Positions 1 to 64,000 of a DNA stretch of 64,000 bases are shown in pieces (the stretch's first letter is position 1; each line of letters opens with the position of its first letter). The stretch is from positions 1-64,000 of IMG/VR virus record IMGVR_UViG_3300021138_000019, one strand, 5' to 3'. The DNA is from a virus. Below the pieces are notes generated by a model. The model searched no databases, had not been told where the DNA came from, and saw nothing but the letters and a program-made list of their open reading frames with translations. The position numbers and the translations under genes are program-made.

Positions 1-960
1 AATAGCGCCTATACATTTGCCAATACGGTTAATACGTATTCCTATGCATCTTATGCGGCACAAAATATTACAGCAGGTTTTGCCAATGGTGCTTATACAT
101 TTGCCAATACTGTTAATACGTATTCCTATGCATCTTATGCGGCACAAAATATAACTGCTGGATTTGCTAATGCCGCCTATACATTTGCCAATACTGTTAA
201 CGTTTATTCGTATAGTGCTTACAATTTTGCTAACACAATTAACTTGTATGCATATAGTGCATATTCTTTTGCAAATAGCATTAACATTTACTCTTACAGC
301 GCCTATTCTTTTGCAAACAGCGTTAACGTGTATGCGTATAGTGCATATGCAAATGCCAATTTGGCATCTTCAAATACAATAACTTTATTTGGTATTGAAA
401 CTGCACAAAATACCAATATTGTTTCAGCATTTACTCAAGCGAATCTAGCATTTACACAAGCAAACTCTGCATTTACTCAAGCGAATAATATTTCAAGTTA
501 TGCTAATGCACAAATATTAATTACGCAAGGTGTTGATACAACTCAAAATACAAACATCACATCTGCTCAATCGTTTGCTAATGGTGCTTTTACTCAAGCC
601 AATAATATTTCTAGCTATGCTAATGCTCAAATATTAATTACGCAAGGTGTTGATGTAGCACAGAATACTAATATTACTTCAGCGTTTGCGTTTGCAAATA
701 GTGTGAATGTGTATGCGTATTCTGCATATAACTTTGCAAATAGTGTTAACGTATATGCATACTCAGCATATGCTAACGCTAATTTGGCATCAGCTAATAC
801 AATTACTCTACAAGGCATAGGAAATGCACAGAACACAAATATAAGTTCCGCATTTACATTTGCAAACAGCGTTAACGTGTATGCGTATAGTGCTTATGGC
901 TTTGCTAACAGTATCAATACATATGCATACTCGGCATATACAAAAGCGAATAATGCTCTT
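1..960 (+). repeat. Intragenic degenerate tandem repeats (84-bp, 42-bp and ~117-bp units) encoding AYxFANxVNxYAYS-type coiled-coil repeats
   Basis: tattcctatgcatcttatgcggcacaaaatat occurs at 37 and 121. acaaatattaattacgcaaggtgttgat-like blocks occur at ~510 and ~627. Confidence 0.8.
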
Positions 961-1449
961 GCAAATACATCAGGTGCTGTATTTGCGGGTAATTTAAACG
1001 TTACAGGTAATATCATATTAACTGGTGCTACAGGTAATATATCGGCTTACAATGTCACAACAAATACATTTACCGCAACAGGTTTAATGTCAGTTCAGCA
1101 GTCAACCGAGAATATTACAAATACTGGTAATCCTGGTTCTTCAACCAACTATGATTTTAATAGTGGTCCTACATATTATAACAGTGGTATGTCGCAAAAC
1201 TGGACTGCAAATTTTATAAATGTACCAACAACTCAAAACAAATCAGTTTTAGTTACTCTAGTTATAAATCAAGGCGCTACAGCATATTACCCAAGCACAA
1301 TTCAAGTTAATACTACAACATATACTCCTAAATGGTTAAATGGAAGTTCATACACCGGCAATATCAGTCAATGGGATTTCTTAACCTTTGCAATAATTAA
1401 TATTGGTGGAACAATTACAGTTCTTGGATCTTATGCAACATATGTTTAA
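1..1449 (+). CDS. Tail fibre-like protein, C-terminal part (5'-truncated by the window)
   Basis: Frame 1 is open from base 1 to TAA 1447-1449. It carries Ala/Asn-rich AxxxAN repeats (7/14/28-aa period) followed by a beta-rich C-terminal domain. Confidence 0.75.
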   Translation, partial: NSAYTFANTVNTYSYASYAAQNITAGFANGAYTFANTVNTYSYASYAAQNITAGFANAAYTFANTVNVYSYSAYNFANTINLYAYSAYSFANSINIYSYSAYSFANSVNVYAYSAYANANLASSNTITLFGIETAQNTNIVSAFTQANLAFTQANSAFTQANNISSYANAQILITQGVDTTQNTNITSAQSFANGAFTQANNISSYANAQILITQGVDVAQNTNITSAFAFANSVNVYAYSAYNFANSVNVYAYSAYANANLASANTITLQGIGNAQNTNISSAFTFANSVNVYAYSAYGFANSINTYAYSAYTKANNALANTSGAVFAGNLNVTGNIILTGATGNISAYNVTTNTFTATGLMSVQQSTENITNTGNPGSSTNYDFNSGPTYYNSGMSQNWTANFINVPTTQNKSVLVTLVINQGATAYYPSTIQVNTTTYTPKWLNGSSYTGNISQWDFLTFAIINIGGTITVLGSYATYV

Positions 1450-1451
1450 TT

Positions 1452-2033
1452 ATGAGTAGAATAAATCAAACTGGCGCCTTAGGATTTATTGGCATAGGTC
1501 CTTCAGATTCTTCTGGTCGTACAGATTATTATCAAGCAAATATGATATTTGCAATGGCTACTGCGCCTACAGGATGGGTCAAACAAACAGCTAATAACGA
1601 TTATGCGTTTAGAATTGTAGGCACTGGAGTAATTGGTAGCGGCGGTTCTTCTAATTTTTCAACAATTTACACTCCGGTAACATCAAGCGGTACCGTTCCG
1701 GCACCCGTAAGTGCTAATGTAATGCCAGTTTTAGGTACTGTGACGGTTGGTGGTGTTGCGTTAACTGCCGCACAATTACCACCACATACTCATCCATATT
1801 GTGGTATTCAGGCACAAGGTCCTTATAATCATTCGTTACCTTCACCACAAACATATTTTGGTGTTGCAAGAGGATCAGGTTGTTCTACTGCATCATTTGG
1901 TTCTTGTACCGCGGCTCCTCACACACATACCACAAATGGTTTAACATCTGCGGCACTTGGTTCATTTTCAGGCGCATCAACTACTCTTGCAATACAATAT
2001 CTTGATAATATTATAGCACAATACCAGAAGTAA
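1452..2033 (+). CDS. Tail collar-like small fibre protein with HxH motifs (paralogue 1)
   Basis: APTGW, LTAAQLPPHTH, a second HTH motif, and C-terminal IQYLDNIIA. Confidence 0.7.
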   Translation: MSRINQTGALGFIGIGPSDSSGRTDYYQANMIFAMATAPTGWVKQTANNDYAFRIVGTGVIGSGGSSNFSTIYTPVTSSGTVPAPVSANVMPVLGTVTVGGVALTAAQLPPHTHPYCGIQAQGPYNHSLPSPQTYFGVARGSGCSTASFGSCTAAPHTHTTNGLTSAALGSFSGASTTLAIQYLDNIIAQYQK

Positions 2034-2036
2034 AAA

Positions 2037-2564
2037 ATGGCAGGATCAATTACAACTCGTCAAATACCAGCAGGCTCTGTTTCAAAATTTCAGCAGGCCT
2101 CGGCTCCTATTAATTGGACTAGAATAACTACATATAATGATTTGACTTTACGGTTAGTTAATACTTCAAACACAGTTGTGACTTCAGCACAAGCCTTCAG
2201 TACAGTATTTTCTCCAACACCACAGCCTTTTGGTGCAACAACATTAACAGTTTCTCCTGGTGCACTTGGTGGTCCTACAACATTGACCGCCGCACAAATA
2301 CCGCCGCATACACATTCTGTCGCATCACCGCCTGCATATTTTAGACCACCATATACAACTAGATCATTTACGTCAGGACCAACTGCACAGGTTGTATCGG
2401 TATCACCACAATCAGGAACAACAACGGATAGCGGTACATATGGTGGTGGTTGCCATGCACATCCCCAATCTTTTTCTGGATCAGGCTCAGTACCATTTTC
2501 ACCGGGCACAATTAATTTTGCAATCAAATATATAGATTTGATTCTTTGTCAGAGGATTATATAA
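2037..2564 (+). CDS. Tail collar-like HxH protein (paralogue 2)
   Basis: APINW, LTAAQIPPHTH, HAH, and C-terminal IKYIDLILC. Confidence 0.7.
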   Translation: MAGSITTRQIPAGSVSKFQQASAPINWTRITTYNDLTLRLVNTSNTVVTSAQAFSTVFSPTPQPFGATTLTVSPGALGGPTTLTAAQIPPHTHSVASPPAYFRPPYTTRSFTSGPTAQVVSVSPQSGTTTDSGTYGGGCHAHPQSFSGSGSVPFSPGTINFAIKYIDLILCQRII

Positions 2565-3046
2565 TGGCTGTATTTGTATCGGGAGCAACTACTTATTTTA
2601 TGGCACCATCAGCGCCCACTGGTTGGGTTCAAGTCACAACATATAATAATATTGCGCTGAGATTAGTTAGTGGCTCAACAGGAAATACTGTAACGAGTGG
2701 GTCACCATTTACAACAATACATACACCAGCTCTACCTTTTAAAGGTTTTGCAAACACAACCTCGGGCACAATTTGCGGTACAGCACTTACCGCACCTCAA
2801 ATTGCTTCACATACCCATAGTTTCCCACAAAACTTTGCGATAACTGGTTGTGCGGTGAATACATTCAATGCAGGACCATTGCCAAATGGCGTTACAAAAC
2901 CATCAGGAAGTCCAGGTCCGTGGTCTACAAATAGTGCTGGTTGTGGGGCGCCACATAGTCACCCACTAGGTGTATCGTTTCAATTAAACAGTAGTATCAA
3001 TTTTTCTGTCAACTATATAGATGTAATACAATGTTATAAAACATGA
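2564..3046 (+). CDS. Tail collar-like HxH protein (paralogue 3)
   Basis: ATG overlaps the previous TAA (TAATG). Motifs APTGW, LTAPQIASHTH, HSH, VNYIDVIQC. Confidence 0.7.
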   Translation: MAVFVSGATTYFMAPSAPTGWVQVTTYNNIALRLVSGSTGNTVTSGSPFTTIHTPALPFKGFANTTSGTICGTALTAPQIASHTHSFPQNFAITGCAVNTFNAGPLPNGVTKPSGSPGPWSTNSAGCGAPHSHPLGVSFQLNSSINFSVNYIDVIQCYKT

Positions 3047-3061
3047 TTGAAGGAGTTTATT

Positions 3062-3385
3062 ATGCAATTAGAAAAAGGAACTTTTTGTCCTTTACTTAAA
3101 AAAGATTGTATCGGACTTAAATGTGCTTGGTTTACCAAAGTACAAGGTTACGATATTAATACCGGTAAACAAATTGATGAATGGAATTGTGCGGTAAATT
3201 GGCTGCCGATGTTACTGATTGAAAATTCTGGTCAGCAAAGAAGTACTGGTGCGGCAGTCGAAAGTTTTAGAAATGAAATGGTCAAGGCCAATGAAATAAC
3301 TAAAGAAATCTTTATGAAATCGGCAGGAATTCAAATTGAACAATCAAAAACAATTCAAATTGAAAATGGAAATGACGGTAGATAA
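3062..3385 (+). CDS. Cys-containing hypothetical protein linked to the collar genes
   Basis: SD AGGAG at 3051, ATG at 3062. Motif CPLLKKDCIGLKCAWF...WNCA. Confidence 0.6.
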   Translation: MQLEKGTFCPLLKKDCIGLKCAWFTKVQGYDINTGKQIDEWNCAVNWLPMLLIENSGQQRSTGAAVESFRNEMVKANEITKEIFMKSAGIQIEQSKTIQIENGNDGR

Positions 3386-3415
3386 GGAATAAATAGACAA
3401 TAAAGTAAGAAAAAA

Positions 3416-3637
3416 ATGTCACTAACAGTCATAGAACCATTCAATTTAGATAATACTTCCACATACAAAGTGAATAGCCTACAGGCCGGTAACACTATTA
3501 ATGTGGGAACCACACTTTATCTAAATAATATAGCGGTTAGTAACACAAATAACACTTTGACGGTTAACTCTGCGATGACTATATCTGGTAATGTTTATGC
3601 GAATTTAATAGGCTATGTTGACGGCGGATCATTTTAA
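3416..3637 (+). CDS. Small virion adaptor ending in DGGSF
   Basis: 73 aa, preceded by ATAAATA late-promoter core (~3389). C-terminal DGGxF motif. Confidence 0.55.
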   Translation: MSLTVIEPFNLDNTSTYKVNSLQAGNTINVGTTLYLNNIAVSNTNNTLTVNSAMTISGNVYANLIGYVDGGSF

Positions 3638-3666
3638 CATAAAAATTACATAGAAGGAACAAACAA

Positions 3667-6219
3667 ATGTCAAGTGGAGCATCAAATTCGAGCATCCTAA
3701 TTAAGCGTTCTAGTGCGACAGCAAAGCCTAGTTCATTGCAATCGGGTGAGTTAGCTTACTCATATATATCAAATACATTCTTTATTGGTACATCAGATGG
3801 TGCTAGCACACTAAACGTTGGTGGCTTTTATTATGCCAATACGATTGATAACGCAACAGCAACAAATGTGCCTGGTACAATTGTTAAACGTGATGCGGCA
3901 GGTAATTCATATTTCGGTAACGTTATTGTTTCTGGTTATATTACTGGACAAATTCAAGGTATTGCACAAGCGGCAAATACACTTTATTACCCACAAAATT
4001 TTGGTGTTTCTGGTGGTGATATATCAGCATCAAATATATCATTCAATGGTTCTAGTCCTGTAATTTTACAAGCCTCATTGAATAGTGTTCCAGGATTAAG
4101 TGCTGGTTCAGTCGGTTCTTCTTCTTCGATTCCTATTATTCAATATGGCGCAAACGGTAGAATTTTATCCGTTTCTTCTGCATCAGTAACAATATCTAAT
4201 GTACAACCAGCATTTGATTGGGCAAACGCCGCATATAATTTCGCAAATACAGTTGCGACAAATACTACTAATGCTTTTGCAACGGCTAACTCAGCCGCAT
4301 CATTTGCTAATGGTGCTTTTGCAAGAGCTAATGCCGCATATAATCAAGCAAATACAGCAGAAACTGATGCTCAAACGGGTATTACAAACGCCGCCTCGGC
4401 ATATTCAGCCGCTTGTACTGCACTATCTACAGCACAAAGTGCAGGAACATTTGCTAACGGTGCTTTCGTCACCGCTAACTCAGCCGCATCATTTGCTAAT
4501 GGTGCTTTTGTTGTTGCCAATTCTGCCGCAATATTCGCTAACGGTGCATTTGCATCTGCTAATGCTGTTCAGTTTACAATTACTGACGGAACACATTCAA
4601 ATACATTCTATAGATCAGGTACGCTAACAGTTAATAGCGGTCAAGGTGTTACAGCAGTCACATCAGCAAACGCTTTAACATTCAGTACAGATAACACAGT
4701 ATTACGTTCTAATACAACATCAGTAGGTGATCAGACAATTAGTTCTGCTTTGAGTATTTCCGGTAACTTAACAACCGGCAATATTATACCATCTACTGCA
4801 TACATGTCAATAGGTACTCTAGCGAACCCAGTAAAAGATCTATACTTGTCTGGCGGCACTTTAAATCTTGGCGGCATTACAATTAGTAATTTAAGTAATA
4901 TTGTCACATTCCAAGGTGGTGCAACAGATATAGCAGTTCCGGGCGGTAATTTTGGTCCGCTTTCAAATATTGCCGCAATGGCAAACGTTGGACAGAATTT
5001 TGTTACCACTGGCGGTACAGTTTCTGGAAACGTTAACATTGTAGGTAACTTGATTGTTCGTGGAAATACAGTTCAAGTTGACTCTAACGTAGAAACTACA
5101 ACAGCCGGCACACTCGGTTTAGCCGCAAACAATACTGGTGACGTAATTGATATTGGTCTATACGGAAATTATGTTAACGGTACTAATAAGTTAACCGGTT
5201 TGATCAGAAGCCCAGGAACAAGCAACTGGTATTTGTTTAATAATATTAATGCTACAGAACTTACTGGTAACACAATTCCAGTCGCAGATTTTACTAGTGC
5301 TAACTCTGCAACATTGTATGCGAACATTATTTCTTATCAAACATCTTCAAGCGGACAAGGAACATTTGGTTCTGTTGTATCAAATACTGCTATTGCAGTA
5401 TCTTCTGGTGGTACTGGACAACAAACATTACCGATCGGACAAATTGTAATTGGTAACGCTACAGGTGCAGTGCAAGCACTTGCCAATTCTTCATTAGCCG
5501 CTGGTCAATATGCCAATGCAAATACAATTGGTGTGTTCACGACTGATGCGTATGGACGTGTAGTAGCAGTTACAAATACTGCAATATCAGGGTTAACAGT
5601 TAGCCAAGGTGGTACGGGTGCCGCATCATTCTCTATTGGTCAACAGATTATTGGAAATGCTACAGGTGCTCTACAATCTCTTGCAAATGTTTCAACAACA
5701 GTTACTGGTGCGCTTTCAACAAGCAATACGATCACTTCTATAACAACAGATGCATGGGGACGTTTAACCGCATATACTGGTGCCGCAATATCCGGTTTAA
5801 CAGTTAGCCAAGGTGGTACTGGTCAGTCTTCATTTACAACTGGACAGATTGTAATTGGTAATGGTACTGGCGCCCTACAACCTCTTGCTAATTCTGCGTT
5901 GACTGCCGGACAATATGCAAATGCTAATACAATTGCATCAATTACAACTGACGTTTACGGACGTATTACTGCTGTAACAAACAATGCAATTGCAATTACA
6001 GCCGCTCAGATTACATCAGGACAACTTGGTGTTGGTTACGGTGGTACTGGTCAATCATCATTCACCTTAGATGGTATTATCTACGGTAATGGTGGTGGTG
6101 CATTGCAATCAACATTAGCCGCTGGTTCTTCCGATCAAGCATATACGAACCAAATTCTAACAGTTACAAATTCTGGTGTTCCAGTTTGGGCATCTGCTGT
6201 TGATGGTGGAACCTTCTAA
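3667..6219 (+). CDS. Long tail fibre protein (IKRS..GELA N-terminal module, GGTG repeats, C-terminal DGGTF)
   Basis: 850 aa with AN coiled-coil repeats and repeated VSQGGTG / TTDxYGR units. Confidence 0.75.
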   Translation: MSSGASNSSILIKRSSATAKPSSLQSGELAYSYISNTFFIGTSDGASTLNVGGFYYANTIDNATATNVPGTIVKRDAAGNSYFGNVIVSGYITGQIQGIAQAANTLYYPQNFGVSGGDISASNISFNGSSPVILQASLNSVPGLSAGSVGSSSSIPIIQYGANGRILSVSSASVTISNVQPAFDWANAAYNFANTVATNTTNAFATANSAASFANGAFARANAAYNQANTAETDAQTGITNAASAYSAACTALSTAQSAGTFANGAFVTANSAASFANGAFVVANSAAIFANGAFASANAVQFTITDGTHSNTFYRSGTLTVNSGQGVTAVTSANALTFSTDNTVLRSNTTSVGDQTISSALSISGNLTTGNIIPSTAYMSIGTLANPVKDLYLSGGTLNLGGITISNLSNIVTFQGGATDIAVPGGNFGPLSNIAAMANVGQNFVTTGGTVSGNVNIVGNLIVRGNTVQVDSNVETTTAGTLGLAANNTGDVIDIGLYGNYVNGTNKLTGLIRSPGTSNWYLFNNINATELTGNTIPVADFTSANSATLYANIISYQTSSSGQGTFGSVVSNTAIAVSSGGTGQQTLPIGQIVIGNATGAVQALANSSLAAGQYANANTIGVFTTDAYGRVVAVTNTAISGLTVSQGGTGAASFSIGQQIIGNATGALQSLANVSTTVTGALSTSNTITSITTDAWGRLTAYTGAAISGLTVSQGGTGQSSFTTGQIVIGNGTGALQPLANSALTAGQYANANTIASITTDVYGRITAVTNNAIAITAAQITSGQLGVGYGGTGQSSFTLDGIIYGNGGGALQSTLAAGSSDQAYTNQILTVTNSGVPVWASAVDGGTF

Positions 6220-6237
6220 ACTATTTTTAAATGTGAG

Positions 6238-6262
6238 AAAGTGGGATAACATCCCACTTTTA
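6238..6262 (+). terminator. Intrinsic terminator
   Basis: aaagtgggat-aac-atcccacttt followed by a short T run. Confidence 0.6.
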
Positions 6263-6306
6263 TAGGTGGGATAAATAAATTATTATTAATATATTAGGAG
6301 TTTGAA

Positions 6307-6900
6307 ATGGATAATGAAAAATATTTAACTGGTTTTGTTGAGATTTTAAAAAATGCTTTGAGTGAGCATCAAAATTCGAATTTAACTTTGCAGGCAAATT
6401 TAAAGTTTATGGACTCTGCTCTTCGGGAACAAGGAGAGCAGATTACAAAATACTCAATTATGATTGCGGATTTAAATAAAGAAAAGGAAGATAAAGTTGA
6501 AACTGAAAATCAAAGAATAAAAGAACTTGAAAATTTAGTATCGAATCTTGAAGAAGAAAAAAATAAAAAGCAAGAAGAACTTTCGAATAATCAAACAAAA
6601 CTTGATGCATTTAAAATAGAGTCACGTGATGAAATGCAAAAGTTAAAGAATCAGGTTGAGCATTTAAATGAAGTTAATTCGTCTTTAGAGCCATTAAAAG
6701 GTACTGTTGAAAATTTACGAAATGAAAATACCAATTTGAAAAATGATATTGCTAATTTACAAAATGAAAATACCAATTTGAAAAATGACATTGCTATTGC
6801 TAATTCCACTCAATCAGCAACACAAAAATCGCTAAACAAGTCTTTCATTAAAAAGGCTATTGTATCAAATCAAGTAATAGAAGATGGTGGAAATTTCTAA
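6307..6900 (+). CDS. Coiled-coil protein ending in DGGNF (possible fibre assembly factor)
   Basis: SD AGGAG, heptad-rich sequence, and an internal 42-bp tandem duplication (NENTNLKNDIA twice). Confidence 0.65.
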   Translation: MDNEKYLTGFVEILKNALSEHQNSNLTLQANLKFMDSALREQGEQITKYSIMIADLNKEKEDKVETENQRIKELENLVSNLEEEKNKKQEELSNNQTKLDAFKIESRDEMQKLKNQVEHLNEVNSSLEPLKGTVENLRNENTNLKNDIANLQNENTNLKNDIAIANSTQSATQKSLNKSFIKKAIVSNQVIEDGGNF

Positions 6901-6904
6901 GTAA

Positions 6905-7606
6905 ATGGCAAATACAGTAATACGAATTAAAAAATCGGGTGTAGCCGGTAACGTACCGGGTTCACTGGCATTGGGTGAGTTAGCAATTAACTATACTGAT
7001 GGATTACTGTATTTTGCAAATTCTACAGGCATTACATCTTTTTCGGCTAATGCATCTGTCGTTTCCAATTCTGCTTTTTTACAAGCTAATTCCGCCTATG
7101 CATCTCAAAACATTACGGCAGGTTTTGCTAATGCGGCTTATACGTTTGCAAATAGCATCAACACATACGCTTATGCCGCTTATGCTCAAGCAAATTCTGG
7201 TACGGGTGTGTACTCAACATCAGCGTTTAATCAAGCAAATGCGGCTTTTATTCAAGCAAATGCGGCATTTTCAAAAGCAAACTCAAGTGGTAGCGGTACA
7301 AGTTTAACCTATACCGCCGCAACAACACCACCCGCATCAGGAAATAATAAAGGTGACCAATGGTACAATACAACAACTAACGTATTGTATGAATGGGTTA
7401 CTGATGGCACAAGTTATTTTTGGATAGACACAAGTTCTCCTACAGTTTCAAACACAGCAAACGTTAATATTGTTACAACTGGTAATGTAAACACTAATGT
7501 AGTTTTTGCAAATTCAGTTTATATTGGAACTCAAAATATAAGTTCATATATACAATCATACATTCAACAAAATACAATAAATCCGCTAATGTTAGTGGGT
7601 CTATAG
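6905..7606 (+). CDS. Fibre adaptor (IKKS..GELA N-module, GDQWY module, C-terminal INPLMLVGL)
   Basis: Motifs shared with the 3667 and 12267 ORFs. Confidence 0.65.
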   Translation: MANTVIRIKKSGVAGNVPGSLALGELAINYTDGLLYFANSTGITSFSANASVVSNSAFLQANSAYASQNITAGFANAAYTFANSINTYAYAAYAQANSGTGVYSTSAFNQANAAFIQANAAFSKANSSGSGTSLTYTAATTPPASGNNKGDQWYNTTTNVLYEWVTDGTSYFWIDTSSPTVSNTANVNIVTTGNVNTNVVFANSVYIGTQNISSYIQSYIQQNTINPLMLVGL

Positions 7607-7615
7607 GGGATTACA

Positions 7616-7945
7616 ATGGCAGTCAATTACAAAATTTTAGGTCAATCAAACCCAGTAGCTAATACATCGACCGTAGCTTATACTGTTCCTGCGGCAACAC
7701 AAGCTGTCATTTCAACTATTCAAGTAACAAACTTATCTCCAAACACTTCAACATTCTTTATTTCTGCACAAAAAGCTGGTGTTGCATTAGCAAACGCTCA
7801 GTATATTGCTTATAACACATCAATACCAGGATATGATTCAATTAGTTATACTCTTGGTGCAACGTTAGGTAACACAGATACAGTAACAGTTTCGGCTAGC
7901 ACTGGTAACGTAGCTTTCTCATTTTTTGGTTCTGAGCTTTCATAA
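7616..7945 (+). CDS. ~110-aa beta-rich connector protein
   Basis: Paralogue of 22758..23084 (YKILGQxNP ... FSxFGxELS). Confidence 0.65.
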   Translation: MAVNYKILGQSNPVANTSTVAYTVPAATQAVISTIQVTNLSPNTSTFFISAQKAGVALANAQYIAYNTSIPGYDSISYTLGATLGNTDTVTVSASTGNVAFSFFGSELS

Positions 7946-10900
7946 TGGGAATTAAAAGACTATCAATACAAACAACTGCTGATAGGACGGTTAGTAATCA
8001 AAATTTAATATTACCAACCGGCGGTTCTGTTTCGACCGCAGTGAATAGTATTGTTTATACTGATGCCAATTATAATACATTGACTGCAAATGCGGCGGCT
8101 ACAACATTTGGTAATTTTAGAATTATTGGTACAAATTTTGTAAATGGTGCTAATGTAATACTTGCTAATACAAGTTCTGGAACAATATCATCAATTGTAT
8201 CAAACACAACTTTTATAAGCTCTAATGAGATACGAGCCAACGTAAGTGTGACGGCTGGTAATTATGCACTTTATATTTTTAACCCTAATGGTACTGCCGC
8301 TATCTACTATTCCGGTGTCACATTTGAACCTTATCCTATTTGGACATCAACAAGTTATGCATCGTCCGGTACAGTTTACGTTCAATTATTAACATCTTCT
8401 ACTGCAATTGAACAGCCTATTACATATTCTTTAGTGTCAGGTACATTACCCACAGGTACAACATTGTCCGCTAATGGTTTGATCTCTGGTACTGCAACGG
8501 GTATTTCTGGTTTAGGACAAACATTTACGTTTACAGTTGCCGCAACAGACATATACAATGAAACTACTCAAGCAAGTATTTCATTGACGATCTCTTTAGG
8601 AGATCAATATTTTGATTATACAACATTGTTACTAAATGGTGAAACAAACACCACAACCTATATCGCTGATGCCAGCACAAATAATTTTGCATTAACAGTA
8701 AATGGTGCGGCAAATCCAAACAGATTTAGTCCATTATGGGGCGCAGGCTATTATGGTAATTATTTTGATGGTAGTACTGGGTATCTATCATTGCCTGCTA
8801 GTACACAATGGCTTATGTCCGGCAACTTTACATTAGAAGCCTGGATATATAGTACGAGTTTCCCCGCATTTTCTATAATATTTGATCAATGGTTTTCTAG
8901 CTCATCAGGTGTTGGTAATTGGCAATTGGGTCTTGCAACAGGTAAACCAACTTGGTATTATGACGGAAATAGTCTTATTTCAAGTTCAACTGCACTATCT
9001 CTTAATATATGGTACCATATGGCTGCAGTTAGATCAGGTACCACACTAACAATATATATCAATGGAACATCTGTTGCAACTGGAACATTTGCGGGAACTC
9101 CGGGTATAAATAATACATTATGGATAGGTTCACAACATTCGGGCGGGCCATTAGACTATTTCCCAGGTTATATTTCTAATGCCCGTATTGTTAATGGCAC
9201 CGCAGTCTACACCAGTGCATTTACACCACCTACTGCACCACTCACCGCAATAGCCAATACAGTATTGCTAACTTGTCAATCTAATCAATTCATAGACAAC
9301 TCAACAAATGCATTCGCACTAACGCCAAATGGTACAGTCAAAGTAGTGCCCAATCAACCATTTGGCGTATTACCTAGTGGTGTACAGAATTATGGTAGCA
9401 GTTTATTTGATGGATCAACTGGGTATTTGACAGTAAGTAGTAGTACAACATTTGCATTTGGTACAGGTAATTTCACAATAGAAGCCTGGGTTTACTTACA
9501 GTCATACCCAGCTAGTTCCGGTAGTACACCGTTTGGCACAACGAACGGAGCAACTTCAGGTTATTATTTTAATCTAGGACAAGATATCAATTCTTTGAGA
9601 TTTACATCAAATGCAAGTGGTTCATGGGCTGATAATTTAACTGTAACATCAGGAAATGGTATACCTTTATACACATGGACACATGTTGCTTTTGTAAGAA
9701 ATGGTGGCACACTAACAATATATAAAAATGGAATAAGCGTTGCAAGTGCTACAGGTGCTTCTGCCTACAATTTTACATCTCCGTCAAATGCCGGCTATAT
9801 TGGTTATGTTTCAAATGGTATATCATCTCAATATTTTAATGGATATTTTAGCAATATTAGAGTAGTTAGTTCCGCAGTTTATACTACTAATTTTACACCA
9901 CCGACAACACCACTAACAGCAATCAGTAATACCTCACTACTAACATTACAATACAAAAATGGTGTAAACAACAACACTTTCTATGATGATAGTGTGAATA
10001 ACTTTGCATTAACCAGAACTGGCACGCCCACACAGGGCACATTCTCACCATTCAGTCAGGCTGGTTGGAGTTACTATTTTGCTGGAGGTAGCAATTGGGT
10101 ATCTGCTAACTCTTCGCCAATCTCTACTACAAATTCAACATTCACTGTGGAAGGTTGGATTTATATGACAGCAGTACCAGTTGGCACTACTCCTTGTGTT
10201 ATAGGTGATATGACTCCTGGTGGTAATAACGACAGTTGGAGTTTTGGACCAATGGGCAGTAGTCCTGTTGTTTCTTTTTACTGGTATGATGGTGCCGCAA
10301 AAACAGTTTCAGGTAATACCGTAATGTCATTGAATACCTGGTATCACATCGCAGTATCAATAAATGCAAATGCCATATCGATGTATGTAAATGGAGTTCA
10401 ACAGACATTAACTGGTACTACAACACTAACTAATAGAACCGGTTCTGTAGGATATATAGGATTAGGAGAATGGACCTCAGCAGTATCAGCTTATTACATC
10501 GGGTACGCTAGTAGCCTAAGGATATCTAATATTGCACTATATTCTTCATCGTTTACTCCACCGACTACTACTTTTACTACATCATCTAACACAGTATTTT
10601 TAACAGCACAGAGTAATAGATTCGTTGATTTATCGACAAACAACTACACTTTAACACCAACAGGTGCATCGGTACAGGCATTCTCACCTTTTCCGCCTAG
10701 TGCAACCTACTCAGTAGCTACTAACGGTGGATCGATGTATTTTGGATCAAGTTCAGATAATGTCGGCCAGGCATCGACCACCGCCTGGGTATTTGGTGGA
10801 GATTTTACCATTGAAGGATGGTTCTATTTCCTACCTGCAGGAGCAGGCACTTCTCGAAGTGTTGTTAATACATCAGGCGGTAACGTGTATTTGAACACCG

Positions 10901-11844
10901 ACAATACACTGCATTATGTGTTTCAATCGGTTACAGATTTTGCCAGCAGTCAAGTGGTAAATGCCGGTCAATGGGTTCACCTTGTGGTGTGTAGGAATGG
11001 TGGGACTTATAGATTCTTTGTAAATGGAAATATGACTATATCTACGGGTAGTTCATCATCTATCCCTGCTACAGCCGGAATAAACGTGGGAACCAGTGCG
11101 TTTTATGCTCACGGTGTAAAAATCACTAATGGAGTTTCACTGTATAATTCTTCATTTGCTATCCCAACTACAATTACAACTGGTACATCAACTAATTCTT
11201 TAATATTATTAGCTACTAATTCGGGTATCCAAGATGCTACTGGCAAAAACAACTTGATTACCTTCGGTACTACAAAGACGCAGTCGAACACAGTTAAGTA
11301 TGGTACTGGTGCAATGTATTTTGATGGGTCTAGTTTTATTAACAGTCCTGCTGTAAACGGATACGGTACTGGTGATTTTGGTACAGGGGATTTTACCGTA
11401 GAATTTTGGATGAACAATAGTATGAGTTCGGGTTCTTTTATATCGGTATTAGGAACACAAGATATTCCAGGAAATGCTACAGCTGGCATGTGGAGGGTAT
11501 CTATAAGGGGAAATGCCACTCCTGGTATCTTATTTGATTATACTAATGGTAGTGCATTTACGGATGTAACATTTACAACGACCAGCTACAACGACGGAAC
11601 TTGGCATCATGTAGCAGTAACTAGAGCTTCGGGTAGTGTCAGGGCATTTGTTGACGGAACTCAAGTAGGAACTACGCAATCAATTACGCAAAATTTAAAT
11701 TCTGGTCAAAAGATTTACATAGGTTATCAACCACAAGATGGTGTTTATTACACTGGTTATCTTGATGATATTAGAATTACTAAAGGTATTGCTAGATATA
11801 CTACAAACTTCACCCCACCATCAACTACATTTTTAACACAATAA
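7945..11844 (+). CDS. Multi-LamG/concanavalin A-like domain virion protein (putative receptor-binding protein)
   Basis: Ig-like N-terminal part, then about five repeats of FT(I/V)E.W ... WxHxA..R ... GYI..xRI separated by FTPPT linkers. Confidence 0.8.
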   Translation: MGIKRLSIQTTADRTVSNQNLILPTGGSVSTAVNSIVYTDANYNTLTANAAATTFGNFRIIGTNFVNGANVILANTSSGTISSIVSNTTFISSNEIRANVSVTAGNYALYIFNPNGTAAIYYSGVTFEPYPIWTSTSYASSGTVYVQLLTSSTAIEQPITYSLVSGTLPTGTTLSANGLISGTATGISGLGQTFTFTVAATDIYNETTQASISLTISLGDQYFDYTTLLLNGETNTTTYIADASTNNFALTVNGAANPNRFSPLWGAGYYGNYFDGSTGYLSLPASTQWLMSGNFTLEAWIYSTSFPAFSIIFDQWFSSSSGVGNWQLGLATGKPTWYYDGNSLISSSTALSLNIWYHMAAVRSGTTLTIYINGTSVATGTFAGTPGINNTLWIGSQHSGGPLDYFPGYISNARIVNGTAVYTSAFTPPTAPLTAIANTVLLTCQSNQFIDNSTNAFALTPNGTVKVVPNQPFGVLPSGVQNYGSSLFDGSTGYLTVSSSTTFAFGTGNFTIEAWVYLQSYPASSGSTPFGTTNGATSGYYFNLGQDINSLRFTSNASGSWADNLTVTSGNGIPLYTWTHVAFVRNGGTLTIYKNGISVASATGASAYNFTSPSNAGYIGYVSNGISSQYFNGYFSNIRVVSSAVYTTNFTPPTTPLTAISNTSLLTLQYKNGVNNNTFYDDSVNNFALTRTGTPTQGTFSPFSQAGWSYYFAGGSNWVSANSSPISTTNSTFTVEGWIYMTAVPVGTTPCVIGDMTPGGNNDSWSFGPMGSSPVVSFYWYDGAAKTVSGNTVMSLNTWYHIAVSINANAISMYVNGVQQTLTGTTTLTNRTGSVGYIGLGEWTSAVSAYYIGYASSLRISNIALYSSSFTPPTTTFTTSSNTVFLTAQSNRFVDLSTNNYTLTPTGASVQAFSPFPPSATYSVATNGGSMYFGSSSDNVGQASTTAWVFGGDFTIEGWFYFLPAGAGTSRSVVNTSGGNVYLNTDNTLHYVFQSVTDFASSQVVNAGQWVHLVVCRNGGTYRFFVNGNMTISTGSSSSIPATAGINVGTSAFYAHGVKITNGVSLYNSSFAIPTTITTGTSTNSLILLATNSGIQDATGKNNLITFGTTKTQSNTVKYGTGAMYFDGSSFINSPAVNGYGTGDFGTGDFTVEFWMNNSMSSGSFISVLGTQDIPGNATAGMWRVSIRGNATPGILFDYTNGSAFTDVTFTTTSYNDGTWHHVAVTRASGSVRAFVDGTQVGTTQSITQNLNSGQKIYIGYQPQDGVYYTGYLDDIRITKGIARYTTNFTPPSTTFLTQ
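9975..10058 (+). repeat. 84-bp exact repeat, copy 1 (copy 2 at 14952-15035)
   Basis: cactttctatgatgatagtgtg...ctcaccattcagtca is identical in both LamG genes. Confidence 0.85.
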
Positions 11845-11867
11845 ATAGACTATAAGGAGGAATTGAA

Positions 11868-12263
11868 ATGAATCATTTTGCACAGATAGATGCTAACAAC
11901 GTTGTTACTAGAGTTATTGTCGTTGAACAAGACATGGTAAACACTGGTCTATTTGGTGAACCCAATACATTTATTCAAACTTCATATAATACAAGAAACG
12001 GTATTCACTATGATCCTACAACACAACAACCTGATGGTGGTTTGGCGTTAAGATATCGTTATGCAGGTATTGGTATGATTTATGATTCCGGTAATGATGT
12101 TTTTGCGCTGGCCAAACCGACAGGTATGGACAGTTGGGTTTATTCAAGCAATACATGGTCTTGGCAGCCACCAACAGAAATGCCTACAGATGCAGTTTTT
12201 CCAAGTTATTATGATTGGGATGAAGCGAACACATCTTGGGTTTTAATAACAGTAACAGAATAA
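11868..12263 (+). CDS. Hypothetical virion-associated protein (HFAQID type)
   Basis: Strong SD AAGGAGG. Motifs QTSYN, RYAGIG, W..P..MP.D, YDWDE. Confidence 0.6.
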   Translation: MNHFAQIDANNVVTRVIVVEQDMVNTGLFGEPNTFIQTSYNTRNGIHYDPTTQQPDGGLALRYRYAGIGMIYDSGNDVFALAKPTGMDSWVYSSNTWSWQPPTEMPTDAVFPSYYDWDEANTSWVLITVTE

Positions 12264-12266
12264 TAA

Positions 12267-12599
12267 ATGGCATTTCCAACCTCACCTACGAACGGGCAGT
12301 TAGCCACACTTAATGGCACTACGTATCAATACAGTAGTACTACAACATCGTGGGCGAGAGTTCCTCAAAGTATTAGGATTACTTACACCTCAGGTCCTAC
12401 ACCACCCACAAATCCTCTTCAAGGTGACCAGTGGTATAACAACACGACTGATGTGCTTTACGAATACACGAATGATACAGTTTCATCTTATTGGTTAGAT
12501 ATACAGACGCCAGCATTTGTTGGTTCAAACGCAACAACAGTTACAGGAGTATCGACAGGTAAATCACTTGCAATGTCGGTATTATTCGGAGCACAATAA
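12267..12599 (+). CDS. Fibre adaptor (MAFP N-module, GDQWY module, C-terminal GKSLAMSVLFG)
   Basis: Motifs shared with the 6905, 16923 and 18684 ORFs. Confidence 0.65.
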   Translation: MAFPTSPTNGQLATLNGTTYQYSSTTTSWARVPQSIRITYTSGPTPPTNPLQGDQWYNNTTDVLYEYTNDTVSSYWLDIQTPAFVGSNATTVTGVSTGKSLAMSVLFGAQ

Positions 12600-12949
12600 T
12601 GACAACCCCTAATCTAGTTCAAATTAATTATCTAAATGGTAACACAGCAGTTCAAAACGTTACGACAACTGCAACTGCTATTATTTCAAATGCAAATAAT
12701 TCAAATCAATTGTTTAGAGTTGACAGTTTAGTTGTTGCAAATTATTCCACAAACGTTCAATATGTTACAGCAGATATATACAGAAACAACGTACCTTACA
12801 TCATCGTTTCAAATATTTCAATGCCGGCAAACACAACGTTTGGCGTATTTGATAGAATCTTTTATGCAAATGAAGGTGATGCTATTCGTCTAACAGCAAG
12901 TAACAACGGAACACTTCAAGCAGTTGCTACATACGAGGTAATGGGTTAA
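12599..12949 (+). CDS. ~115-aa connector protein
   Basis: Translationally coupled (TAATG) on both sides. Beta-rich, with a NEGDAIR motif. Confidence 0.6.
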   Translation: MTTPNLVQINYLNGNTAVQNVTTTATAIISNANNSNQLFRVDSLVVANYSTNVQYVTADIYRNNVPYIIVSNISMPANTTFGVFDRIFYANEGDAIRLTASNNGTLQAVATYEVMG

Positions 12950-15900
12950 TGTTTAATGGTGGATTCAAAGGCATAAGAGCGGCTGATGGCGCTGGCTTTG
13001 TCACGACTAAAGATGTTGCCGTTCAGCAAAGTAGTCCACAACCTAAGATAACTTCTTGGGCATATACCAATGGTGCTTATGTACCATATCCCGATACTGC
13101 TATTGCTGGTGGTGAAACTATAGTTATTTACGGTTCAGGTTTTCAAAATAATGCTAACGTAGTTATTGGTGCCACAACAGTTACAAGCTCAAGACTCGAC
13201 CCAAACAGAATTACATTTACGGCACCTTCTTTAAGCCCAGGTTCTTATCCCCTTTATGTTGCAAATCCTGGCGGTGGTACAGCAGTCTATTTACCAGGTG
13301 TTGTATACAACAGTTATCCTGTATGGAATTCGACTTCTTATGCAAACACATTTACCACAGCAACATCTTCAGTAGCTTTTAATTTAAATGCAACAGATTC
13401 TGCAACTCTTACATTCTCGTTACAATCAGGGTCAAGTTTACCAACAGGTTTAACTTTAGCGGCTAATGGATACATTTCAGGAACAACAACAGTATCAAGT
13501 ACAACAGTATACAATTTTACTGTCATTGCAACAGATTCATATGCACAAGCAACTCAAGCATCTATAACATATACGATTACTTTAAATGTTTCGGACACAT
13601 TTTTTAATTATACAACATTGTTACTAAATGGTGAAACAACTACAAACACATATATTCAAGACTTTAGTACAAACAACTACGCATTAACTGCCTCCGGTAA
13701 TGCAAACCCAAACAGATTCTCCCCATATTGGGGTAACGGTTATTATGGTGTGAGTTTTGATGGTAGTAGCGGGTATATGTATGTTGCTTCAGCGACACCG
13801 TTGAATCTTTCATCGGGGGATTTTACTATTGAATGCTGGTTTTATTTGATTACGGGATCAAAAACAAACGAAATTTTAAATAAAGATGGGGTTAATGGGT
13901 CATCATATTCACAGTATGAAATATATGTTAGTTCTTCAAATACACTAATAGTGAATTTAGGAAACGGTAATGGGGTATCACCTACAGACACAGATTATGG
14001 GGCAAGCACCAGTGTATCTTTAAACACTTGGCATCATGTTGTGTGTCAGCGAACAGGTACAACTATTTCTGTTTATTTTGATGGAACCAGAGTTACTAAC
14101 ACCGCACAAGTTATTAACATGACCGATGGTGGTAAGGCTTTGGTATTAGGCCATCAATCAGGTGCATCCTCAGACTATTTTGCTGGTTACATATCTAATA
14201 TGCGTATCGTTAAAGGAACAGCAGTATATTCTGGGTCGTCATTTACACCACCTACTGCACCACTCACCGCAATAGCCAATACTGCTTTGTTAACTTGTCA
14301 ATCTGCAAACTTTATAGACAATTCAACAAATGCATACACAATAACCGCAACTGGTACAGTCAAAGTAGCTTCCAATCAACCATTTGGTACAGTGCCCAGC
14401 GGTGTACAGAATTATGGTAGTGCGCTGGTTGATGGTGGTACTACCAGTTATATATCAGTGCCAGGGTCAACCTCATTGGGTTCCGGTAGTTGGACTATAG
14501 AGGCATGGGCATACTTTACAAATACAAGTTCATCCTATGATGGTATAATATGTACCGGTCCTCAAGGTACTATTCAGGCTTTTATATCAAAAGGTGATGC
14601 TGGATTGACTGATGGAGTTGGTTCAAGTGCCGGAATTACATATACCACAACTTATTTTCAATGGTCGCACTATGCTCTTGTGTGTAATGGGACCACATTG
14701 TATATGTACATCAACGGTGTATTGGTAGGATCAACCGCAAGAACATACATTCCATACGGAACAACTCCCGTAATTGGTAGAAGATTTGCAAATCTAACCA
14801 GTTATGCAATGAATGGATACATTTCAAATGCTAGAATAGTTCCTGGAACCGCAGTCTACACGAGTGCATTTACACCACCAACTGCCCCATTAACTGCAAT
14901 CACAAACACCTCTTTGTTAACATTACAATACAAGAATGGCTCAAACAATAGCACTTTCTATGATGATAGTGTGAATAACTTTGCATTAACCAGAACTGGC
15001 ACGCCCACACAGGGCACATTCTCACCATTCAGTCAAACCGGATGGAGCACATTCATAGGATATGGCGCATATGGATATATGAATGTCCCTGCTAACACCG
15101 GGTATGATATAACTACGGGTGACTTTACTGTTGAATTCTGGGCTAACTTTTCAACATGGAATACAATGGGTTCCTCTGGTATGGTTATAGCTACTAATTT
15201 TGGTAGCAGTAGCGGATGGAGCATAGGATTTAATGGCGGAGTCGGTTCTAGTATGTGCTGGCAAACATGGAACGCCGGTGCGGCAGTTTCCAATCTCGCT
15301 ACCACTGGTATTGTAGCAGGTACAAATTTTCAACTTGGTCAATGGAATCATTTTACTGTTATGCAAAAGACAGGTACATTATATTTCTTTCTCAATGGAG
15401 TTATGACGTATTCAGTTGCAGCCGGAGCTTCTGTTCCAGCTGGAAATGCATTATACTTTGGAGTATATGCACAGAACCTTGATTATGCAGGTAACCCATA
15501 TTTTTATTTAAGTAATTTTAGGATAGTTAAAGGCACTGCGGTATATACCACAACCAATTTTACTCCATCTACTTCCCCGTTGACCGCTATATCAGGTACA
15601 ACTTTGTTAATATGTCAAAATAATAGACATCTAGATAATAGCAGTATAAATGCTGTAATAACTCCGACTAGTTCAGGTACTTATCCAATAATACAACCAT
15701 TCTCACCCTTTGCACCGGGTGTAGTATATTCATCAGCGAACAATGGTGGTAGTATATACTTTAATGGATCAACAGATTATTTAACTACACCCTCAACAGT
15801 TAATATTAGTACAGGTAATTTTACATGCGAGGTTTGGTTTTATTTGACATCTACATCTGTATCAGGTCCTGGTATTTTGTGTGGAACAGCAACTGGTAGT

Positions 15901-16896
15901 ATTCAATTTGCAATATACGGAACAGCAGGTATTGGTTTGGCGTCACAAGGTGTTAGCTGGTTATTTAACACTACTTCTGGTATATATTTAAACACATGGT
16001 ATCATGTTGTGTTGTGTAGGGGTGGAACTGGAACAAATCAAACAAGTTTATTTTTAAATGGCACCCGTATTTTAAATGGTACAGTAACAGCAAATTTTGG
16101 AAACTATACGCTCGCCGTAGGTGCAGTTGGCACCTCATATCCTTTTCCAGGTTATATTTCAAATTTAAAATTTACAAATGGTGTTGATTTATTTGGTTAC
16201 AGCAATACAACTATACCAGTACCCACTGCACCACCTACCCCTACTGCAAATACCTCATTGTTGTTGTTGGGAACCAACACAGGTATCCAAGATGCTACTG
16301 GTAAAAATGATATACTTACAACAGGATCTGTATTGACTCAATCAAATACTGTCAAATTTGGTACTGGATCTATGTATTTTAACTCTAGTGCTTCAAGTTA
16401 TGCAACAGTTCCATTGAGTACCGCCATACAAACTATTACTGGAAACTTTACACTAGAGTTTTGGTTGAATCCTTTAACATTATCTGGAACAGTTGGATTG
16501 ATGGGTCAAAGGTCAGTAGAATCAAATTATTGCCCAATTTTATTAGAATTTAGCGGTAGTACTTTACAACTTTACGTTTCGACAACAGGTACTTCATGGG
16601 CGGTAAGTGCTTTAGGTAGTGGATCTTTGTCAACAAATACATGGACACATGTTGCTATAACAAGAAGTGGAACTACTGTATATTATTTTATAAATGGTAC
16701 ATCTGTTGGTTCAACAGGAACTGCAAGTGGTCCTCTAATGACTCCAGTATCTCCTTTGTATATTGGTAGAGATTCTGGTTCTCCTTCTGCGGACGGTTAT
16801 TTCAACGGTTACATAGACGAATTTAGAATCACTAACGGTGTTGCTAGGTATACTGGCAACTTTACCCCACCAGCAACTACATTTTTAGCACAATAA
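12949..16896 (+). CDS. Second multi-LamG domain virion protein
   Basis: Paralogue of 7945..11844: IPT/Ig-like N-terminus, LamG repeats, and a similar C-terminus (FTPP.TTFL.Q). Confidence 0.8.
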   Translation: MFNGGFKGIRAADGAGFVTTKDVAVQQSSPQPKITSWAYTNGAYVPYPDTAIAGGETIVIYGSGFQNNANVVIGATTVTSSRLDPNRITFTAPSLSPGSYPLYVANPGGGTAVYLPGVVYNSYPVWNSTSYANTFTTATSSVAFNLNATDSATLTFSLQSGSSLPTGLTLAANGYISGTTTVSSTTVYNFTVIATDSYAQATQASITYTITLNVSDTFFNYTTLLLNGETTTNTYIQDFSTNNYALTASGNANPNRFSPYWGNGYYGVSFDGSSGYMYVASATPLNLSSGDFTIECWFYLITGSKTNEILNKDGVNGSSYSQYEIYVSSSNTLIVNLGNGNGVSPTDTDYGASTSVSLNTWHHVVCQRTGTTISVYFDGTRVTNTAQVINMTDGGKALVLGHQSGASSDYFAGYISNMRIVKGTAVYSGSSFTPPTAPLTAIANTALLTCQSANFIDNSTNAYTITATGTVKVASNQPFGTVPSGVQNYGSALVDGGTTSYISVPGSTSLGSGSWTIEAWAYFTNTSSSYDGIICTGPQGTIQAFISKGDAGLTDGVGSSAGITYTTTYFQWSHYALVCNGTTLYMYINGVLVGSTARTYIPYGTTPVIGRRFANLTSYAMNGYISNARIVPGTAVYTSAFTPPTAPLTAITNTSLLTLQYKNGSNNSTFYDDSVNNFALTRTGTPTQGTFSPFSQTGWSTFIGYGAYGYMNVPANTGYDITTGDFTVEFWANFSTWNTMGSSGMVIATNFGSSSGWSIGFNGGVGSSMCWQTWNAGAAVSNLATTGIVAGTNFQLGQWNHFTVMQKTGTLYFFLNGVMTYSVAAGASVPAGNALYFGVYAQNLDYAGNPYFYLSNFRIVKGTAVYTTTNFTPSTSPLTAISGTTLLICQNNRHLDNSSINAVITPTSSGTYPIIQPFSPFAPGVVYSSANNGGSIYFNGSTDYLTTPSTVNISTGNFTCEVWFYLTSTSVSGPGILCGTATGSIQFAIYGTAGIGLASQGVSWLFNTTSGIYLNTWYHVVLCRGGTGTNQTSLFLNGTRILNGTVTANFGNYTLAVGAVGTSYPFPGYISNLKFTNGVDLFGYSNTTIPVPTAPPTPTANTSLLLLGTNTGIQDATGKNDILTTGSVLTQSNTVKFGTGSMYFNSSASSYATVPLSTAIQTITGNFTLEFWLNPLTLSGTVGLMGQRSVESNYCPILLEFSGSTLQLYVSTTGTSWAVSALGSGSLSTNTWTHVAITRSGTTVYYFINGTSVGSTGTASGPLMTPVSPLYIGRDSGSPSADGYFNGYIDEFRITNGVARYTGNFTPPATTFLAQ
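14952..15035 (+). repeat. 84-bp exact repeat, copy 2
   Basis: Identical to 9975-10058. Confidence 0.85.
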
Positions 16897-16922
16897 ATAG
16901 AAGATAACTCAACTAAGATATC

Positions 16923-17702
16923 ATGTCATTTCCAGTCGCATCATCAAACGGTCAAACAGCATTAGTTAACGGCATCACGTATGCCTGGAACTCTTCTATT
17001 GGTACTTGGACTCGTCAACAGGCTTATCTTGGTCAAATAATTGTTTCTAATACTGCACCATCAATCAATGTTGTCGGCACTCAGTGGTATTCTCAAACTG
17101 ATGATGTTATCTATGAATGGACTACGAGTAATGGTTCTAATTTCTTTTGGCTTGATATTACTTCTTCTGCGGTAGTTTCAAATGTTGCAATTTCTTCTTA
17201 TCTTGCTAACACAGTATCAAATACTTCAAATACTATTGCGAATACTGCAAATAGCCTTATAATAACACAAGAATCTCTTTCAGTTGCAAACGTTTTTGCG
17301 GCTGGTGGTGCGGCAAATACCGCAAATGCCTCTTTTAATAATTCCAATGCCGCTTTTAGTGCCGCAAATTCGGCATTGATTCTTTCACAGAATCCACAGA
17401 CTACAAACTATACACTTCAATTAAGTGATTCGGGTAAACACATTTATAATACTGGTTCTGGTGGACAAATCATTACAGTTCCAAACAATGGTACAGTATC
17501 ATGGCAAATTGGTACAACAATTGTTTTAGTTTATGGGGCTAACAATGCCGCTATGAATATTCAAGCCGCTACAGGTGTGACAATGTATCTCGCTAATAGT
17601 TATATACAAAAAAGTTATGCGAATTTATACGCATGGGGTGTGGGTTCTCTTTTAAATGTTGGTGCTAATACATGGTTCATTAATGGTTCAGGAGTGACCT
17701 AA
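16923..17702 (+). CDS. Fibre adaptor (MSFP N-module, GTQWY module, C-terminal beta domain)
   Basis: Shared motifs, plus a QTTNYTL..SDSGK..VPNN domain. Confidence 0.65.
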   Translation: MSFPVASSNGQTALVNGITYAWNSSIGTWTRQQAYLGQIIVSNTAPSINVVGTQWYSQTDDVIYEWTTSNGSNFFWLDITSSAVVSNVAISSYLANTVSNTSNTIANTANSLIITQESLSVANVFAAGGAANTANASFNNSNAAFSAANSALILSQNPQTTNYTLQLSDSGKHIYNTGSGGQIITVPNNGTVSWQIGTTIVLVYGANNAAMNIQAATGVTMYLANSYIQKSYANLYAWGVGSLLNVGANTWFINGSGVT

Positions 17703-18662
17703 ATGAGTGCGATTGGGGCAATGAGTGTTTCATCATTAGGTAATTCTAGTGCAGTAGCACCGAAACCACAACCATATGTTATCAATTATTTGATTGTGGG
17801 TGGAGGTGGTGGCGGTGGATCTTGTATGCGTACTGGTGGAGGTGGTGGAGGTGGTGGTGCAGTTTCAGGATCAACAACGGCAATAATATGTACCCCCTAT
17901 GCTATGAACGTGGGAGGTGGTGGTAGTGCAGGAGTTCTCACCGCCCGCTCTAGTGTTACACCTCATCCAGGTAGTCCAGGTGCTGGAAGTTCAACTCCAT
18001 TTGCATCAACTGGTGGAGGTGGCGGAGGCATAACCGGTCGTAATACTCCAACAATTCATAGTCCAAGTTGTGGCGGTGCAAGTGGTAACGGGTATCCTGG
18101 TGGTACTTCTGCATGTGCAGGAGGAGCCGGATGTAGAAGTTGTTATGGGGGCGGTGGAGGTGGTGGGGCCGGTGGAGCCGGAAGCTCACAATCATTTCCT
18201 CCTGGTCCTTCAAAAGGAGTTGGGTCTGGTGGAATAGGTTATACTTGGCCTATTAACGGTGGTACTTATGGTGGAGGTGGTGGTAGTGGTGGTGCATCAC
18301 CTATAAATTATCATACGTTTGGGGGTTGTGGAGGACCTGGTGGTGGCGGACGTGGAGCTTATTCCAGATGTAATCCAAATTCTGCATGTAGTTATGGTGC
18401 ATTGAATGGTGGAACAAACCTAGGCGGTGGAGGCGGTGGCGGTGGAGCAAATGGTAGTATACCACCATCAGGTTCACCGTCATGCAGTAGTCCTACTTTT
18501 AACAGATTGTCCGGTGCCAGTGGTGGTCCAGGAGTTATAATATTGAGTTATTGTAGTCCTGTACAAAGAGGTACTGGAGGTTGTGTGTCCTGCACCCCAT
18601 CACCGTCGGGTACAAAATGGTATCATGTTTTTAGATCAAGTGGCGTTTACCTAGCTCAATAA
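17703..18662 (+). CDS. Glycine-rich (polyglycine) adhesin-like protein
   Basis: YLIVGGGGGG, many GGGGG tracts, GGPGVIIL, and C-terminal HVFRSSG. Confidence 0.7.
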   Translation: MSAIGAMSVSSLGNSSAVAPKPQPYVINYLIVGGGGGGGSCMRTGGGGGGGGAVSGSTTAIICTPYAMNVGGGGSAGVLTARSSVTPHPGSPGAGSSTPFASTGGGGGGITGRNTPTIHSPSCGGASGNGYPGGTSACAGGAGCRSCYGGGGGGGAGGAGSSQSFPPGPSKGVGSGGIGYTWPINGGTYGGGGGSGGASPINYHTFGGCGGPGGGGRGAYSRCNPNSACSYGALNGGTNLGGGGGGGGANGSIPPSGSPSCSSPTFNRLSGASGGPGVIILSYCSPVQRGTGGCVSCTPSPSGTKWYHVFRSSGVYLAQ

Positions 18663-18683
18663 ATATAAAAAAAGAGATAAACA

Positions 18684-19190
18684 ATGGCATTTCCAATAAA
18701 CCCAACAAACGGTCAACAAGCATCAATCAATGGTGTTTTGTTTATCTACAACTCATCTTTTAATGCTTGGAAAAAATCACAAAACGTTGCAAACATTTAT
18801 ACTGCAACACAGTTAACAAATTTTACAAGCATATTTGATTTCGATGATGTTTCATATTTGGCTGATGGTTTTACAAACACATTTCCATTAAGATGGAATA
18901 ATTCTGCCGTCACATGTAATTCACCCTTTACGATTTCTGTAACTGTTAATGGTGCGTTACAACCAGCTTTCGATTACAAATACGATACAGTATGGCTAGC
19001 AAATGTACTAACAGCATCTAAAGGTTACACAATTGATCTTTCAGGTAATCCAACAACAAACGGTTATCTTAAGTTTGCCGATTCAGTACCAGCAGATTCA
19101 CAAATTTTAGTGAGAACGGTTTTAGGTTCACCACAAACCTCAATAAAGACGTACCCATTTAAACCCCTTGATGTGGTTATGGGTTTTTAA
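18684..19190 (+). CDS. Virion adaptor with MAFP N-module
   Basis: MAFPINPTNGQ..NG..F.Y...W. Preceded by ATAAATA. Confidence 0.6.
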   Translation: MAFPINPTNGQQASINGVLFIYNSSFNAWKKSQNVANIYTATQLTNFTSIFDFDDVSYLADGFTNTFPLRWNNSAVTCNSPFTISVTVNGALQPAFDYKYDTVWLANVLTASKGYTIDLSGNPTTNGYLKFADSVPADSQILVRTVLGSPQTSIKTYPFKPLDVVMGF

Positions 19191-19244
19191 GATAGATAAA
19201 TATATGATTGTTACCAAACATCCGAATAACTGGAGAAACTAATA

Positions 19245-22200
19245 ATGGCAAGAAAAGTCATCCTTGATACGTACTACACGTTCATACCATCATCTAGAAC
19301 GATTATTATACCACACGTTGTGCCCAAAGAACGTTTAGTTTTGATTACCGATTTGACAACAAATCAAGTTATCTTTAACTTTTCAGATCCCAATTTAACA
19401 ACAACTGCATATACTATCGGTCTTGACACAACTGGTACTTACCCTAATGCAACAGTTACCACTTTATCGTTAAGTTATAATACCACAGCATTATCTGCAA
19501 CAGATAAATTAAGTATTTTAGTTGATGAGTATAATGAATCATTTCAACCATCTGAAACTTTATTAGACCCTGTTAATAAGTTAAGAGTTTCAACACCACA
19601 ATCATTGATTGATACCGACTTTGAGTATTCAACTCAAGCGACTAAGTGGGAATCTCTTGCACGTATCAATATGAGACCATTCTCATACTATACAGTTTCA
19701 ACTGGTAACTTAAATATCATTGATATTCAAGCAGTTAACGGTCTAAGAACATACACAGCAAATACAACAGGTACTACACCACCTGCAGTTGGTACGCCAA
19801 TTACAATTTTAGATTCTTTGACTCCTGGTGCAGATGGTAACTATATTGTTGATGCAAACAATAACTTAACAAATACTAACGCATTAGGTGCCGCAAATAC
19901 ATTTAGTTATACTGGCAAATATTACTATACTGGTACCTCAGGTTCAGTTTATAATCAAAACGTAACTATTGGTTTCCAAGGTTATGCGTTTACAAACTCG
20001 TCAATTACAATTGCAAGTATGACCACATCTGGACAAAACGTATTTGTAACAACAGCTAACGTTCACGGTTTCATGGTTGGTAATGAGATTGCAGTTACTG
20101 GTGTAACAGGAACAAATGCACCTAACGGTTCATGGCAAGTATCAACAATCATTAACCCCACCAACTTTGTTTATTTGTGTAATGCATCTTCTATACCTTC
20201 AGGTACAATGACTGTTACAAGTGCAAACTTATATGCAAGACCTGTAGGAACACTTGTACATCGCTCATTTGACGGTGGTATTAGATTTTCTACAAACTCA
20301 GGTTCACACAATCAACAGTTTATTCGTCAGACACGTAAGTATTTCCGTTATCAATCTGGTAAGGGTATTCAATTGTCTACTGGTACAACATTGATGCCTC
20401 AGTTTAACTTAGATGGTATTACATCTACTGGTACAACAGTTACTGTAACAACAAAAGACCCACATAATATCGGTGCTCAAATTGGTGTTCAAATTAATGG
20501 TTGTAATGAAACTGCTTATAATGGTAACTTTACTGTTACAGGTGTTATTAATCCATATCAATTCACATATACAGCAAACTCAACACCATCAAATTCTCCC
20601 GCATCTGGTAACTACGTAGCATCGGCAACAACATGGTCTGGTGCATCAAATCGTATTGGTATTTTTGATGACCAAAACGGTATGTTCTTTGAATATGATG
20701 GACAAACATTGTATGCAGTAAGAAGAAATGCGGTTTATCAAATTTCAGGTAATACTTGGATTAACGTTGGTTCTAATACATTAAATGGTAATAACACAAT
20801 CTTTACTAAGCAGTTACAACCTAACGACTTTGTTGTTATTAAAGGTATGCCATATCGTGTACACAATATTCAAACAGACTCTGTTTTAACAGTAGTTCCA
20901 AATATACGTGGTACTCAAAACGTCACTAACGCTATCGTAAGTAAAATTCAAGATGTTCGAACACCAACATCTCAATTTAATATTGATAGGCTAGATGGTA
21001 CAGGCCCTTCAGGTTATAAAATTGACTTGACGAAAGACCAAATGTTCTATATCGATTACTCATGGTACGGTGCTGGTTTCCAACGTTGGGGTGTTCGTGG
21101 ACCTGACGGTAACGTAATCTATGCACATAAAGTAATTAATAATAACGTTAACTATCTTGCTTATATGCGTTCAGGTAACTTGCCTGGTCGTTATGAGACT
21201 AATTCATTCTCCAAAACTACCACTTTAGTTGCTAACGTTGCCGCTACAGATTCTGTAATTACAATGGCTAACGTTGCAAACTGGCCAAATACCGGTATTG
21301 CAGTATTGAGAAATAATGCTAACACAGAATACTTTGTATATACTGGTGTTACAACACTTTCAAATGGTGCTTTACAGTTAACTGGTGCTCAACGTGGTGC
21401 CGCATATCAAACTGGTAATACTGGTAACACATTATATGTTACAACAACGGCAGGTAATACAATCGTTACTATACCTGCAAGTAACAGCACATATGGTTTA
21501 TCAAATGGTATGTACGTATTTGGTAACAATATTGCACCGCAAACATTTATTCAAAACATTGTTGCTAACACATATATGATATTGAATCAAGCACCAACAG
21601 GTACTGGTTCTTCTCAAGTTATTATACCACCATTAGCAAATATTGCTCAAACAATTAACGTATTGACTGTGACTGGTGCCAACTCATTGACCTATACAGG
21701 TAATAATCAAGGAGCCGCAGTACCAACAGCAGTCGAATTACATACTCCACAATACGGACCTGAGATTAACCATTGGGGTACATCAGCTATTATGGATGGT
21801 GGTTTTACACCAGATAAGTCGTTCATTTTCTCAAAGGGTATGCAAACACCTTTAACAATTTATCCAGCCGGTGGTACCGCAAATTCTATGGCACTTTGGA
21901 GTTTCCGTGTTGCACCTTCTGCATCTAACGGTATACCAGCTTCTGCTTTAGGTGTTCGTGAGATTGTTAATCGTATGCAACAGTTACCATTTGAACTTGA
22001 TGCGTACTCTAACGGTGCCTGTTTGATGACTCTTGTATTGAATGGTTCAGTTTCAAATACAACCGCACAATGGCTTAACGTTGGTGGTTCAAGTCTATCT
22101 CAATATGTTTTCCACGCACAGAATACAACAGTAAGTGGGGGTGAAACAGTTTTCGGATTCTTCTTGAATAATAACTTGGGTACATTTGGTTCAACTCAGA

Positions 22201-22379
22201 ACGACTTGACTCAATTGCTTTCACTTGGTACAAGTATTCAATCTGGTGGTGTTTCAAATACTGGTGTTGGTATCTACCCTGATGGTCCTGACGTTTTAAC
22301 ACTTGTTGCAACTAACGTATCAACAGCCAATATTGCAAGTATTTTAGCTCGTTATTCATGGACTGAAGCTCAAGCATAA
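19245..22379 (+). CDS. Large virion structural protein (baseplate/fibre-associated)
   Basis: 1044 aa, Thr/Asn/Gly beta-rich. KLRVSTPQSLIDTDFEY, RQTRKYFRYQSGK and YSWYGAG motifs as recalled from large T4-like phages. Confidence 0.65.
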   Translation: MARKVILDTYYTFIPSSRTIIIPHVVPKERLVLITDLTTNQVIFNFSDPNLTTTAYTIGLDTTGTYPNATVTTLSLSYNTTALSATDKLSILVDEYNESFQPSETLLDPVNKLRVSTPQSLIDTDFEYSTQATKWESLARINMRPFSYYTVSTGNLNIIDIQAVNGLRTYTANTTGTTPPAVGTPITILDSLTPGADGNYIVDANNNLTNTNALGAANTFSYTGKYYYTGTSGSVYNQNVTIGFQGYAFTNSSITIASMTTSGQNVFVTTANVHGFMVGNEIAVTGVTGTNAPNGSWQVSTIINPTNFVYLCNASSIPSGTMTVTSANLYARPVGTLVHRSFDGGIRFSTNSGSHNQQFIRQTRKYFRYQSGKGIQLSTGTTLMPQFNLDGITSTGTTVTVTTKDPHNIGAQIGVQINGCNETAYNGNFTVTGVINPYQFTYTANSTPSNSPASGNYVASATTWSGASNRIGIFDDQNGMFFEYDGQTLYAVRRNAVYQISGNTWINVGSNTLNGNNTIFTKQLQPNDFVVIKGMPYRVHNIQTDSVLTVVPNIRGTQNVTNAIVSKIQDVRTPTSQFNIDRLDGTGPSGYKIDLTKDQMFYIDYSWYGAGFQRWGVRGPDGNVIYAHKVINNNVNYLAYMRSGNLPGRYETNSFSKTTTLVANVAATDSVITMANVANWPNTGIAVLRNNANTEYFVYTGVTTLSNGALQLTGAQRGAAYQTGNTGNTLYVTTTAGNTIVTIPASNSTYGLSNGMYVFGNNIAPQTFIQNIVANTYMILNQAPTGTGSSQVIIPPLANIAQTINVLTVTGANSLTYTGNNQGAAVPTAVELHTPQYGPEINHWGTSAIMDGGFTPDKSFIFSKGMQTPLTIYPAGGTANSMALWSFRVAPSASNGIPASALGVREIVNRMQQLPFELDAYSNGACLMTLVLNGSVSNTTAQWLNVGGSSLSQYVFHAQNTTVSGGETVFGFFLNNNLGTFGSTQNDLTQLLSLGTSIQSGGVSNTGVGIYPDGPDVLTLVATNVSTANIASILARYSWTEAQA

Positions 22380-22388
22380 AGGAAAATA

Positions 22389-22748
22389 ATGCAAACACAA
22401 GCAAAACTTCAGGTTCTGCCTGTTGTTTCTGATATTGGTAATTTTAATTTTGCAGTAGTGCCATCAGCAGTTGTTGGTGGTGTTACTAGCAATAAGTATG
22501 CGGCTACTTCATTGACATTTAATCCTTCGACTAATGTAATAACAATGAATACATTATCAGTTCTTTCTGAGAACGTGATTACATCAAATATAAATTTTTT
22601 ATCAGTAATTTCTGAGAACGTGGTTACATCAAATATAAATTTTTTAACATCCGGATCTGTTAATGTTGCGTATTCGGGTAACATTTTTGTTGGAACAACA
22701 AGAGTTGAGTCTCAAGTACCGCACCCATTTTTACTATCGTTTTTGTAG
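22389..22748 (+). CDS. Small adaptor ending in PHPFLLSFL
   Basis: Contains a 48-bp internal tandem duplication (SENV.TSNINFL twice). Confidence 0.6.
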   Translation: MQTQAKLQVLPVVSDIGNFNFAVVPSAVVGGVTSNKYAATSLTFNPSTNVITMNTLSVLSENVITSNINFLSVISENVVTSNINFLTSGSVNVAYSGNIFVGTTRVESQVPHPFLLSFL

Positions 22749-22757
22749 GAACAAAAT

Positions 22758-23084
22758 ATGGCATTATCATATAGAGTATTAGGACAAGCCAATCCTGGTG
22801 CCGCTAATACAACTTTATACACCGTAAAGACCGGTGCTAATTGTATTATTTCTTCTATTCTCGTTTGTAATCAAGGTGCGGCTGGCGCAACATATCAAAT
22901 TGGAGTTGTGCCTAACGGTCAAACATTAGGTGCAAATAATTGGATTGCTTATAACTCATTAGTTCCGACTGTAGATACAATGACTCTTACTCCTGGTATT
23001 ACATTGGGGGCAAACGATGCTATCGTTGTGCAAGCAAATACTACATCAGTTGTATTTTCAGTTTTTGGATGTGAACTTTCATAA
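22758..23084 (+). CDS. ~110-aa connector protein
   Basis: Paralogue of 7616..7945. Confidence 0.65.
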   Translation: MALSYRVLGQANPGAANTTLYTVKTGANCIISSILVCNQGAAGATYQIGVVPNGQTLGANNWIAYNSLVPTVDTMTLTPGITLGANDAIVVQANTTSVVFSVFGCELS

Positions 23085-23099
23085 CAAAGGCGCATTGTT

Positions 23100-24260
23100 G
23101 TGGCAGTCATTAAAACGAAAAGATTAAGTACAAAAAATGTTGCTAATTTATCTAATTTAAATAATAGCAGGATTTCTCTTGCCTGTATAAATAAAAAATC
23201 TACTTCATATACTGGCTCTGGTGTAAAAGTTGCAGTACCTTACACAATAAATTATGTCGTAGTTGCAGGTGGCGGTGCCGGTGGTGGAGGTAATGAAGGT
23301 GGTGGTGGTGGGGCCGGCGGAGTTTTGCAAGGTACGTTACCCAATGTAGCACCAGGAACCACATATCCTATTAGCGTTGGTGGTGGAGGTTCTGGTGGAA
23401 GTCCAGGATATGCAACATTTCCTTCACCTGTTACTGCGACAACTTATCAAGCGGCCAGGGGTTCTTCAGGGTCCCCTTCATCATTCGGACCAGTAACTGC
23501 AACAGGTGGTGGTGCGGGCGGTTCAGGAGCACCATCGAGTGGCCTTTTGGCGATACCCTGTGCAGTAGGCACTCCAGGCGGTTCTGGAGGAGGTAACGCA
23601 TATAATAACACATCAACTTTAGTCGGATTACATTCAACAGGTACTCCAGGACAAGGAAACAGCGGAGGACAACCAAGACCGAGTCCTACGTCTCCTAACC
23701 CTACTATTGCGGCTGGAAGTGGTGGTGGTGGCGCCGGATCCGCTGGCGGTTCTGGTTTATGTACAGGACCCAAATGCAATCAACTGAACTCCGGTAGTGG
23801 TGGTTCAGGAATAACAACATCGGCAACAGGCATTCCAAGTATTACTGTTGGTGGAGGTGGAGGTGCTGGATCAATGCAAATTAACGCACCTACAGCGGCA
23901 GGAAGTGTAGCTGGATCTGGTGGATCCGGTGGCGGAGGACCTGGTAAAAGTCCATTATTACCTGGAACAGGTGCCTTAACAGCTCCACAAGCTCCTTTAT
24001 TTTCTGGTAGAGGAACTGCAGGAACTCCTGGTACTGGCGGCGGTGGTGGTGGGGGTTTATATGGAAATTCAGCACCGACTAACCCGCCAGGAACTTTACT
24101 TGGAGTTATTGCTGGTGGTTCAGGAGGTCCTGGTGTGGTGTATGTTTCAGCTTTGACTGCATATTCATCATGTGCAGTAGTTTGCGGTTACGCATGTAAA
24201 GGGACTAATGGTTGCTACACATGGTGGAAGTTTACTGGCTCTGGTTCATTTAAGGCCTAG
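23100..24260 (+). CDS. Second glycine-rich adhesin-like protein
   Basis: YVVVAGGG, polyglycine tracts, GGPGVVYV, C-terminal KFTGSGSF. Start codon uncertain. Confidence 0.7.
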   Translation: MAVIKTKRLSTKNVANLSNLNNSRISLACINKKSTSYTGSGVKVAVPYTINYVVVAGGGAGGGGNEGGGGGAGGVLQGTLPNVAPGTTYPISVGGGGSGGSPGYATFPSPVTATTYQAARGSSGSPSSFGPVTATGGGAGGSGAPSSGLLAIPCAVGTPGGSGGGNAYNNTSTLVGLHSTGTPGQGNSGGQPRPSPTSPNPTIAAGSGGGGAGSAGGSGLCTGPKCNQLNSGSGGSGITTSATGIPSITVGGGGGAGSMQINAPTAAGSVAGSGGSGGGGPGKSPLLPGTGALTAPQAPLFSGRGTAGTPGTGGGGGGGLYGNSAPTNPPGTLLGVIAGGSGGPGVVYVSALTAYSSCAVVCGYACKGTNGCYTWWKFTGSGSFKA

Positions 24261-24304
24261 AGTTAATATAGTTTAACTAAATACCACATAAGGAGATTTA
24301 GTAA

Positions 24305-25075
24305 ATGGCAATACAAAGCAGAACAGATTTCACCAACTATTGTTTACGTAGGTTAGGTGCTCCTGTGCTTGAAATTAACGTTGATCATGATCAAGTTCAA
24401 GATCGTATTGATGATGCTCTTCAATATTGGCAAGACTATCATTATGACGGTATTCAAAAATGTTATTGGGTTAAAACAATTACCGATACAGACGTAACGA
24501 ATCAATACTTGGATGCATCAACAGCAGTAGATTCGAATAATAATCCAATTCAAATTATTGGTATTTCAAGAATTTTTCCATATAATGATTCTCAGGCAAA
24601 TGTCAATATGTTTGATCTAAGATATCAATTGCGGTTAAATGAATTATATGATTTTACATCCGCATCATACGTTAATTTTACACTAACACAACAACACTTA
24701 CGATCACTAGAACTTATGTTTACTGGTGAAGTACCAATTCGGTTCAATAGACATATGCAACGACTTTATATTGATCAAGCATGGGGACAACAAGAATGCC
24801 CTTCTGGTTCCGTAGTGATTGCCGAATGTTATGCAATTATTGATCCGGATACATATAATCTTGTTTGGGATGACCGTTGGCTAAAATTATATGCAACCGC
24901 ACTAATCAAACAGCAATGGGGTAGAAATCTTTCAAAATTTTCAGGTCTTCAATTGCCAGGCGGTGTAAAATTGGATGGTCAAAAAATGGATGATGATGCG
25001 GCTGCTGAGATAAAATATCTACAAGAACAAATGCAAAATGAATATGGCGCTCCTCTTGAATGGTTTATGAATTAA
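24305..25075 (+). CDS. gp13: Neck protein gp13
   Basis: YCLRRLGAPV.EINV, QWG.NL.KF.G.QLPGGV; T4 synteny. Confidence 0.92.
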   Translation: MAIQSRTDFTNYCLRRLGAPVLEINVDHDQVQDRIDDALQYWQDYHYDGIQKCYWVKTITDTDVTNQYLDASTAVDSNNNPIQIIGISRIFPYNDSQANVNMFDLRYQLRLNELYDFTSASYVNFTLTQQHLRSLELMFTGEVPIRFNRHMQRLYIDQAWGQQECPSGSVVIAECYAIIDPDTYNLVWDDRWLKLYATALIKQQWGRNLSKFSGLQLPGGVKLDGQKMDDDAAAEIKYLQEQMQNEYGAPLEWFMN

Positions 25076-25076
25076 T

Positions 25077-25964
25077 ATGGCAGTTAATCATTACTTCAAT
25101 AATTACGGAAGTCTATCTGAACAAAGAATCATTGAAGATTTAATTGTTGAATCCGTTAAGGTAATGGGCTTTGATGCTCAATATTTACCTAATGATAACA
25201 ATCAAGCAAGAGATTTGTTATACGGTGAAGATCCAGTAAAACAATTTACATCCGCATTTACGGTTGAGATGTTTCTACAAAACTCGACAGAATATGGCGG
25301 TGAACGTGAATTCTTTTCTAAATTTGGTCTAGAAATTAAAAACAATGTTACTGTGTTACTTTCAAGACGTTCATTCAATGAAAGAGTGCCACAAAATTCA
25401 TATCAAAGGCCAAGAGAAGGAGATTTAGTTTATATACCATTTTTAAACGGTACCGGTGAACTTTATGAAATTAAATTCGTTAACCAGACTAAAGACTTTT
25501 TTATGTTGGGTAGAAAATATCCTTATTTCTATGAGCTTGAAATGGAGAAATTTAAATACTCACAAGAAGTTTTACAAACTGGTGCGCCAGATGTGGATTC
25601 TATTGTTGCACAATCGGGATACACAATTGATCTTGACGTTAATGTTGCAACGGGTAACGGAATATTTTCACATCAAGAAATTGTATTTCAATCTAATGAT
25701 GCAACATTGGCTAATGCCTACGCTTATGGTACAGTACAAGAATGGATACCGAGTGTTGGAATTTTGACCGTGAGTAATATTTTTGGTACTTTTGTTGATG
25801 GTGCAAACATTGAAGGCCTCACAAGTAATGCAAGTTATTCACTAACAACATATAATGACAAACAAAATAATACTGAGACTGAAGTTTACGACAATGAATT
25901 AATATTAGATAAAGCAAACACAATCATTGATTTCTCAGAATCAAATCCTTTTGGATCAATATAA
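25077..25964 (+). CDS. gp14: Neck protein gp14
   Basis: SKFGLEI, RPREGDLVY.P, DFSESNPFG. Confidence 0.92.
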   Translation: MAVNHYFNNYGSLSEQRIIEDLIVESVKVMGFDAQYLPNDNNQARDLLYGEDPVKQFTSAFTVEMFLQNSTEYGGEREFFSKFGLEIKNNVTVLLSRRSFNERVPQNSYQRPREGDLVYIPFLNGTGELYEIKFVNQTKDFFMLGRKYPYFYELEMEKFKYSQEVLQTGAPDVDSIVAQSGYTIDLDVNVATGNGIFSHQEIVFQSNDATLANAYAYGTVQEWIPSVGILTVSNIFGTFVDGANIEGLTSNASYSLTTYNDKQNNTETEVYDNELILDKANTIIDFSESNPFGSI

Positions 25965-26942
25965 ATGGCTAATGTATTTTATAACAGAGTGATTAGAAAA
26001 CTTGTTGTCGGATTCGGCAATTTGTTCAATAATATAACTCTTGTTCGTTATAATCCCGATGAAACCGAAGCGCAACGTATGTTGGTTCCGATTGCGTATG
26101 CACAGAAAGAAATATACGTTCAACGTCTTGAAGGTGACCCGAATTTAGATAAAAAAGTTCAAATGACTTTACCGAGAATGTCATTTGAGATGACCGGTTT
26201 TAAATACGACGCTAGTAGAAAACAAAATACAAATATTAAAAACTTTGCCAGCAACGGTACTGGTTTGGCAACTCAATATAATCCTGTACCTTACGACTTT
26301 GATTTTGCTTTAAATATCTATGTTAGGAATATTGAAGACGGAACTCAAATAATTGAACATATTTTACCGTTTTTCACACCAGATTATACAATAAAACTCA
26401 ACTTGATTCCAGAAATGGGTATCTCCAAAGAAATACCAGTTATTTTAAATTCGACAGATCAAGAAATAGTATATGAAGGTAATAGAGATGCGGATCCAAG
26501 AATGGTTATTTGGACTCTTAATTTCACCGTTAAAGGGTTTATATATGGTGCGGTTTCGACTTCCGGTGTGATTAAAACGTCAATTACAAATATCTTAAGT
26601 GATGTTACTAGTGGTGATGTTCAATTTAATATGTCAAACTCTGGTGTTGGCTATTATAAAACAGGTGAGATGTTGTATCAAGGTTATTCTTTAAATACTG
26701 CTACAGCAACTGCGGTAGTAGTTAATTGGTCAAACACAACTCATATACTTACTGCAACAAATGTTTCTGGTAATTTTATTTCAAATGAACCTATTATTGG
26801 TGCAGTAACAAATTCATCATATAATTTTACTTCTTTTGTTTTGACTCCTCATACTTATGCACAAATTGTTACAAATCCTTCACCTAATACTGCTACTGCA
26901 AATTCTGCATACACATATAATACTGTTATAACTGAATCTTAA
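25965..26942 (+). CDS. gp15: Tail sheath stabiliser / tail terminator gp15
   Basis: FG.LFN.I, TLPRMSFE, QIIE.ILPFFTP. Confidence 0.92.
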   Translation: MANVFYNRVIRKLVVGFGNLFNNITLVRYNPDETEAQRMLVPIAYAQKEIYVQRLEGDPNLDKKVQMTLPRMSFEMTGFKYDASRKQNTNIKNFASNGTGLATQYNPVPYDFDFALNIYVRNIEDGTQIIEHILPFFTPDYTIKLNLIPEMGISKEIPVILNSTDQEIVYEGNRDADPRMVIWTLNFTVKGFIYGAVSTSGVIKTSITNILSDVTSGDVQFNMSNSGVGYYKTGEMLYQGYSLNTATATAVVVNWSNTTHILTATNVSGNFISNEPIIGAVTNSSYNFTSFVLTPHTYAQIVTNPSPNTATANSAYTYNTVITES

Positions 26943-26950
26943 ATATAAAA

Positions 26951-27364
26951 ATGAATAAACTTGATAAAAATATGGAACAAATTTTTGACATTGAAACTAA
27001 AAAAACAGAGGTTGCATTAGTTGAAAAACCTACTCCGGCCAATGTGAATGAATTTCTTCAAAATGACTTGGAAGATGCTTATCAACAGTCAAAAGAAAAT
27101 CTACAAGATATTATTGAGCAAGGAAAAGATGCGATGGAAGAAATTCTAAACATTGCTAAAAATAGTCAACATCCTAGAGCATTTGAAGTATATGGTACTT
27201 TACTAAAAAATATGACTGAGGCAAATGATAGGCTTCTTAAAATTCAAAAGGAAATGAGAGAAATTAGTGAAACAAAAAACAATACATCTCAAACAAGTAT
27301 TAGTAATGCTATTTTTGTAGGTTCAACTTCAGAACTCAATAAGCTACTTAAAGGTAAGCTATGA
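26951..27364 (+). CDS. gp16: Terminase small subunit gp16
   Basis: HPRAFEV and IFVGSTSEL; lies upstream of gp17. Confidence 0.9.
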   Translation: MNKLDKNMEQIFDIETKKTEVALVEKPTPANVNEFLQNDLEDAYQQSKENLQDIIEQGKDAMEEILNIAKNSQHPRAFEVYGTLLKNMTEANDRLLKIQKEMREISETKNNTSQTSISNAIFVGSTSELNKLLKGKL

Positions 27365-29040
27365 ATACCAAAGACTCGTATCGTGATAATCCATTACTAA
27401 AAAAAGTTGGTATTGAACACCCATATACACAAGAAGAAATAGATGAGTACATAAAGTGTGCTAAAGATCCTGTCTACTTTTCAATGAATTATATTAAAAT
27501 TGTTAACGTTGATGAAGGTTTAATACCGTTTAAGATGTGGGATTTTCAGAAAGACATGATTAAAATCTACCATGAAAATCGTTTTTCAATCACTAAATGT
27601 CCTCGTCAGGTTGGTAAAACAACAACATCAGTTGCATATCTTCTTTGGACCACAATTTTTACGGATTCGCAATCAGTCGCCGTTTTAGCTAATAAGGGTT
27701 CACTTGCGAGAGATATTCTTGCTAAGTATCAATTAGCTTATGAGAATTTACCGGTTTGGTTGCAACAAGGTGTAGTTACATGGAATAAAGGTAACGTAGA
27801 ACTTGAAAATGGTTCTAAGATTATTGCGGCTTCTACATCAAGCTCTGCAATTCGTGGAGGATCTTTTAACTGTGTGTTTTTAGATGAATTTGCTTTCGTT
27901 CCTAATAATATTGCGGAAGAATTCTTTAACTCAGTTTATCCTGTAATCTCTTCTGGTAAAACATCTAAGATTATTATAGTTTCAACACCTAACGGCATGA
28001 ATCTATTCTACAAGTTATGGATGGATGCAATCGGTAAAAAGAACGGCTACAAACCTTTTGAAATTCATTGGTCAATGGTGCCGGGTCGTACTGAACAATG
28101 GAAAGAAGAAACAATTCGTAACACTTCTTTACGTCAGTTCCAACAAGAGTTTGAAACAGAATTCTTAGGTTCTTCAAATACTTTGATTTCCGGCTATAAA
28201 TTAGCACAGCTAAGATACATGGATGCGATTGCAGAACATGACTTAATGAAAATTTATGAACATCCTATCAAAACAGACGGTATTAAATATGTCAAAGATA
28301 GATTATATTGCATTGTTGTAGACGTTTCGGAAGGTAAAAATTTAGATAGTTCTGCGTTTTCTGTTATTGATATTTCAGATTTACCCTACAAACAAGTAGC
28401 AACTTATAAGAGTTCATCTATTACACCTTTATTATTCCCAACTGTTATCTATAATGCGGCTAGATATTACAATGATGCTTATGTTCTGGTAGAAATAAAT
28501 AATACTCCTCAAATTGCAGATACCTTACATGCGGATTTGGAGTATGAGAATTTATGGAAAGTTTTTACCGGTAACAAAAAACCACAACAATTATCAGCCG
28601 GATTTGCTAGAGGAGTTCAATTAGGACTCAAAATGTCGCCGCAAGTTAAAAAAATTGGTACATCTAATTTAAAAACTTTGATTGAAGGTGACAAATTATT
28701 AATTAATGATTTTACAACATATTCGGAATTAACAACATTTGTAGAAAATAAAAACACTTTTGCCGCAGAACAAGGTGCAAATGATGATTTGGTCATGGGT
28801 CTTGTGATGTTTGGATGGGCTACAACTCAACCATACTTCAAAGAAATTGTTGCACATGATTTAAGAAAACAAGTACAACTAGAGAATATGAACCAATTTG
28901 ATGATGAAACCGTTGTTGAACCTATTATGGATGATGGTATGAGACATGACTTAGAACTTGTTGGTGGAGATTTATGGGAAGTTGCTGATGGTAGTCCAAT
29001 ATACAGCAGATTCATGAAAAATGCATTAAATAACTTGTAA
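27361..29040 (+). CDS. gp17: Terminase large subunit gp17
   Basis: Walker A PRQVGKTT, Walker B FLDEFAF, STPNG, and nuclease motif NDDLVM. Confidence 0.97.
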   Translation: MNTKDSYRDNPLLKKVGIEHPYTQEEIDEYIKCAKDPVYFSMNYIKIVNVDEGLIPFKMWDFQKDMIKIYHENRFSITKCPRQVGKTTTSVAYLLWTTIFTDSQSVAVLANKGSLARDILAKYQLAYENLPVWLQQGVVTWNKGNVELENGSKIIAASTSSSAIRGGSFNCVFLDEFAFVPNNIAEEFFNSVYPVISSGKTSKIIIVSTPNGMNLFYKLWMDAIGKKNGYKPFEIHWSMVPGRTEQWKEETIRNTSLRQFQQEFETEFLGSSNTLISGYKLAQLRYMDAIAEHDLMKIYEHPIKTDGIKYVKDRLYCIVVDVSEGKNLDSSAFSVIDISDLPYKQVATYKSSSITPLLFPTVIYNAARYYNDAYVLVEINNTPQIADTLHADLEYENLWKVFTGNKKPQQLSAGFARGVQLGLKMSPQVKKIGTSNLKTLIEGDKLLINDFTTYSELTTFVENKNTFAAEQGANDDLVMGLVMFGWATTQPYFKEIVAHDLRKQVQLENMNQFDDETVVEPIMDDGMRHDLELVGGDLWEVADGSPIYSRFMKNALNNL

Positions 29041-29109
29041 AAGTGATGGATCATAAATACCTTTATTGGTATAATATGCCAAAAAGAACATTAATTCAAG
29101 GAGAAAACA

Positions 29110-30813
29110 ATGGCGATTCAAATCTCTCCAGGCGTAAACAGTACTGAGATTGACTTAACAACAGTCGTTCCAGCAGTACTAACGACTGCTGGCGCATTTG
29201 CTGGTGACTTCCAATGGGGTCCAGTAAATAAAACAATGCTTATTGATAGCGAAACAACTTTAGTAAAAACATTTGGTCCACCTGATGCAAACTCAGCGAA
29301 TGCTTTTTTTACTGCCGCAAATTTTTTGGCGTACGGCAATAATTTAAACGTTGCGAGATCGGCACCAACAACTGCCTACAATTCAATACACAATTCTGGT
29401 ACTAGCGGAATTCAAATTGCTAACGAAGACATTTATCTTACAAATTACTTTAATGGTAATGCAAATTCTTATGGTTGGTTTGCCGCAAGATATCCAGGAA
29501 CATTAGGAAATTCTTTATCCGTTTCAATATGTGATAGTTCGGCTGGACAAGCAAGTTTTGCTTCATGGCAATATAAATCATTATTTACATCCGCACCTAG
29601 TACGTCTGCCTATGCAGGAGTAGTAGGTGGAGCAAATGATGAAATTCACATTGTTGTTGCTGACACTGGCGGTGCAATTACTGGTACAGCCGGTACGGTA
29701 TTAGAAAGTTTTGCATTTGTTTCAAAAGGTTCCGATGCAACAATAAATGGCGGTTCTAATTTCTGGAAACAAGTTATTTTTACAAATTCAAATTACATTT
29801 ATGCAATGGATCCACCAGAATATGGATCAACGCATAGTTCTTGGAATACTCCATGTGCAAATAATAATTTTGTACAACTTAACTATACTGATACCGCATA
29901 TCTTGCAATCGGAACAAATCCAAAACCTGCAGACAGTGATTTAGAAACAAGTTTTGGTCTTTTTGCAAATAAAGAATATATTGATGTACAATTAATTTTA
30001 ACTGGTGACTCCAGCCCAACTGTTCAAAATTATATTAGTAGTCAAATTATTAATACGAGAAAAGATTGCGTAGGGTTCTTCTCACCACCTTCAGCAAACG
30101 TTATTAATAATTCAGGTAGTGAAGCTAGTTCGGTTGTAAATTACTTTCAAAATATTTTAAATGTACAATCATCTTACATTGTTGCAGATTCAAATTGGAA
30201 ATATCAATTCGACAAATATAACAATGTTTACCGTTGGATACCTTTAAATGGTGATATTGCGGGTCTATGTGTAAACACTGATGCAGTTGCAGACCCATGG
30301 TTTTCACCAGCAGGATTTAATCGTGGAGCAATTAAAAATGCTATTAAACTAGCATGGAATCCATCTAAACCATATAGAGATGTTCTATATGCGGCAGGTA
30401 TTAATCCAATCGTTTCATTCCCTGGACAAGGTATTGTTCTGTACGGTGATAAAACTCTTCAAGCAAAACCATCCGCATTTGACAGAATTAACGTTCGTAG
30501 ATTGTTCTTGGTACTTGAAAAGGCAATTTCAACTGCCGCACAATATTCATTATTCGAATTCAACGATGCATTTACGCAAGCACAATTTGTTAATTTAGTA
30601 ACACCATTCTTGCGTGACGTTCAAGGACGCCGTGGTATTACGAGCTTTTACGTGCAATGTGATTCAACAAATAATACTCAACAAGTTATTAATGCGAATC
30701 AATTTGTTGGTAGTATCTATGTTGTACCTAACCGTTCCACAAACTTTATTCAGTTGAATTTTGTTGCTGTTGATACAGGTGTTGATTTTTCAACGGTCGT
30801 TGGCGCAGTCTAA
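29110..30813 (+). CDS. gp18: Tail sheath protein gp18
   Basis: SPGV, WFSPAGFNRG, DRINVRRLF. Confidence 0.96.
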   Translation: MAIQISPGVNSTEIDLTTVVPAVLTTAGAFAGDFQWGPVNKTMLIDSETTLVKTFGPPDANSANAFFTAANFLAYGNNLNVARSAPTTAYNSIHNSGTSGIQIANEDIYLTNYFNGNANSYGWFAARYPGTLGNSLSVSICDSSAGQASFASWQYKSLFTSAPSTSAYAGVVGGANDEIHIVVADTGGAITGTAGTVLESFAFVSKGSDATINGGSNFWKQVIFTNSNYIYAMDPPEYGSTHSSWNTPCANNNFVQLNYTDTAYLAIGTNPKPADSDLETSFGLFANKEYIDVQLILTGDSSPTVQNYISSQIINTRKDCVGFFSPPSANVINNSGSEASSVVNYFQNILNVQSSYIVADSNWKYQFDKYNNVYRWIPLNGDIAGLCVNTDAVADPWFSPAGFNRGAIKNAIKLAWNPSKPYRDVLYAAGINPIVSFPGQGIVLYGDKTLQAKPSAFDRINVRRLFLVLEKAISTAAQYSLFEFNDAFTQAQFVNLVTPFLRDVQGRRGITSFYVQCDSTNNTQQVINANQFVGSIYVVPNRSTNFIQLNFVAVDTGVDFSTVVGAV

Positions 30814-30835
30814 ATAAAACAAGTAGGAGAACACA

Positions 30836-31384
30836 ATGACATTCAATGTAGCAGAGTTTAGAGCGCAATTAACAGGTGACGGTGCCCGCCCAAACCTATT
30901 CAATGTGACTTTAACATTACCCAATATTGTAAACGGTGCAACCGCCGCTGGCAAAAAACTCCAGTTTATGGCTAAAGCCGCACAATTACCTGGTTCAACA
31001 GTCAATAACGTACCACTTCACTATTTCGGTCGTGAAGTGAAATTCGCTGGAAACAGAACTTTTGCAGATTGGACATTAACAATTATAAATGATGAAGATT
31101 TTTTAATCCGCTCATCAATGGAAAATTGGTTAAACGCAATCAACAGTCATGCTGGAAACTTGCGTGCCGCAAATGCACAAGGTCCATCTAACTATACCAC
31201 TGATGCTACTGTAACACAATACAGTAAAGCGGGAGCTGACATTCAAGCATATAATTTTGTTGGTATGTTCCCTGTCGATATTTCAACGATTGATTTAAAC
31301 TGGGATTCAACAGATTCAATTGAAGAATATACAGTAACGTTTACTTATCAATACTGGACTAATACTGCAAGTACGGACGCTTAA
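30836..31384 (+). CDS. gp19: Tail tube protein gp19
   Basis: GARPNLF, AG.RTF.DW..TI.NDEDF, IEEY.VTF.YQYW. Confidence 0.96.
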   Translation: MTFNVAEFRAQLTGDGARPNLFNVTLTLPNIVNGATAAGKKLQFMAKAAQLPGSTVNNVPLHYFGREVKFAGNRTFADWTLTIINDEDFLIRSSMENWLNAINSHAGNLRAANAQGPSNYTTDATVTQYSKAGADIQAYNFVGMFPVDISTIDLNWDSTDSIEEYTVTFTYQYWTNTASTDA

Positions 31385-31393
31385 TTATTCTTT

Positions 31394-31426
31394 GAAGACC
31401 TTAATTGGTCTTCTCTATGTTTTTTT
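31394..31426 (+). terminator. Possible intrinsic terminator after gp19
   Basis: gaagacc-ttaatt-ggtcttc stem followed by a nearby T-rich tract. Confidence 0.4.
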
Positions 31427-31447
31427 GTGAAATGATAAAAAGGTAAT

Positions 31448-33166
31448 ATGAACCCATTAAATAAATTCTCGCTGTTTGGTTTTACAATATCTCGTGATAA
31501 AGATATTGAAGCACAACAAACGCAACAATCATTCTCTCCACCGAGCAATGATGATGGGGCTTTAACAATTACTTCTGCCGCTTATTATGGCACTTATGTT
31601 GACTTAGATGGTACAGCAAAAAATGAAGTAGAATTAATATCTCGCTACCGTGAAATGGCGATGCAGCCAGAAATAGAATCTGCGATTGATGATATTGTAA
31701 ATGAAGCTATTTGTCAAGATAATGAAGGTAATAGTATTAAAATTGTAATGGATGATTTATCAGTTCCAGATAAAATTAAAAAAGCGATCTCTGGTGAATT
31801 TGATACCATTTTAAGATTATTAAACTATCGAAATATGTCGCATGATATATTCCGTAGGTATTATGTTGACGGTAGACTTTTTTATCATATCATTATTGAT
31901 AGAGAGAATCCAGTTTCTGGTATAAAAGAATTAAGATATATTGATCCTCGCAAACTTAAAAAAGTTCGTGAGATTAAAAAAACTAAAGATGAGAAGACTG
32001 GTGTTGACATTATGAATGTAGTCAATGAATACTACATTTGGAACGACAAGGTCACTACTGGATCGTCTTCCAGCTTTGGTCCAGTAGGTGTACGTATAAC
32101 CACAGACTCTGTGCTTTCAATCGTCTCTGGACTCATGGATTCACGCCGTGCTGTTGTTTTATCTTACTTACATAAAGCAATTAAACCACTTAATCAATTA
32201 CGTATGATTGAAGATGCCACAGTTATTTACAGAATTTCTCGTGCACCTGAAAGACGTATATTCTACATTGATGTTGGTAATTTACCAAAATTGAAAGCAG
32301 AACAATATTTGCGTGATATTATGGTTAAGTATAAGAATAAACTTGTCTATGATGCAAATACCGGTGAAGTTCGTGATGATCGTAAATTTTTATCTATGAT
32401 GGAAGACTTTTGGTTACCACGTAGAGAAGGTGGTAAAGGTACAGAGATTACTACATTACCTGGTGGACAAAATTTGGGTGAGCTAGAAGATGTTAAGTAC
32501 TTTGAAAAGAAGCTATATAAAGCATTGTGTGTGCCAGTTTCTCGTTTAAATCCTGAGACTTCAGGTTTTTCACTAGGGCGCACAAATGAGATTACAAGAG
32601 ACGAATTAAAGTTTGCAAAATTTGTTGACCGTATGCGTCAAAAGTTTGCTGAAATCTTTGATCAAGCATTGAGAGTTCAATGTGTACTCAAAGGTATCTG
32701 TAATGAAGAAGAATGGAAAATTTTTAAAGAAAACATCCATTATGACTTTATTACTGATAACAATTTTTCAGAATTAAAAGATGCAGAGTTATTAAAAGAA
32801 AGACTTTCATTGTTACAAGAAGTAGACCCATATACTGGTAGATATTTTTCTCAAGCATGGATTCAAAGAAAAGTCTTACGTTTGGATAACAATGAAATTA
32901 AAGTTATGCAAACAGAGATCGAGAAAGAAAAAGAAGCTGGACTTGGATTACCGGTTGCCGTTACGAACGATGTTGCTCAACAAGCAATGATGAGTACCGT
33001 ACCACAACAGCCAATTCACCCAACGGATTTAGAACATCAACAAGATATGGCTAAAAAAGACTTTGATAATAAAGTTCAATTAGCTAAATTAAAACCGAAA
33101 ACCTCGGTCAAAAAAGAAGAAGCTGAAGAACCTAATACGTTCGAAAGATTAAAAAGAATTTTATAG
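31448..33166 (+). CDS. gp20: Portal vertex protein gp20
   Basis: YRISRAPERRIFYIDVGNLP, EDFWLPRREGGKGTEITTLPGG. Confidence 0.97.
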   Translation: MNPLNKFSLFGFTISRDKDIEAQQTQQSFSPPSNDDGALTITSAAYYGTYVDLDGTAKNEVELISRYREMAMQPEIESAIDDIVNEAICQDNEGNSIKIVMDDLSVPDKIKKAISGEFDTILRLLNYRNMSHDIFRRYYVDGRLFYHIIIDRENPVSGIKELRYIDPRKLKKVREIKKTKDEKTGVDIMNVVNEYYIWNDKVTTGSSSSFGPVGVRITTDSVLSIVSGLMDSRRAVVLSYLHKAIKPLNQLRMIEDATVIYRISRAPERRIFYIDVGNLPKLKAEQYLRDIMVKYKNKLVYDANTGEVRDDRKFLSMMEDFWLPRREGGKGTEITTLPGGQNLGELEDVKYFEKKLYKALCVPVSRLNPETSGFSLGRTNEITRDELKFAKFVDRMRQKFAEIFDQALRVQCVLKGICNEEEWKIFKENIHYDFITDNNFSELKDAELLKERLSLLQEVDPYTGRYFSQAWIQRKVLRLDNNEIKVMQTEIEKEKEAGLGLPVAVTNDVAQQAMMSTVPQQPIHPTDLEHQQDMAKKDFDNKVQLAKLKPKTSVKKEEAEEPNTFERLKRIL

Positions 33167-33176
33167 GAGAACTTAA

Positions 33177-33698
33177 ATGTCTAGCAAAGCAATTATAGAT
33201 TACACGATGGAAGATGATTCTCTTGGTGTAAGAGATGCATTATATTCTGCAATTCAAGATCGTGTGATGGCACACATTGAAGCAAAAAAAGCAGAAATTG
33301 CATCGAACTTTATTACTCAACAAGAAGAAGTTGAAGAAGATGAAGAATATGAAGATGAAGAATATGTAAACATACCGGAAGGCGTTGAAGTTTTTGTACC
33401 AACAAATTCTATTAATGAAGCCAGTAAAGAAGAGCACCCATGGAGAATGGACAAAGACCGCAAAGGTACAGGATATCACATAGTTAATTCAGTTCGACCA
33501 AAAACGGCAAAAGTAAATGGTGTTAATAAAACGATTGGTTTAGAATCTGATGGTGTACATAGTCACGCCTTTGAATCTCACCACGAGGCCGAAAAATGTT
33601 GCTATGATTTAGCTGAACGTGGTCATACATGTACTCATCACTGCCCACAAGGTTACGTTAAAGCAGTTGTTCAGCCATCACACGGTTTCGAAATCTAA
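33177..33698 (+). CDS. Prohead core protein (gp67-like N-terminus) with a His/Cys-rich extension
   Basis: Position after the portal gene, acidic tract, and His/Cys-rich C-terminus. Confidence 0.5.
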   Translation: MSSKAIIDYTMEDDSLGVRDALYSAIQDRVMAHIEAKKAEIASNFITQQEEVEEDEEYEDEEYVNIPEGVEVFVPTNSINEASKEEHPWRMDKDRKGTGYHIVNSVRPKTAKVNGVNKTIGLESDGVHSHAFESHHEAEKCCYDLAERGHTCTHHCPQGYVKAVVQPSHGFEI

Positions 33699-34180
33699 TG
33701 AAATCGGTAAGAGAGTTTATTGTTAATGAAAACACCGAGACGGAAACGTTCTCGGAAGACTCTCTTTTGGAAGCCCCACAAGGTAAAGAAGTTTCACCTA
33801 CCAAAACTGATTTACCTTCTATTTTGACTCTACAAAGAAAATCTATTCGCAAACTACCTAACGGTGAAAAAGTTGCTTTGTACTATGCCAATAAGATTAA
33901 TAAATATGTAACAATACCATATTCAGATGTTCACATAGAAGAATATGTAAAAGGCAACAATTTAGAATATCTTCAAGATATAGTAGAAAGTAACAGAGCA
34001 AATGCAATTATTTTTGAGGACGGTAAAACGATGATGGTTAACACCTCAACTGCAAAAAAAGTATTGAGATTGCATGAGTCATTAGATGCAACAAATCGTT
34101 TAAAAATATATAGAATGGTTGATGAGAGCAAAGAACAATTTAAAAAAGTTGTTGGTTTTGCATTCACACATATAAAATAA
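33698..34180 (+). CDS. Hypothetical head-associated protein
   Basis: Lies between gp20 and gp21; L.RKSIR..P.G.KVALY motif. Confidence 0.55.
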   Translation: MKSVREFIVNENTETETFSEDSLLEAPQGKEVSPTKTDLPSILTLQRKSIRKLPNGEKVALYYANKINKYVTIPYSDVHIEEYVKGNNLEYLQDIVESNRANAIIFEDGKTMMVNTSTAKKVLRLHESLDATNRLKIYRMVDESKEQFKKVVGFAFTHIK

Positions 34181-34188
34181 GGTAACAA

Positions 34189-34704
34189 ATGGCAAATCAA
34201 TATACATATCAAATAATTAAAGATTCTGTAACACACACAATAATTAAATTGACGGGTCAATTTGATGGTTCAAGTGGACAAGAATCAAATCTTAGTAGGA
34301 TTCAAGCAAATACACTCTATGGCGCATTGAACACTGCTGGAACTTCACTATCAGCAGGTGGAACATCTTTACCGTTTTATGGATTACTTATCAATCGTGT
34401 TTGGTATGATGTAAGCGGCACTGGAAATGTACAACTTGTATGGTCTTCAGACACCGCACAAACCATTTTCTATATGACCGGTGGGCATGAATATGATGCA
34501 ATGGGAAATTGGGTAACAATTCCCAACAATGCATATAATCAATCAAATTGTAATGGTAATATTGGAATCGTGACTCACGGTATGTCGGCAAACGATGGAT
34601 ATAGTGTTGTACTGGAATTACGTAAAGATAATATATATTATCAACGTGGACAGTTTGATGATCCGGCTTCATTTAACTACGGGGTATATAAGACAACACC
34701 ATGA
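34189..34704 (+). CDS. Hypothetical virion protein
   Basis: 171 aa ORF overlapping the gp21 start. Confidence 0.55.
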   Translation: MANQYTYQIIKDSVTHTIIKLTGQFDGSSGQESNLSRIQANTLYGALNTAGTSLSAGGTSLPFYGLLINRVWYDVSGTGNVQLVWSSDTAQTIFYMTGGHEYDAMGNWVTIPNNAYNQSNCNGNIGIVTHGMSANDGYSVVLELRKDNIYYQRGQFDDPASFNYGVYKTTP

Positions 34705-35345
34705 AATTAATAAAAGAAATTACAGAATCGGTACAATATATTACCGAAGAAAAGGATGGAAAGAAAACTCTATTCATCGAAGGACCTTTCTTGGTTACAG
34801 AGCGAGAAAATAAAAACAAAAGATTGTACGAACATGGTACAATGCTTAAAGAAGTTAAACGTTATTCTGAAGAATACATTAATAAGAACCGTGCATACGG
34901 TGAATTAGGTCATCCAGACACACCTTCCATTAACTTAGACCGTGTATCACACATCATTACTTCACTCAAAGAAGATGGTCATCAGTTTATTGGAAGAGCA
35001 AAAATACTTGATACCCCAATGGGACAAATTGCCAGAAACCTTATTGAAGGTGGTGGTCAATTAGGAGTTTCATCTCGTGGTATGGGTTCATTGAAGAATG
35101 TTAATGGAGTCAACATTGTTCAAGACGATTTTTATCTAGCCACAGCGGCAGATATTGTAGCTGATCCATCAGCACCTGGTGCTTTTGTGCAAGGTATAAT
35201 GGAAGGCAAAGAGTGGATGTTAGTAGATGGTGTATGGACAGAACGTCAATTAGAAGAATCTAAGAAAATGATTCGTCAAGCTACACCTAGAGAAATTGAA
35301 GCAGTTGGCTTAAAAATCTTTGAAAACTTCATCAAAAAACTTTAA
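34701..35345 (+). CDS. gp21: Prohead protease gp21
   Basis: GELGHP, GVSSRGMGS, ADIVADPSAP.AFV.GIME. Confidence 0.96.
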   Translation: MKLIKEITESVQYITEEKDGKKTLFIEGPFLVTERENKNKRLYEHGTMLKEVKRYSEEYINKNRAYGELGHPDTPSINLDRVSHIITSLKEDGHQFIGRAKILDTPMGQIARNLIEGGGQLGVSSRGMGSLKNVNGVNIVQDDFYLATAADIVADPSAPGAFVQGIMEGKEWMLVDGVWTERQLEESKKMIRQATPREIEAVGLKIFENFIKKL

Positions 35346-35347
35346 AA

Positions 35348-35355
35348 TATAAATA
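35348..35355 (+). promoter_or_regulatory. T4-type late promoter TATAAATA
   Basis: Exact T4 late consensus upstream of gp22. Shorter (A/C)TAAATA cores precede many other structural genes. Confidence 0.8.
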
Positions 35356-35385
35356 TACCAATACGAATCATAGGAGATTTACAAA

Positions 35386-36597
35386 ATGGGAACATTCAAT
35401 CTGTCAGAAGCCGCTCAAGCCATTCTTAACGAAGGATCAAAAGAGACTTTAGATGGCATCGTAAAACAAAAAATGGCGCAAAGAAGCCAAGACAAACACC
35501 CAAAAGGTGAAGTCGGTCAAGATAGACTTCAATCTAAAACTGCATACGGCACAAACGATGCGGGTATTATCGGTCAAAGCCCAACTAAAGATGATGACGG
35601 TGAATTACCTGATTATCTAAAAGGTACTCCATCGGCAACACCACCAGGAGCAACACCTCCTGTAGGTTCAGAAAAAGATGGTGTAGGATATACGTCACCA
35701 AAAGGTCAGCCACAACAAACTATGGGACGCAAAGATGTTATGCATCCGACACAAATGAACGGCGACCAATACGAAAAAATTCGTGACCGTGTAAAAACTA
35801 CATTCCCAAAAAATACGTTCATGTCAAATCCTGGGGCAACATTTCAGTCCTATGGTGAAGGTATTGATATGACTGATGATGTAAATGCTTTATTAGAAGG
35901 CGAATCATTATCTGAAGAATTTAAATTAAAGGCTACAACAATTTTTGAAGCCGCTATAACGTCACGCATCGAGCAAATTATCGAACAAGTTGAATCTGAA
36001 TTGGTAGAACAATACGAAGCTGGTATTGAGCAAATTAAAGAAGAACTTGCTGATAAATTAGACCAATATATTGACTACTTTGCAGAACAATACATGCAAC
36101 AAAACGAATTGGCAATAGTATCCGGTCTACGTGCAGAAATTGCAGAAGACTTTATCTCTAGCCTACGTGATGTATTTTTAGAGCACAATATTGATATTCC
36201 AGAAGAACAAGTTCAAGTTGTTGAAGAATTAACTTCACGAGTTGAAGAACTTGAAGAAGCGCTAGACGAAGAAATTAAGACTGCCGTTGCTTTAAAAAGA
36301 GCATTGTCAGAACAAGTTAAAATTGAGGCTATACACACAGCTTGTGAAGGCCTAACTCAGACTCAAGTAGAACGATTGAAAACACTCGCAGAGAATGTGG
36401 AATTTACTACTGATGAAGAATTTACCGCAAAACTAGACGTTTTGAAAGAATCGTATTTCAGATCCGATGTTAAAGTTGCGGAAAGTTCAATGCTGAACGA
36501 AGGTATTGAGATTGAAGAAGAAAAGAAATCAAAAGTTTCAACCGACGATTCAATCAATCAATACGCAAGAACTATTTCACAAACTTTGGTAAAATAA
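35386..36597 (+). CDS. gp22: Prohead scaffold gp22
   Basis: LSEEFK.KA.TIFEAA, acidic coiled coil, LKESYF. Confidence 0.92.
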   Translation: MGTFNLSEAAQAILNEGSKETLDGIVKQKMAQRSQDKHPKGEVGQDRLQSKTAYGTNDAGIIGQSPTKDDDGELPDYLKGTPSATPPGATPPVGSEKDGVGYTSPKGQPQQTMGRKDVMHPTQMNGDQYEKIRDRVKTTFPKNTFMSNPGATFQSYGEGIDMTDDVNALLEGESLSEEFKLKATTIFEAAITSRIEQIIEQVESELVEQYEAGIEQIKEELADKLDQYIDYFAEQYMQQNELAIVSGLRAEIAEDFISSLRDVFLEHNIDIPEEQVQVVEELTSRVEELEEALDEEIKTAVALKRALSEQVKIEAIHTACEGLTQTQVERLKTLAENVEFTTDEEFTAKLDVLKESYFRSDVKVAESSMLNEGIEIEEEKKSKVSTDDSINQYARTISQTLVK

Positions 36598-36640
36598 TAA
36601 ATAAATTACCAATACAAGATACTAATAAGGAGAACAACTA

Positions 36641-38014
36641 ATGTATCTATCCGAAGAACTACAAAGGAAATGGCAACCAATTCTGGAGCATCCAGAGTTA
36701 GAGTCAATTAAAGATCCATACAAGAAAGCAGTTACTTCTGTTATTCTTGAGAATCAACACCAAGCAATGCAAAAGGATCGTCAGTCTTTGAATGAAACTT
36801 CAGACTACGGACCAACAAACGTTACTGGTGGTGTACAGAACTTTGACCCAATCTTAATCAGCTTGGTTCGCCGTTCATTACCAAACTTGATTGCGTATGA
36901 TGTTGCTGGTGTTCAACCAATGACAGGTCCAACAGGTTTGATTTTTGCAATGCGTGCTCGTTATGCTCCAGGCGCAACAGGTCCATCACAGGGCGGTGCA
37001 GAAGCCTTCTATAACGAAGCTAATACACAGTTCTCTGGTAACAACTCTGCGTTCGGCCCATACAACGAATACGGATTCTCTGGTAACACAGGTTCTGATA
37101 CTTCTACGAACTATTGGTCTGGCGCTAACGTTGCCGGTTCTAATAATTTCACAACTGGTATCGGTATGCAAACAGCTATTGCTGAAGCATTAGGTTCAGA
37201 TGTAGGTAATGCATTCCAGCAAATGGCATTCTCAATCGAGAAAGTTACTGTTACAGCACAATCTAGAGCATTGAAAGCTGAGTACTCTTTAGAACTCGCA
37301 CAAGACTTAAAAGCAATTCACGGTCTTGATGCAGAAACAGAATTGTCAAATATTCTGTCTACAGAAATTTTAGCTGAAATTAACCGTGAAGTTATTCGTA
37401 CAATTTATTTGTCTGCTGTAAAAGGTGCACAATACGGTACAGTTACTCCTGGTTATTTTGACTTAGATACAGACTCTAACGGTCGTTGGTCAGTTGAGCG
37501 TTTCAAAGGTTTGATTTTCCAAGTCGAACGTGATGCTAACGTTATTGCAAAACAAACTCGTAGAGGTAAAGGTAACGTGATGATCGTATCCTCCGATGTT
37601 GCTTCTGCTATGGCAATGGCTGGTGTATTATCTTATACTCCTGCTCTGCAATCAGATCTACAAGTTGACGATACAGGCAATACATTTGCTGGATTGTTAC
37701 ACGGACGCATTAAAGTTTACATTGACCCATACTTTGGTGGTTATACACAAAACGTCGAATTGGCAACAATCGGCTATAAAGGTACATCACCATATGATGC
37801 AGGTATTTTCTACTGCCCGTATGTTCCTTTACAAATGGTTCGTGCAGTTGACCAGTTTACATTCCAACCAAAAATTGGATTCAAAACTCGTTACGGTATG
37901 GTAGCAAACCCGTTTGCACAAGGTATTACAGCACAGCCATCAACTGGTGGTGGTGTAATTCAAGCAGGTACAAACGTATACTACCGTATTTTCGGTGTTA
38001 AAAACTTGATGTAA
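36641..38014 (+). CDS. gp23: Major capsid protein gp23
   Basis: GVQPMTGPTGLIFAMR, RALKAEYSLELAQDLKAIHGLDAE, FQPKIGFKTRYG. Confidence 0.98.
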   Translation: MYLSEELQRKWQPILEHPELESIKDPYKKAVTSVILENQHQAMQKDRQSLNETSDYGPTNVTGGVQNFDPILISLVRRSLPNLIAYDVAGVQPMTGPTGLIFAMRARYAPGATGPSQGGAEAFYNEANTQFSGNNSAFGPYNEYGFSGNTGSDTSTNYWSGANVAGSNNFTTGIGMQTAIAEALGSDVGNAFQQMAFSIEKVTVTAQSRALKAEYSLELAQDLKAIHGLDAETELSNILSTEILAEINREVIRTIYLSAVKGAQYGTVTPGYFDLDTDSNGRWSVERFKGLIFQVERDANVIAKQTRRGKGNVMIVSSDVASAMAMAGVLSYTPALQSDLQVDDTGNTFAGLLHGRIKVYIDPYFGGYTQNVELATIGYKGTSPYDAGIFYCPYVPLQMVRAVDQFTFQPKIGFKTRYGMVANPFAQGITAQPSTGGGVIQAGTNVYYRIFGVKNLM

Positions 38015-38044
38015 TCAAGAAACCACCGTTAAGAGTGGTACTTT

Positions 38045-38071
38045 AAAGGGGGTCGCAAGACCCCTTTTTTT
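38045..38071 (+). terminator. Intrinsic terminator after gp23
   Basis: gggggtc-gcaa-gacccc followed by T7. Confidence 0.85.
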
Positions 38072-38075
38072 GGCT

Positions 38076-38083
38076 TATAAATA
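38076..38083 (+). promoter_or_regulatory. Late promoter TATAAATA (nearly leaderless gp3 mRNA)
   Basis: Exact consensus ending 5 nt before ATG 38089. Confidence 0.7.
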
Positions 38084-38088
38084 ACGAT

Positions 38089-38592
38089 ATGACCGCACTA
38101 AACAGAAACCCACAGAATACCAATCTATTACAACCTACAAAGTTCTTGTTGAATTTTAAAAAAATTGATTCGGTACAATATTTTTGTCAGTCAGTTAATC
38201 TGCCTGGCATTACTTTGTCCGGCCCTGCAAAACAAAGTACCCCGTTTTTAACGATACCAAAAGCTGGTGATGTTTTGACCTATAATCCTTTATCTGTTAC
38301 ATTTACTGTAGATGAAGATTTACAAACTATTAAAGCAATTCAAAATTGGTTACTTGGGATTGCAGATCCATCAGCATTTCAAAATAGAAATATAAATTAT
38401 AAAAATAATTATTCCGATGCGACTCTTACAATACTCACCGGTTTAAATAATAATAATTTAAAAATTCAATTTGTAAATTTATTCCCGACAGATATATCAG
38501 ATATCAAGTTTGACACTAAAGAATCGGCAGATGATATTATTGTTGCATCGGCAAATTTTAAATATGAATATTATACCATATTGACATCTTAA
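38089..38592 (+). CDS. gp3: Tail tube terminator gp3
   Basis: YFCQSVNLPG, F.VDEDL, SDATLTIL, F.NLFP. Confidence 0.88.
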   Translation: MTALNRNPQNTNLLQPTKFLLNFKKIDSVQYFCQSVNLPGITLSGPAKQSTPFLTIPKAGDVLTYNPLSVTFTVDEDLQTIKAIQNWLLGIADPSAFQNRNINYKNNYSDATLTILTGLNNNNLKIQFVNLFPTDISDIKFDTKESADDIIVASANFKYEYYTILTS

Positions 38593-38609
38593 CTGTTTTA
38601 TGTTATACT
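38581..38609 (+). promoter_or_regulatory. Sigma70-type promoter for uvsY
   Basis: TTGACA-N17-TATACT with extended -10 TG. Confidence 0.7.
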
Positions 38610-38633
38610 AAAATTTTATAATTGGATTTTGAT

Positions 38634-39068
38634 ATGGAAAAACTTGATAATATTTTGAAACTGTGGGAAAATGATTCTGCTATTGATAAAACAGAACCGA
38701 GCAATGAACTCACAAGAGTTCCACAGCTACACAGTAAATACTTAAATATACTAACGACACATAAGATTGCCGCTAAAAAGGCTTTCTTTGACCTTCAGCG
38801 CATGAAAAAGGTTAAGTGGGAATACTATACTGGTAAAATGGACAAAGACACATTAGACCAGTATGGGTGGGAACCGTTCCAGTTTACATTAAAATCTGAT
38901 GTAAGCACTTACATGGATGCGGATGAAGATATTATTAGACTTAACGAGAAAAAAGTATACCACGATGAAGTGGTTTCTGTGGTTGAGTATATTATGAATG
39001 AATTGAAGTCTAGGACATTTCAACTTAGAGACATTATATCGTGGGAGAAATTTATTGGAGGACAATGA
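38634..39068 (+). CDS. uvsY: Recombination mediator UvsY
   Basis: P.LHSKYL, KWEYYTGK, Y.DADED, I.WEKF..G. Confidence 0.9.
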   Translation: MEKLDNILKLWENDSAIDKTEPSNELTRVPQLHSKYLNILTTHKIAAKKAFFDLQRMKKVKWEYYTGKMDKDTLDQYGWEPFQFTLKSDVSTYMDADEDIIRLNEKKVYHDEVVSVVEYIMNELKSRTFQLRDIISWEKFIGGQ

Positions 39069-40567
39069 GTGACTTAGTAATTTACAAAAAAAATGAAGCA
39101 TACCTTCAAGTTAAATGTGAGCAACATATTGCAAAAGAACTATCTGAATATTTTACGTTCTTTGTACCAGGTCACAAGTTTACTCCTGCCTTTAGAAATA
39201 AAATATGGGACGGAAAGATCCGTCTTTTTGATTTAAGGAATAATTCTCTGTATCTTGGCTTACTCGATTATGTTAAAGAGTTTAGCAAAGACAGAGAATA
39301 TTCAATAGAATATACTGAACCATCTGTAGATGTAGAAGATGAATTCAGCAGATACCATGCCGAAAAGTTTGTAGATTCTTTAAAATTACAATCTCAAAAT
39401 AAAGATATTCTTACGCACGACCATCAATTAGATGCGTTTATCAACGTTATGCAGAGGCGTAGAGCACTTTTATTATCTCCTACAGCATCAGGTAAGTCTT
39501 TAATCATTTATCTCTTTGTACGTCAGTTTATAGATTTTCAAAATTTGAAAGGACTTATTTTAGTTCCAACTACTTCTCTCGTTGAACAACTTTATTCGGA
39601 TTTTATAGATTATTCTACCGAAAATAGTTTTGATACAGAATCAAATACTCAAAAAATTTATTCCGGTCAAGAAAAAACTTATGTGAAACCAATTACGATA
39701 TCCACTTGGCAGTCAATGCAAAATATGCCGGATAATTTTTTTCATCAATTTGATTATGTAATTGGTGATGAAGCCCACCTTTTTAAAGCAAAAGAACTTA
39801 CTCGTATACTTTCATCTTGTGTAAATACAAAATATAGGATAGGATTAACCGGAACTTTAGATGGGACAAAGACTCACAAACTTGTTCTTGAAGGCCTTTT
39901 TGGTACTGCAAAAAAAGTTATATCGACTAAAGAACTTATTGATAAAGGCATTCTTTCTAATTTTGAAGTTAAATGTCTTGTGTTAAAACATTCAAAAGAA
40001 ATATGTGAAGAAATGAAAGATGCAACATATCAAGAAGAATTAGAATATCTTATATTGAATGAACAACGTAATAAATTTATAAAAAACCTTGCCGTGAGTA
40101 TGAAAACAAATACTCTGATTCTTTATCAAATGGTTGACAAACACGGCAAAATACTGTATAATATGATTAAGAATACAGAGAAGATTGGTAATAGGAAAAT
40201 CTTCTTTGTTTCAGGTGAAACAGAAACAAGTGAACGTGAAGAGATTCGTAAAATTGTGGAGAAAGAACATGATGCAATTATTGTTGCTTCTTTTGGTACT
40301 TTTAGTACAGGAATTAACATTAGGAATTTACATAACATTATATTTGCATCTCCTTCAAAATCAAGGATTCGAAATTTACAATCAATTGGGAGAGGTTTAC
40401 GTTTAGCGGAAGGAAAAGCAACCGCAACATTATATGATATTTCTGATGATTTGAGACATAAAAAACACACAAATCATACACTAAGACATTTTATGGAACG
40501 GGTTGATATATATAATGAAGAAAAGTTTCCTTTTAAAATATACAATATAGGACTTAAAAATGGATAA
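39065..40567 (+). CDS. uvsW: SF2 helicase UvsW
   Basis: WDGKIRL, SPTASGKS, DEAH, QSIGRGLR. Confidence 0.96.
   Translation: MSDLVIYKKNEAYLQVKCEQHIAKELSEYFTFFVPGHKFTPAFRNKIWDGKIRLFDLRNNSLYLGLLDYVKEFSKDREYSIEYTEPSVDVEDEFSRYHAEKFVDSLKLQSQNKDILTHDHQLDAFINVMQRRRALLLSPTASGKSLIIYLFVRQFIDFQNLKGLILVPTTSLVEQLYSDFIDYSTENSFDTESNTQKIYSGQEKTYVKPITISTWQSMQNMPDNFFHQFDYVIGDEAHLFKAKELTRILSSCVNTKYRIGLTGTLDGTKTHKLVLEGLFGTAKKVISTKELIDKGILSNFEVKCLVLKHSKEICEEMKDATYQEELEYLILNEQRNKFIKNLAVSMKTNTLILYQMVDKHGKILYNMIKNTEKIGNRKIFFVSGETETSEREEIRKIVEKEHDAIIVASFGTFSTGINIRNLHNIIFASPSKSRIRNLQSIGRGLRLAEGKATATLYDISDDLRHKKHTNHTLRHFMERVDIYNEEKFPFKIYNIGLKNG
40134..40162 (+). promoter_or_regulatory. Perfect sigma70 consensus promoter inside uvsW
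   Basis: TTGACA (40134-39), 17-nt spacer, TATAAT (40157-62). Confidence 0.6.
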
Positions 40568-40949
40568 TACAAACGTTAAGATAGTCAGATTAAAAAGTGG
40601 GGAAGACATTCTTTGTAATCTTCTAATTAATGAAGATAAAGTTTTAATTAATCTTTTAGAACCAATGTTAATGGAAACAGAAACATATGGGGGAAATCAA
40701 CATTTAGTAATTTCAAATTGGCTTCCCGTAGCTCTTATTAAAGAAAATAGATCTGTTGTACCTATTACTGAAGTTCTTTGTGTAATGCAACCAAATGAAG
40801 AACTGGTTGAATATTATGATGAGACTCTTAAGAAGATGAATAAAACTCTAGTAGTTAAAGACATGGACGATTTAACTGAAGAGGAAATGATAAAAATGAT
40901 GGAAGTAATGGAAGAAATAAAATCAACTAAAGGATTGGTAATTCATTAA
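40560..40949 (+). CDS. Conserved T4-like hypothetical protein (Sm-like fold) between uvsW and gp55
   Basis: KIVRLKSGEDI motif; usual synteny. Confidence 0.65.
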   Translation: MDNTNVKIVRLKSGEDILCNLLINEDKVLINLLEPMLMETETYGGNQHLVISNWLPVALIKENRSVVPITEVLCVMQPNEELVEYYDETLKKMNKTLVVKDMDDLTEEEMIKMMEVMEEIKSTKGLVIH

Positions 40950-40978
40950 ATTAATAATCTTTAACAGGGTACATAGCC

Positions 40979-41007
40979 AGTGTAGCACTTGTCAAGCACT
41001 TTGTCAA
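40979..41007 (-). promoter_or_regulatory. Antisense sigma70-type promoter upstream of gp55
   Basis: Minus strand: TTGACA (41007-41002), 17-nt spacer, TACACT (40984-40979), with extended TG. Confidence 0.45.
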
Positions 41008-41028
41008 TACTTTTTACGGTAAACTTGA

Positions 41029-41574
41029 ATGAAAAAAACTAAAGAATATGTTAATAATGCTGATTTTACTCAAGCATTAATTGATTATAAAACAGCATCG
41101 GACGAGGCAAAAAGACTCGGTAAACCAAAACCAAAGATCCCGAATTATATCGGCGAATGTTGGATGAAGATTGCCGAGAATTTTTCGCACAAACCTAATT
41201 TTATTAATTACCCGCATAGGGAAGAAATGGTATCGGACGGTATTGAAAATTGTCTAATGTATTTTGAAAATTTTGATCCAAAAAAATCTAAGAACCCATT
41301 TGCTTACTTCTCACAAGTTGTATTCTATGCATTTTTACGTAGAATAGATAAAGAGAAAAAACAATTATACGTTAAATATAAGTCAACCGAAATGATTGGT
41401 GTTTTGGATGAACATGAGCAAAACGACTTTGAAGATGGAACTTCAAGACAATTTCATTTATATGATAATATTGGTGAATTTATTTCCACGTATGAAAAAA
41501 ATAAAAAAGCTAAACTTGAAAAAACCAAGAAAAAGGCAAAAGGACTTGAAAAATTTATTAAGGAGACGGTATGA
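41029..41574 (+). CDS. gp55: Late transcription sigma factor gp55
   Basis: YVNN.DF, PNF.NY, DGIENC..Y..NFDP.KS.NPFAYF.Q..YAFLRRI.KEKKQ. Confidence 0.96.
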   Translation: MKKTKEYVNNADFTQALIDYKTASDEAKRLGKPKPKIPNYIGECWMKIAENFSHKPNFINYPHREEMVSDGIENCLMYFENFDPKKSKNPFAYFSQVVFYAFLRRIDKEKKQLYVKYKSTEMIGVLDEHEQNDFEDGTSRQFHLYDNIGEFISTYEKNKKAKLEKTKKKAKGLEKFIKETV

Positions 41575-42011
41575 TTGATTACAACGGTTTAAAAATAGGC
41601 TTCACATGTTCTTGTTTTGATTTGTTTCATGCCGGACATGTAATGATGTTGAAAGAGGCAAGAACACAATGCGACTATTTAATTGTAGGTCTACAATCTG
41701 ACCCTACCATTGATAGACCAGAAAAAAATAAACCGGTACAAACATTACTAGAACGGTATATTCAACTTGAAGGTTGCAAGTACGTGGATGAAATAGTTCC
41801 CTATTCCACCGAAAAAGAGTTGATGGACATCTTGACAAGTTACCCAATTGATGTTAGAATAATAGGAGAAGAGTACAGGGACAAGCAATTTACCGGTTTC
41901 AACCTATCAATGTCTGTGTACTTCAATTCAAGACAACACAGTTTCAGTACAACAGAACTAAGACAACGTGTATTAACAGCAAACACTAAATCATTACTAC
42001 CGACTAAATGA
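41571..42011 (+). CDS. Cytidylyltransferase (TagD/glycerol-3-phosphate cytidylyltransferase-like)
   Basis: FDLFHAGH (HxGH) and R.HSFSTTELR. Confidence 0.85.
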   Translation: MIDYNGLKIGFTCSCFDLFHAGHVMMLKEARTQCDYLIVGLQSDPTIDRPEKNKPVQTLLERYIQLEGCKYVDEIVPYSTEKELMDILTSYPIDVRIIGEEYRDKQFTGFNLSMSVYFNSRQHSFSTTELRQRVLTANTKSLLPTK

Positions 42012-42015
42012 AAAA

Positions 42016-42285
42016 ATGAAAGAACGTTGGAAATCCGGTAAATTAACTCCTGAAATTGTAAGAAAAAATGGGCAACATGGTTTAAAAGGTAAAGATATAC
42101 ATAATACTATTGACATTGAATACAAAGGTGTGATATACTACGGGTGGCGTGAACTTAAAGAAAAGACTAAAGTGACAAAACATTTATACAACAAATACTA
42201 TCTTAATGGTATTGATCCGGAATCTAGAATTGGTTCTAACGGACCAAACCCAAATAACATGAACTTTTTGAAAGGAGGTGTCTGA
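42016..42285 (+). CDS. Small basic protein, probable C-terminal DNA-binding remnant of a homing endonuclease
   Basis: IEYKGVIYYGWREL resembles NUMOD1-like DNA-binding modules. No nuclease motif present. Confidence 0.4.
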   Translation: MKERWKSGKLTPEIVRKNGQHGLKGKDIHNTIDIEYKGVIYYGWRELKEKTKVTKHLYNKYYLNGIDPESRIGSNGPNPNNMNFLKGGV

Positions 42286-42286
42286 A

Positions 42287-43361
42287 ATGAAAGTAGCTAT
42301 CATAACGGACCAGCATTTTCGGTGTTAGAAACGATTCTCCTCAATTTTTGGATTATTATGAAAAATTTTACAGAGATATTTTTTTTCCTAGCCTCGATGG
42401 TGATTCTATATCTACTGTTTTGGTTCTTGGGGATACATTTGACAGGCGTAAATATATAAATTTTAATACTTTGAAACGTACTAGAGAAATGTTTTTCGAT
42501 GAATTACTTGCCAGAAATATCAATGTCATAATGTTAGCTGGTAATCATGATACATTTTTTAAAAATACTAATGATGTAAATTCTATTGATTTGTTATTGA
42601 ATGATTACTCTAATATTACAATCATAGATCATCCAACTGAAATCACTGTTGGTGAATATAAAGTCTGTATGCTACCATGGATATGTGCGGACAATTATCA
42701 AGATAGCATGGATGTAATTAAACAAAGTAAGGCAAATATTTGCATGGGGCATTTAGAGATTGCTGGTTTTGCAATGTATCGTGGTATGCATTCTGATGAA
42801 GGATTAGATCGTGAACTTTTTAACAAATTTGAATATACTTTTTCCGGCCATTATCATCATAAACATAATTTTGGCAACATTTATTACCTCGGAAATCCAT
42901 ATGAACTCACATGGCAGGATTATTCTGATCCTCGGGGTTTTCATATTTTTGATTTCAACACTATGGATGAACCAAGGTTTATAGCAAATCCTAACAACAT
43001 GTTTCTTAAAATTATGTATGATGATAAAGCTGAAACAGTTATTGAAATAAACGCAAAAGATTTATCAAAATATACCAATACACATGTTAAAGTGGTTGTA
43101 ATTAATAAAACAAATCCTTACTTATTTGAAAAATTTGTAAATCGGTTATACCAGTCTAACCCGGCCGATGTTTCTATCGCAGAAGATTTTTCAGAGTTGA
43201 CAGAAGATTTAAATTCTGATATAATAGATCAAGCTGATGATACTTTGTCAATTCTAAGTAAGTATGTTGATACTATCAAAGAAGATCACATTGACAACAA
43301 CAAACTTAAAAATATTTTCAAAGAACTATACGTAGAAGCATTGAATCCTGATACAGAATGA
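42287..43361 (+). CDS. gp47: Recombination endonuclease gp47 (Mre11/SbcD-like), with a +1 frame break at codon 11-12
   Basis: SD AAGGAGG then ATG 42287 gives MKVAIITDQHF. The +1 frame continues GVRNDS..GDTFDRR..GNHD..SGHYH. Confidence 0.9.
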
Positions 43362-45070
43362 TATTATTTAAAAAAATAAAATGGCGTAATTTTTTAAGTA
43401 CCGGCGCACATTTCACAGAAATTGATTTTACCAAATCTACAAATACATTGATTATTGGGCATAATGGGGCTGGAAAATCCACAATATTAGATGCGTTATG
43501 TTTTGTATTATTTAATAAGCCTTATCGTAAAATAAACAAAACACAGATTCCCAATTCTATTAACAATTCAGATTGCATTGTAGAAATAGAATTTGAAATT
43601 GGTTCTAAAAAATATAAAGTTATACGAGGTATCAAACCTAATACGTTTGAGATTTTCTGTAATGGGGTTTTGTTGAACCAAGATGCGAAAGCAAAAGACT
43701 ATCAGGAACACTTAGAGAAGTTTATTCTCAAATTAAATTATAAGTCCTTTACGCAAGTAGTCATCCTTGGTTCGGCATCTTTTATACCGTTCATGCAGTT
43801 AGAAACAAAAGACCGCAGAACGATTATTGAAGACTTGTTAGATATTGAAATTTTTTCTGAAATGAATGTTATTCTTGCCGACAAATTAAAAATTGTAAAA
43901 AACAATCTAATACAAAATATAAGCGACAGAAAACTCAAAACTGAATTAATTAAAACTAATGAAGGTTTCATTGAACAACAAAAACAATCACATGCAGAAG
44001 AGATTGAAACAAAAAGAAAAGAAATTGAAGAGTCCTCAAATATCATTGAGAAGTTACAATGCGATATTAAACTTATTAATAAGCATATTGCGGTGTTACA
44101 ATCTAAAATACAAGACAAGGAATCAGTTGAAGATAAGACAAAAAAACTTTTTCAACTTGAGGCGAAAATTGAGTCCAACATAAAAAAAATCAATAAGGAT
44201 ATTGAGTTCTATGAAAAAAACGACCACTGCCCAACCTGTAGACAATCAATCGAATCAGGATTCAAAACAACACAAGTATCCGAACGTCAAAGTAAAGTCG
44301 ATGTTCAACAAAAGGGCCTTAAAGAAATTACAGAGGAAATTAACAAACGAAACGAACGATTAACAGAGATTTTTAATATTGTTAAACATATAAACGCACA
44401 TAATAATGAAGTTATAACACATAATTCAACTGTATCGGCAACTCAAAAATACGTAACAAAGTTGTTGAAAGAGATTGATGAGTTATCTATTAAAAGAGAT
44501 ACCCTAACAGAAGAAGCCGGTATAAAAAAACTAAGAACTGAGTTAAACTCTTTACAATTAGATCATGAAGAACTTCACAAAACAAAACAATATTATGATT
44601 TTGCATCGACATTATTGAAAGATACTGGTATTAAAACTAAGATAGTTCGTCAGTATTTACCAGTTATGAATAAGTTAATCAATAAGTATTTGACTGCAAT
44701 GGACTTCTTTGTTAATTTTAATATCGATGAAAATTTTGAAGAGACAATTAAATCAAGACACCGTGATGAATTTAGTTATTCTAATTTTTCAGAAGGCGAA
44801 AAACTTAGAATTGATTTGGCATTATTATTTACCTGGCGAGAAATTGCTAAAATGAAAAATTCTACAAATACCAATCTACTAATATTAGATGAAGTATTTG
44901 ATTCTAGTCTTGACATTGCCGGCACAGAAGAGTTTTTAAAATTACTCAATCAACTTGGTACTGATACTAACTTGTTTGTAATTTCACATAAGGGTGACCA
45001 ACTATTTGACAAATTCCGGTCAGTAATTAAATTTGAGAAAAAAACCAATTTCAGTAGGATCGTAAAATGA
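43358..45070 (+). CDS. gp46: Recombination ATPase gp46 (Rad50/SbcC-like)
   Basis: G.NGAGKST, CPTC zinc hook, FSEGEK, LDEVFD. Confidence 0.96.
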   Translation: MILFKKIKWRNFLSTGAHFTEIDFTKSTNTLIIGHNGAGKSTILDALCFVLFNKPYRKINKTQIPNSINNSDCIVEIEFEIGSKKYKVIRGIKPNTFEIFCNGVLLNQDAKAKDYQEHLEKFILKLNYKSFTQVVILGSASFIPFMQLETKDRRTIIEDLLDIEIFSEMNVILADKLKIVKNNLIQNISDRKLKTELIKTNEGFIEQQKQSHAEEIETKRKEIEESSNIIEKLQCDIKLINKHIAVLQSKIQDKESVEDKTKKLFQLEAKIESNIKKINKDIEFYEKNDHCPTCRQSIESGFKTTQVSERQSKVDVQQKGLKEITEEINKRNERLTEIFNIVKHINAHNNEVITHNSTVSATQKYVTKLLKEIDELSIKRDTLTEEAGIKKLRTELNSLQLDHEELHKTKQYYDFASTLLKDTGIKTKIVRQYLPVMNKLINKYLTAMDFFVNFNIDENFEETIKSRHRDEFSYSNFSEGEKLRIDLALLFTWREIAKMKNSTNTNLLILDEVFDSSLDIAGTEEFLKLLNQLGTDTNLFVISHKGDQLFDKFRSVIKFEKKTNFSRIVK

Positions 45071-45708
45071 GTGAATTTAAATTAATAATTGAAGAAGATA
45101 AACCAGCTAAAGTTAATACCAAAGCTGATGATGTTATTAGTTTTGATACAAGTAAGGCACTTGAGATTAAAACCGAAAAACCGAAAAATATAATTCCTCT
45201 AGTGCCTGAGTATCACTCAATATTAAGAGAAGTGATGCCCGAGTTTGATTTTTCAAAACCACCTGTAAATCCAAATGAACTTGCATCTGCACTCGTAGAT
45301 ACTTGTATTCAAAGTAAAGGTTACGGGTTATCTGCAAATCAATGCGGACTTAAATATCGTGTATTTGTAATGGGTGCCGGTGATGAATATGTTGCGTTCT
45401 TTAACCCAAAATTACTGGCAACACGAGGTGAAATTCATATGGAAGAAGCCTGTTTATCTTTTCCTTTATTAAATCTTTTTGTTACGAGAGCGGCAGAAAT
45501 AGATGTTGAGTACCAAGACTTTAACGGACTGGTAAAGACCGCAACTTTTAACGGTATAAGTGCAAGATGTTGGTTGCATGAGCTTGACCACATGAACGGA
45601 ATAGTGTATACTGATATTGTAAAACCTTTAGCCTTACAACAAGGATACAAAAGACGTATGAAAACTTTAGGTAAATTAGGATACAAATTTAAAAAGATTA
45701 AAAAATGA
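45067..45708 (+). CDS. def: Peptide deformylase
   Basis: G.GLSANQ, E.CLS, HELDH. Confidence 0.92.
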   Translation: MSEFKLIIEEDKPAKVNTKADDVISFDTSKALEIKTEKPKNIIPLVPEYHSILREVMPEFDFSKPPVNPNELASALVDTCIQSKGYGLSANQCGLKYRVFVMGAGDEYVAFFNPKLLATRGEIHMEEACLSFPLLNLFVTRAAEIDVEYQDFNGLVKTATFNGISARCWLHELDHMNGIVYTDIVKPLALQQGYKRRMKTLGKLGYKFKKIKK

Positions 45709-47285
45709 CACAATATTATTATGAAAAGAATCAAAAACTACTTGATTCAAGTGTGAATGTGACGTTTGACGAAATACTAAAAATGACTACTGACGAGTTT
45801 CGTCAATGGGTAATTGATTTGCGTAAAACTGTAGTAGACTTGTGGGACAATGAAAACTTACCTCCTAGAGTCGGTTACAACAAAAAAGAAATTATTGGTC
45901 AATTTGCCGATATGCCATCATTTCCGGTTCACAAATTCTTAGTTAAAGATGAGCTAACAGGTGAAAGAGATGTCATCAGAAACACAAGCAACATAGGTAA
46001 TGCAGTTAATCAATGGTTTCCTACCATGATGAAGACTCGTATTAATTATTCTAAAAATGATGATGGTAAATCAATATACGATTATTTTGCCAAACCTGAA
46101 TTGTTAGAAACTTTTGTGACGTATGCATCGAGACATTTCAAACGTGATTCATTCTATCATTACTCTCTTGTCGTAAAATCGAACAATACAGAATACGTTA
46201 ACAGTCTACCTGTTAGTGAATCTGGTAAAGAATGGATTCAACAATTTGAAAATACTTTTAGAAAACAAGGTAAATATGACTATTGGCTACAATCAAAAGA
46301 TATATCTGCCGAATATGATGGTTATAGTGAAGAACTCAAAAATACAAAGTACCTCACAGTAAGCAAGGTAGATATTGAAAGTCTTGGTGATATTATACCA
46401 GAACTTTGCAAGTCAAATTTAAATTTCGATAAATCTGAACATGCTGTAATTAGATTCTATGAACACGGTCAGAAACTCTTTCCAATAGGTCTAAAAGCAT
46501 TTAGAGTATCTTTCTGTCAGTATGCAGTTAACTTCCCGCCATTGACAGCCAAGTACTTGTATGAGCGTTTTACAGAGTCATTTAAAGACCAAGATTTAAT
46601 TAAAATCTATGACCCATCATCAGGATGGGGCGGCAGACTTCTTGGTGCAATGAGTGTGAAAGATGATAGAAAAGTTCTTTACATAGGCACAGATCCAAAT
46701 ACAGATCACACAACAACAATTGGTAGAACTAAGTATGATGAGATTGCAGACTTCTACCGTAAGAATGTTAGGAAAGGTGGATTGTTTGCTCATACAGTAC
46801 AACAAACTAAGACCGAAATATATCAGCTAGGCTCAGAAGTTATACAATTTAATGAAAACTTTCAAAAGCATAAAGGTACAATCGATTTAATCTTTACCTC
46901 ACCACCATATTTTGCTAAAGAGGCTTATTCAGAAGACCCTGAACAGTCATACAAAAAGTTTGGTCAATATGATGCGTGGCGAGAAGGATTTCTACGACCG
47001 ACATTAGAAACAGCAGTCGAGTGGTTAAAGAATGATAGATATCTTTTGTGGAATATTGCAGATGCAGTATTTGGTGGTGATATGTTACCGCTTGAAAAAG
47101 ATAGCCAAAATATTTTAGAATCGTTGGGTATGGTATATAAAGGCAAGTTAAAAATGTCTTTAGCACAGATGCCAGGTGGTAATCGTGTTGATTCTGAAAC
47201 AGGACTACCAAAAGCAAAAAATTTCTGTAAAGTAAATGGCTTATGGTTAAAATACGAACCGGTATTTGTTTTCTATAAACCGTAA
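45705..47285 (+). CDS. Amino-DNA methyltransferase-like protein (N4-C/N6-A)
   Basis: SAM-binding YDPSSGWGGR and catalytic FTSPPY. Confidence 0.75.
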   Translation: MTQYYYEKNQKLLDSSVNVTFDEILKMTTDEFRQWVIDLRKTVVDLWDNENLPPRVGYNKKEIIGQFADMPSFPVHKFLVKDELTGERDVIRNTSNIGNAVNQWFPTMMKTRINYSKNDDGKSIYDYFAKPELLETFVTYASRHFKRDSFYHYSLVVKSNNTEYVNSLPVSESGKEWIQQFENTFRKQGKYDYWLQSKDISAEYDGYSEELKNTKYLTVSKVDIESLGDIIPELCKSNLNFDKSEHAVIRFYEHGQKLFPIGLKAFRVSFCQYAVNFPPLTAKYLYERFTESFKDQDLIKIYDPSSGWGGRLLGAMSVKDDRKVLYIGTDPNTDHTTTIGRTKYDEIADFYRKNVRKGGLFAHTVQQTKTEIYQLGSEVIQFNENFQKHKGTIDLIFTSPPYFAKEAYSEDPEQSYKKFGQYDAWREGFLRPTLETAVEWLKNDRYLLWNIADAVFGGDMLPLEKDSQNILESLGMVYKGKLKMSLAQMPGGNRVDSETGLPKAKNFCKVNGLWLKYEPVFVFYKP

Positions 47286-47302
47286 GTATGCCGCAGAAAT
47301 TG

Positions 47303-47331
47303 TTGACTATTGTATTAAATAGTAGTATAAT
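47303..47331 (+). promoter_or_regulatory. Sigma70-type promoter
   Basis: TTGACT-N17-TATAAT. Confidence 0.7.
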
Positions 47332-47383
47332 AGTCTTACTCAAGTGATTGAGGTTTTTTATTAATTTATTTAAGGAGTTTATT

Positions 47384-47671
47384 TTGACTATATTATCTGC
47401 AAAACAAAAAATGTTAAAAGCATTGAAAGAAAATCAAACATTTACAGTTTCACAAGCGAGATCACGTTTTGGTGTTACAAATGTACCAGCTCGAATTGAA
47501 GAGTTGCGTAAAGAAGGTCATTGTATCTACACAGGTAGACGCCGCAATAGCGAAGGTAAACGGATTAATTATTACACAATGGGACCTGCAACAAAGTCTT
47601 TAGTTCAGTATGCATTGGCGGCTGGATATTCATTCGGACGCCGCAACAACGGTAATCCATTATCGGTTTAA
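47384..47671 (+). CDS. Winged helix-turn-helix DNA-binding protein
   Basis: SD AAGGAG then TTG 47384. T..QARSRFGV.NV.ARI.ELR.EG..I pattern. Confidence 0.7.
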   Translation: MTILSAKQKMLKALKENQTFTVSQARSRFGVTNVPARIEELRKEGHCIYTGRRRNSEGKRINYYTMGPATKSLVQYALAAGYSFGRRNNGNPLSV

Positions 47672-47678
47672 GTTCATG

Positions 47679-47702
47679 GGGTACCTTCGGGTACCCTTTT
47701 TT
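47679..47702 (+). terminator. Intrinsic terminator with cUUCGg tetraloop
   Basis: gggtacc-ttcg-ggtaccc followed by T6. Confidence 0.85.
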
Positions 47703-47718
47703 ATTATTTGGAGAGTAA

Positions 47719-48516
47719 ATGGAAATTTCAATTAAAAAAGAAGAGCTACAAAAGAAAAGTCTATTTGTAGCCACCCCAATGTATGGTGGTCAAAATCATG
47801 GTTTGTATGCTAAAGCCTGTTTAGATTTACAAGCAATTTGTATGCAGTACGGAATTAGAATTAAGTTTTCATTCCTCTTCAATGAATCTTTGATTACTCG
47901 TGCAAGAAATTATCTTGTTGACGAATTCTTAAATCGTTCAGATTGCACTCATCTATTATTCTTAGATGCCGATATTCACTTTAATCCTCAAGATGTTATC
48001 GCAATGTTAGCATTGGATAAAGAAGTTATTGGTGCACCATATCCTAAGAAAGCTATAAAATGGCGTTCTGTTAAAAAGGCGATGGAAAGAAATCCCGATA
48101 TTGAACCGCACTTGCTTGAAACTGTAACCGGTGACTATGTGTTTAATCCTGTTAAAGGTACCGCACAATTTAACGTGACAGAACCTTTAGAAGTTATGGA
48201 AATTGGTACAGGCTTTATGATGGTTCAACGTGAAGTATTTCCTAAATGGGAACTTGCTTATCCAGAATATCGCTACAAACCAGATCACGTTGGGCAGGCG
48301 CACTTTGATGGCACACGATACATACATGCATATTTTGATACGGTTATTGATAAAGTATCTGAGCGTTACTTATCAGAAGATTATATGTTCTGTCAATGGT
48401 GGAGAAACATTGGAGGTAAAATCTTCTTGTGTCCATGGATGAAAACAGACCATATAGGTACCTATCACTTTAAAGGTGATATGCCGGCAGTTGCCAACTT
48501 TGTTGGAGAACTCTGA
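47719..48516 (+). CDS. Glycosyltransferase-like protein (GT-A fold)
   Basis: ATPMYGG, NESLITRARN, FLDADI (DxD), GTGFM, LSEDY.FC. Confidence 0.7.
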   Translation: MEISIKKEELQKKSLFVATPMYGGQNHGLYAKACLDLQAICMQYGIRIKFSFLFNESLITRARNYLVDEFLNRSDCTHLLFLDADIHFNPQDVIAMLALDKEVIGAPYPKKAIKWRSVKKAMERNPDIEPHLLETVTGDYVFNPVKGTAQFNVTEPLEVMEIGTGFMMVQREVFPKWELAYPEYRYKPDHVGQAHFDGTRYIHAYFDTVIDKVSERYLSEDYMFCQWWRNIGGKIFLCPWMKTDHIGTYHFKGDMPAVANFVGEL

Positions 48517-48911
48517 TGACTAAGGCCGACATAGTAAAAGCATCACAAAATGCAACAACTGGCGGCCGTAAGTTTGATGGTGACAAACTAGAATATGGTT
48601 TGTTACCACCTCTTGCTTTAAAGGAAGTCACAAAAGTCTTAACATTTGGTGCTCAGAAATACGAAAGAGATAACTGGAAACATGTCCCAGATTCTAAACG
48701 TAGATATTTTGATGCCGCACAACGGCATCTGTGGGCATGGAAAGAGGGGGAACAAAACGATCCCGAAACAAGTATGAATCATCTTGCACACGCATTGTGT
48801 TGCCTGATGTTTTTATATGAGCATGATGTTGTTTATTCTGTTGAAGAAAAGAGAATAGATTACCTTGCAAATAAAGCTAAAAAAGCATATAATGATAATG
48901 TACATATATAA
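48516..48911 (+). CDS. dATP/dGTP diphosphohydrolase-domain protein (DUF5664-like)
   Basis: K.D.DK....LLP, VLTFGA.KY..DNW, A.RHL.AW..GE..DPE....HLAHA.CC..FL. Confidence 0.8.
   Translation: MTKADIVKASQNATTGGRKFDGDKLEYGLLPPLALKEVTKVLTFGAQKYERDNWKHVPDSKRRYFDAAQRHLWAWKEGEQNDPETSMNHLAHALCCLMFLYEHDVVYSVEEKRIDYLANKAKKAYNDNVHI
48865..48893 (+). promoter_or_regulatory. Sigma70-type promoter for gp45
   Basis: TTGCAA-N17-TATAAT. Confidence 0.55.
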
Positions 48912-48922
48912 TGGAGAAAAGA

Positions 48923-49582
48923 ATGAAATTATCGAATGAAACAATCGATACCTTAAAGCATTTTGCTGGTATCAATCAGAACATAGAGTTCAAAAAAGGT
49001 AAAGTTCTAAAAACAGTTTCACCTTTGAAGAACATTTTAGTTAAAACAACAGTCAAAGATGATTTTCCTGAAGATTTTTGTATCTATGATTTGAATCAAT
49101 TTCTTACAGTACATACACTTTATAAAGATACTGAAATCGATTTCAAAGGTAATGATATTGTTTTTAAAAGTCCTGGTGCAAAAAGCAAGATTAATTATCG
49201 CAAAGCCGCAAAGAACAATATCGTTTGTGCACCTGATGGCGACCTAGAAATTGATGAGCCTCTTGCAGAATTTGTTCTGACTGAAGATGTTATTAATTCT
49301 TTGTTAAAGAGTGCCCATGTGTTGCAACATCCTGATGCGACTATTGAATCTGACGGTACAAAATTATATGCAACATCTTTTGAATCTAAGAATGATGCAT
49401 CACATATCAACAAGATTGAAATCGGTGACTATGATGGTGAATCTTTCAAAGCAGAATTCAAAGTTGAAAATCTTAAATTAATTCCTGGTACATATAACGT
49501 AATTTTTAGCGAAAACTTTGCCCAATTTACAAATCAGAAAGTTGATTTGATTTATTGGATTACACTTGAATCTTGGGAATAA
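48923..49582 (+). CDS. gp45: Sliding clamp gp45
   Basis: MKLS.ET...LK.FA.IN, F.IYDLN.FL, ENLK.IPG.Y, YWI.LE. Confidence 0.93.
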   Translation: MKLSNETIDTLKHFAGINQNIEFKKGKVLKTVSPLKNILVKTTVKDDFPEDFCIYDLNQFLTVHTLYKDTEIDFKGNDIVFKSPGAKSKINYRKAAKNNIVCAPDGDLEIDEPLAEFVLTEDVINSLLKSAHVLQHPDATIESDGTKLYATSFESKNDASHINKIEIGDYDGESFKAEFKVENLKLIPGTYNVIFSENFAQFTNQKVDLIYWITLESWE

Positions 49583-49584
49583 TT

Positions 49585-49863
49585 ATGACTTTAAAAGTAA
49601 ATACCTTATACGGCACATTTGATGAAGAACAACTTAAAGAACTAAAGGGTAGTGTTGAAGAGATTGTTGTTTGTCTAACTAGAATTCAAGCACAGAATGA
49701 ATCTATCAGAGATATTGTTGACTTGACATTCGACCACTTAAAGATACCTAAGAAAATCATTAAGAAAATGGCAAAAGCAAAATTCAAACAAAACTTTCAA
49801 GCAGAAGTTGCAGAGAATACTGAGTTTGAAAATCTTTATGGTACATTGCAAGATATCAAATAA
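49585..49863 (+). CDS. T4 DsbA-like double-stranded DNA-binding protein
   Basis: Helical 92 aa; I.KK.I.KMAK...KQNF..E..E..EFE.LY pattern. Confidence 0.55.
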   Translation: MTLKVNTLYGTFDEEQLKELKGSVEEIVVCLTRIQAQNESIRDIVDLTFDHLKIPKKIIKKMAKAKFKQNFQAEVAENTEFENLYGTLQDIK

Positions 49864-49927
49864 TTCATACAATCTTGCATATAGCACTTGATGCTAAATT
49901 TTTTATATTATATTATGGAGTATTTGA

Positions 49928-50863
49928 ATGAAAGACCACATGTTATGGGTAGAGAAGTATCGCCCACATAAAATTGAAGATTGTATCCTACATCCTTCAA
50001 TCAAAGAAACGTTTCAACAATACGTAAAAGATGGTAAGATACCTAACTTGCTACTTGCTGGCGGTCCTGGTATTGGTAAAACAACTGTTGCAAAAGCCTT
50101 GTGTGATGAAGTTGGTTGCGATTATCTAGTAATCAATGGGTCAGATGAATCCGGTATAGATACGTTTAGAATCAAAATTAAACAGTATGCATCATCGATG
50201 AGTTTTGGGGGTGGACGTAAGGTTATCATTATAGATGAGGCTGACTATCTAAACCCAAATTCAACCCAACCAGCGTTGCGTGGTGCAATGGAAGAGTTCT
50301 CTAAGAATTGTTCGTTCATCTTTACTTGTAACTACAAGAACCGTATCATTGCACCGTTACATTCTAGGTGTGCAGTAGTCGATTTTAAGACTAACGGCTC
50401 TAAGAAAGAACTAGCAACACAATTCTTTAAACGTGTTGAGTATATTCTCAATGAAGAAAACATCACATTTAAGAAACCTGTTGTTGCCGCACTAGTAGCA
50501 AAATACTTTCCAGATAATCGTAGAATTCTTAATGAATTGCAAAGATATTCTGCTGGCGGTACAATTGATGAAGGTATTTTATCGTCTGTAGGAGAACTTC
50601 AATTAGGTGAATTAGTCAAATCATTTAAAGAAAAGGACTTTTCTGGCGTTCGTAAATGGGTTATTAACAATCTTGATAACGACCCAACTCGTATCTTTAG
50701 AACAATCTATGACACCTTGTATGACGAATTAAAACCTAATTCTGTACCGGAACTCGTTTTAATTCTTGCAAAATATCAATATCAAGCGGCATTCGTTGCA
50801 GACCATGAGATTAATCTTATGGCTTGTTTTACTGAAATTATGATTAACATGGAATTTAAATAA
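49928..50863 (+). CDS. gp44: Clamp loader ATPase gp44
   Basis: LWVEKYRP, GPGIGKTT, IIDEAD, SRC. Confidence 0.96.
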   Translation: MKDHMLWVEKYRPHKIEDCILHPSIKETFQQYVKDGKIPNLLLAGGPGIGKTTVAKALCDEVGCDYLVINGSDESGIDTFRIKIKQYASSMSFGGGRKVIIIDEADYLNPNSTQPALRGAMEEFSKNCSFIFTCNYKNRIIAPLHSRCAVVDFKTNGSKKELATQFFKRVEYILNEENITFKKPVVAALVAKYFPDNRRILNELQRYSAGGTIDEGILSSVGELQLGELVKSFKEKDFSGVRKWVINNLDNDPTRIFRTIYDTLYDELKPNSVPELVLILAKYQYQAAFVADHEINLMACFTEIMINMEFK

Positions 50864-50875
50864 AAGGAATATAAC

Positions 50876-52018
50876 ATGGTGCAATTAACATCCAAATTTA
50901 AAAAAGAACTAGCAATTTCTGAAGAGCCAATAAAAGAATTGAAAATTATTGGTAAATATACTTATCAAAAAACAATAGATACTGAATTTTGGTTATCTAT
51001 GGAAGTAACTCCAGTTCAAAGAAATACTGAAGAAAGACTTAAGAAACCAGAAATACTTGAAAATTTAAGTACTCTTCATCCATGCCATTTGCATGTTGCG
51101 GTGGGCATTTTAACAAAAAATTCAGAATATCTAGGAACAAAATATAACAAAGGTCAAGTTTTTCTAATAGATGGGTGCACAAGGCAATTAGCACAACACC
51201 GTGGACTCGTTGATGCACGACCTGAACATATGTATGCTTCAGTTTATGAAGTTGACACCATAGAAAAAATGGAAGACATTTATCGTAAATATGATAATAA
51301 AATAGCAGTTGAAACCACTCAAGACACAGCAAGCGGTATTTTAAGAGCAATTGGTTACGAAGCAAAGAGTAGTAAAATTAAAAATGGTAAATTTATATCT
51401 GCTCTTAAAGTCGTTAATGATATTTACTTTGAAATAAAAAAACCATTAAACAAGGATCATACATTAAGAGATGCAATTGTTGAATTTATCAATGAATTTG
51501 CGATTGTTGACAATATTATATCCATTAAGAAGAAGGTTTGGGAAGGTGACCATGGTCTTCTAGCCGCCGCTCTAATGGCATATAGAACATATGCAAATAC
51601 CGACAAGAGAGACAAAGTAGATCAGTTTTTTACAGATATCACTCTTGGGAATTCCGGTGTTTGTGTAAAAGGCGTAACAGACGGTATTACTTTTGCTATC
51701 AAAGAACTTGAAACAAACAAAGAAATTCCAAAAACTTCCGGTGAATGGAACAAAGGCGAAACAATAAAAAAGAGAATTTCTCATATATTGTATTGCTTAG
51801 AACAACATTTAAAAGATAAGAAGTTTAAACAACTTGGTGGTGGTTGGGAAAAAGTTGCAAAAGAATGGTTCTCAAAGCAAGACGCTATAGTACGAAATGT
51901 TCATTTGAACACTAATATGGCAGCATTGTTTAACCTACAAACTGAAGATGCTGAGTCTAAAAGAGCAAAAAATTTAGTTCAATTTATAAAGGACAAATCA
52001 AAAAAGAATTCAGTCTGA
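50876..52018 (+). CDS. Hypothetical protein inserted between gp44 and gp62 (ParB/DGQHR-like N-terminus)
   Basis: PVQR and FLIDGCTR resemble the ParB-like IDGxHR motif. Confidence 0.5.
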   Translation: MVQLTSKFKKELAISEEPIKELKIIGKYTYQKTIDTEFWLSMEVTPVQRNTEERLKKPEILENLSTLHPCHLHVAVGILTKNSEYLGTKYNKGQVFLIDGCTRQLAQHRGLVDARPEHMYASVYEVDTIEKMEDIYRKYDNKIAVETTQDTASGILRAIGYEAKSSKIKNGKFISALKVVNDIYFEIKKPLNKDHTLRDAIVEFINEFAIVDNIISIKKKVWEGDHGLLAAALMAYRTYANTDKRDKVDQFFTDITLGNSGVCVKGVTDGITFAIKELETNKEIPKTSGEWNKGETIKKRISHILYCLEQHLKDKKFKQLGGGWEKVAKEWFSKQDAIVRNVHLNTNMAALFNLQTEDAESKRAKNLVQFIKDKSKKNSV

Positions 52019-52063
52019 AGATTACATTTGTTGAAAATAAAAAATATATTATGAGGTTTTGAA

Positions 52064-52453
52064 ATGCCGGACATGTTTAAGGAGATTATACCCTCCATAC
52101 TCCAAACTAAGAAATGTGTAATAAATGACGAAGTAGACCGTAAGGATTATAAGTCATTTATCATCAACCGTTCCTTGTCTTATCACAGCGATTGTGTATT
52201 GTTTGTCAATGAAATCAACAAGTTCCCTGAACTTGATGTGGATATGCAATACCAGTATCTTCTAAATACCATCAGACCCATGAAACGGAAATTTCAACCG
52301 TGGCAAAAGTCTGATAAAGAAAAGAATATTGATGTAGTGAAAGAGTTCTTTGGCTACTCAAATGCTAAGGCCAAAGAGGCTTTACGTATTCTTACCGATG
52401 AGCAAATCGCTGAAATAAAAATAAGAATAGATAAAGGCGGAATGAAAAAATGA
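52064..52453 (+). CDS. gp62: Clamp loader small subunit gp62
   Basis: Y..FIINR.LSY..D, N.IR..KR, VKE.FGYS..KA.EAL.IL. Confidence 0.92.
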   Translation: MPDMFKEIIPSILQTKKCVINDEVDRKDYKSFIINRSLSYHSDCVLFVNEINKFPELDVDMQYQYLLNTIRPMKRKFQPWQKSDKEKNIDVVKEFFGYSNAKAKEALRILTDEQIAEIKIRIDKGGMKK

Positions 52454-52857
52454 TTAATATTACCGATTTAGTTGAGGTGACTTTGAATGAAAAAGATGAT
52501 TTTCTCAAGGTCAGAGAGACTCTAACTCGTATCGGTGTAGCATCCAAAAAAGACAGAACATTATACCAATCTTGTCATATATTGCACAAGAAAGGTCTTT
52601 ACTACTTAGTGCACTTCAAGGAATTGTTCGCACTTGATGGAAAGCCTACCGATATCACAGAAAACGATTTATCTCGTAGGAACGCCATTGCAAACCTATT
52701 AGAGGATTGGGGTCTGATTAAGATTGTCAAAAAAGAACAAACGGCAACGCCAGAACCAATCTTTTTGTCGCAAGTCAAAATACTATCTCACAAAGAAAAG
52801 AATGATTGGCAATTAGTACCGAAATATAATATCGGTAAAAAACCTCAAAAGGATTGA
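52450..52857 (+). CDS. regA: Translational repressor RegA
   Basis: DFLKVRETLTRIGVAS, LYQSCHILHK, VHFKELFALDG, KYNIG. Confidence 0.96.
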   Translation: MINITDLVEVTLNEKDDFLKVRETLTRIGVASKKDRTLYQSCHILHKKGLYYLVHFKELFALDGKPTDITENDLSRRNAIANLLEDWGLIKIVKKEQTATPEPIFLSQVKILSHKEKNDWQLVPKYNIGKKPQKD

Positions 52858-52864
52858 TTTCTGA

Positions 52865-52872
52865 TATAAATA
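52865..52872 (+). promoter_or_regulatory. Late promoter TATAAATA for hsp20
   Basis: Exact consensus. Confidence 0.7.
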
Positions 52873-52884
52873 CTGATATAATTA

Positions 52885-52946
52885 TTGTGTCGTGCCAATT
52901 TTGGGCGACAATTTTAACAACTCGCTTTTTTAGGAGCAAAAAAATG
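52885..52946 (+). promoter_or_regulatory. ROSE-like RNA thermometer in the hsp20 5' UTR
   Basis: 5' hairpin 52885-52911, then ctcgct-ttttt-aggag, in which UCGCU lies opposite the SD. Confidence 0.55.
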
Positions 52947-53387
52947 ACAAGTATATTAAACACATTGGAAAACTTTCACAAATCTTTCGATCCATTTGCA
53001 ATTGGATTTAATGACATATTTGACCAAATCAAAGTCGCATCAAAATCAATTCCAGGATATCCTCCATACAATATCAAACAAGTTAAAGAAAACAAGTATG
53101 TCATTGAAATGGCAGTCGCTGGTTTTGCTAAAACTGATATAGACGTTTCTCTTGAAGGAAATAAATTAGTAATTAAAGCAAATGCTAAAGAAGATCCGGA
53201 AATGGAAAACTCATACTTGTATAAAGGAATTGCGGCAAGAAACTTTGAACGTCAGTTCACATTAGCAGACAAAGTGGAAATTAAAGATGCGGAATTAGTA
53301 AATGGTATGCTTAAAATATGGCTAGAGAATATGGTTAAAGCACAAGATCTAGTTACGAAAATTTCAGTCAAAACTAAAAATGAATAA
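52944..53387 (+). CDS. Small heat shock protein (Hsp20/IbpA-like)
   Basis: YPPYNI, IEMAVAGF, YKGIA.R.F.R.FTL, A.L.NG.L. Confidence 0.93.
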   Translation: MTSILNTLENFHKSFDPFAIGFNDIFDQIKVASKSIPGYPPYNIKQVKENKYVIEMAVAGFAKTDIDVSLEGNKLVIKANAKEDPEMENSYLYKGIAARNFERQFTLADKVEIKDAELVNGMLKIWLENMVKAQDLVTKISVKTKNE

Positions 53388-53457
53388 TTGGTGGCCAGTA
53401 TCTGATGAAGAGTGGGAACAGCAAAACTATCCCGAACGATTCCGAAATAAAAAATAA
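53380..53457 (+). CDS. Putative 25-aa peptide MNNWWPVSDEEWEQQNYPERFRNKK
   Basis: Overlaps the hsp20 stop; Trp/acidic composition. Below the ORF-track size cutoff. Confidence 0.4.
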   Translation: MNNWWPVSDEEWEQQNYPERFRNKK

Positions 53458-53470
53458 TTTTGGTAAATAA

Positions 53471-53496
53471 CATGGGGGGTCTTAAGACCCCCTATG
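53471..53496 (+). terminator. GC-rich hairpin (terminator or stabiliser)
   Basis: catggggggtc-ttaa-gaccccctatg. Confidence 0.5.
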
Positions 53497-53518
53497 TTGT
53501 TGTAGAATAGTAAATATT

Positions 53519-53722
53519 ATGAAAACTCAAAACCCTAAACTAATTGAATTGCGTTCAAAAACTAATATTTTCCAAATTTATTGGACTTATTCTTCTTGGG
53601 ACGAAAAGGAAATTGATGGAGAAATGTTCACTCCTGTGACTAAATTTATGCCACATCCAGATAAAATTACAGAACTACACTATGTAAAAACAAGTAGTTT
53701 GGAAAGAGTTGTAGAATTTTAA
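53519..53722 (+). CDS. Hypothetical protein
   Basis: 67 aa ORF on the coding strand. Confidence 0.55.
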   Translation: MKTQNPKLIELRSKTNIFQIYWTYSSWDEKEIDGEMFTPVTKFMPHPDKITELHYVKTSSLERVVEF

Positions 53723-53733
53723 AGGAAGAAATA

Positions 53734-54243
53734 ATGCATCTAAAAATCTTAAATTGTCCTGATAGAGAATTTAAACCATTTATAAAAGATGCAGTAAATT
53801 ACTTTGCATCCGAATTAATTACTAATAAAAGAATAAGAAATAATTGTCATCTTACAATAAGATTTGATGCTAAATTAGAAAATTATGGCACTGCTTTTGT
53901 TGAAGAATGCAATAGCAAAAACCAACCAAGAGTATTCAAAATTGAATTGCATCCGGGTATTGGCGTGAGAAATATATTTTCAACATTAGCACATGAAATG
54001 GTACATGTGAAACAATATTTGAATGATGAACTAAATGAGGAAATGACCTTGTGGAAAGGCAAAAAAGTAGATTCTGACAATATGGATTACTGGATACATC
54101 CATGGGAAATCGAGGCCTCTGGTATTGAAGTGGGGTTATTATATAAATATACTGTACAGAATCAATTATGGAATATTTTTGAAGAATTCAAAGATCCTGT
54201 TACTCCTATAGTATCTATACCAATTAAGTGGAAAAAAATATAA
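53734..54243 (+). CDS. Zincin-like metallopeptidase (HExxH)
   Basis: TLAHEMVHVKQY and Y...PWEIEA. Confidence 0.7.
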   Translation: MHLKILNCPDREFKPFIKDAVNYFASELITNKRIRNNCHLTIRFDAKLENYGTAFVEECNSKNQPRVFKIELHPGIGVRNIFSTLAHEMVHVKQYLNDELNEEMTLWKGKKVDSDNMDYWIHPWEIEASGIEVGLLYKYTVQNQLWNIFEEFKDPVTPIVSIPIKWKKI

Positions 54244-54245
54244 AA

Positions 54246-54344
54246 ATGTTTACGAAACCGACATACCATACTAATTGTCGCACAGAGATTTGCGATAATG
54301 AATCATGGGCCTTGCAAAAAAGGGGTTTCTGTATAAGTTTTTAG
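54246..54344 (+). CDS. Putative attenuator leader peptide MFTKPTYHTNCRTEICDNESWALQKRGFCISF
   Basis: ATG 2 nt after the upstream TAA. 32 codons covering 19 of the 20 amino acids. The last codons form the 5' arm of an antiterminator. Confidence 0.7.
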   Translation: MFTKPTYHTNCRTEICDNESWALQKRGFCISF

Positions 54345-54369
54345 TCCAAGAAATTATACACAAACCCCT
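54321..54369 (+). promoter_or_regulatory. Antiterminator hairpin
   Basis: aggggttt-c-tgtataa-g-ttt (54321-40) pairs with aaa-ttataca-c-aaacccct (54351-69), sequestering the terminator 5' arm. Confidence 0.7.
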
Positions 54370-54397
54370 AGCGTAACACCTAGGGGTTTTTTGTTTT
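54362..54397 (+). terminator. Intrinsic terminator (attenuator) upstream of the tRNA array
   Basis: 10-bp stem aaacccctag / ctaggggttt followed by tttgtttt. Confidence 0.85.
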
Positions 54398-54406
54398 CAG
54401 ATATGT

Positions 54407-54482
54407 GTACGTGTGACCCGAAAGGCTAGGGGGCAGATTGCAAATCTGTTTTATGTAGGTTCGATTCCTATCACGTACTCCA
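54407..54482 (+). tRNA. tRNA-Cys(GCA)
   Basis: Acceptor gtacgtg/cacgtac, anticodon arm gcaga-ttGCAaa-tctgt, GTTCGA, encoded CCA. Confidence 0.92.
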
Positions 54483-54514
54483 AAATTATTTTGTTGTAAT
54501 CTTGCAACAAAGTG

Positions 54515-54543
54515 TTGACAAATGATTTTTAGTATGTTATACT
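54515..54543 (+). promoter_or_regulatory. Sigma70-type promoter within the tRNA array
   Basis: TTGACA-N17-TATACT with extended TG, preceded by inverted repeat ttgttgtaa-tc-ttgcaacaa. Confidence 0.75.
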
Positions 54544-54549
54544 AGAGTC

Positions 54550-54561
54550 TGTTCTTTAAAA
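54550..54561 (+). promoter_or_regulatory. boxA-like antitermination element
   Basis: TGTTCTTTAAAA compared with rrn boxA TGCTCTTTAACA, at the predicted transcript start. Confidence 0.5.
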
Positions 54562-54577
54562 ATTTGAAGTAGTTTAT

Positions 54578-54653
54578 GCTCGGTTCATCTAGAGGCCTAG
54601 GATAGTGCCCTTTCACGGCATTCACACCGGTTCGAATCCGGTACCGAGTACCA
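54578..54653 (+). tRNA. tRNA-Glu(TTC)
   Basis: gtgcc-ctTTCac-ggcat, GTTCGAATC, CCA. Confidence 0.93.
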
Positions 54654-54773
54654 TTTGTTTTGCTGATGTAAGCCATGGGGTAAACGTCAACCCTGAGTAA
54701 CTATATTAATAAACGGTAGTGTGGCCACCAATTCCGTTGAGGTATAGCAAATAGTGCGTCAGCAAAACAAATG
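54654..54773 (+). ncRNA. Unknown structured RNA closed by a ~19-bp stem
   Basis: catttgttttgctgatgta (54652-70) pairs with tgcgtcagcaaaacaaatg (54755-73). Internal hairpins present; no ORF. Confidence 0.6.
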
Positions 54774-54778
54774 ATTTT

Positions 54779-54855
54779 GGTCCCATAGTATAGCCTGGTT
54801 ATTACAGCGGCTTGTCACGCCGTCAACAGGGGTTCGAATCCCCTTGGGACCGCCA
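54779..54855 (+). tRNA. tRNA-Asp(GTC)
   Basis: gcggc-ttGTCac-gccgt, GTTCGAATC, GCCA end. Confidence 0.93.
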
Positions 54856-54873
54856 AAAAAGAAGATAGTATAT

Positions 54874-54952
54874 TCCCTGGAATTCGAGCATGGTGCACGG
54901 ACTTGACTGTTAATCAATGATTAGCTGGGATCGTTACCCAGACAGGGAGCCA
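54874..54952 (+). tRNA. tRNA-Asn(GTT), atypical T-loop
   Basis: ttga-ctGTTaa-tcaa, acceptor tccctg/caggga, T-loop reads ATCGTTA. Confidence 0.8.
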
Positions 54953-54957
54953 AATAA

Positions 54958-55036
54958 CTCGGTGTAGGATAGTCTGGTTCATTCCACCTGTTTTGGGAAC
55001 AGGAAATCGCAAGTTCAAATCTTGCCACCGAGACCA
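54958..55036 (+). tRNA. tRNA-Pro(TGG)
   Basis: cctgt-ttTGGga-acagg, GTTCAAATC, ACCA end. Confidence 0.92.
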
Positions 55037-55042
55037 ATTAAT

Positions 55043-55127
55043 GGATGTGCCGCCGTAATGGTATGGCAGGAGATTGTAAATCTTCCGGTTTACACCACAG
55101 TTGGTTCGATCCCAACCACATCCACCA
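55043..55127 (+). tRNA. tRNA-Tyr(GTA)
   Basis: ggaga-ttGTAaa-tcttc, long variable arm, CCA. Confidence 0.9.
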
Positions 55128-55148
55128 TTAACCTTATTAAGGATAATT

Positions 55149-55391
55149 ATGAATTACATAATTACATTTTTAGCAGTATTCATTACAGATATCTTGTATT
55201 GTTTTTTTATAAAAGCAATGAACGAAGATAAAATGTTTCTTGCAAGTATTTGGAGTTGCTTAGTAACATTGGCCGCAAGTGTAGCGGCAATCAATTATAT
55301 TGATGACCATACAATGATAATTGCATCTGTATTAGGTGCGTTTTGCGGCACTTACGTTGCAATGAAGTTGAAAAAGAAATTATTGCCCTAA
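55149..55391 (+). CDS. Small membrane protein (three hydrophobic segments)
   Basis: SD AAGGA, 80 aa, GAFCGTY motif. Its end overlaps the 5' end of tRNA-Thr. Confidence 0.65.
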   Translation: MNYIITFLAVFITDILYCFFIKAMNEDKMFLASIWSCLVTLAASVAAINYIDDHTMIIASVLGAFCGTYVAMKLKKKLLP

Positions 55392-55458
55392 TAGTATAGT
55401 GGTATTACAACGGATTTGTAATCCGTTGACGGGAGTTCGATTCTCTCTTGGGGCACCA
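55385..55458 (+). tRNA. tRNA-Thr(TGT)
   Basis: acgga-ttTGTaa-tccgt, GTTCGATTC, ACCA end. Confidence 0.92.
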
Positions 55459-55523
55459 TATAGAAACACACTCATTAAGGCATCCGGTACGAAAGTAAAT
55501 TTGGCCGAGTGTGTTTCTATATG
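55457..55523 (+). ncRNA. Perfect 17-bp stem-loop RNA attached to the tRNA-Thr 3' end
   Basis: catatagaaacacactc / gagtgtgtttctatatg, with a 33-nt loop containing tac-gaaa-gta. Confidence 0.55.
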
Positions 55524-55528
55524 TAATT

Positions 55529-55602
55529 CTCTCGCAAGTGTTCCGGTAGCACAAGGTTCTCCAAAAGCCTTGGACGGGGTTCGATTCCCTGGCGGGAGGC
55601 CA
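55529..55602 (+). tRNA. tRNA-Trp(CCA)
   Basis: aggtt-ctCCAaa-agcct, GTTCGATTC, GCCA end. Confidence 0.88.
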
Positions 55603-55603
55603 A

Positions 55604-56191
55604 TTATTCTATGAGTCCGGTAATCTGTTGAATAGCTTCAATAGCATCAGACGAATAAAAATAGTCTAATAAATTTTCAGACATAAGATTAAGAATTTCG
55701 ATTCTTCTTTCCATATTCTTTAAGGTATTTTTTAAGTTGTCAATATGGTTCTGTGTGAATTTTTGCAATATATTTTCTTTTTTCCTAGACTTGATTCGCA
55801 CTACAATCATTTCAAATTTTTTGATATCTCTCGTAACATTGCCAATATTGTTATTAACATTTTTTATAGCCTCAATAATATCACCTTTCATCATCATAAT
55901 TAAATCATCATTAATAGGATCCATTTTATTAATAAAATGCATTGTGAGTTGAGCAAGTTCATTAAGAACTTCTGCATTAATATCGTAAGTTTGATTTACT
56001 GTACCAGTGGCATCATAATGGGCACGTTTATCAGGATCACTTAGTGTCTCATACGCCATTTTAATTTTTTTAAATTTCTCTTCTTCACCTCCTTTATCTG
56101 GATGATGTATCTGAGCTAACAAACGATAAGCGTGTTTAATTTCTTCACTTGTTGCATCTGGTGAAATTCCCAGTTGTTTGTATAAATCCAT
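55604..56191 (-). CDS. J-domain (DnaJ-like) protein
   Basis: DLY..LG...A...EIK.AYR.LA...HPDK, followed by a coiled coil. Minus-strand ATAAATA at 56217-23. Confidence 0.85.
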   Translation of the reverse strand: MDLYKQLGISPDATSEEIKHAYRLLAQIHHPDKGGEEEKFKKIKMAYETLSDPDKRAHYDATGTVNQTYDINAEVLNELAQLTMHFINKMDPINDDLIMMMKGDIIEAIKNVNNNIGNVTRDIKKFEMIVVRIKSRKKENILQKFTQNHIDNLKNTLKNMERRIEILNLMSENLLDYFYSSDAIEAIQQITGLIE

Positions 56192-56245
56192 GATGTTTAA
56201 ATAAGTAGTAGTTAGATATTTATTGTTGTTAAAGGAAGATGTTTT

Positions 56246-56722
56246 ATGAGAGATTTTGATATAAAAGTAGTCAAAGATTTTATTTTGGCTCAAGGACCGG
56301 ATACAAAAGTATATCTAGGTGCCGACTCGGAACGTCTTAGAATTAATGGTGTATGGTATGCTGACTATGCACTTGCGGTTGTTGTTCACATTGATGGTTG
56401 CCATGGTTGTAAAATTTTTGGTTTTGTTGACCGTGAATTAGATTACGATCACAAAAAAAGTAAACCAGCAATGCGTTTGATGACAGAAGTATATAAAGTG
56501 TCTGAATTGTTTCAAGAAATGTCGGATGTTCTAGAAGACCGTCACGTTGAAGTACATTTAGATTTAAACAAATCGGATGAATTCGGTTCTTCTTGCGTTG
56601 TGCAACAAGCAATTGGGTACATCAAAGGTACATGTGATATTACTCCGATGGTAAAACCAGATGCACCTGCCGCAAGTTTTTGTGCCGACAGATTAAAAAG
56701 AATCTTGGCCGAACAAATATAA
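56246..56722 (+). CDS. RNase H-like YkuK/DUF458-family protein
   Basis: VYLGADS, RLMTEVY, VEVHLDLN, KPDA.AAS..AD. Confidence 0.7.
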   Translation: MRDFDIKVVKDFILAQGPDTKVYLGADSERLRINGVWYADYALAVVVHIDGCHGCKIFGFVDRELDYDHKKSKPAMRLMTEVYKVSELFQEMSDVLEDRHVEVHLDLNKSDEFGSSCVVQQAIGYIKGTCDITPMVKPDAPAASFCADRLKRILAEQI

Positions 56723-56727
56723 ATAAT

Positions 56728-56804
56728 GGAGACTATAGTGTAACGGTTTAGCACCCGACTCTGTGAAAGTCGTAGAATGGGTTCGTCTCCCATTAGTCTC
56801 CCCA
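56728..56804 (+). tRNA. tRNA-His(GTG)
   Basis: G-1:C73, cgact-ctGTGaa-agtcg, CCA. TATAAATA at 56718-25 just upstream. Confidence 0.92.
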
Positions 56805-56823
56805 AACTTTGTTAAGGAAAATT

Positions 56824-57096
56824 ATGAAAATAGGTGGTATCTATTATGATGTTATTCATAAAACAAATGAAGAACTGAATGGTAATGTTGGTCTTGCAGA
56901 TTTCAATAGACAAGAAATTAGCATTAACACAGAGCATACAATGCAAACTCAAAGGATTGCTTTAATACATGAAGTTTTGCACATTTTGGATAATACCTAT
57001 AATCTTAAGTTAACTGAAGAACAAGTAACTTTTACTGCACACGCATTAGTAAGTTTAATTGAAGATAACAAAGAGTTTTTGAAAAGTTTTTTATAA
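56824..57096 (+). CDS. Small HExxH metalloprotein
   Basis: LIHEVLH and L.EEQV. Confidence 0.55.
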   Translation: MKIGGIYYDVIHKTNEELNGNVGLADFNRQEISINTEHTMQTQRIALIHEVLHILDNTYNLKLTEEQVTFTAHALVSLIEDNKEFLKSFL

Positions 57097-57105
57097 AGGA
57101 ATATT

Positions 57106-57351
57106 ATGTACACACCCCTGCATGACAAGATTATCGTTCAACGACTTGAAAAAGTCAATCAAACTGATTCGGGTATCATACTCAAATCTTCACCAGAACC
57201 AGACAGAGCAAAAGTTATTGCTGTAGGACCTGATGTTGAAGAAGTTGCAATCGGTGAAGAGATTCTAGTAAATTGGAACGGTGCAATCAAAGTCAAAGAT
57301 GACATATACACATTAAAAGTAGAGCATGTTGTTGGTGTTTTCGAATCTTAA
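57106..57351 (+). CDS. groES: Co-chaperonin GroES-like
   Basis: PLHDKIIV, T.SGIIL, VIAVGP.V. Confidence 0.85.
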   Translation: MYTPLHDKIIVQRLEKVNQTDSGIILKSSPEPDRAKVIAVGPDVEEVAIGEEILVNWNGAIKVKDDIYTLKVEHVVGVFES

Positions 57352-57379
57352 TAAATATCAATTTAACTGTTAAAACATC

Positions 57380-57925
57380 ATGTCACATAGAGAACAACGA
57401 GATTTTATTACCAGACTCAAAGAAAAATTCCCAAATAATTTCAAAAACATTAAAATGCTTGAAATCGGTAGTCTAGATATAAATGGATCTATTAGAGATT
57501 ATTTTGAAAACTGCAACTATATTGGTTATGATGTTGGTGAAGGAAAACTCGTTGATGTTGTTTATGACGGTATCACATTCAGGGCAGAAGATATAGAATT
57601 TGATACTACCGGAAGTTGTAATTGTTTTGAGCATAATCCTAATTGGGTATCTAATTTTAAAGATATGCACAGAATATTAAAATCTGGTGGCTTGCATTTT
57701 ATATCTGTACCGACAACAGGATGCCCTGAACATGGTACGGAAAAACAAAACTCTAGTGATAGTCCTTTGACAATTGTAAAAGGTGAAGGATGGAAAGATT
57801 ATTATAAGAATCTAACGGAAGAAGACTTCAGAGAAAACTTTAATTTAGGTGAAATGTTTAGTGAATATAAATTTGAAGTAAACAATGAGGTTCACGATTT
57901 ATATTTTTTCGGTATTAAAAAATAA
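57380..57925 (+). CDS. Class I SAM-dependent methyltransferase
   Basis: LEIGSLDING, FEH.P, ILK.GG. Confidence 0.8.
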   Translation: MSHREQRDFITRLKEKFPNNFKNIKMLEIGSLDINGSIRDYFENCNYIGYDVGEGKLVDVVYDGITFRAEDIEFDTTGSCNCFEHNPNWVSNFKDMHRILKSGGLHFISVPTTGCPEHGTEKQNSSDSPLTIVKGEGWKDYYKNLTEEDFRENFNLGEMFSEYKFEVNNEVHDLYFFGIKK

Positions 57926-57999
57926 GCGGGATTAGTTAAATGGTAGAACGGGACCTTGCCAAGGTTCGGACACGAGTTCGATTCTCGTATCCCGCTCCA
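57926..57999 (+). tRNA. tRNA-Gly(GCC)
   Basis: ggacc-ttGCCaa-ggttc, acceptor gcggga/tcccgc, TCCA end. Confidence 0.92.
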
Positions 58000-58043
58000 A
58001 ATTTTCATAAAAGTTTCATAGTGAAAACGACTATATAGTATAT

Positions 58044-58117
58044 AGCGGGTTAGTAAAACAGAATTACGGAGGACTCATAATCCTCAGTTCCTGGTGCGAC
58101 TCCGGGACCCGCATCCA
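58044..58117 (+). tRNA. tRNA-Met(CAT), initiator-like
   Basis: gagga-ctCATaa-tcctc, A1:A72 mismatch, T-loop TGCGACT. Confidence 0.8.
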
Positions 58118-58145
58118 AACTACTTTAAATTTAGGTGAACAATTA

Positions 58146-59195
58146 ATGTCAAAAGTTTTGTTTCTTCTCAAGCGCAGGGAAGATTATCATAGTATAACGC
58201 ATTCAAATATCGGTTTAAGTACCGGCTTATACAATTCGGCAAGTTTCATGTATGAAATGCTGAACAATAATGGTGTGCAATCAAAATTAGTTGTATGTAT
58301 AGATAATAATTGTATTGACCGTGAAGTCAATATATATAAACCAACTCATGTAATTATTGAAGCTCTTTGGGTAACACCAACCAAGTTTGCAATACTACAA
58401 AAGTTGCATCCTTCAGTTAAGTGGATTATCAGATTACATTCTGAATTACCATTTATGGCAGGTGAAGGTATTGCTATGGATTGGATTGCCGAATATTCAA
58501 CCTATAAAAATGTTGTTATTGCATGTAATGCACCACGAATGTTACATGACATGAGGGTGTATGTAAAAGAACATTTTGGGTTTAGAATTTGTAAAATTGA
58601 AGAAAAGATTGTATATTTACCAAATTATTACCCGCAAGAATTTGATATTAAAAAATTAGATACTAAAAAAGAATTTGTTGATGTTGGTTGTTTTGGTGCT
58701 ATAAGACCGCTTAAAAATCATTTATCACAAGCACTAGGCGCATTACAATTTGCTAATCGAATAAAAAAGAAATTGAGATTTCATGTCAATGCCGGACGTA
58801 TTGAAATGAAAGGTGAGCCAATGATTAATAATCTAAAATCTTTTTTTATACAGGTTAATGATACCGGACATCAACTGATAAACCATCAATGGACTCCTAG
58901 AGATAATTTTACCGAATTGTGTTCAAAAATGGATATTGGTTTGCAGGTAAGTTTTTCGGAAACTTTTAATATTGTTGGGGCAGATTTCGTATCTCAAGGA
59001 GTACCATTTGTTGGGTCTTTAGAAATACCGTGGATGTCAAATACTTTTGCCGCAGATCCTACTGACACAAAAGATATTGCCAGAAAATTAGAATTGGCGT
59101 ATACATGGCCTCGTCTAAATACATGGTTAAATAGAAAGAGTCTCAAAAATTATACTGATGAGACCCTTACTATATGGTTAAAATATTTTAAATAA
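58146..59195 (+). CDS. Glycosyltransferase-like protein (GT-B type C-terminus)
   Basis: FGAIRPLKN and Q.SFSETFNIV.AD....G.P. Confidence 0.6.
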   Translation: MSKVLFLLKRREDYHSITHSNIGLSTGLYNSASFMYEMLNNNGVQSKLVVCIDNNCIDREVNIYKPTHVIIEALWVTPTKFAILQKLHPSVKWIIRLHSELPFMAGEGIAMDWIAEYSTYKNVVIACNAPRMLHDMRVYVKEHFGFRICKIEEKIVYLPNYYPQEFDIKKLDTKKEFVDVGCFGAIRPLKNHLSQALGALQFANRIKKKLRFHVNAGRIEMKGEPMINNLKSFFIQVNDTGHQLINHQWTPRDNFTELCSKMDIGLQVSFSETFNIVGADFVSQGVPFVGSLEIPWMSNTFAADPTDTKDIARKLELAYTWPRLNTWLNRKSLKNYTDETLTIWLKYFK

Positions 59196-59204
59196 GGAAA
59201 ACAA

Positions 59205-59396
59205 ATGTCACATCACATGGTAAAAAAACACAAATGGGTTGGTGGTGTTTTAGAATCTTCTTCACATTTTTTTGATTCTTTTGAAAGTGCTAAGGAATTT
59301 TTAAATACACAAGATGCTGATACGTTGAAAATTTTTAATGCTAATGGTGAATTAGTTCACGAATTAGTCACAACAACCAACACATCCATATCCTGA
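59205..59396 (+). CDS. Hypothetical protein
   Basis: SD AAGGA, 63 aa. Confidence 0.55.
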   Translation: MSHHMVKKHKWVGGVLESSSHFFDSFESAKEFLNTQDADTLKIFNANGELVHELVTTTNTSIS

Positions 59397-59572
59397 TAAC
59401 TTTTTTTAATTTGCTTTGATGATTAATTTTTATGAATATTCCAATAAAATTAACGCTCGATCAAATGCATCTCACAACAAAACTTTTAGAACTTTTAGAA
59501 GAAGTAGAACACGCCGGTAAATTCTTATTTTATTGCTTCGTGTTTTTTCTGGGTATAACAATTAGCGTACTA

Positions 59573-60379
59573 TTAATCCTCTTTTGGGCTTTCAAAAATA
59601 GGTTTCTTTGATTTTTCAATATACTCTAAGATCTCCCTCTTTCTCAATTCCTCTAATTTATATTGATTAGTGTGTTGAAAAAGACTGGGATATCTTTTTT
59701 GTGCATCATGTGCAATATAAGCGAAAACGCAACTCATTGAAAATATTATAACAAGTAATACACCACCAAAATACGCATCGGCTCGTAGATGTTGCATAAA
59801 GATAGCCTTTCTTCTTGCATCCGCCGCTTCCATTTTCATTTTTCTAGCGATGAGAATTTTTTCTTGTTCCCCAAGCTCCTCCATCATTTTATTCACATCA
59901 GTCCACAAAGCACCAAGTTCAGGCGGACTTTGATAAACTACTAGCTCACGCAAATCAACACTCATTTGCTGTAATTTCTTTTTCATTAAGACTCGTTGCA
60001 ACGCACGTTTACCTAAACTGGCGTCACCTTCATAAATATGAGTTTTTGCATACTTTTCTTCCTCAGCTAAAACGGTTTGGCATTTATAAAATGCGTCAAA
60101 AAATTCACCGAGCCTTTCACCAATTTCAGAATAAATATCATCAGTATCCCCACCTTTTTTGTTTAACTCAATTATTTCATTTTTCTTTTCGATTAATTGT
60201 TTTCGTTGTTCATTCGTTGCAGGTTTATCTTTATGGTGGTCGTGGAACTGCTTATCAAGATCGTCAAGAACTTCTTTTACGTTCCCTGCCGCACCTTTGA
60301 TATCTTTGTAGAGTTGACAACCTTTTTTGACAGCCGCAACAGCGGCATTCGCCATAGCGAATAATGTTATTGGATCCAT
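59573..60379 (-). CDS. Helical membrane-anchored protein of unknown function
   Basis: MDP.TL.A.A..AV..VK.GC N-terminus, coiled coil, one TM helix near the C-terminus. Minus-strand ATAAATA at 60484-90. Confidence 0.7.
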   Translation of the reverse strand: MDPITLFAMANAAVAAVKKGCQLYKDIKGAAGNVKEVLDDLDKQFHDHHKDKPATNEQRKQLIEKKNEIIELNKKGGDTDDIYSEIGERLGEFFDAFYKCQTVLAEEEKYAKTHIYEGDASLGKRALQRVLMKKKLQQMSVDLRELVVYQSPPELGALWTDVNKMMEELGEQEKILIARKMKMEAADARRKAIFMQHLRADAYFGGVLLVIIFSMSCVFAYIAHDAQKRYPSLFQHTNQYKLEELRKREILEYIEKSKKPIFESPKED

Positions 60380-60442
60380 TTAAAGAGTTATAATTACCAG
60401 ACATTAATAATCAAATTTCATGGTAAAGATAACAAGAACTGC

Positions 60443-60471
60443 TTGACAGTTCAGACGATTTCATATATAAT
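60443..60471 (+). promoter_or_regulatory. Perfect sigma70 promoter upstream of tRNA-Gly and gp43
   Basis: TTGACA-N17-TATAAT. Confidence 0.75.
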
Positions 60472-60490
60472 AGACAATCTATCTATTTAT

Positions 60491-60564
60491 GCGTGGTTAG
60501 TTTAATGGTAGAATTAGAGCCTTCCAAGCTCAAGACAAGGGTTCGATTCCCTTACCACGCTCCA
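60491..60564 (+). tRNA. tRNA-Gly(TCC)
   Basis: gagc-ctTCCaa-gctc, acceptor gcgtggt/accacgc, TCCA end. Confidence 0.92.
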
Positions 60565-60580
60565 ACATTATAAGGTTATT

Positions 60581-60895
60581 ATGAGTATACAAGTTTTGAA
60601 ATTAGTGACAGGTGAAGAAGTTCTTGGTGATATAGAAAGATTGTCACCAATATCTCATTATAAAGTTAAAAATCCGGTAGGCATCTCAATTGTTCGTGGT
60701 AAAGATGGACAACCAAACATCGGATTTTCACCGTTTCCACTACATGCGGAACAAATAAAAGATTCAACTATTGACATCCCAAGTACATCCATAGTATACT
60801 CATACACACCAGCACAAGATTTTATTGACAACTATAATCAAGTATTTGGTTCAGGTATCGTATTACCAAAACAGAAAGAAATTATTCTAGGATGA
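60581..60895 (+). CDS. Conserved Sm-like hypothetical protein upstream of gp43
   Basis: LKLVTGEEV.G and Y...FGSGIV.P. Confidence 0.7.
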   Translation: MSIQVLKLVTGEEVLGDIERLSPISHYKVKNPVGISIVRGKDGQPNIGFSPFPLHAEQIKDSTIDIPSTSIVYSYTPAQDFIDNYNQVFGSGIVLPKQKEIILG

Positions 60896-62181
60896 ACTTC
60901 TACACAAGCGTTCACGTTATCGGCAATAACGTAATGTTTCGAGGTATTAGAAATGGTAAAAGAGTTAAACAAAGAATTGAATACTCGCCATCTCTATATC
61001 TTGAAACAAAAAAAGATTCCAAATACAAAAGTCTGCAAGGTCTAAACTTAGAGCAAAGAAAATTCGAAACTATCCGTGATGCTAGAGACTTTCTAGACAA
61101 TTGGCGAGATGTTTCTAATGCGCCTAAGATATATGGTCAGGCTCGTTTCGAATATGCATATATCACAGACCATTATCCTGATCTGATTGATTATGACTTT
61201 GAACAGTTAAGAGTTGCCGTAATTGATATCGAGGTCGGTTCAGAGAATGGCTTTCCTGACCCATACGAAGCGACAGAACCCATCACAGCGATTTGTATTC
61301 AATGGGTCAATGGTAAGACTTATGTGTTTGGTTGTGGCGACTATGAAACTAAAGGTAACGAAATCTATGTGAAGTGTAAAGATGAATACGAACTTTGCAA
61401 AAAATTCGTAATGCTATGGGCTGAAGACCCGCCAGATATTCTATCCGGCTGGTACATGAAAGACTTTGATGTGCCTTATCTCGTCAATCGGTTTAGGCGT
61501 ATTGTGGGGGATGATTTCGCAAAACAATTATCCCCATGGAACATAATCAAAGAACGCAAAACTATTATTAACGGTAAACAAGTTCTTTATTATGAACTTC
61601 TTGGAGTTTCCTGTTTAGATTACATTGATTTATATAAGTGGTATGCTCCTAACGGTAAGTCGCAAGAAAATTATCGCTTAGAAACTATTGCTCAAGTTGA
61701 ATTGGGTGAAGGTAAGTTATCATATGATGAATATGATAATCTTCACACATTGTATAGGCTCGACTATCAAAAATTCATAGAGTACAACATCAAAGACGTT
61801 GGTCTTGTAATGAGACTTGAAGAGAAGTTGAAGTTACTTGAACTTGCCATTTCTTTGACATATGATACAAAATCAAATTACGATGATGTGTTTGCACAGA
61901 CTCGTATGTGGGATGCATTAACTTATTCTTACCTAAAAGAGAAAGATATCATTGTACCGCCACGTATCGTCAAAGATAAGAACATGGCATTTGAAGGTGC
62001 TTATGTAAAAGAACCGCAAGTAGGTTTCCATGAATATGTTGTGTCATTCGATTTGAATTCTCTGTATCCTCACCTTATGATGCAGTATTCCATAAGTCCT
62101 GAAAACCTTGTGGAAAGAAGTTATATTTCCGAAAGAAAACAAAAACTGATTGAGGAGTTAAAGTTGAGAAACACTAAATAA
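60892..62181 (+). CDS. gp43: DNA polymerase gp43, N-terminal half (exonuclease plus palm motif A)
   Basis: DIEV (Exo I), FDVPYL (Exo II), YNIKDV (Exo III), SFDLNSLYPH (motif A), then a stop. Confidence 0.93.
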   Translation: MNFYTSVHVIGNNVMFRGIRNGKRVKQRIEYSPSLYLETKKDSKYKSLQGLNLEQRKFETIRDARDFLDNWRDVSNAPKIYGQARFEYAYITDHYPDLIDYDFEQLRVAVIDIEVGSENGFPDPYEATEPITAICIQWVNGKTYVFGCGDYETKGNEIYVKCKDEYELCKKFVMLWAEDPPDILSGWYMKDFDVPYLVNRFRRIVGDDFAKQLSPWNIIKERKTIINGKQVLYYELLGVSCLDYIDLYKWYAPNGKSQENYRLETIAQVELGEGKLSYDEYDNLHTLYRLDYQKFIEYNIKDVGLVMRLEEKLKLLELAISLTYDTKSNYDDVFAQTRMWDALTYSYLKEKDIIVPPRIVKDKNMAFEGAYVKEPQVGFHEYVVSFDLNSLYPHLMMQYSISPENLVERSYISERKQKLIEELKLRNTK

Positions 62182-62205
62182 GTAGATGTGGTTACTTATT
62201 AGGAG
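62174..62205 (+). promoter_or_regulatory. Late-promoter core plus RBS-adjacent hairpin upstream of the HNH gene
   Basis: CTAAATA at 62174-80. Stem aataagta/tacttatt extends into the SD AGGAG. Confidence 0.6.
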
Positions 62206-62210
62206 AATCA

Positions 62211-62744
62211 ATGAAATATAATATCACTAAGGATAAACTCTTTGAACTATTCATTATCAAAAATATGAGAAGGAATGAGGTAGCTGAATACTTTGGTTGT
62301 TCGGATGCCAACATAAAAAAATACCTAAAAAAATTTGACATTAAGAAGCCTTTTGATTTAGAATGTAAGAATAAAGAACGAAAGTCTTTATTAAATTGTT
62401 TGCATTGTGGTAAAGAATATGAAACGCAGAAGTTTCGGACCGAAAGTGAGAAATATGATTCAAAATATTGTAGTTATTCGTGTGCTCAAAAAAGTAGGTA
62501 TTTGGGTGAAGAACATAAACGTAGAATTAGAAATGAAATTGCCGCAAGGCGCAGAGCAAGAATACGGAATCAAACTCCAAAATTAAGTAAAAAGGAAAAG
62601 AAGAAATTGCAGGAATATTATTTGATTTGTCCTAAAGGACACGAAGTGGACCATATACAGCCTATTGCAAAAGGCGGTTTACATCATCCTGATAATTTAC
62701 AAATATTAACTAGAACTGAAAATAGAAAAAAGTGGTGTAAATAA
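62211..62744 (+). mobile_element. Free-standing HNH homing endonuclease inserted in gp43
   Basis: N-terminal HTH, CxxC..CxxxC zinc finger, and EVDHIQP..KGGLH...NLQIL...EN..K HNH motif. Confidence 0.88.
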
Positions 62745-64000
62745 TGTTTTGTGATATAAAAAATATGACAACTGAAGAACTTGAAAAAGAGCTTCAGGCT
62801 ATAGAATTGTTTGAACAAGAAATTGGTAAAGTCAATGTTAATAATATGTTGAGCAAATCTATTGATACCTCATTTCTGGTTCCAATGAAATGTACACTCA
62901 CACCTAACGGACAGTTGTTCAGAACCGACCAACAAGGCTTCTTACCTAAGATGTTGGAAGAAATGTATGAAGATAGAAAGAAGTTTAAGAAACTATATCT
63001 ACAAGCAAAACAGGATTACGAAAATGAAACAGATGAAAGCGCCAAATACGAAATTGAAAAACGAATCTCCAAGTTCAATAACTTACAACTAGCAAAGAAA
63101 GTTGGTCTTAACTCTGCATATGGTGCTCTCGGTTCTCAATATTTTAGGTTCTTTGACCTTAGATTGGCTCTTGGTGTAACTACGGCTGGTCAATTGAGTA
63201 TTCGTTGGATTCAAAATAAGATAAACGATTACATGAATAATCTGTTAAAAACCGAAACTGATTATGTAATTGCATCCGATACGGATTCAATTTATTTAAG
63301 ACTTGGTGAATTAGTAAATAAAGTTTATGGTGTTAATGGTAAAGTTTCTATACCAATAACAAAGGTAATTGACTTTATGGATAAAGTTTGTAATGATAAA
63401 CTTGAACCTTACATTGAGAAGTCCTATAAAGAATTAGGCGACTATATGCAAGTATTCAAGCAAAAGATGCAAATGAAACGAGAGTCACTTGCCGATAAAG
63501 GTATGTGGACTGCTAAGAAACGTTATATTCTTAATGTATATGACAATGAAGGTGTTAGATATAATGAGCCAGACCTTAAGATTATGGGTCTTGAAGTTAT
63601 TAAATCATCCACACCATCCGCTATTCGAGTTAAAATGAAAGAAATGATCTCATTAATAATGAAAGGTACCGAGAAAGATATTCAAAAGTTTATCAAAGAC
63701 TTTAAGAGAGAATTCAAATCAATGCCCCCTGAAGAAATTTCTTTTCCTAGAGGTGTTAACGGTATAAGAAACTATTCTAATTCTGGTAGTATGTTATACA
63801 TCAAAGGTACGCCAATTCATGTTAAGGGTGCAATTCTATACAATCATTATCTGAAAGAAATGAAACTTACCAAAAAGTATGAATTAATTAAAGAAGGTGA
63901 AAAGATTAAGTTTACATACCTAAAAGAACCCAATCCATTTAAAGATTCGGTAATATCATTTCCAAATCGTATTCCAACCGAGTTTGGGCTTGACAAGTAT
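62744..64000 (+). CDS. gp43: DNA polymerase gp43, C-terminal half (runs off the window)
   Basis: ATG overlaps the HNH stop (TAATG). Motifs TPNG..F....[15 protein letters not shown] (motif B), ASDTDS (motif C), KKRY.LNV.D.EG. Absent from the ORF track because there is no stop in the window. Confidence 0.92.

Follow-up and report, generated by a model that had tools for sequence, protein, structure and literature searches.

Gene Content at the Head of the tRNA Array

The DNA analyzed here, called the window throughout, is a stretch of 64,000 nucleotides from a 74-kb IMG/VR contig, which belongs to an uncultured T4-like phage from a lake and is estimated to be 44% complete. Near-identical DNA occurs in lake and freshwater metagenomes spanning several years; from 53600 to 54440 the window shows zero differences from two contigs that come from different samples, and contigs with matching DNA also show a variant. 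Among the records listed for this DNA there was no RNA data set. At the locus of interest a gene for a WLM/SprT-like metalloprotease (53734-54243), which carries an HExxH motif and matches Peptidase_M91 weakly, is followed directly by a short leader open reading frame (ORF), an intrinsic terminator and a tRNA-Cys gene, and ten more tRNA genes lie 3' of the latter in the window (Table 1). A gene for tRNA-Asn was found by neither ARAGORN nor Rfam anywhere in the 74-kb contig.

Table 1. Features at the head of the tRNA array, in window coordinates; RNA structures and promoters are predictions.
Feature	Position	Strand	Description
TATAAATA, T4-type late-promoter motif	54142-54149	+	in the 3'-terminal part of the WLM-protease gene; the leader ATG follows after 97 nt
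Leader ORF	54246-54344	+	32 codons plus TAG; 19 of 20 amino acids; 3 Cys codons
Core hairpin	54275-54298	+	8-bp stem UUGUCGCA/UGCGAUAA, 8-nt loop; followed by a spacer to 54308
Region 2, anti-terminator 5' arm	54321-54336	+	last ORF codons; G54331 covaries with C54359
Region 3, anti-terminator 3' arm	54354-54369	+	54362-69 common to the terminator 5' arm
Intrinsic terminator	54362-54397	+	10-bp stem 54362-71/54380-89, 8-nt loop, U-tract to 54397; -15.0 kcal/mol
tRNA-Cys(GCA)	54407-54482	+	49 bits; 9 nt past the U-tract, no promoter between
Hairpin UUGUUGUAA..UUGCAACAA	54488-54512	+	immediately 5' of the array promoter
Sigma70-type promoter	54515-54543	+	TTGACA-17-TATACT, TG-extended, 11/12 matches; upstream of tRNA-Glu and the rest of the array

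An earlier note on this DNA had read these features as a multiplex attenuator, that is, a leader which samples many tRNA species and switches on the phage tRNA genes when any of them runs short. The anatomy on which it built was confirmed, both for the ORF of 32 codons with 19 of the 20 amino acids, whose ATG lies 2 nt past the upstream stop codon (54241-43), and for the strong terminator ending 9 nt before tRNA-Cys. Valine is the sole amino acid absent from the window leader. Neither a Shine-Dalgarno sequence nor a dedicated promoter was found for it. Because the ATG follows the upstream stop by only 2 nt, translation of the leader is likely coupled to termination at the protease stop, and since no dedicated promoter is present, transcription of the leader must come from upstream. 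One candidate source is the TATAAATA motif near the end of the protease gene, which we take, by analogy with T4, to be a late-promoter motif and which may drive leader transcription in the window phage; the window contains it 7 times, always on the + strand, and chance alone would account for this number. A further motif, CCTATATA, which occurs upstream of main-family leaders, was considered as a late promoter and dropped; it sits in the spacer or the -10 element of sigma70-like promoters.

Alternative Folding of the Leader RNA

The helix of ~18 bp that had been proposed between the last codons of the ORF (54321-40) and 54351-69 was recovered in slightly longer form, as 20 bp across 54321-42/54348-69 in three segments (54321-28/54362-69, 54330-36/54354-60 and 54338-42/54348-52). 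This anti-terminator is the minimum free energy (MFE) fold of 54300-54405 and uses 8 nt of the terminator 5' arm. Because these 8 nt are common to both structures, terminator and anti-terminator are mutually exclusive, as had been claimed. As duplexes in the window, the anti-terminator reaches -21.5 kcal/mol vs. -15.0 kcal/mol for the terminator.

Which of the two is predicted to form depends on how much RNA has been made and on where a ribosome sits. For partial transcripts running from 54246 to 54368-80, the MFE structure is the anti-terminator. In the full-length window RNA at equilibrium the terminator state is favored by 5.5 kcal/mol, and the outcome of the switch would therefore be kinetic. 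Constrained folding of the window RNA was used to mimic ribosome position: masking of 54327-56, which represents a ribosome at the stop codon, leaves the terminator to fold, and a ribosome stalled at codon 11 leaves the anti-terminator to fold. A protector pairing of the trp type, between regions 1 and 2, was not better than in shuffled sequences (mean z = -0.66; window z = -0.7). As no such 1:2 helix is supported, an untranslated leader should read through.

A Family of Related Elements in Freshwater Phages

Related elements were collected through the neighboring protease gene, and a search with the conserved core pattern added 51 contigs. From 38 aligned elements a profile was built (for nhmmer or covariance model searches), and this profile matched 43 of 84 protease loci that had been chosen regardless of whether the element was present. 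Over all loci there were 102 matches and 100 leaders, with 59 distinct peptides that fall into 16 clusters below 60% identity; the family thus gathered comprises ~100 loci of uncultured freshwater T4-like phages. By the covariance model, the window contains a single copy of the element. At every locus with enough downstream sequence (37/37) the first tRNA of the array begins ~10 to 300 nt past the terminator. The element is absent from the closest relatives by protease gene (L002-L004), and searches of cultured-phage records with blastn and tblastn returned only tRNA-Glu and distant protease matches, the element itself being absent. Rfam, Pfam and PHROGs hold no family for the RNA or the peptide, and an Rfam scan of 53500-61500 at E <= 1 gave only the tRNAs and two chance-level matches, with no T-box.

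The reading frame is open in 59 of 59 distinct leaders, at lengths of 29-44 codons. Thirty-seven of the 38 aligned elements have either a leaderless start, i.e., an ATG a few nt after a -10 hexamer, or a Shine-Dalgarno-like motif, often GGAG, the window being the exception. These comparisons support the ORF as a translated leader. They also bear on a quite unlikely alternative, in which the terminated leader transcript is a trans-acting small RNA, possibly besides attenuation, like rnTrpL of Sinorhizobium. Small RNAs derived from attenuators are documented, as indicated in PMC6614838, and the present element would suit such a role, being a discrete unit of ~150-185 nt that has a stable hairpin at its 3' end and an invariant one internally. 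However, no lineage has lost the open frame or the translation signals, neither of which a pure small RNA would need; no target or seed region was identified and Rfam gave no match.

The alternative structures are shared as well. Like the window, each of the 38 aligned relatives has a terminator with a stem of ~8-11 bp and a U-tract (-9.6 to -17.6 kcal/mol). A duplex of -15 to -25 kcal/mol, made with the 3' end of the ORF and overlapping 7-11 nt of the terminator 5' arm, is predicted in each of these 38 elements, and the anti-terminator is stronger than the terminator in every one. Cognate arms pair at a mean of -19.6 kcal/mol vs. -15.4 kcal/mol for non-cognate arms (0 of 10,000 permutations), and shuffled arms reach -10.6 +/- 3.2 kcal/mol. 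In a model-based alignment of 65 matches, 77.1% of the cells pair vs. 71.2% after shuffling, the covariation score is 0.207 vs. 0.116 (0 of 500 shuffles), and changes on both sides occur in 9 of 11 pairs. When the partner is slid by +2 columns in this alignment, 72.6% of the cells still pair, because arms made of G/C runs fit several registers. The arms also sit in different registers in different elements, for which reason MAFFT and RNAalifold applied to whole elements recovered the core hairpin only; this approach was replaced by the alignment-free duplex tests and the covariance-model alignment given above. Taken together, the conserved short ORF with terminator and anti-terminator and the covariation of the anti-terminator, both of which the earlier note had proposed to look for in relatives, were found across the family.

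The position of the stop codon is also constrained. In 38 of 38 aligned elements it lies between -6 and +7 nt from the point where the predicted region-2 pairing ends on its 3' side, with 2-23 nt left to region 3, which places a terminating ribosome where it would block the anti-terminator, as anticipated from classical attenuation. A subset of elements has its stop in the loop, ~20 nt beyond the core GGG helix.

Substitutions and the Coding Potential of the Leader

No part of the family's elements is more conserved than the core hairpin together with the fixed-length spacer that follows it and ends in CAUGG, and this extends to third codon positions. Six pairs of the core stem are invariant or G.U-compatible among 38 sequences, and the loop varies in length by multiples of 3 nt. 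The hairpin at 54275-98 may act as an RNA polymerase pause hairpin. Conservation of the core hairpin and the CAUGG spacer is far higher than a sensor of all codons needs, which favors a switch of the TnaC or antibiotic-leader type, where a nascent peptide or a ligand is recognized and the core senses one specific signal. Nevertheless, the core peptide varies by lineage (TEIC, TPFIGS, TINSA, NIT) while the stem nucleotides stay fixed, and neither a known arrest motif nor a match to a riboswitch family was found; we regard such a switch as most improbable.

Within the window's subfamily (L138-L144), 13-15 substitutions fall on 86 unpaired positions vs. 1-2 on 60 paired positions (Fisher P 0.004-0.009). 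The changes at paired positions preserve structure, with G54331-C54359 replaced by A-U in L143 and the G.U at 54277 replaced by A-U, and the terminator changes only in its loop. Amino-acid effects were read by hand from the substitution list, in the leader frame, over codons 1-22. Compared with L139, five codons of the window leader are changed, all of them with a change of amino acid and none silently; compared with L143, four codon changes alter the amino acid and two are silent. No purifying selection on the amino-acid sequence of the leader was seen in the window's subfamily. In addition, a 1-nt insertion in the A-run at 54315-20 of the window shifts the C-terminal frame: in the subfamily relatives the ORF terminates with the TAA at the end of region 2, in the window 6 nt beyond it. 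Tolerance of such a C-terminal frameshift would be surprising in a functional small protein.

These observations weigh directly on the possibility that the element is an independent unit encoding a functional small protein (29-44 residues), equipped with a promoter and a terminator of its own, in which the 3'-end pairing serves mRNA stability or translation rather than control of the genes that follow. That the main-family unit does possess its own promoter and terminator, with the array promoter separate, speaks for it, as does the presence of recognizable amino-acid motifs, YRT..DNxSW in the core and DEGWDG at the C-terminus of a subset. However, the conserved residues coincide with the invariant nucleotides of the RNA hairpin, third codon positions included, the changes among subfamily leaders mostly alter the amino acid, and the frameshift replaces the C-terminus. 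Neither Pfam nor PHROGs has a match for the peptide, and such a gene would leave unexplained both the set of 19-20 amino acids and the covarying overlap with the terminator arm. We therefore consider a small-protein gene rather unlikely.

Amino-Acid Completeness and Codon Use

The full set of 20 amino acids is present in 35 of the 59 distinct leaders; 19 leaders have 19, three have 18 and two have 17. For representatives of the 16 clusters compared with random windows of phage proteins, completeness gave a mean z of +2.5 (P from <1e-4 to 0.19). In the window leader, 19 distinct residues in 32 compare with 14.7 +/- 1.7 in random 32-residue windows of the phage's own proteins (P for at least 19 = 0.005). 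Different lineages complete the amino-acid set with different residues at different places, and completeness is therefore kept while the sequence drifts. Judged from these leader sequences, the near-complete amino-acid set is selected.

The proposal of a multiplex sensor accordingly fared unevenly: a near-complete amino-acid set is kept by 54 of the 59 leaders, but no match to the phage's own tRNA species beyond that of ordinary genes was found. The earlier note had counted 14 of 17 amino acids in codons 5-21 as served by downstream tRNAs; the actual figure is 12 of 17, because the contig has no tRNA-Asn, and its P of 0.01 refers to a stretch that was chosen after the fact. Over the whole window leader, 16 of 32 amino acids have a phage tRNA vs. 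a background of 0.40 (P = 0.16), and 15 of 32 codons are read by phage tRNAs vs. 0.35 (P = 0.10). Across 11 loci, too, the agreement of leader codons with phage anticodons showed no excess over ordinary genes (P 0.19-0.95). In view of this, the leader looks like a sensor of general decoding rather than of the phage's tRNA set.

Regulatory codon runs are absent from the leaders. The only hint of an excess of regulatory codons is given by the three Cys codons of the window leader, which stands before tRNA-Cys (3 Cys per 32 residues, P = 0.004). The GC-ending codons that had seemed atypical amount to only a trend in the window, with a GC3 of 0.375 vs. 0.24 (P = 0.06) and a codon-rarity z of -1.4; across the family the observation does hold, and leaders favor rarer synonymous codons than phage genes do (mean z = -3.0). 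The G+C-rich stems may be part of the cause of this rare-codon use.

Promoters and the tRNA Genes Behind the Terminator

The separate sigma70-type promoter that had been reported at 54515 was found, and a promoter of this kind is general in the family: each of the 36 main-family relatives examined has a near-consensus one, matching at 10-12 of 12 positions, between terminator and first tRNA, 22-35 nt past the former. Immediately 5' of this promoter, the window has the UUGUUGUAA..UUGCAACAA hairpin, an equivalent of which follows the terminator in the main-family elements examined; other strong promoters in the window do not generally have such a hairpin. Because the promoter comes after the terminator, the switch can only add to transcription of the array and cannot be its main control.

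The arrangement differs for the tRNA genes that stand between terminator and promoter. In relative L143, as in the window, tRNA-Cys occupies this interval and has no promoter of its own, and in L139 tRNA-Ser(GCU) and tRNA-Cys are found behind the terminator, likewise with no promoter of their own. These tRNAs, i.e., tRNA-Cys in the window and L143 and both tRNA-Ser and tRNA-Cys in L139, would therefore be made via read-through. Both relatives have a 12/12 promoter directly upstream of the leader, and the window is without one, as the gene adjoining its leader is a different one, that of the protease. From this layout, tRNA-Cys is the only gene in the window that is predicted to be strictly gated by the switch. 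The caveat that the attenuator might mainly gate tRNA-Cys was thus borne out, with the promoter of the window placed only after tRNA-Cys and the rest of the array independent.

Insulation is also commonly achieved by a strong promoter placed right behind a terminator, and the element could be an ordinary terminator that insulates the tRNA promoter, with the alternative helix and the composition of the ORF both incidental. Yet the alternative helix has greater strength than the terminator in every member of the family and covaries, which would weaken a plain terminator; an insulator would leave tRNA-Cys, or tRNA-Ser and tRNA-Cys, behind a terminator without a promoter; and the amino-acid completeness of the leaders is non-random. 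We consider an ordinary insulating terminator very unlikely.

Proposed Mechanism

The evidence above is best explained by ribosome-dependent transcription attenuation through a leader peptide in which nearly every amino acid is present once, an assignment which we consider reasonably probable. In the mechanism we propose, RNA polymerase coming from upstream would transcribe the 32-codon leader, and a ribosome that is not delayed would cover the last codons and the stop (region 2, 54321-36) during synthesis of regions 3 and 4. With region 2 covered, the terminator would fold and transcription would stop before tRNA-Cys. If the ribosome were delayed at any earlier codon, or if the leader were not translated, region 2 would pair with 54354-69; the anti-terminator would then take the terminator 5' arm, and the polymerase would read into tRNA-Cys and subsequently into the array. 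Read-through would thus respond to ribosome position, and RNA polymerase probably enters the next tRNA gene more often if ribosomes slow down. With 19-20 amino acids sampled by the leader, read-through would increase upon a shortage of any charged tRNA or a general loss of translation capacity. Each amino acid occurs only once or twice, unlike the codon runs of classical attenuators, and sensitivity to partial starvation may for this reason be low.

Host tRNA-cleaving defenses may be one setting for such a response. More specifically, the leader could serve as an all-amino-acid test peptide through which the loss of any tRNA, for example by a host anticodon nuclease, induces the phage tRNAs as a counter-defense, with tRNA-Cys being the only one obtained solely through the gate. 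This reading, close to the idea of the earlier note, is tentative, and we estimate it to be less likely than not.

Comparison with Known Systems

Leader-peptide attenuators are well known from amino-acid operons, with trpL, hisL, pheL and leuL of E. coli and Salmonella as examples and thrL and ilvL as multivalent ones. Judged from sequence and predicted folding, the phage element matches these classical systems in four defining features. It has in common with them a short translated leader, an intrinsic terminator and a mutually exclusive anti-terminator whose 5' arm is formed by the last part of the ORF, and its input, too, is presumed to be the position of the ribosome. It differs from them in that the phage leader lacks regulatory codon runs and instead offers approximately one codon for each of 19-20 amino acids, in that the downstream genes encode phage tRNAs rather than biosynthetic enzymes, and in that it has no supported 1:2 protector helix and a second strong promoter past the terminator. 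T-box riboswitches (RF00230) bind one specific uncharged tRNA independently of translation and control synthetase or amino-acid genes. With these the phage element shares a terminator/anti-terminator switch that would report tRNA charging, although Rfam finds no T-box in the phage window.

The usual view of phage tRNA genes is that they assist codon usage constitutively or make up for tRNAs that host defenses have cleaved. Leader-peptide attenuation of phage tRNA genes was not found in the literature searched, in agreement with the earlier note, which knew of no multi-amino-acid attenuator on such genes. If the proposed reading is true, phages would monitor the decoding state of their host and adjust tRNA supply, and leader-peptide attenuation would no longer be limited to "one amino acid, one pathway" but would include a general sensor made from all 20 amino acids. 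The element is compact (~150 nt) and might constitute a natural sensor of translation capacity.

Among systems that report on translation itself, B. subtilis vmlR (PMC9226507) and yxjB/tlrB (PMC6851288) are antibiotic-responsive ribosome-stalling attenuators which induce resistance proteins. As proposed for the phage element, a stall on the leader ORF favors the anti-terminator and the output reports impaired translation; in vmlR and yxjB/tlrB, pausing of RNA polymerase helps to synchronise both machines. Whereas these leaders sense drug-bound ribosomes at particular peptide contexts, the composition of the phage leader suggests charged-tRNA supply as the input, and its output is tRNA. The trn operon of Anabaena sp. 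PCC 7120, an array of 26 tRNA genes, is induced by translational stress (PMC8421152) and controlled through the repressor TrcR (PMC10272220). Like the phage array, it adds extra tRNA genes, and its expression increases when translation is impaired; it is, however, cellular and plasmid-borne and relies on a DNA-binding repressor, and the abstracts of the two reports describe no leader-peptide or terminator switch. Among the publications found, the Anabaena trn operon is the nearest case of stress-induced tRNA arrays.

Elements around the array promoter

A hairpin adjoins the sigma70-type array promoter of the window (see table), and the same cassette of hairpin and promoter was also found downstream of the terminator throughout the main-family elements examined. 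In L143, a locus of the window's own subfamily, the cassette stands ahead of the leader promoter. Among relatives the substitutions in this hairpin are G.U-compatible and its loop varies in length, and because of these two properties it looks like an element that forms a hairpin in the RNA. Additionally, the motif GTTCTTTAAAAATTTG is kept in many relatives, even where the flanks differ; it could serve the tRNA precursor as a signal for processing or as a leader signal.

Further into the array, the spacer between tRNA-Glu and tRNA-Asp is variable among metagenome contigs, with 116 nt of it absent from one contig and many substitutions and small indels in others. Two candidate late promoters of T4 type were also located; matches to this motif in the window number seven, all on the + strand, a number not above chance.

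Features of the window near the leader and within the tRNA array
Feature	Position	Strand	Context
WLM/SprT-like zinc metalloprotease gene	53734-54243		HExxH
T4-type late-promoter motif TATAAATA	54142-54149	+	Within protease gene, 97 nt 5' of leader ATG
Hairpin UUGUUGUAA..UUGCAACAA	54488-54512		Directly 5' of array-promoter -35
Motif GTTCTTTAAAAATTTG	54551-54566		Between array promoter and first tRNA behind it
tRNA-Glu/tRNA-Asp spacer	54654-54778		
T4-type late-promoter motif TATAAATA	56718-56725	+	4 nt ahead of tRNA-His

Relatives without the leader, and extended leaders

Over 330 viral contigs carry a gene for a relative of the window protease, and this gene adjoins the tRNA array in the contigs examined. 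The loci closest to the window by this gene, L002 (3505-3830), L003 and L004, are without the leader: tRNA-Cys starts ~6 nt after the protease stop, and a different 32-codon ORF, rich in Cys, His and Trp, sits between tRNA-Cys and tRNA-Glu, with a promoter-like sequence 5' and a hairpin 3' of it.

A subset of the leaders (L005:3589-3705, L012, L013, L017, L126 and L073) runs ~8 codons past region 2, the 5' arm of the anti-terminator, and closes with a conserved C-terminal ..(V/I)DEGWDG. This end is the sole part of the leader family that looks conserved as peptide rather than as RNA.
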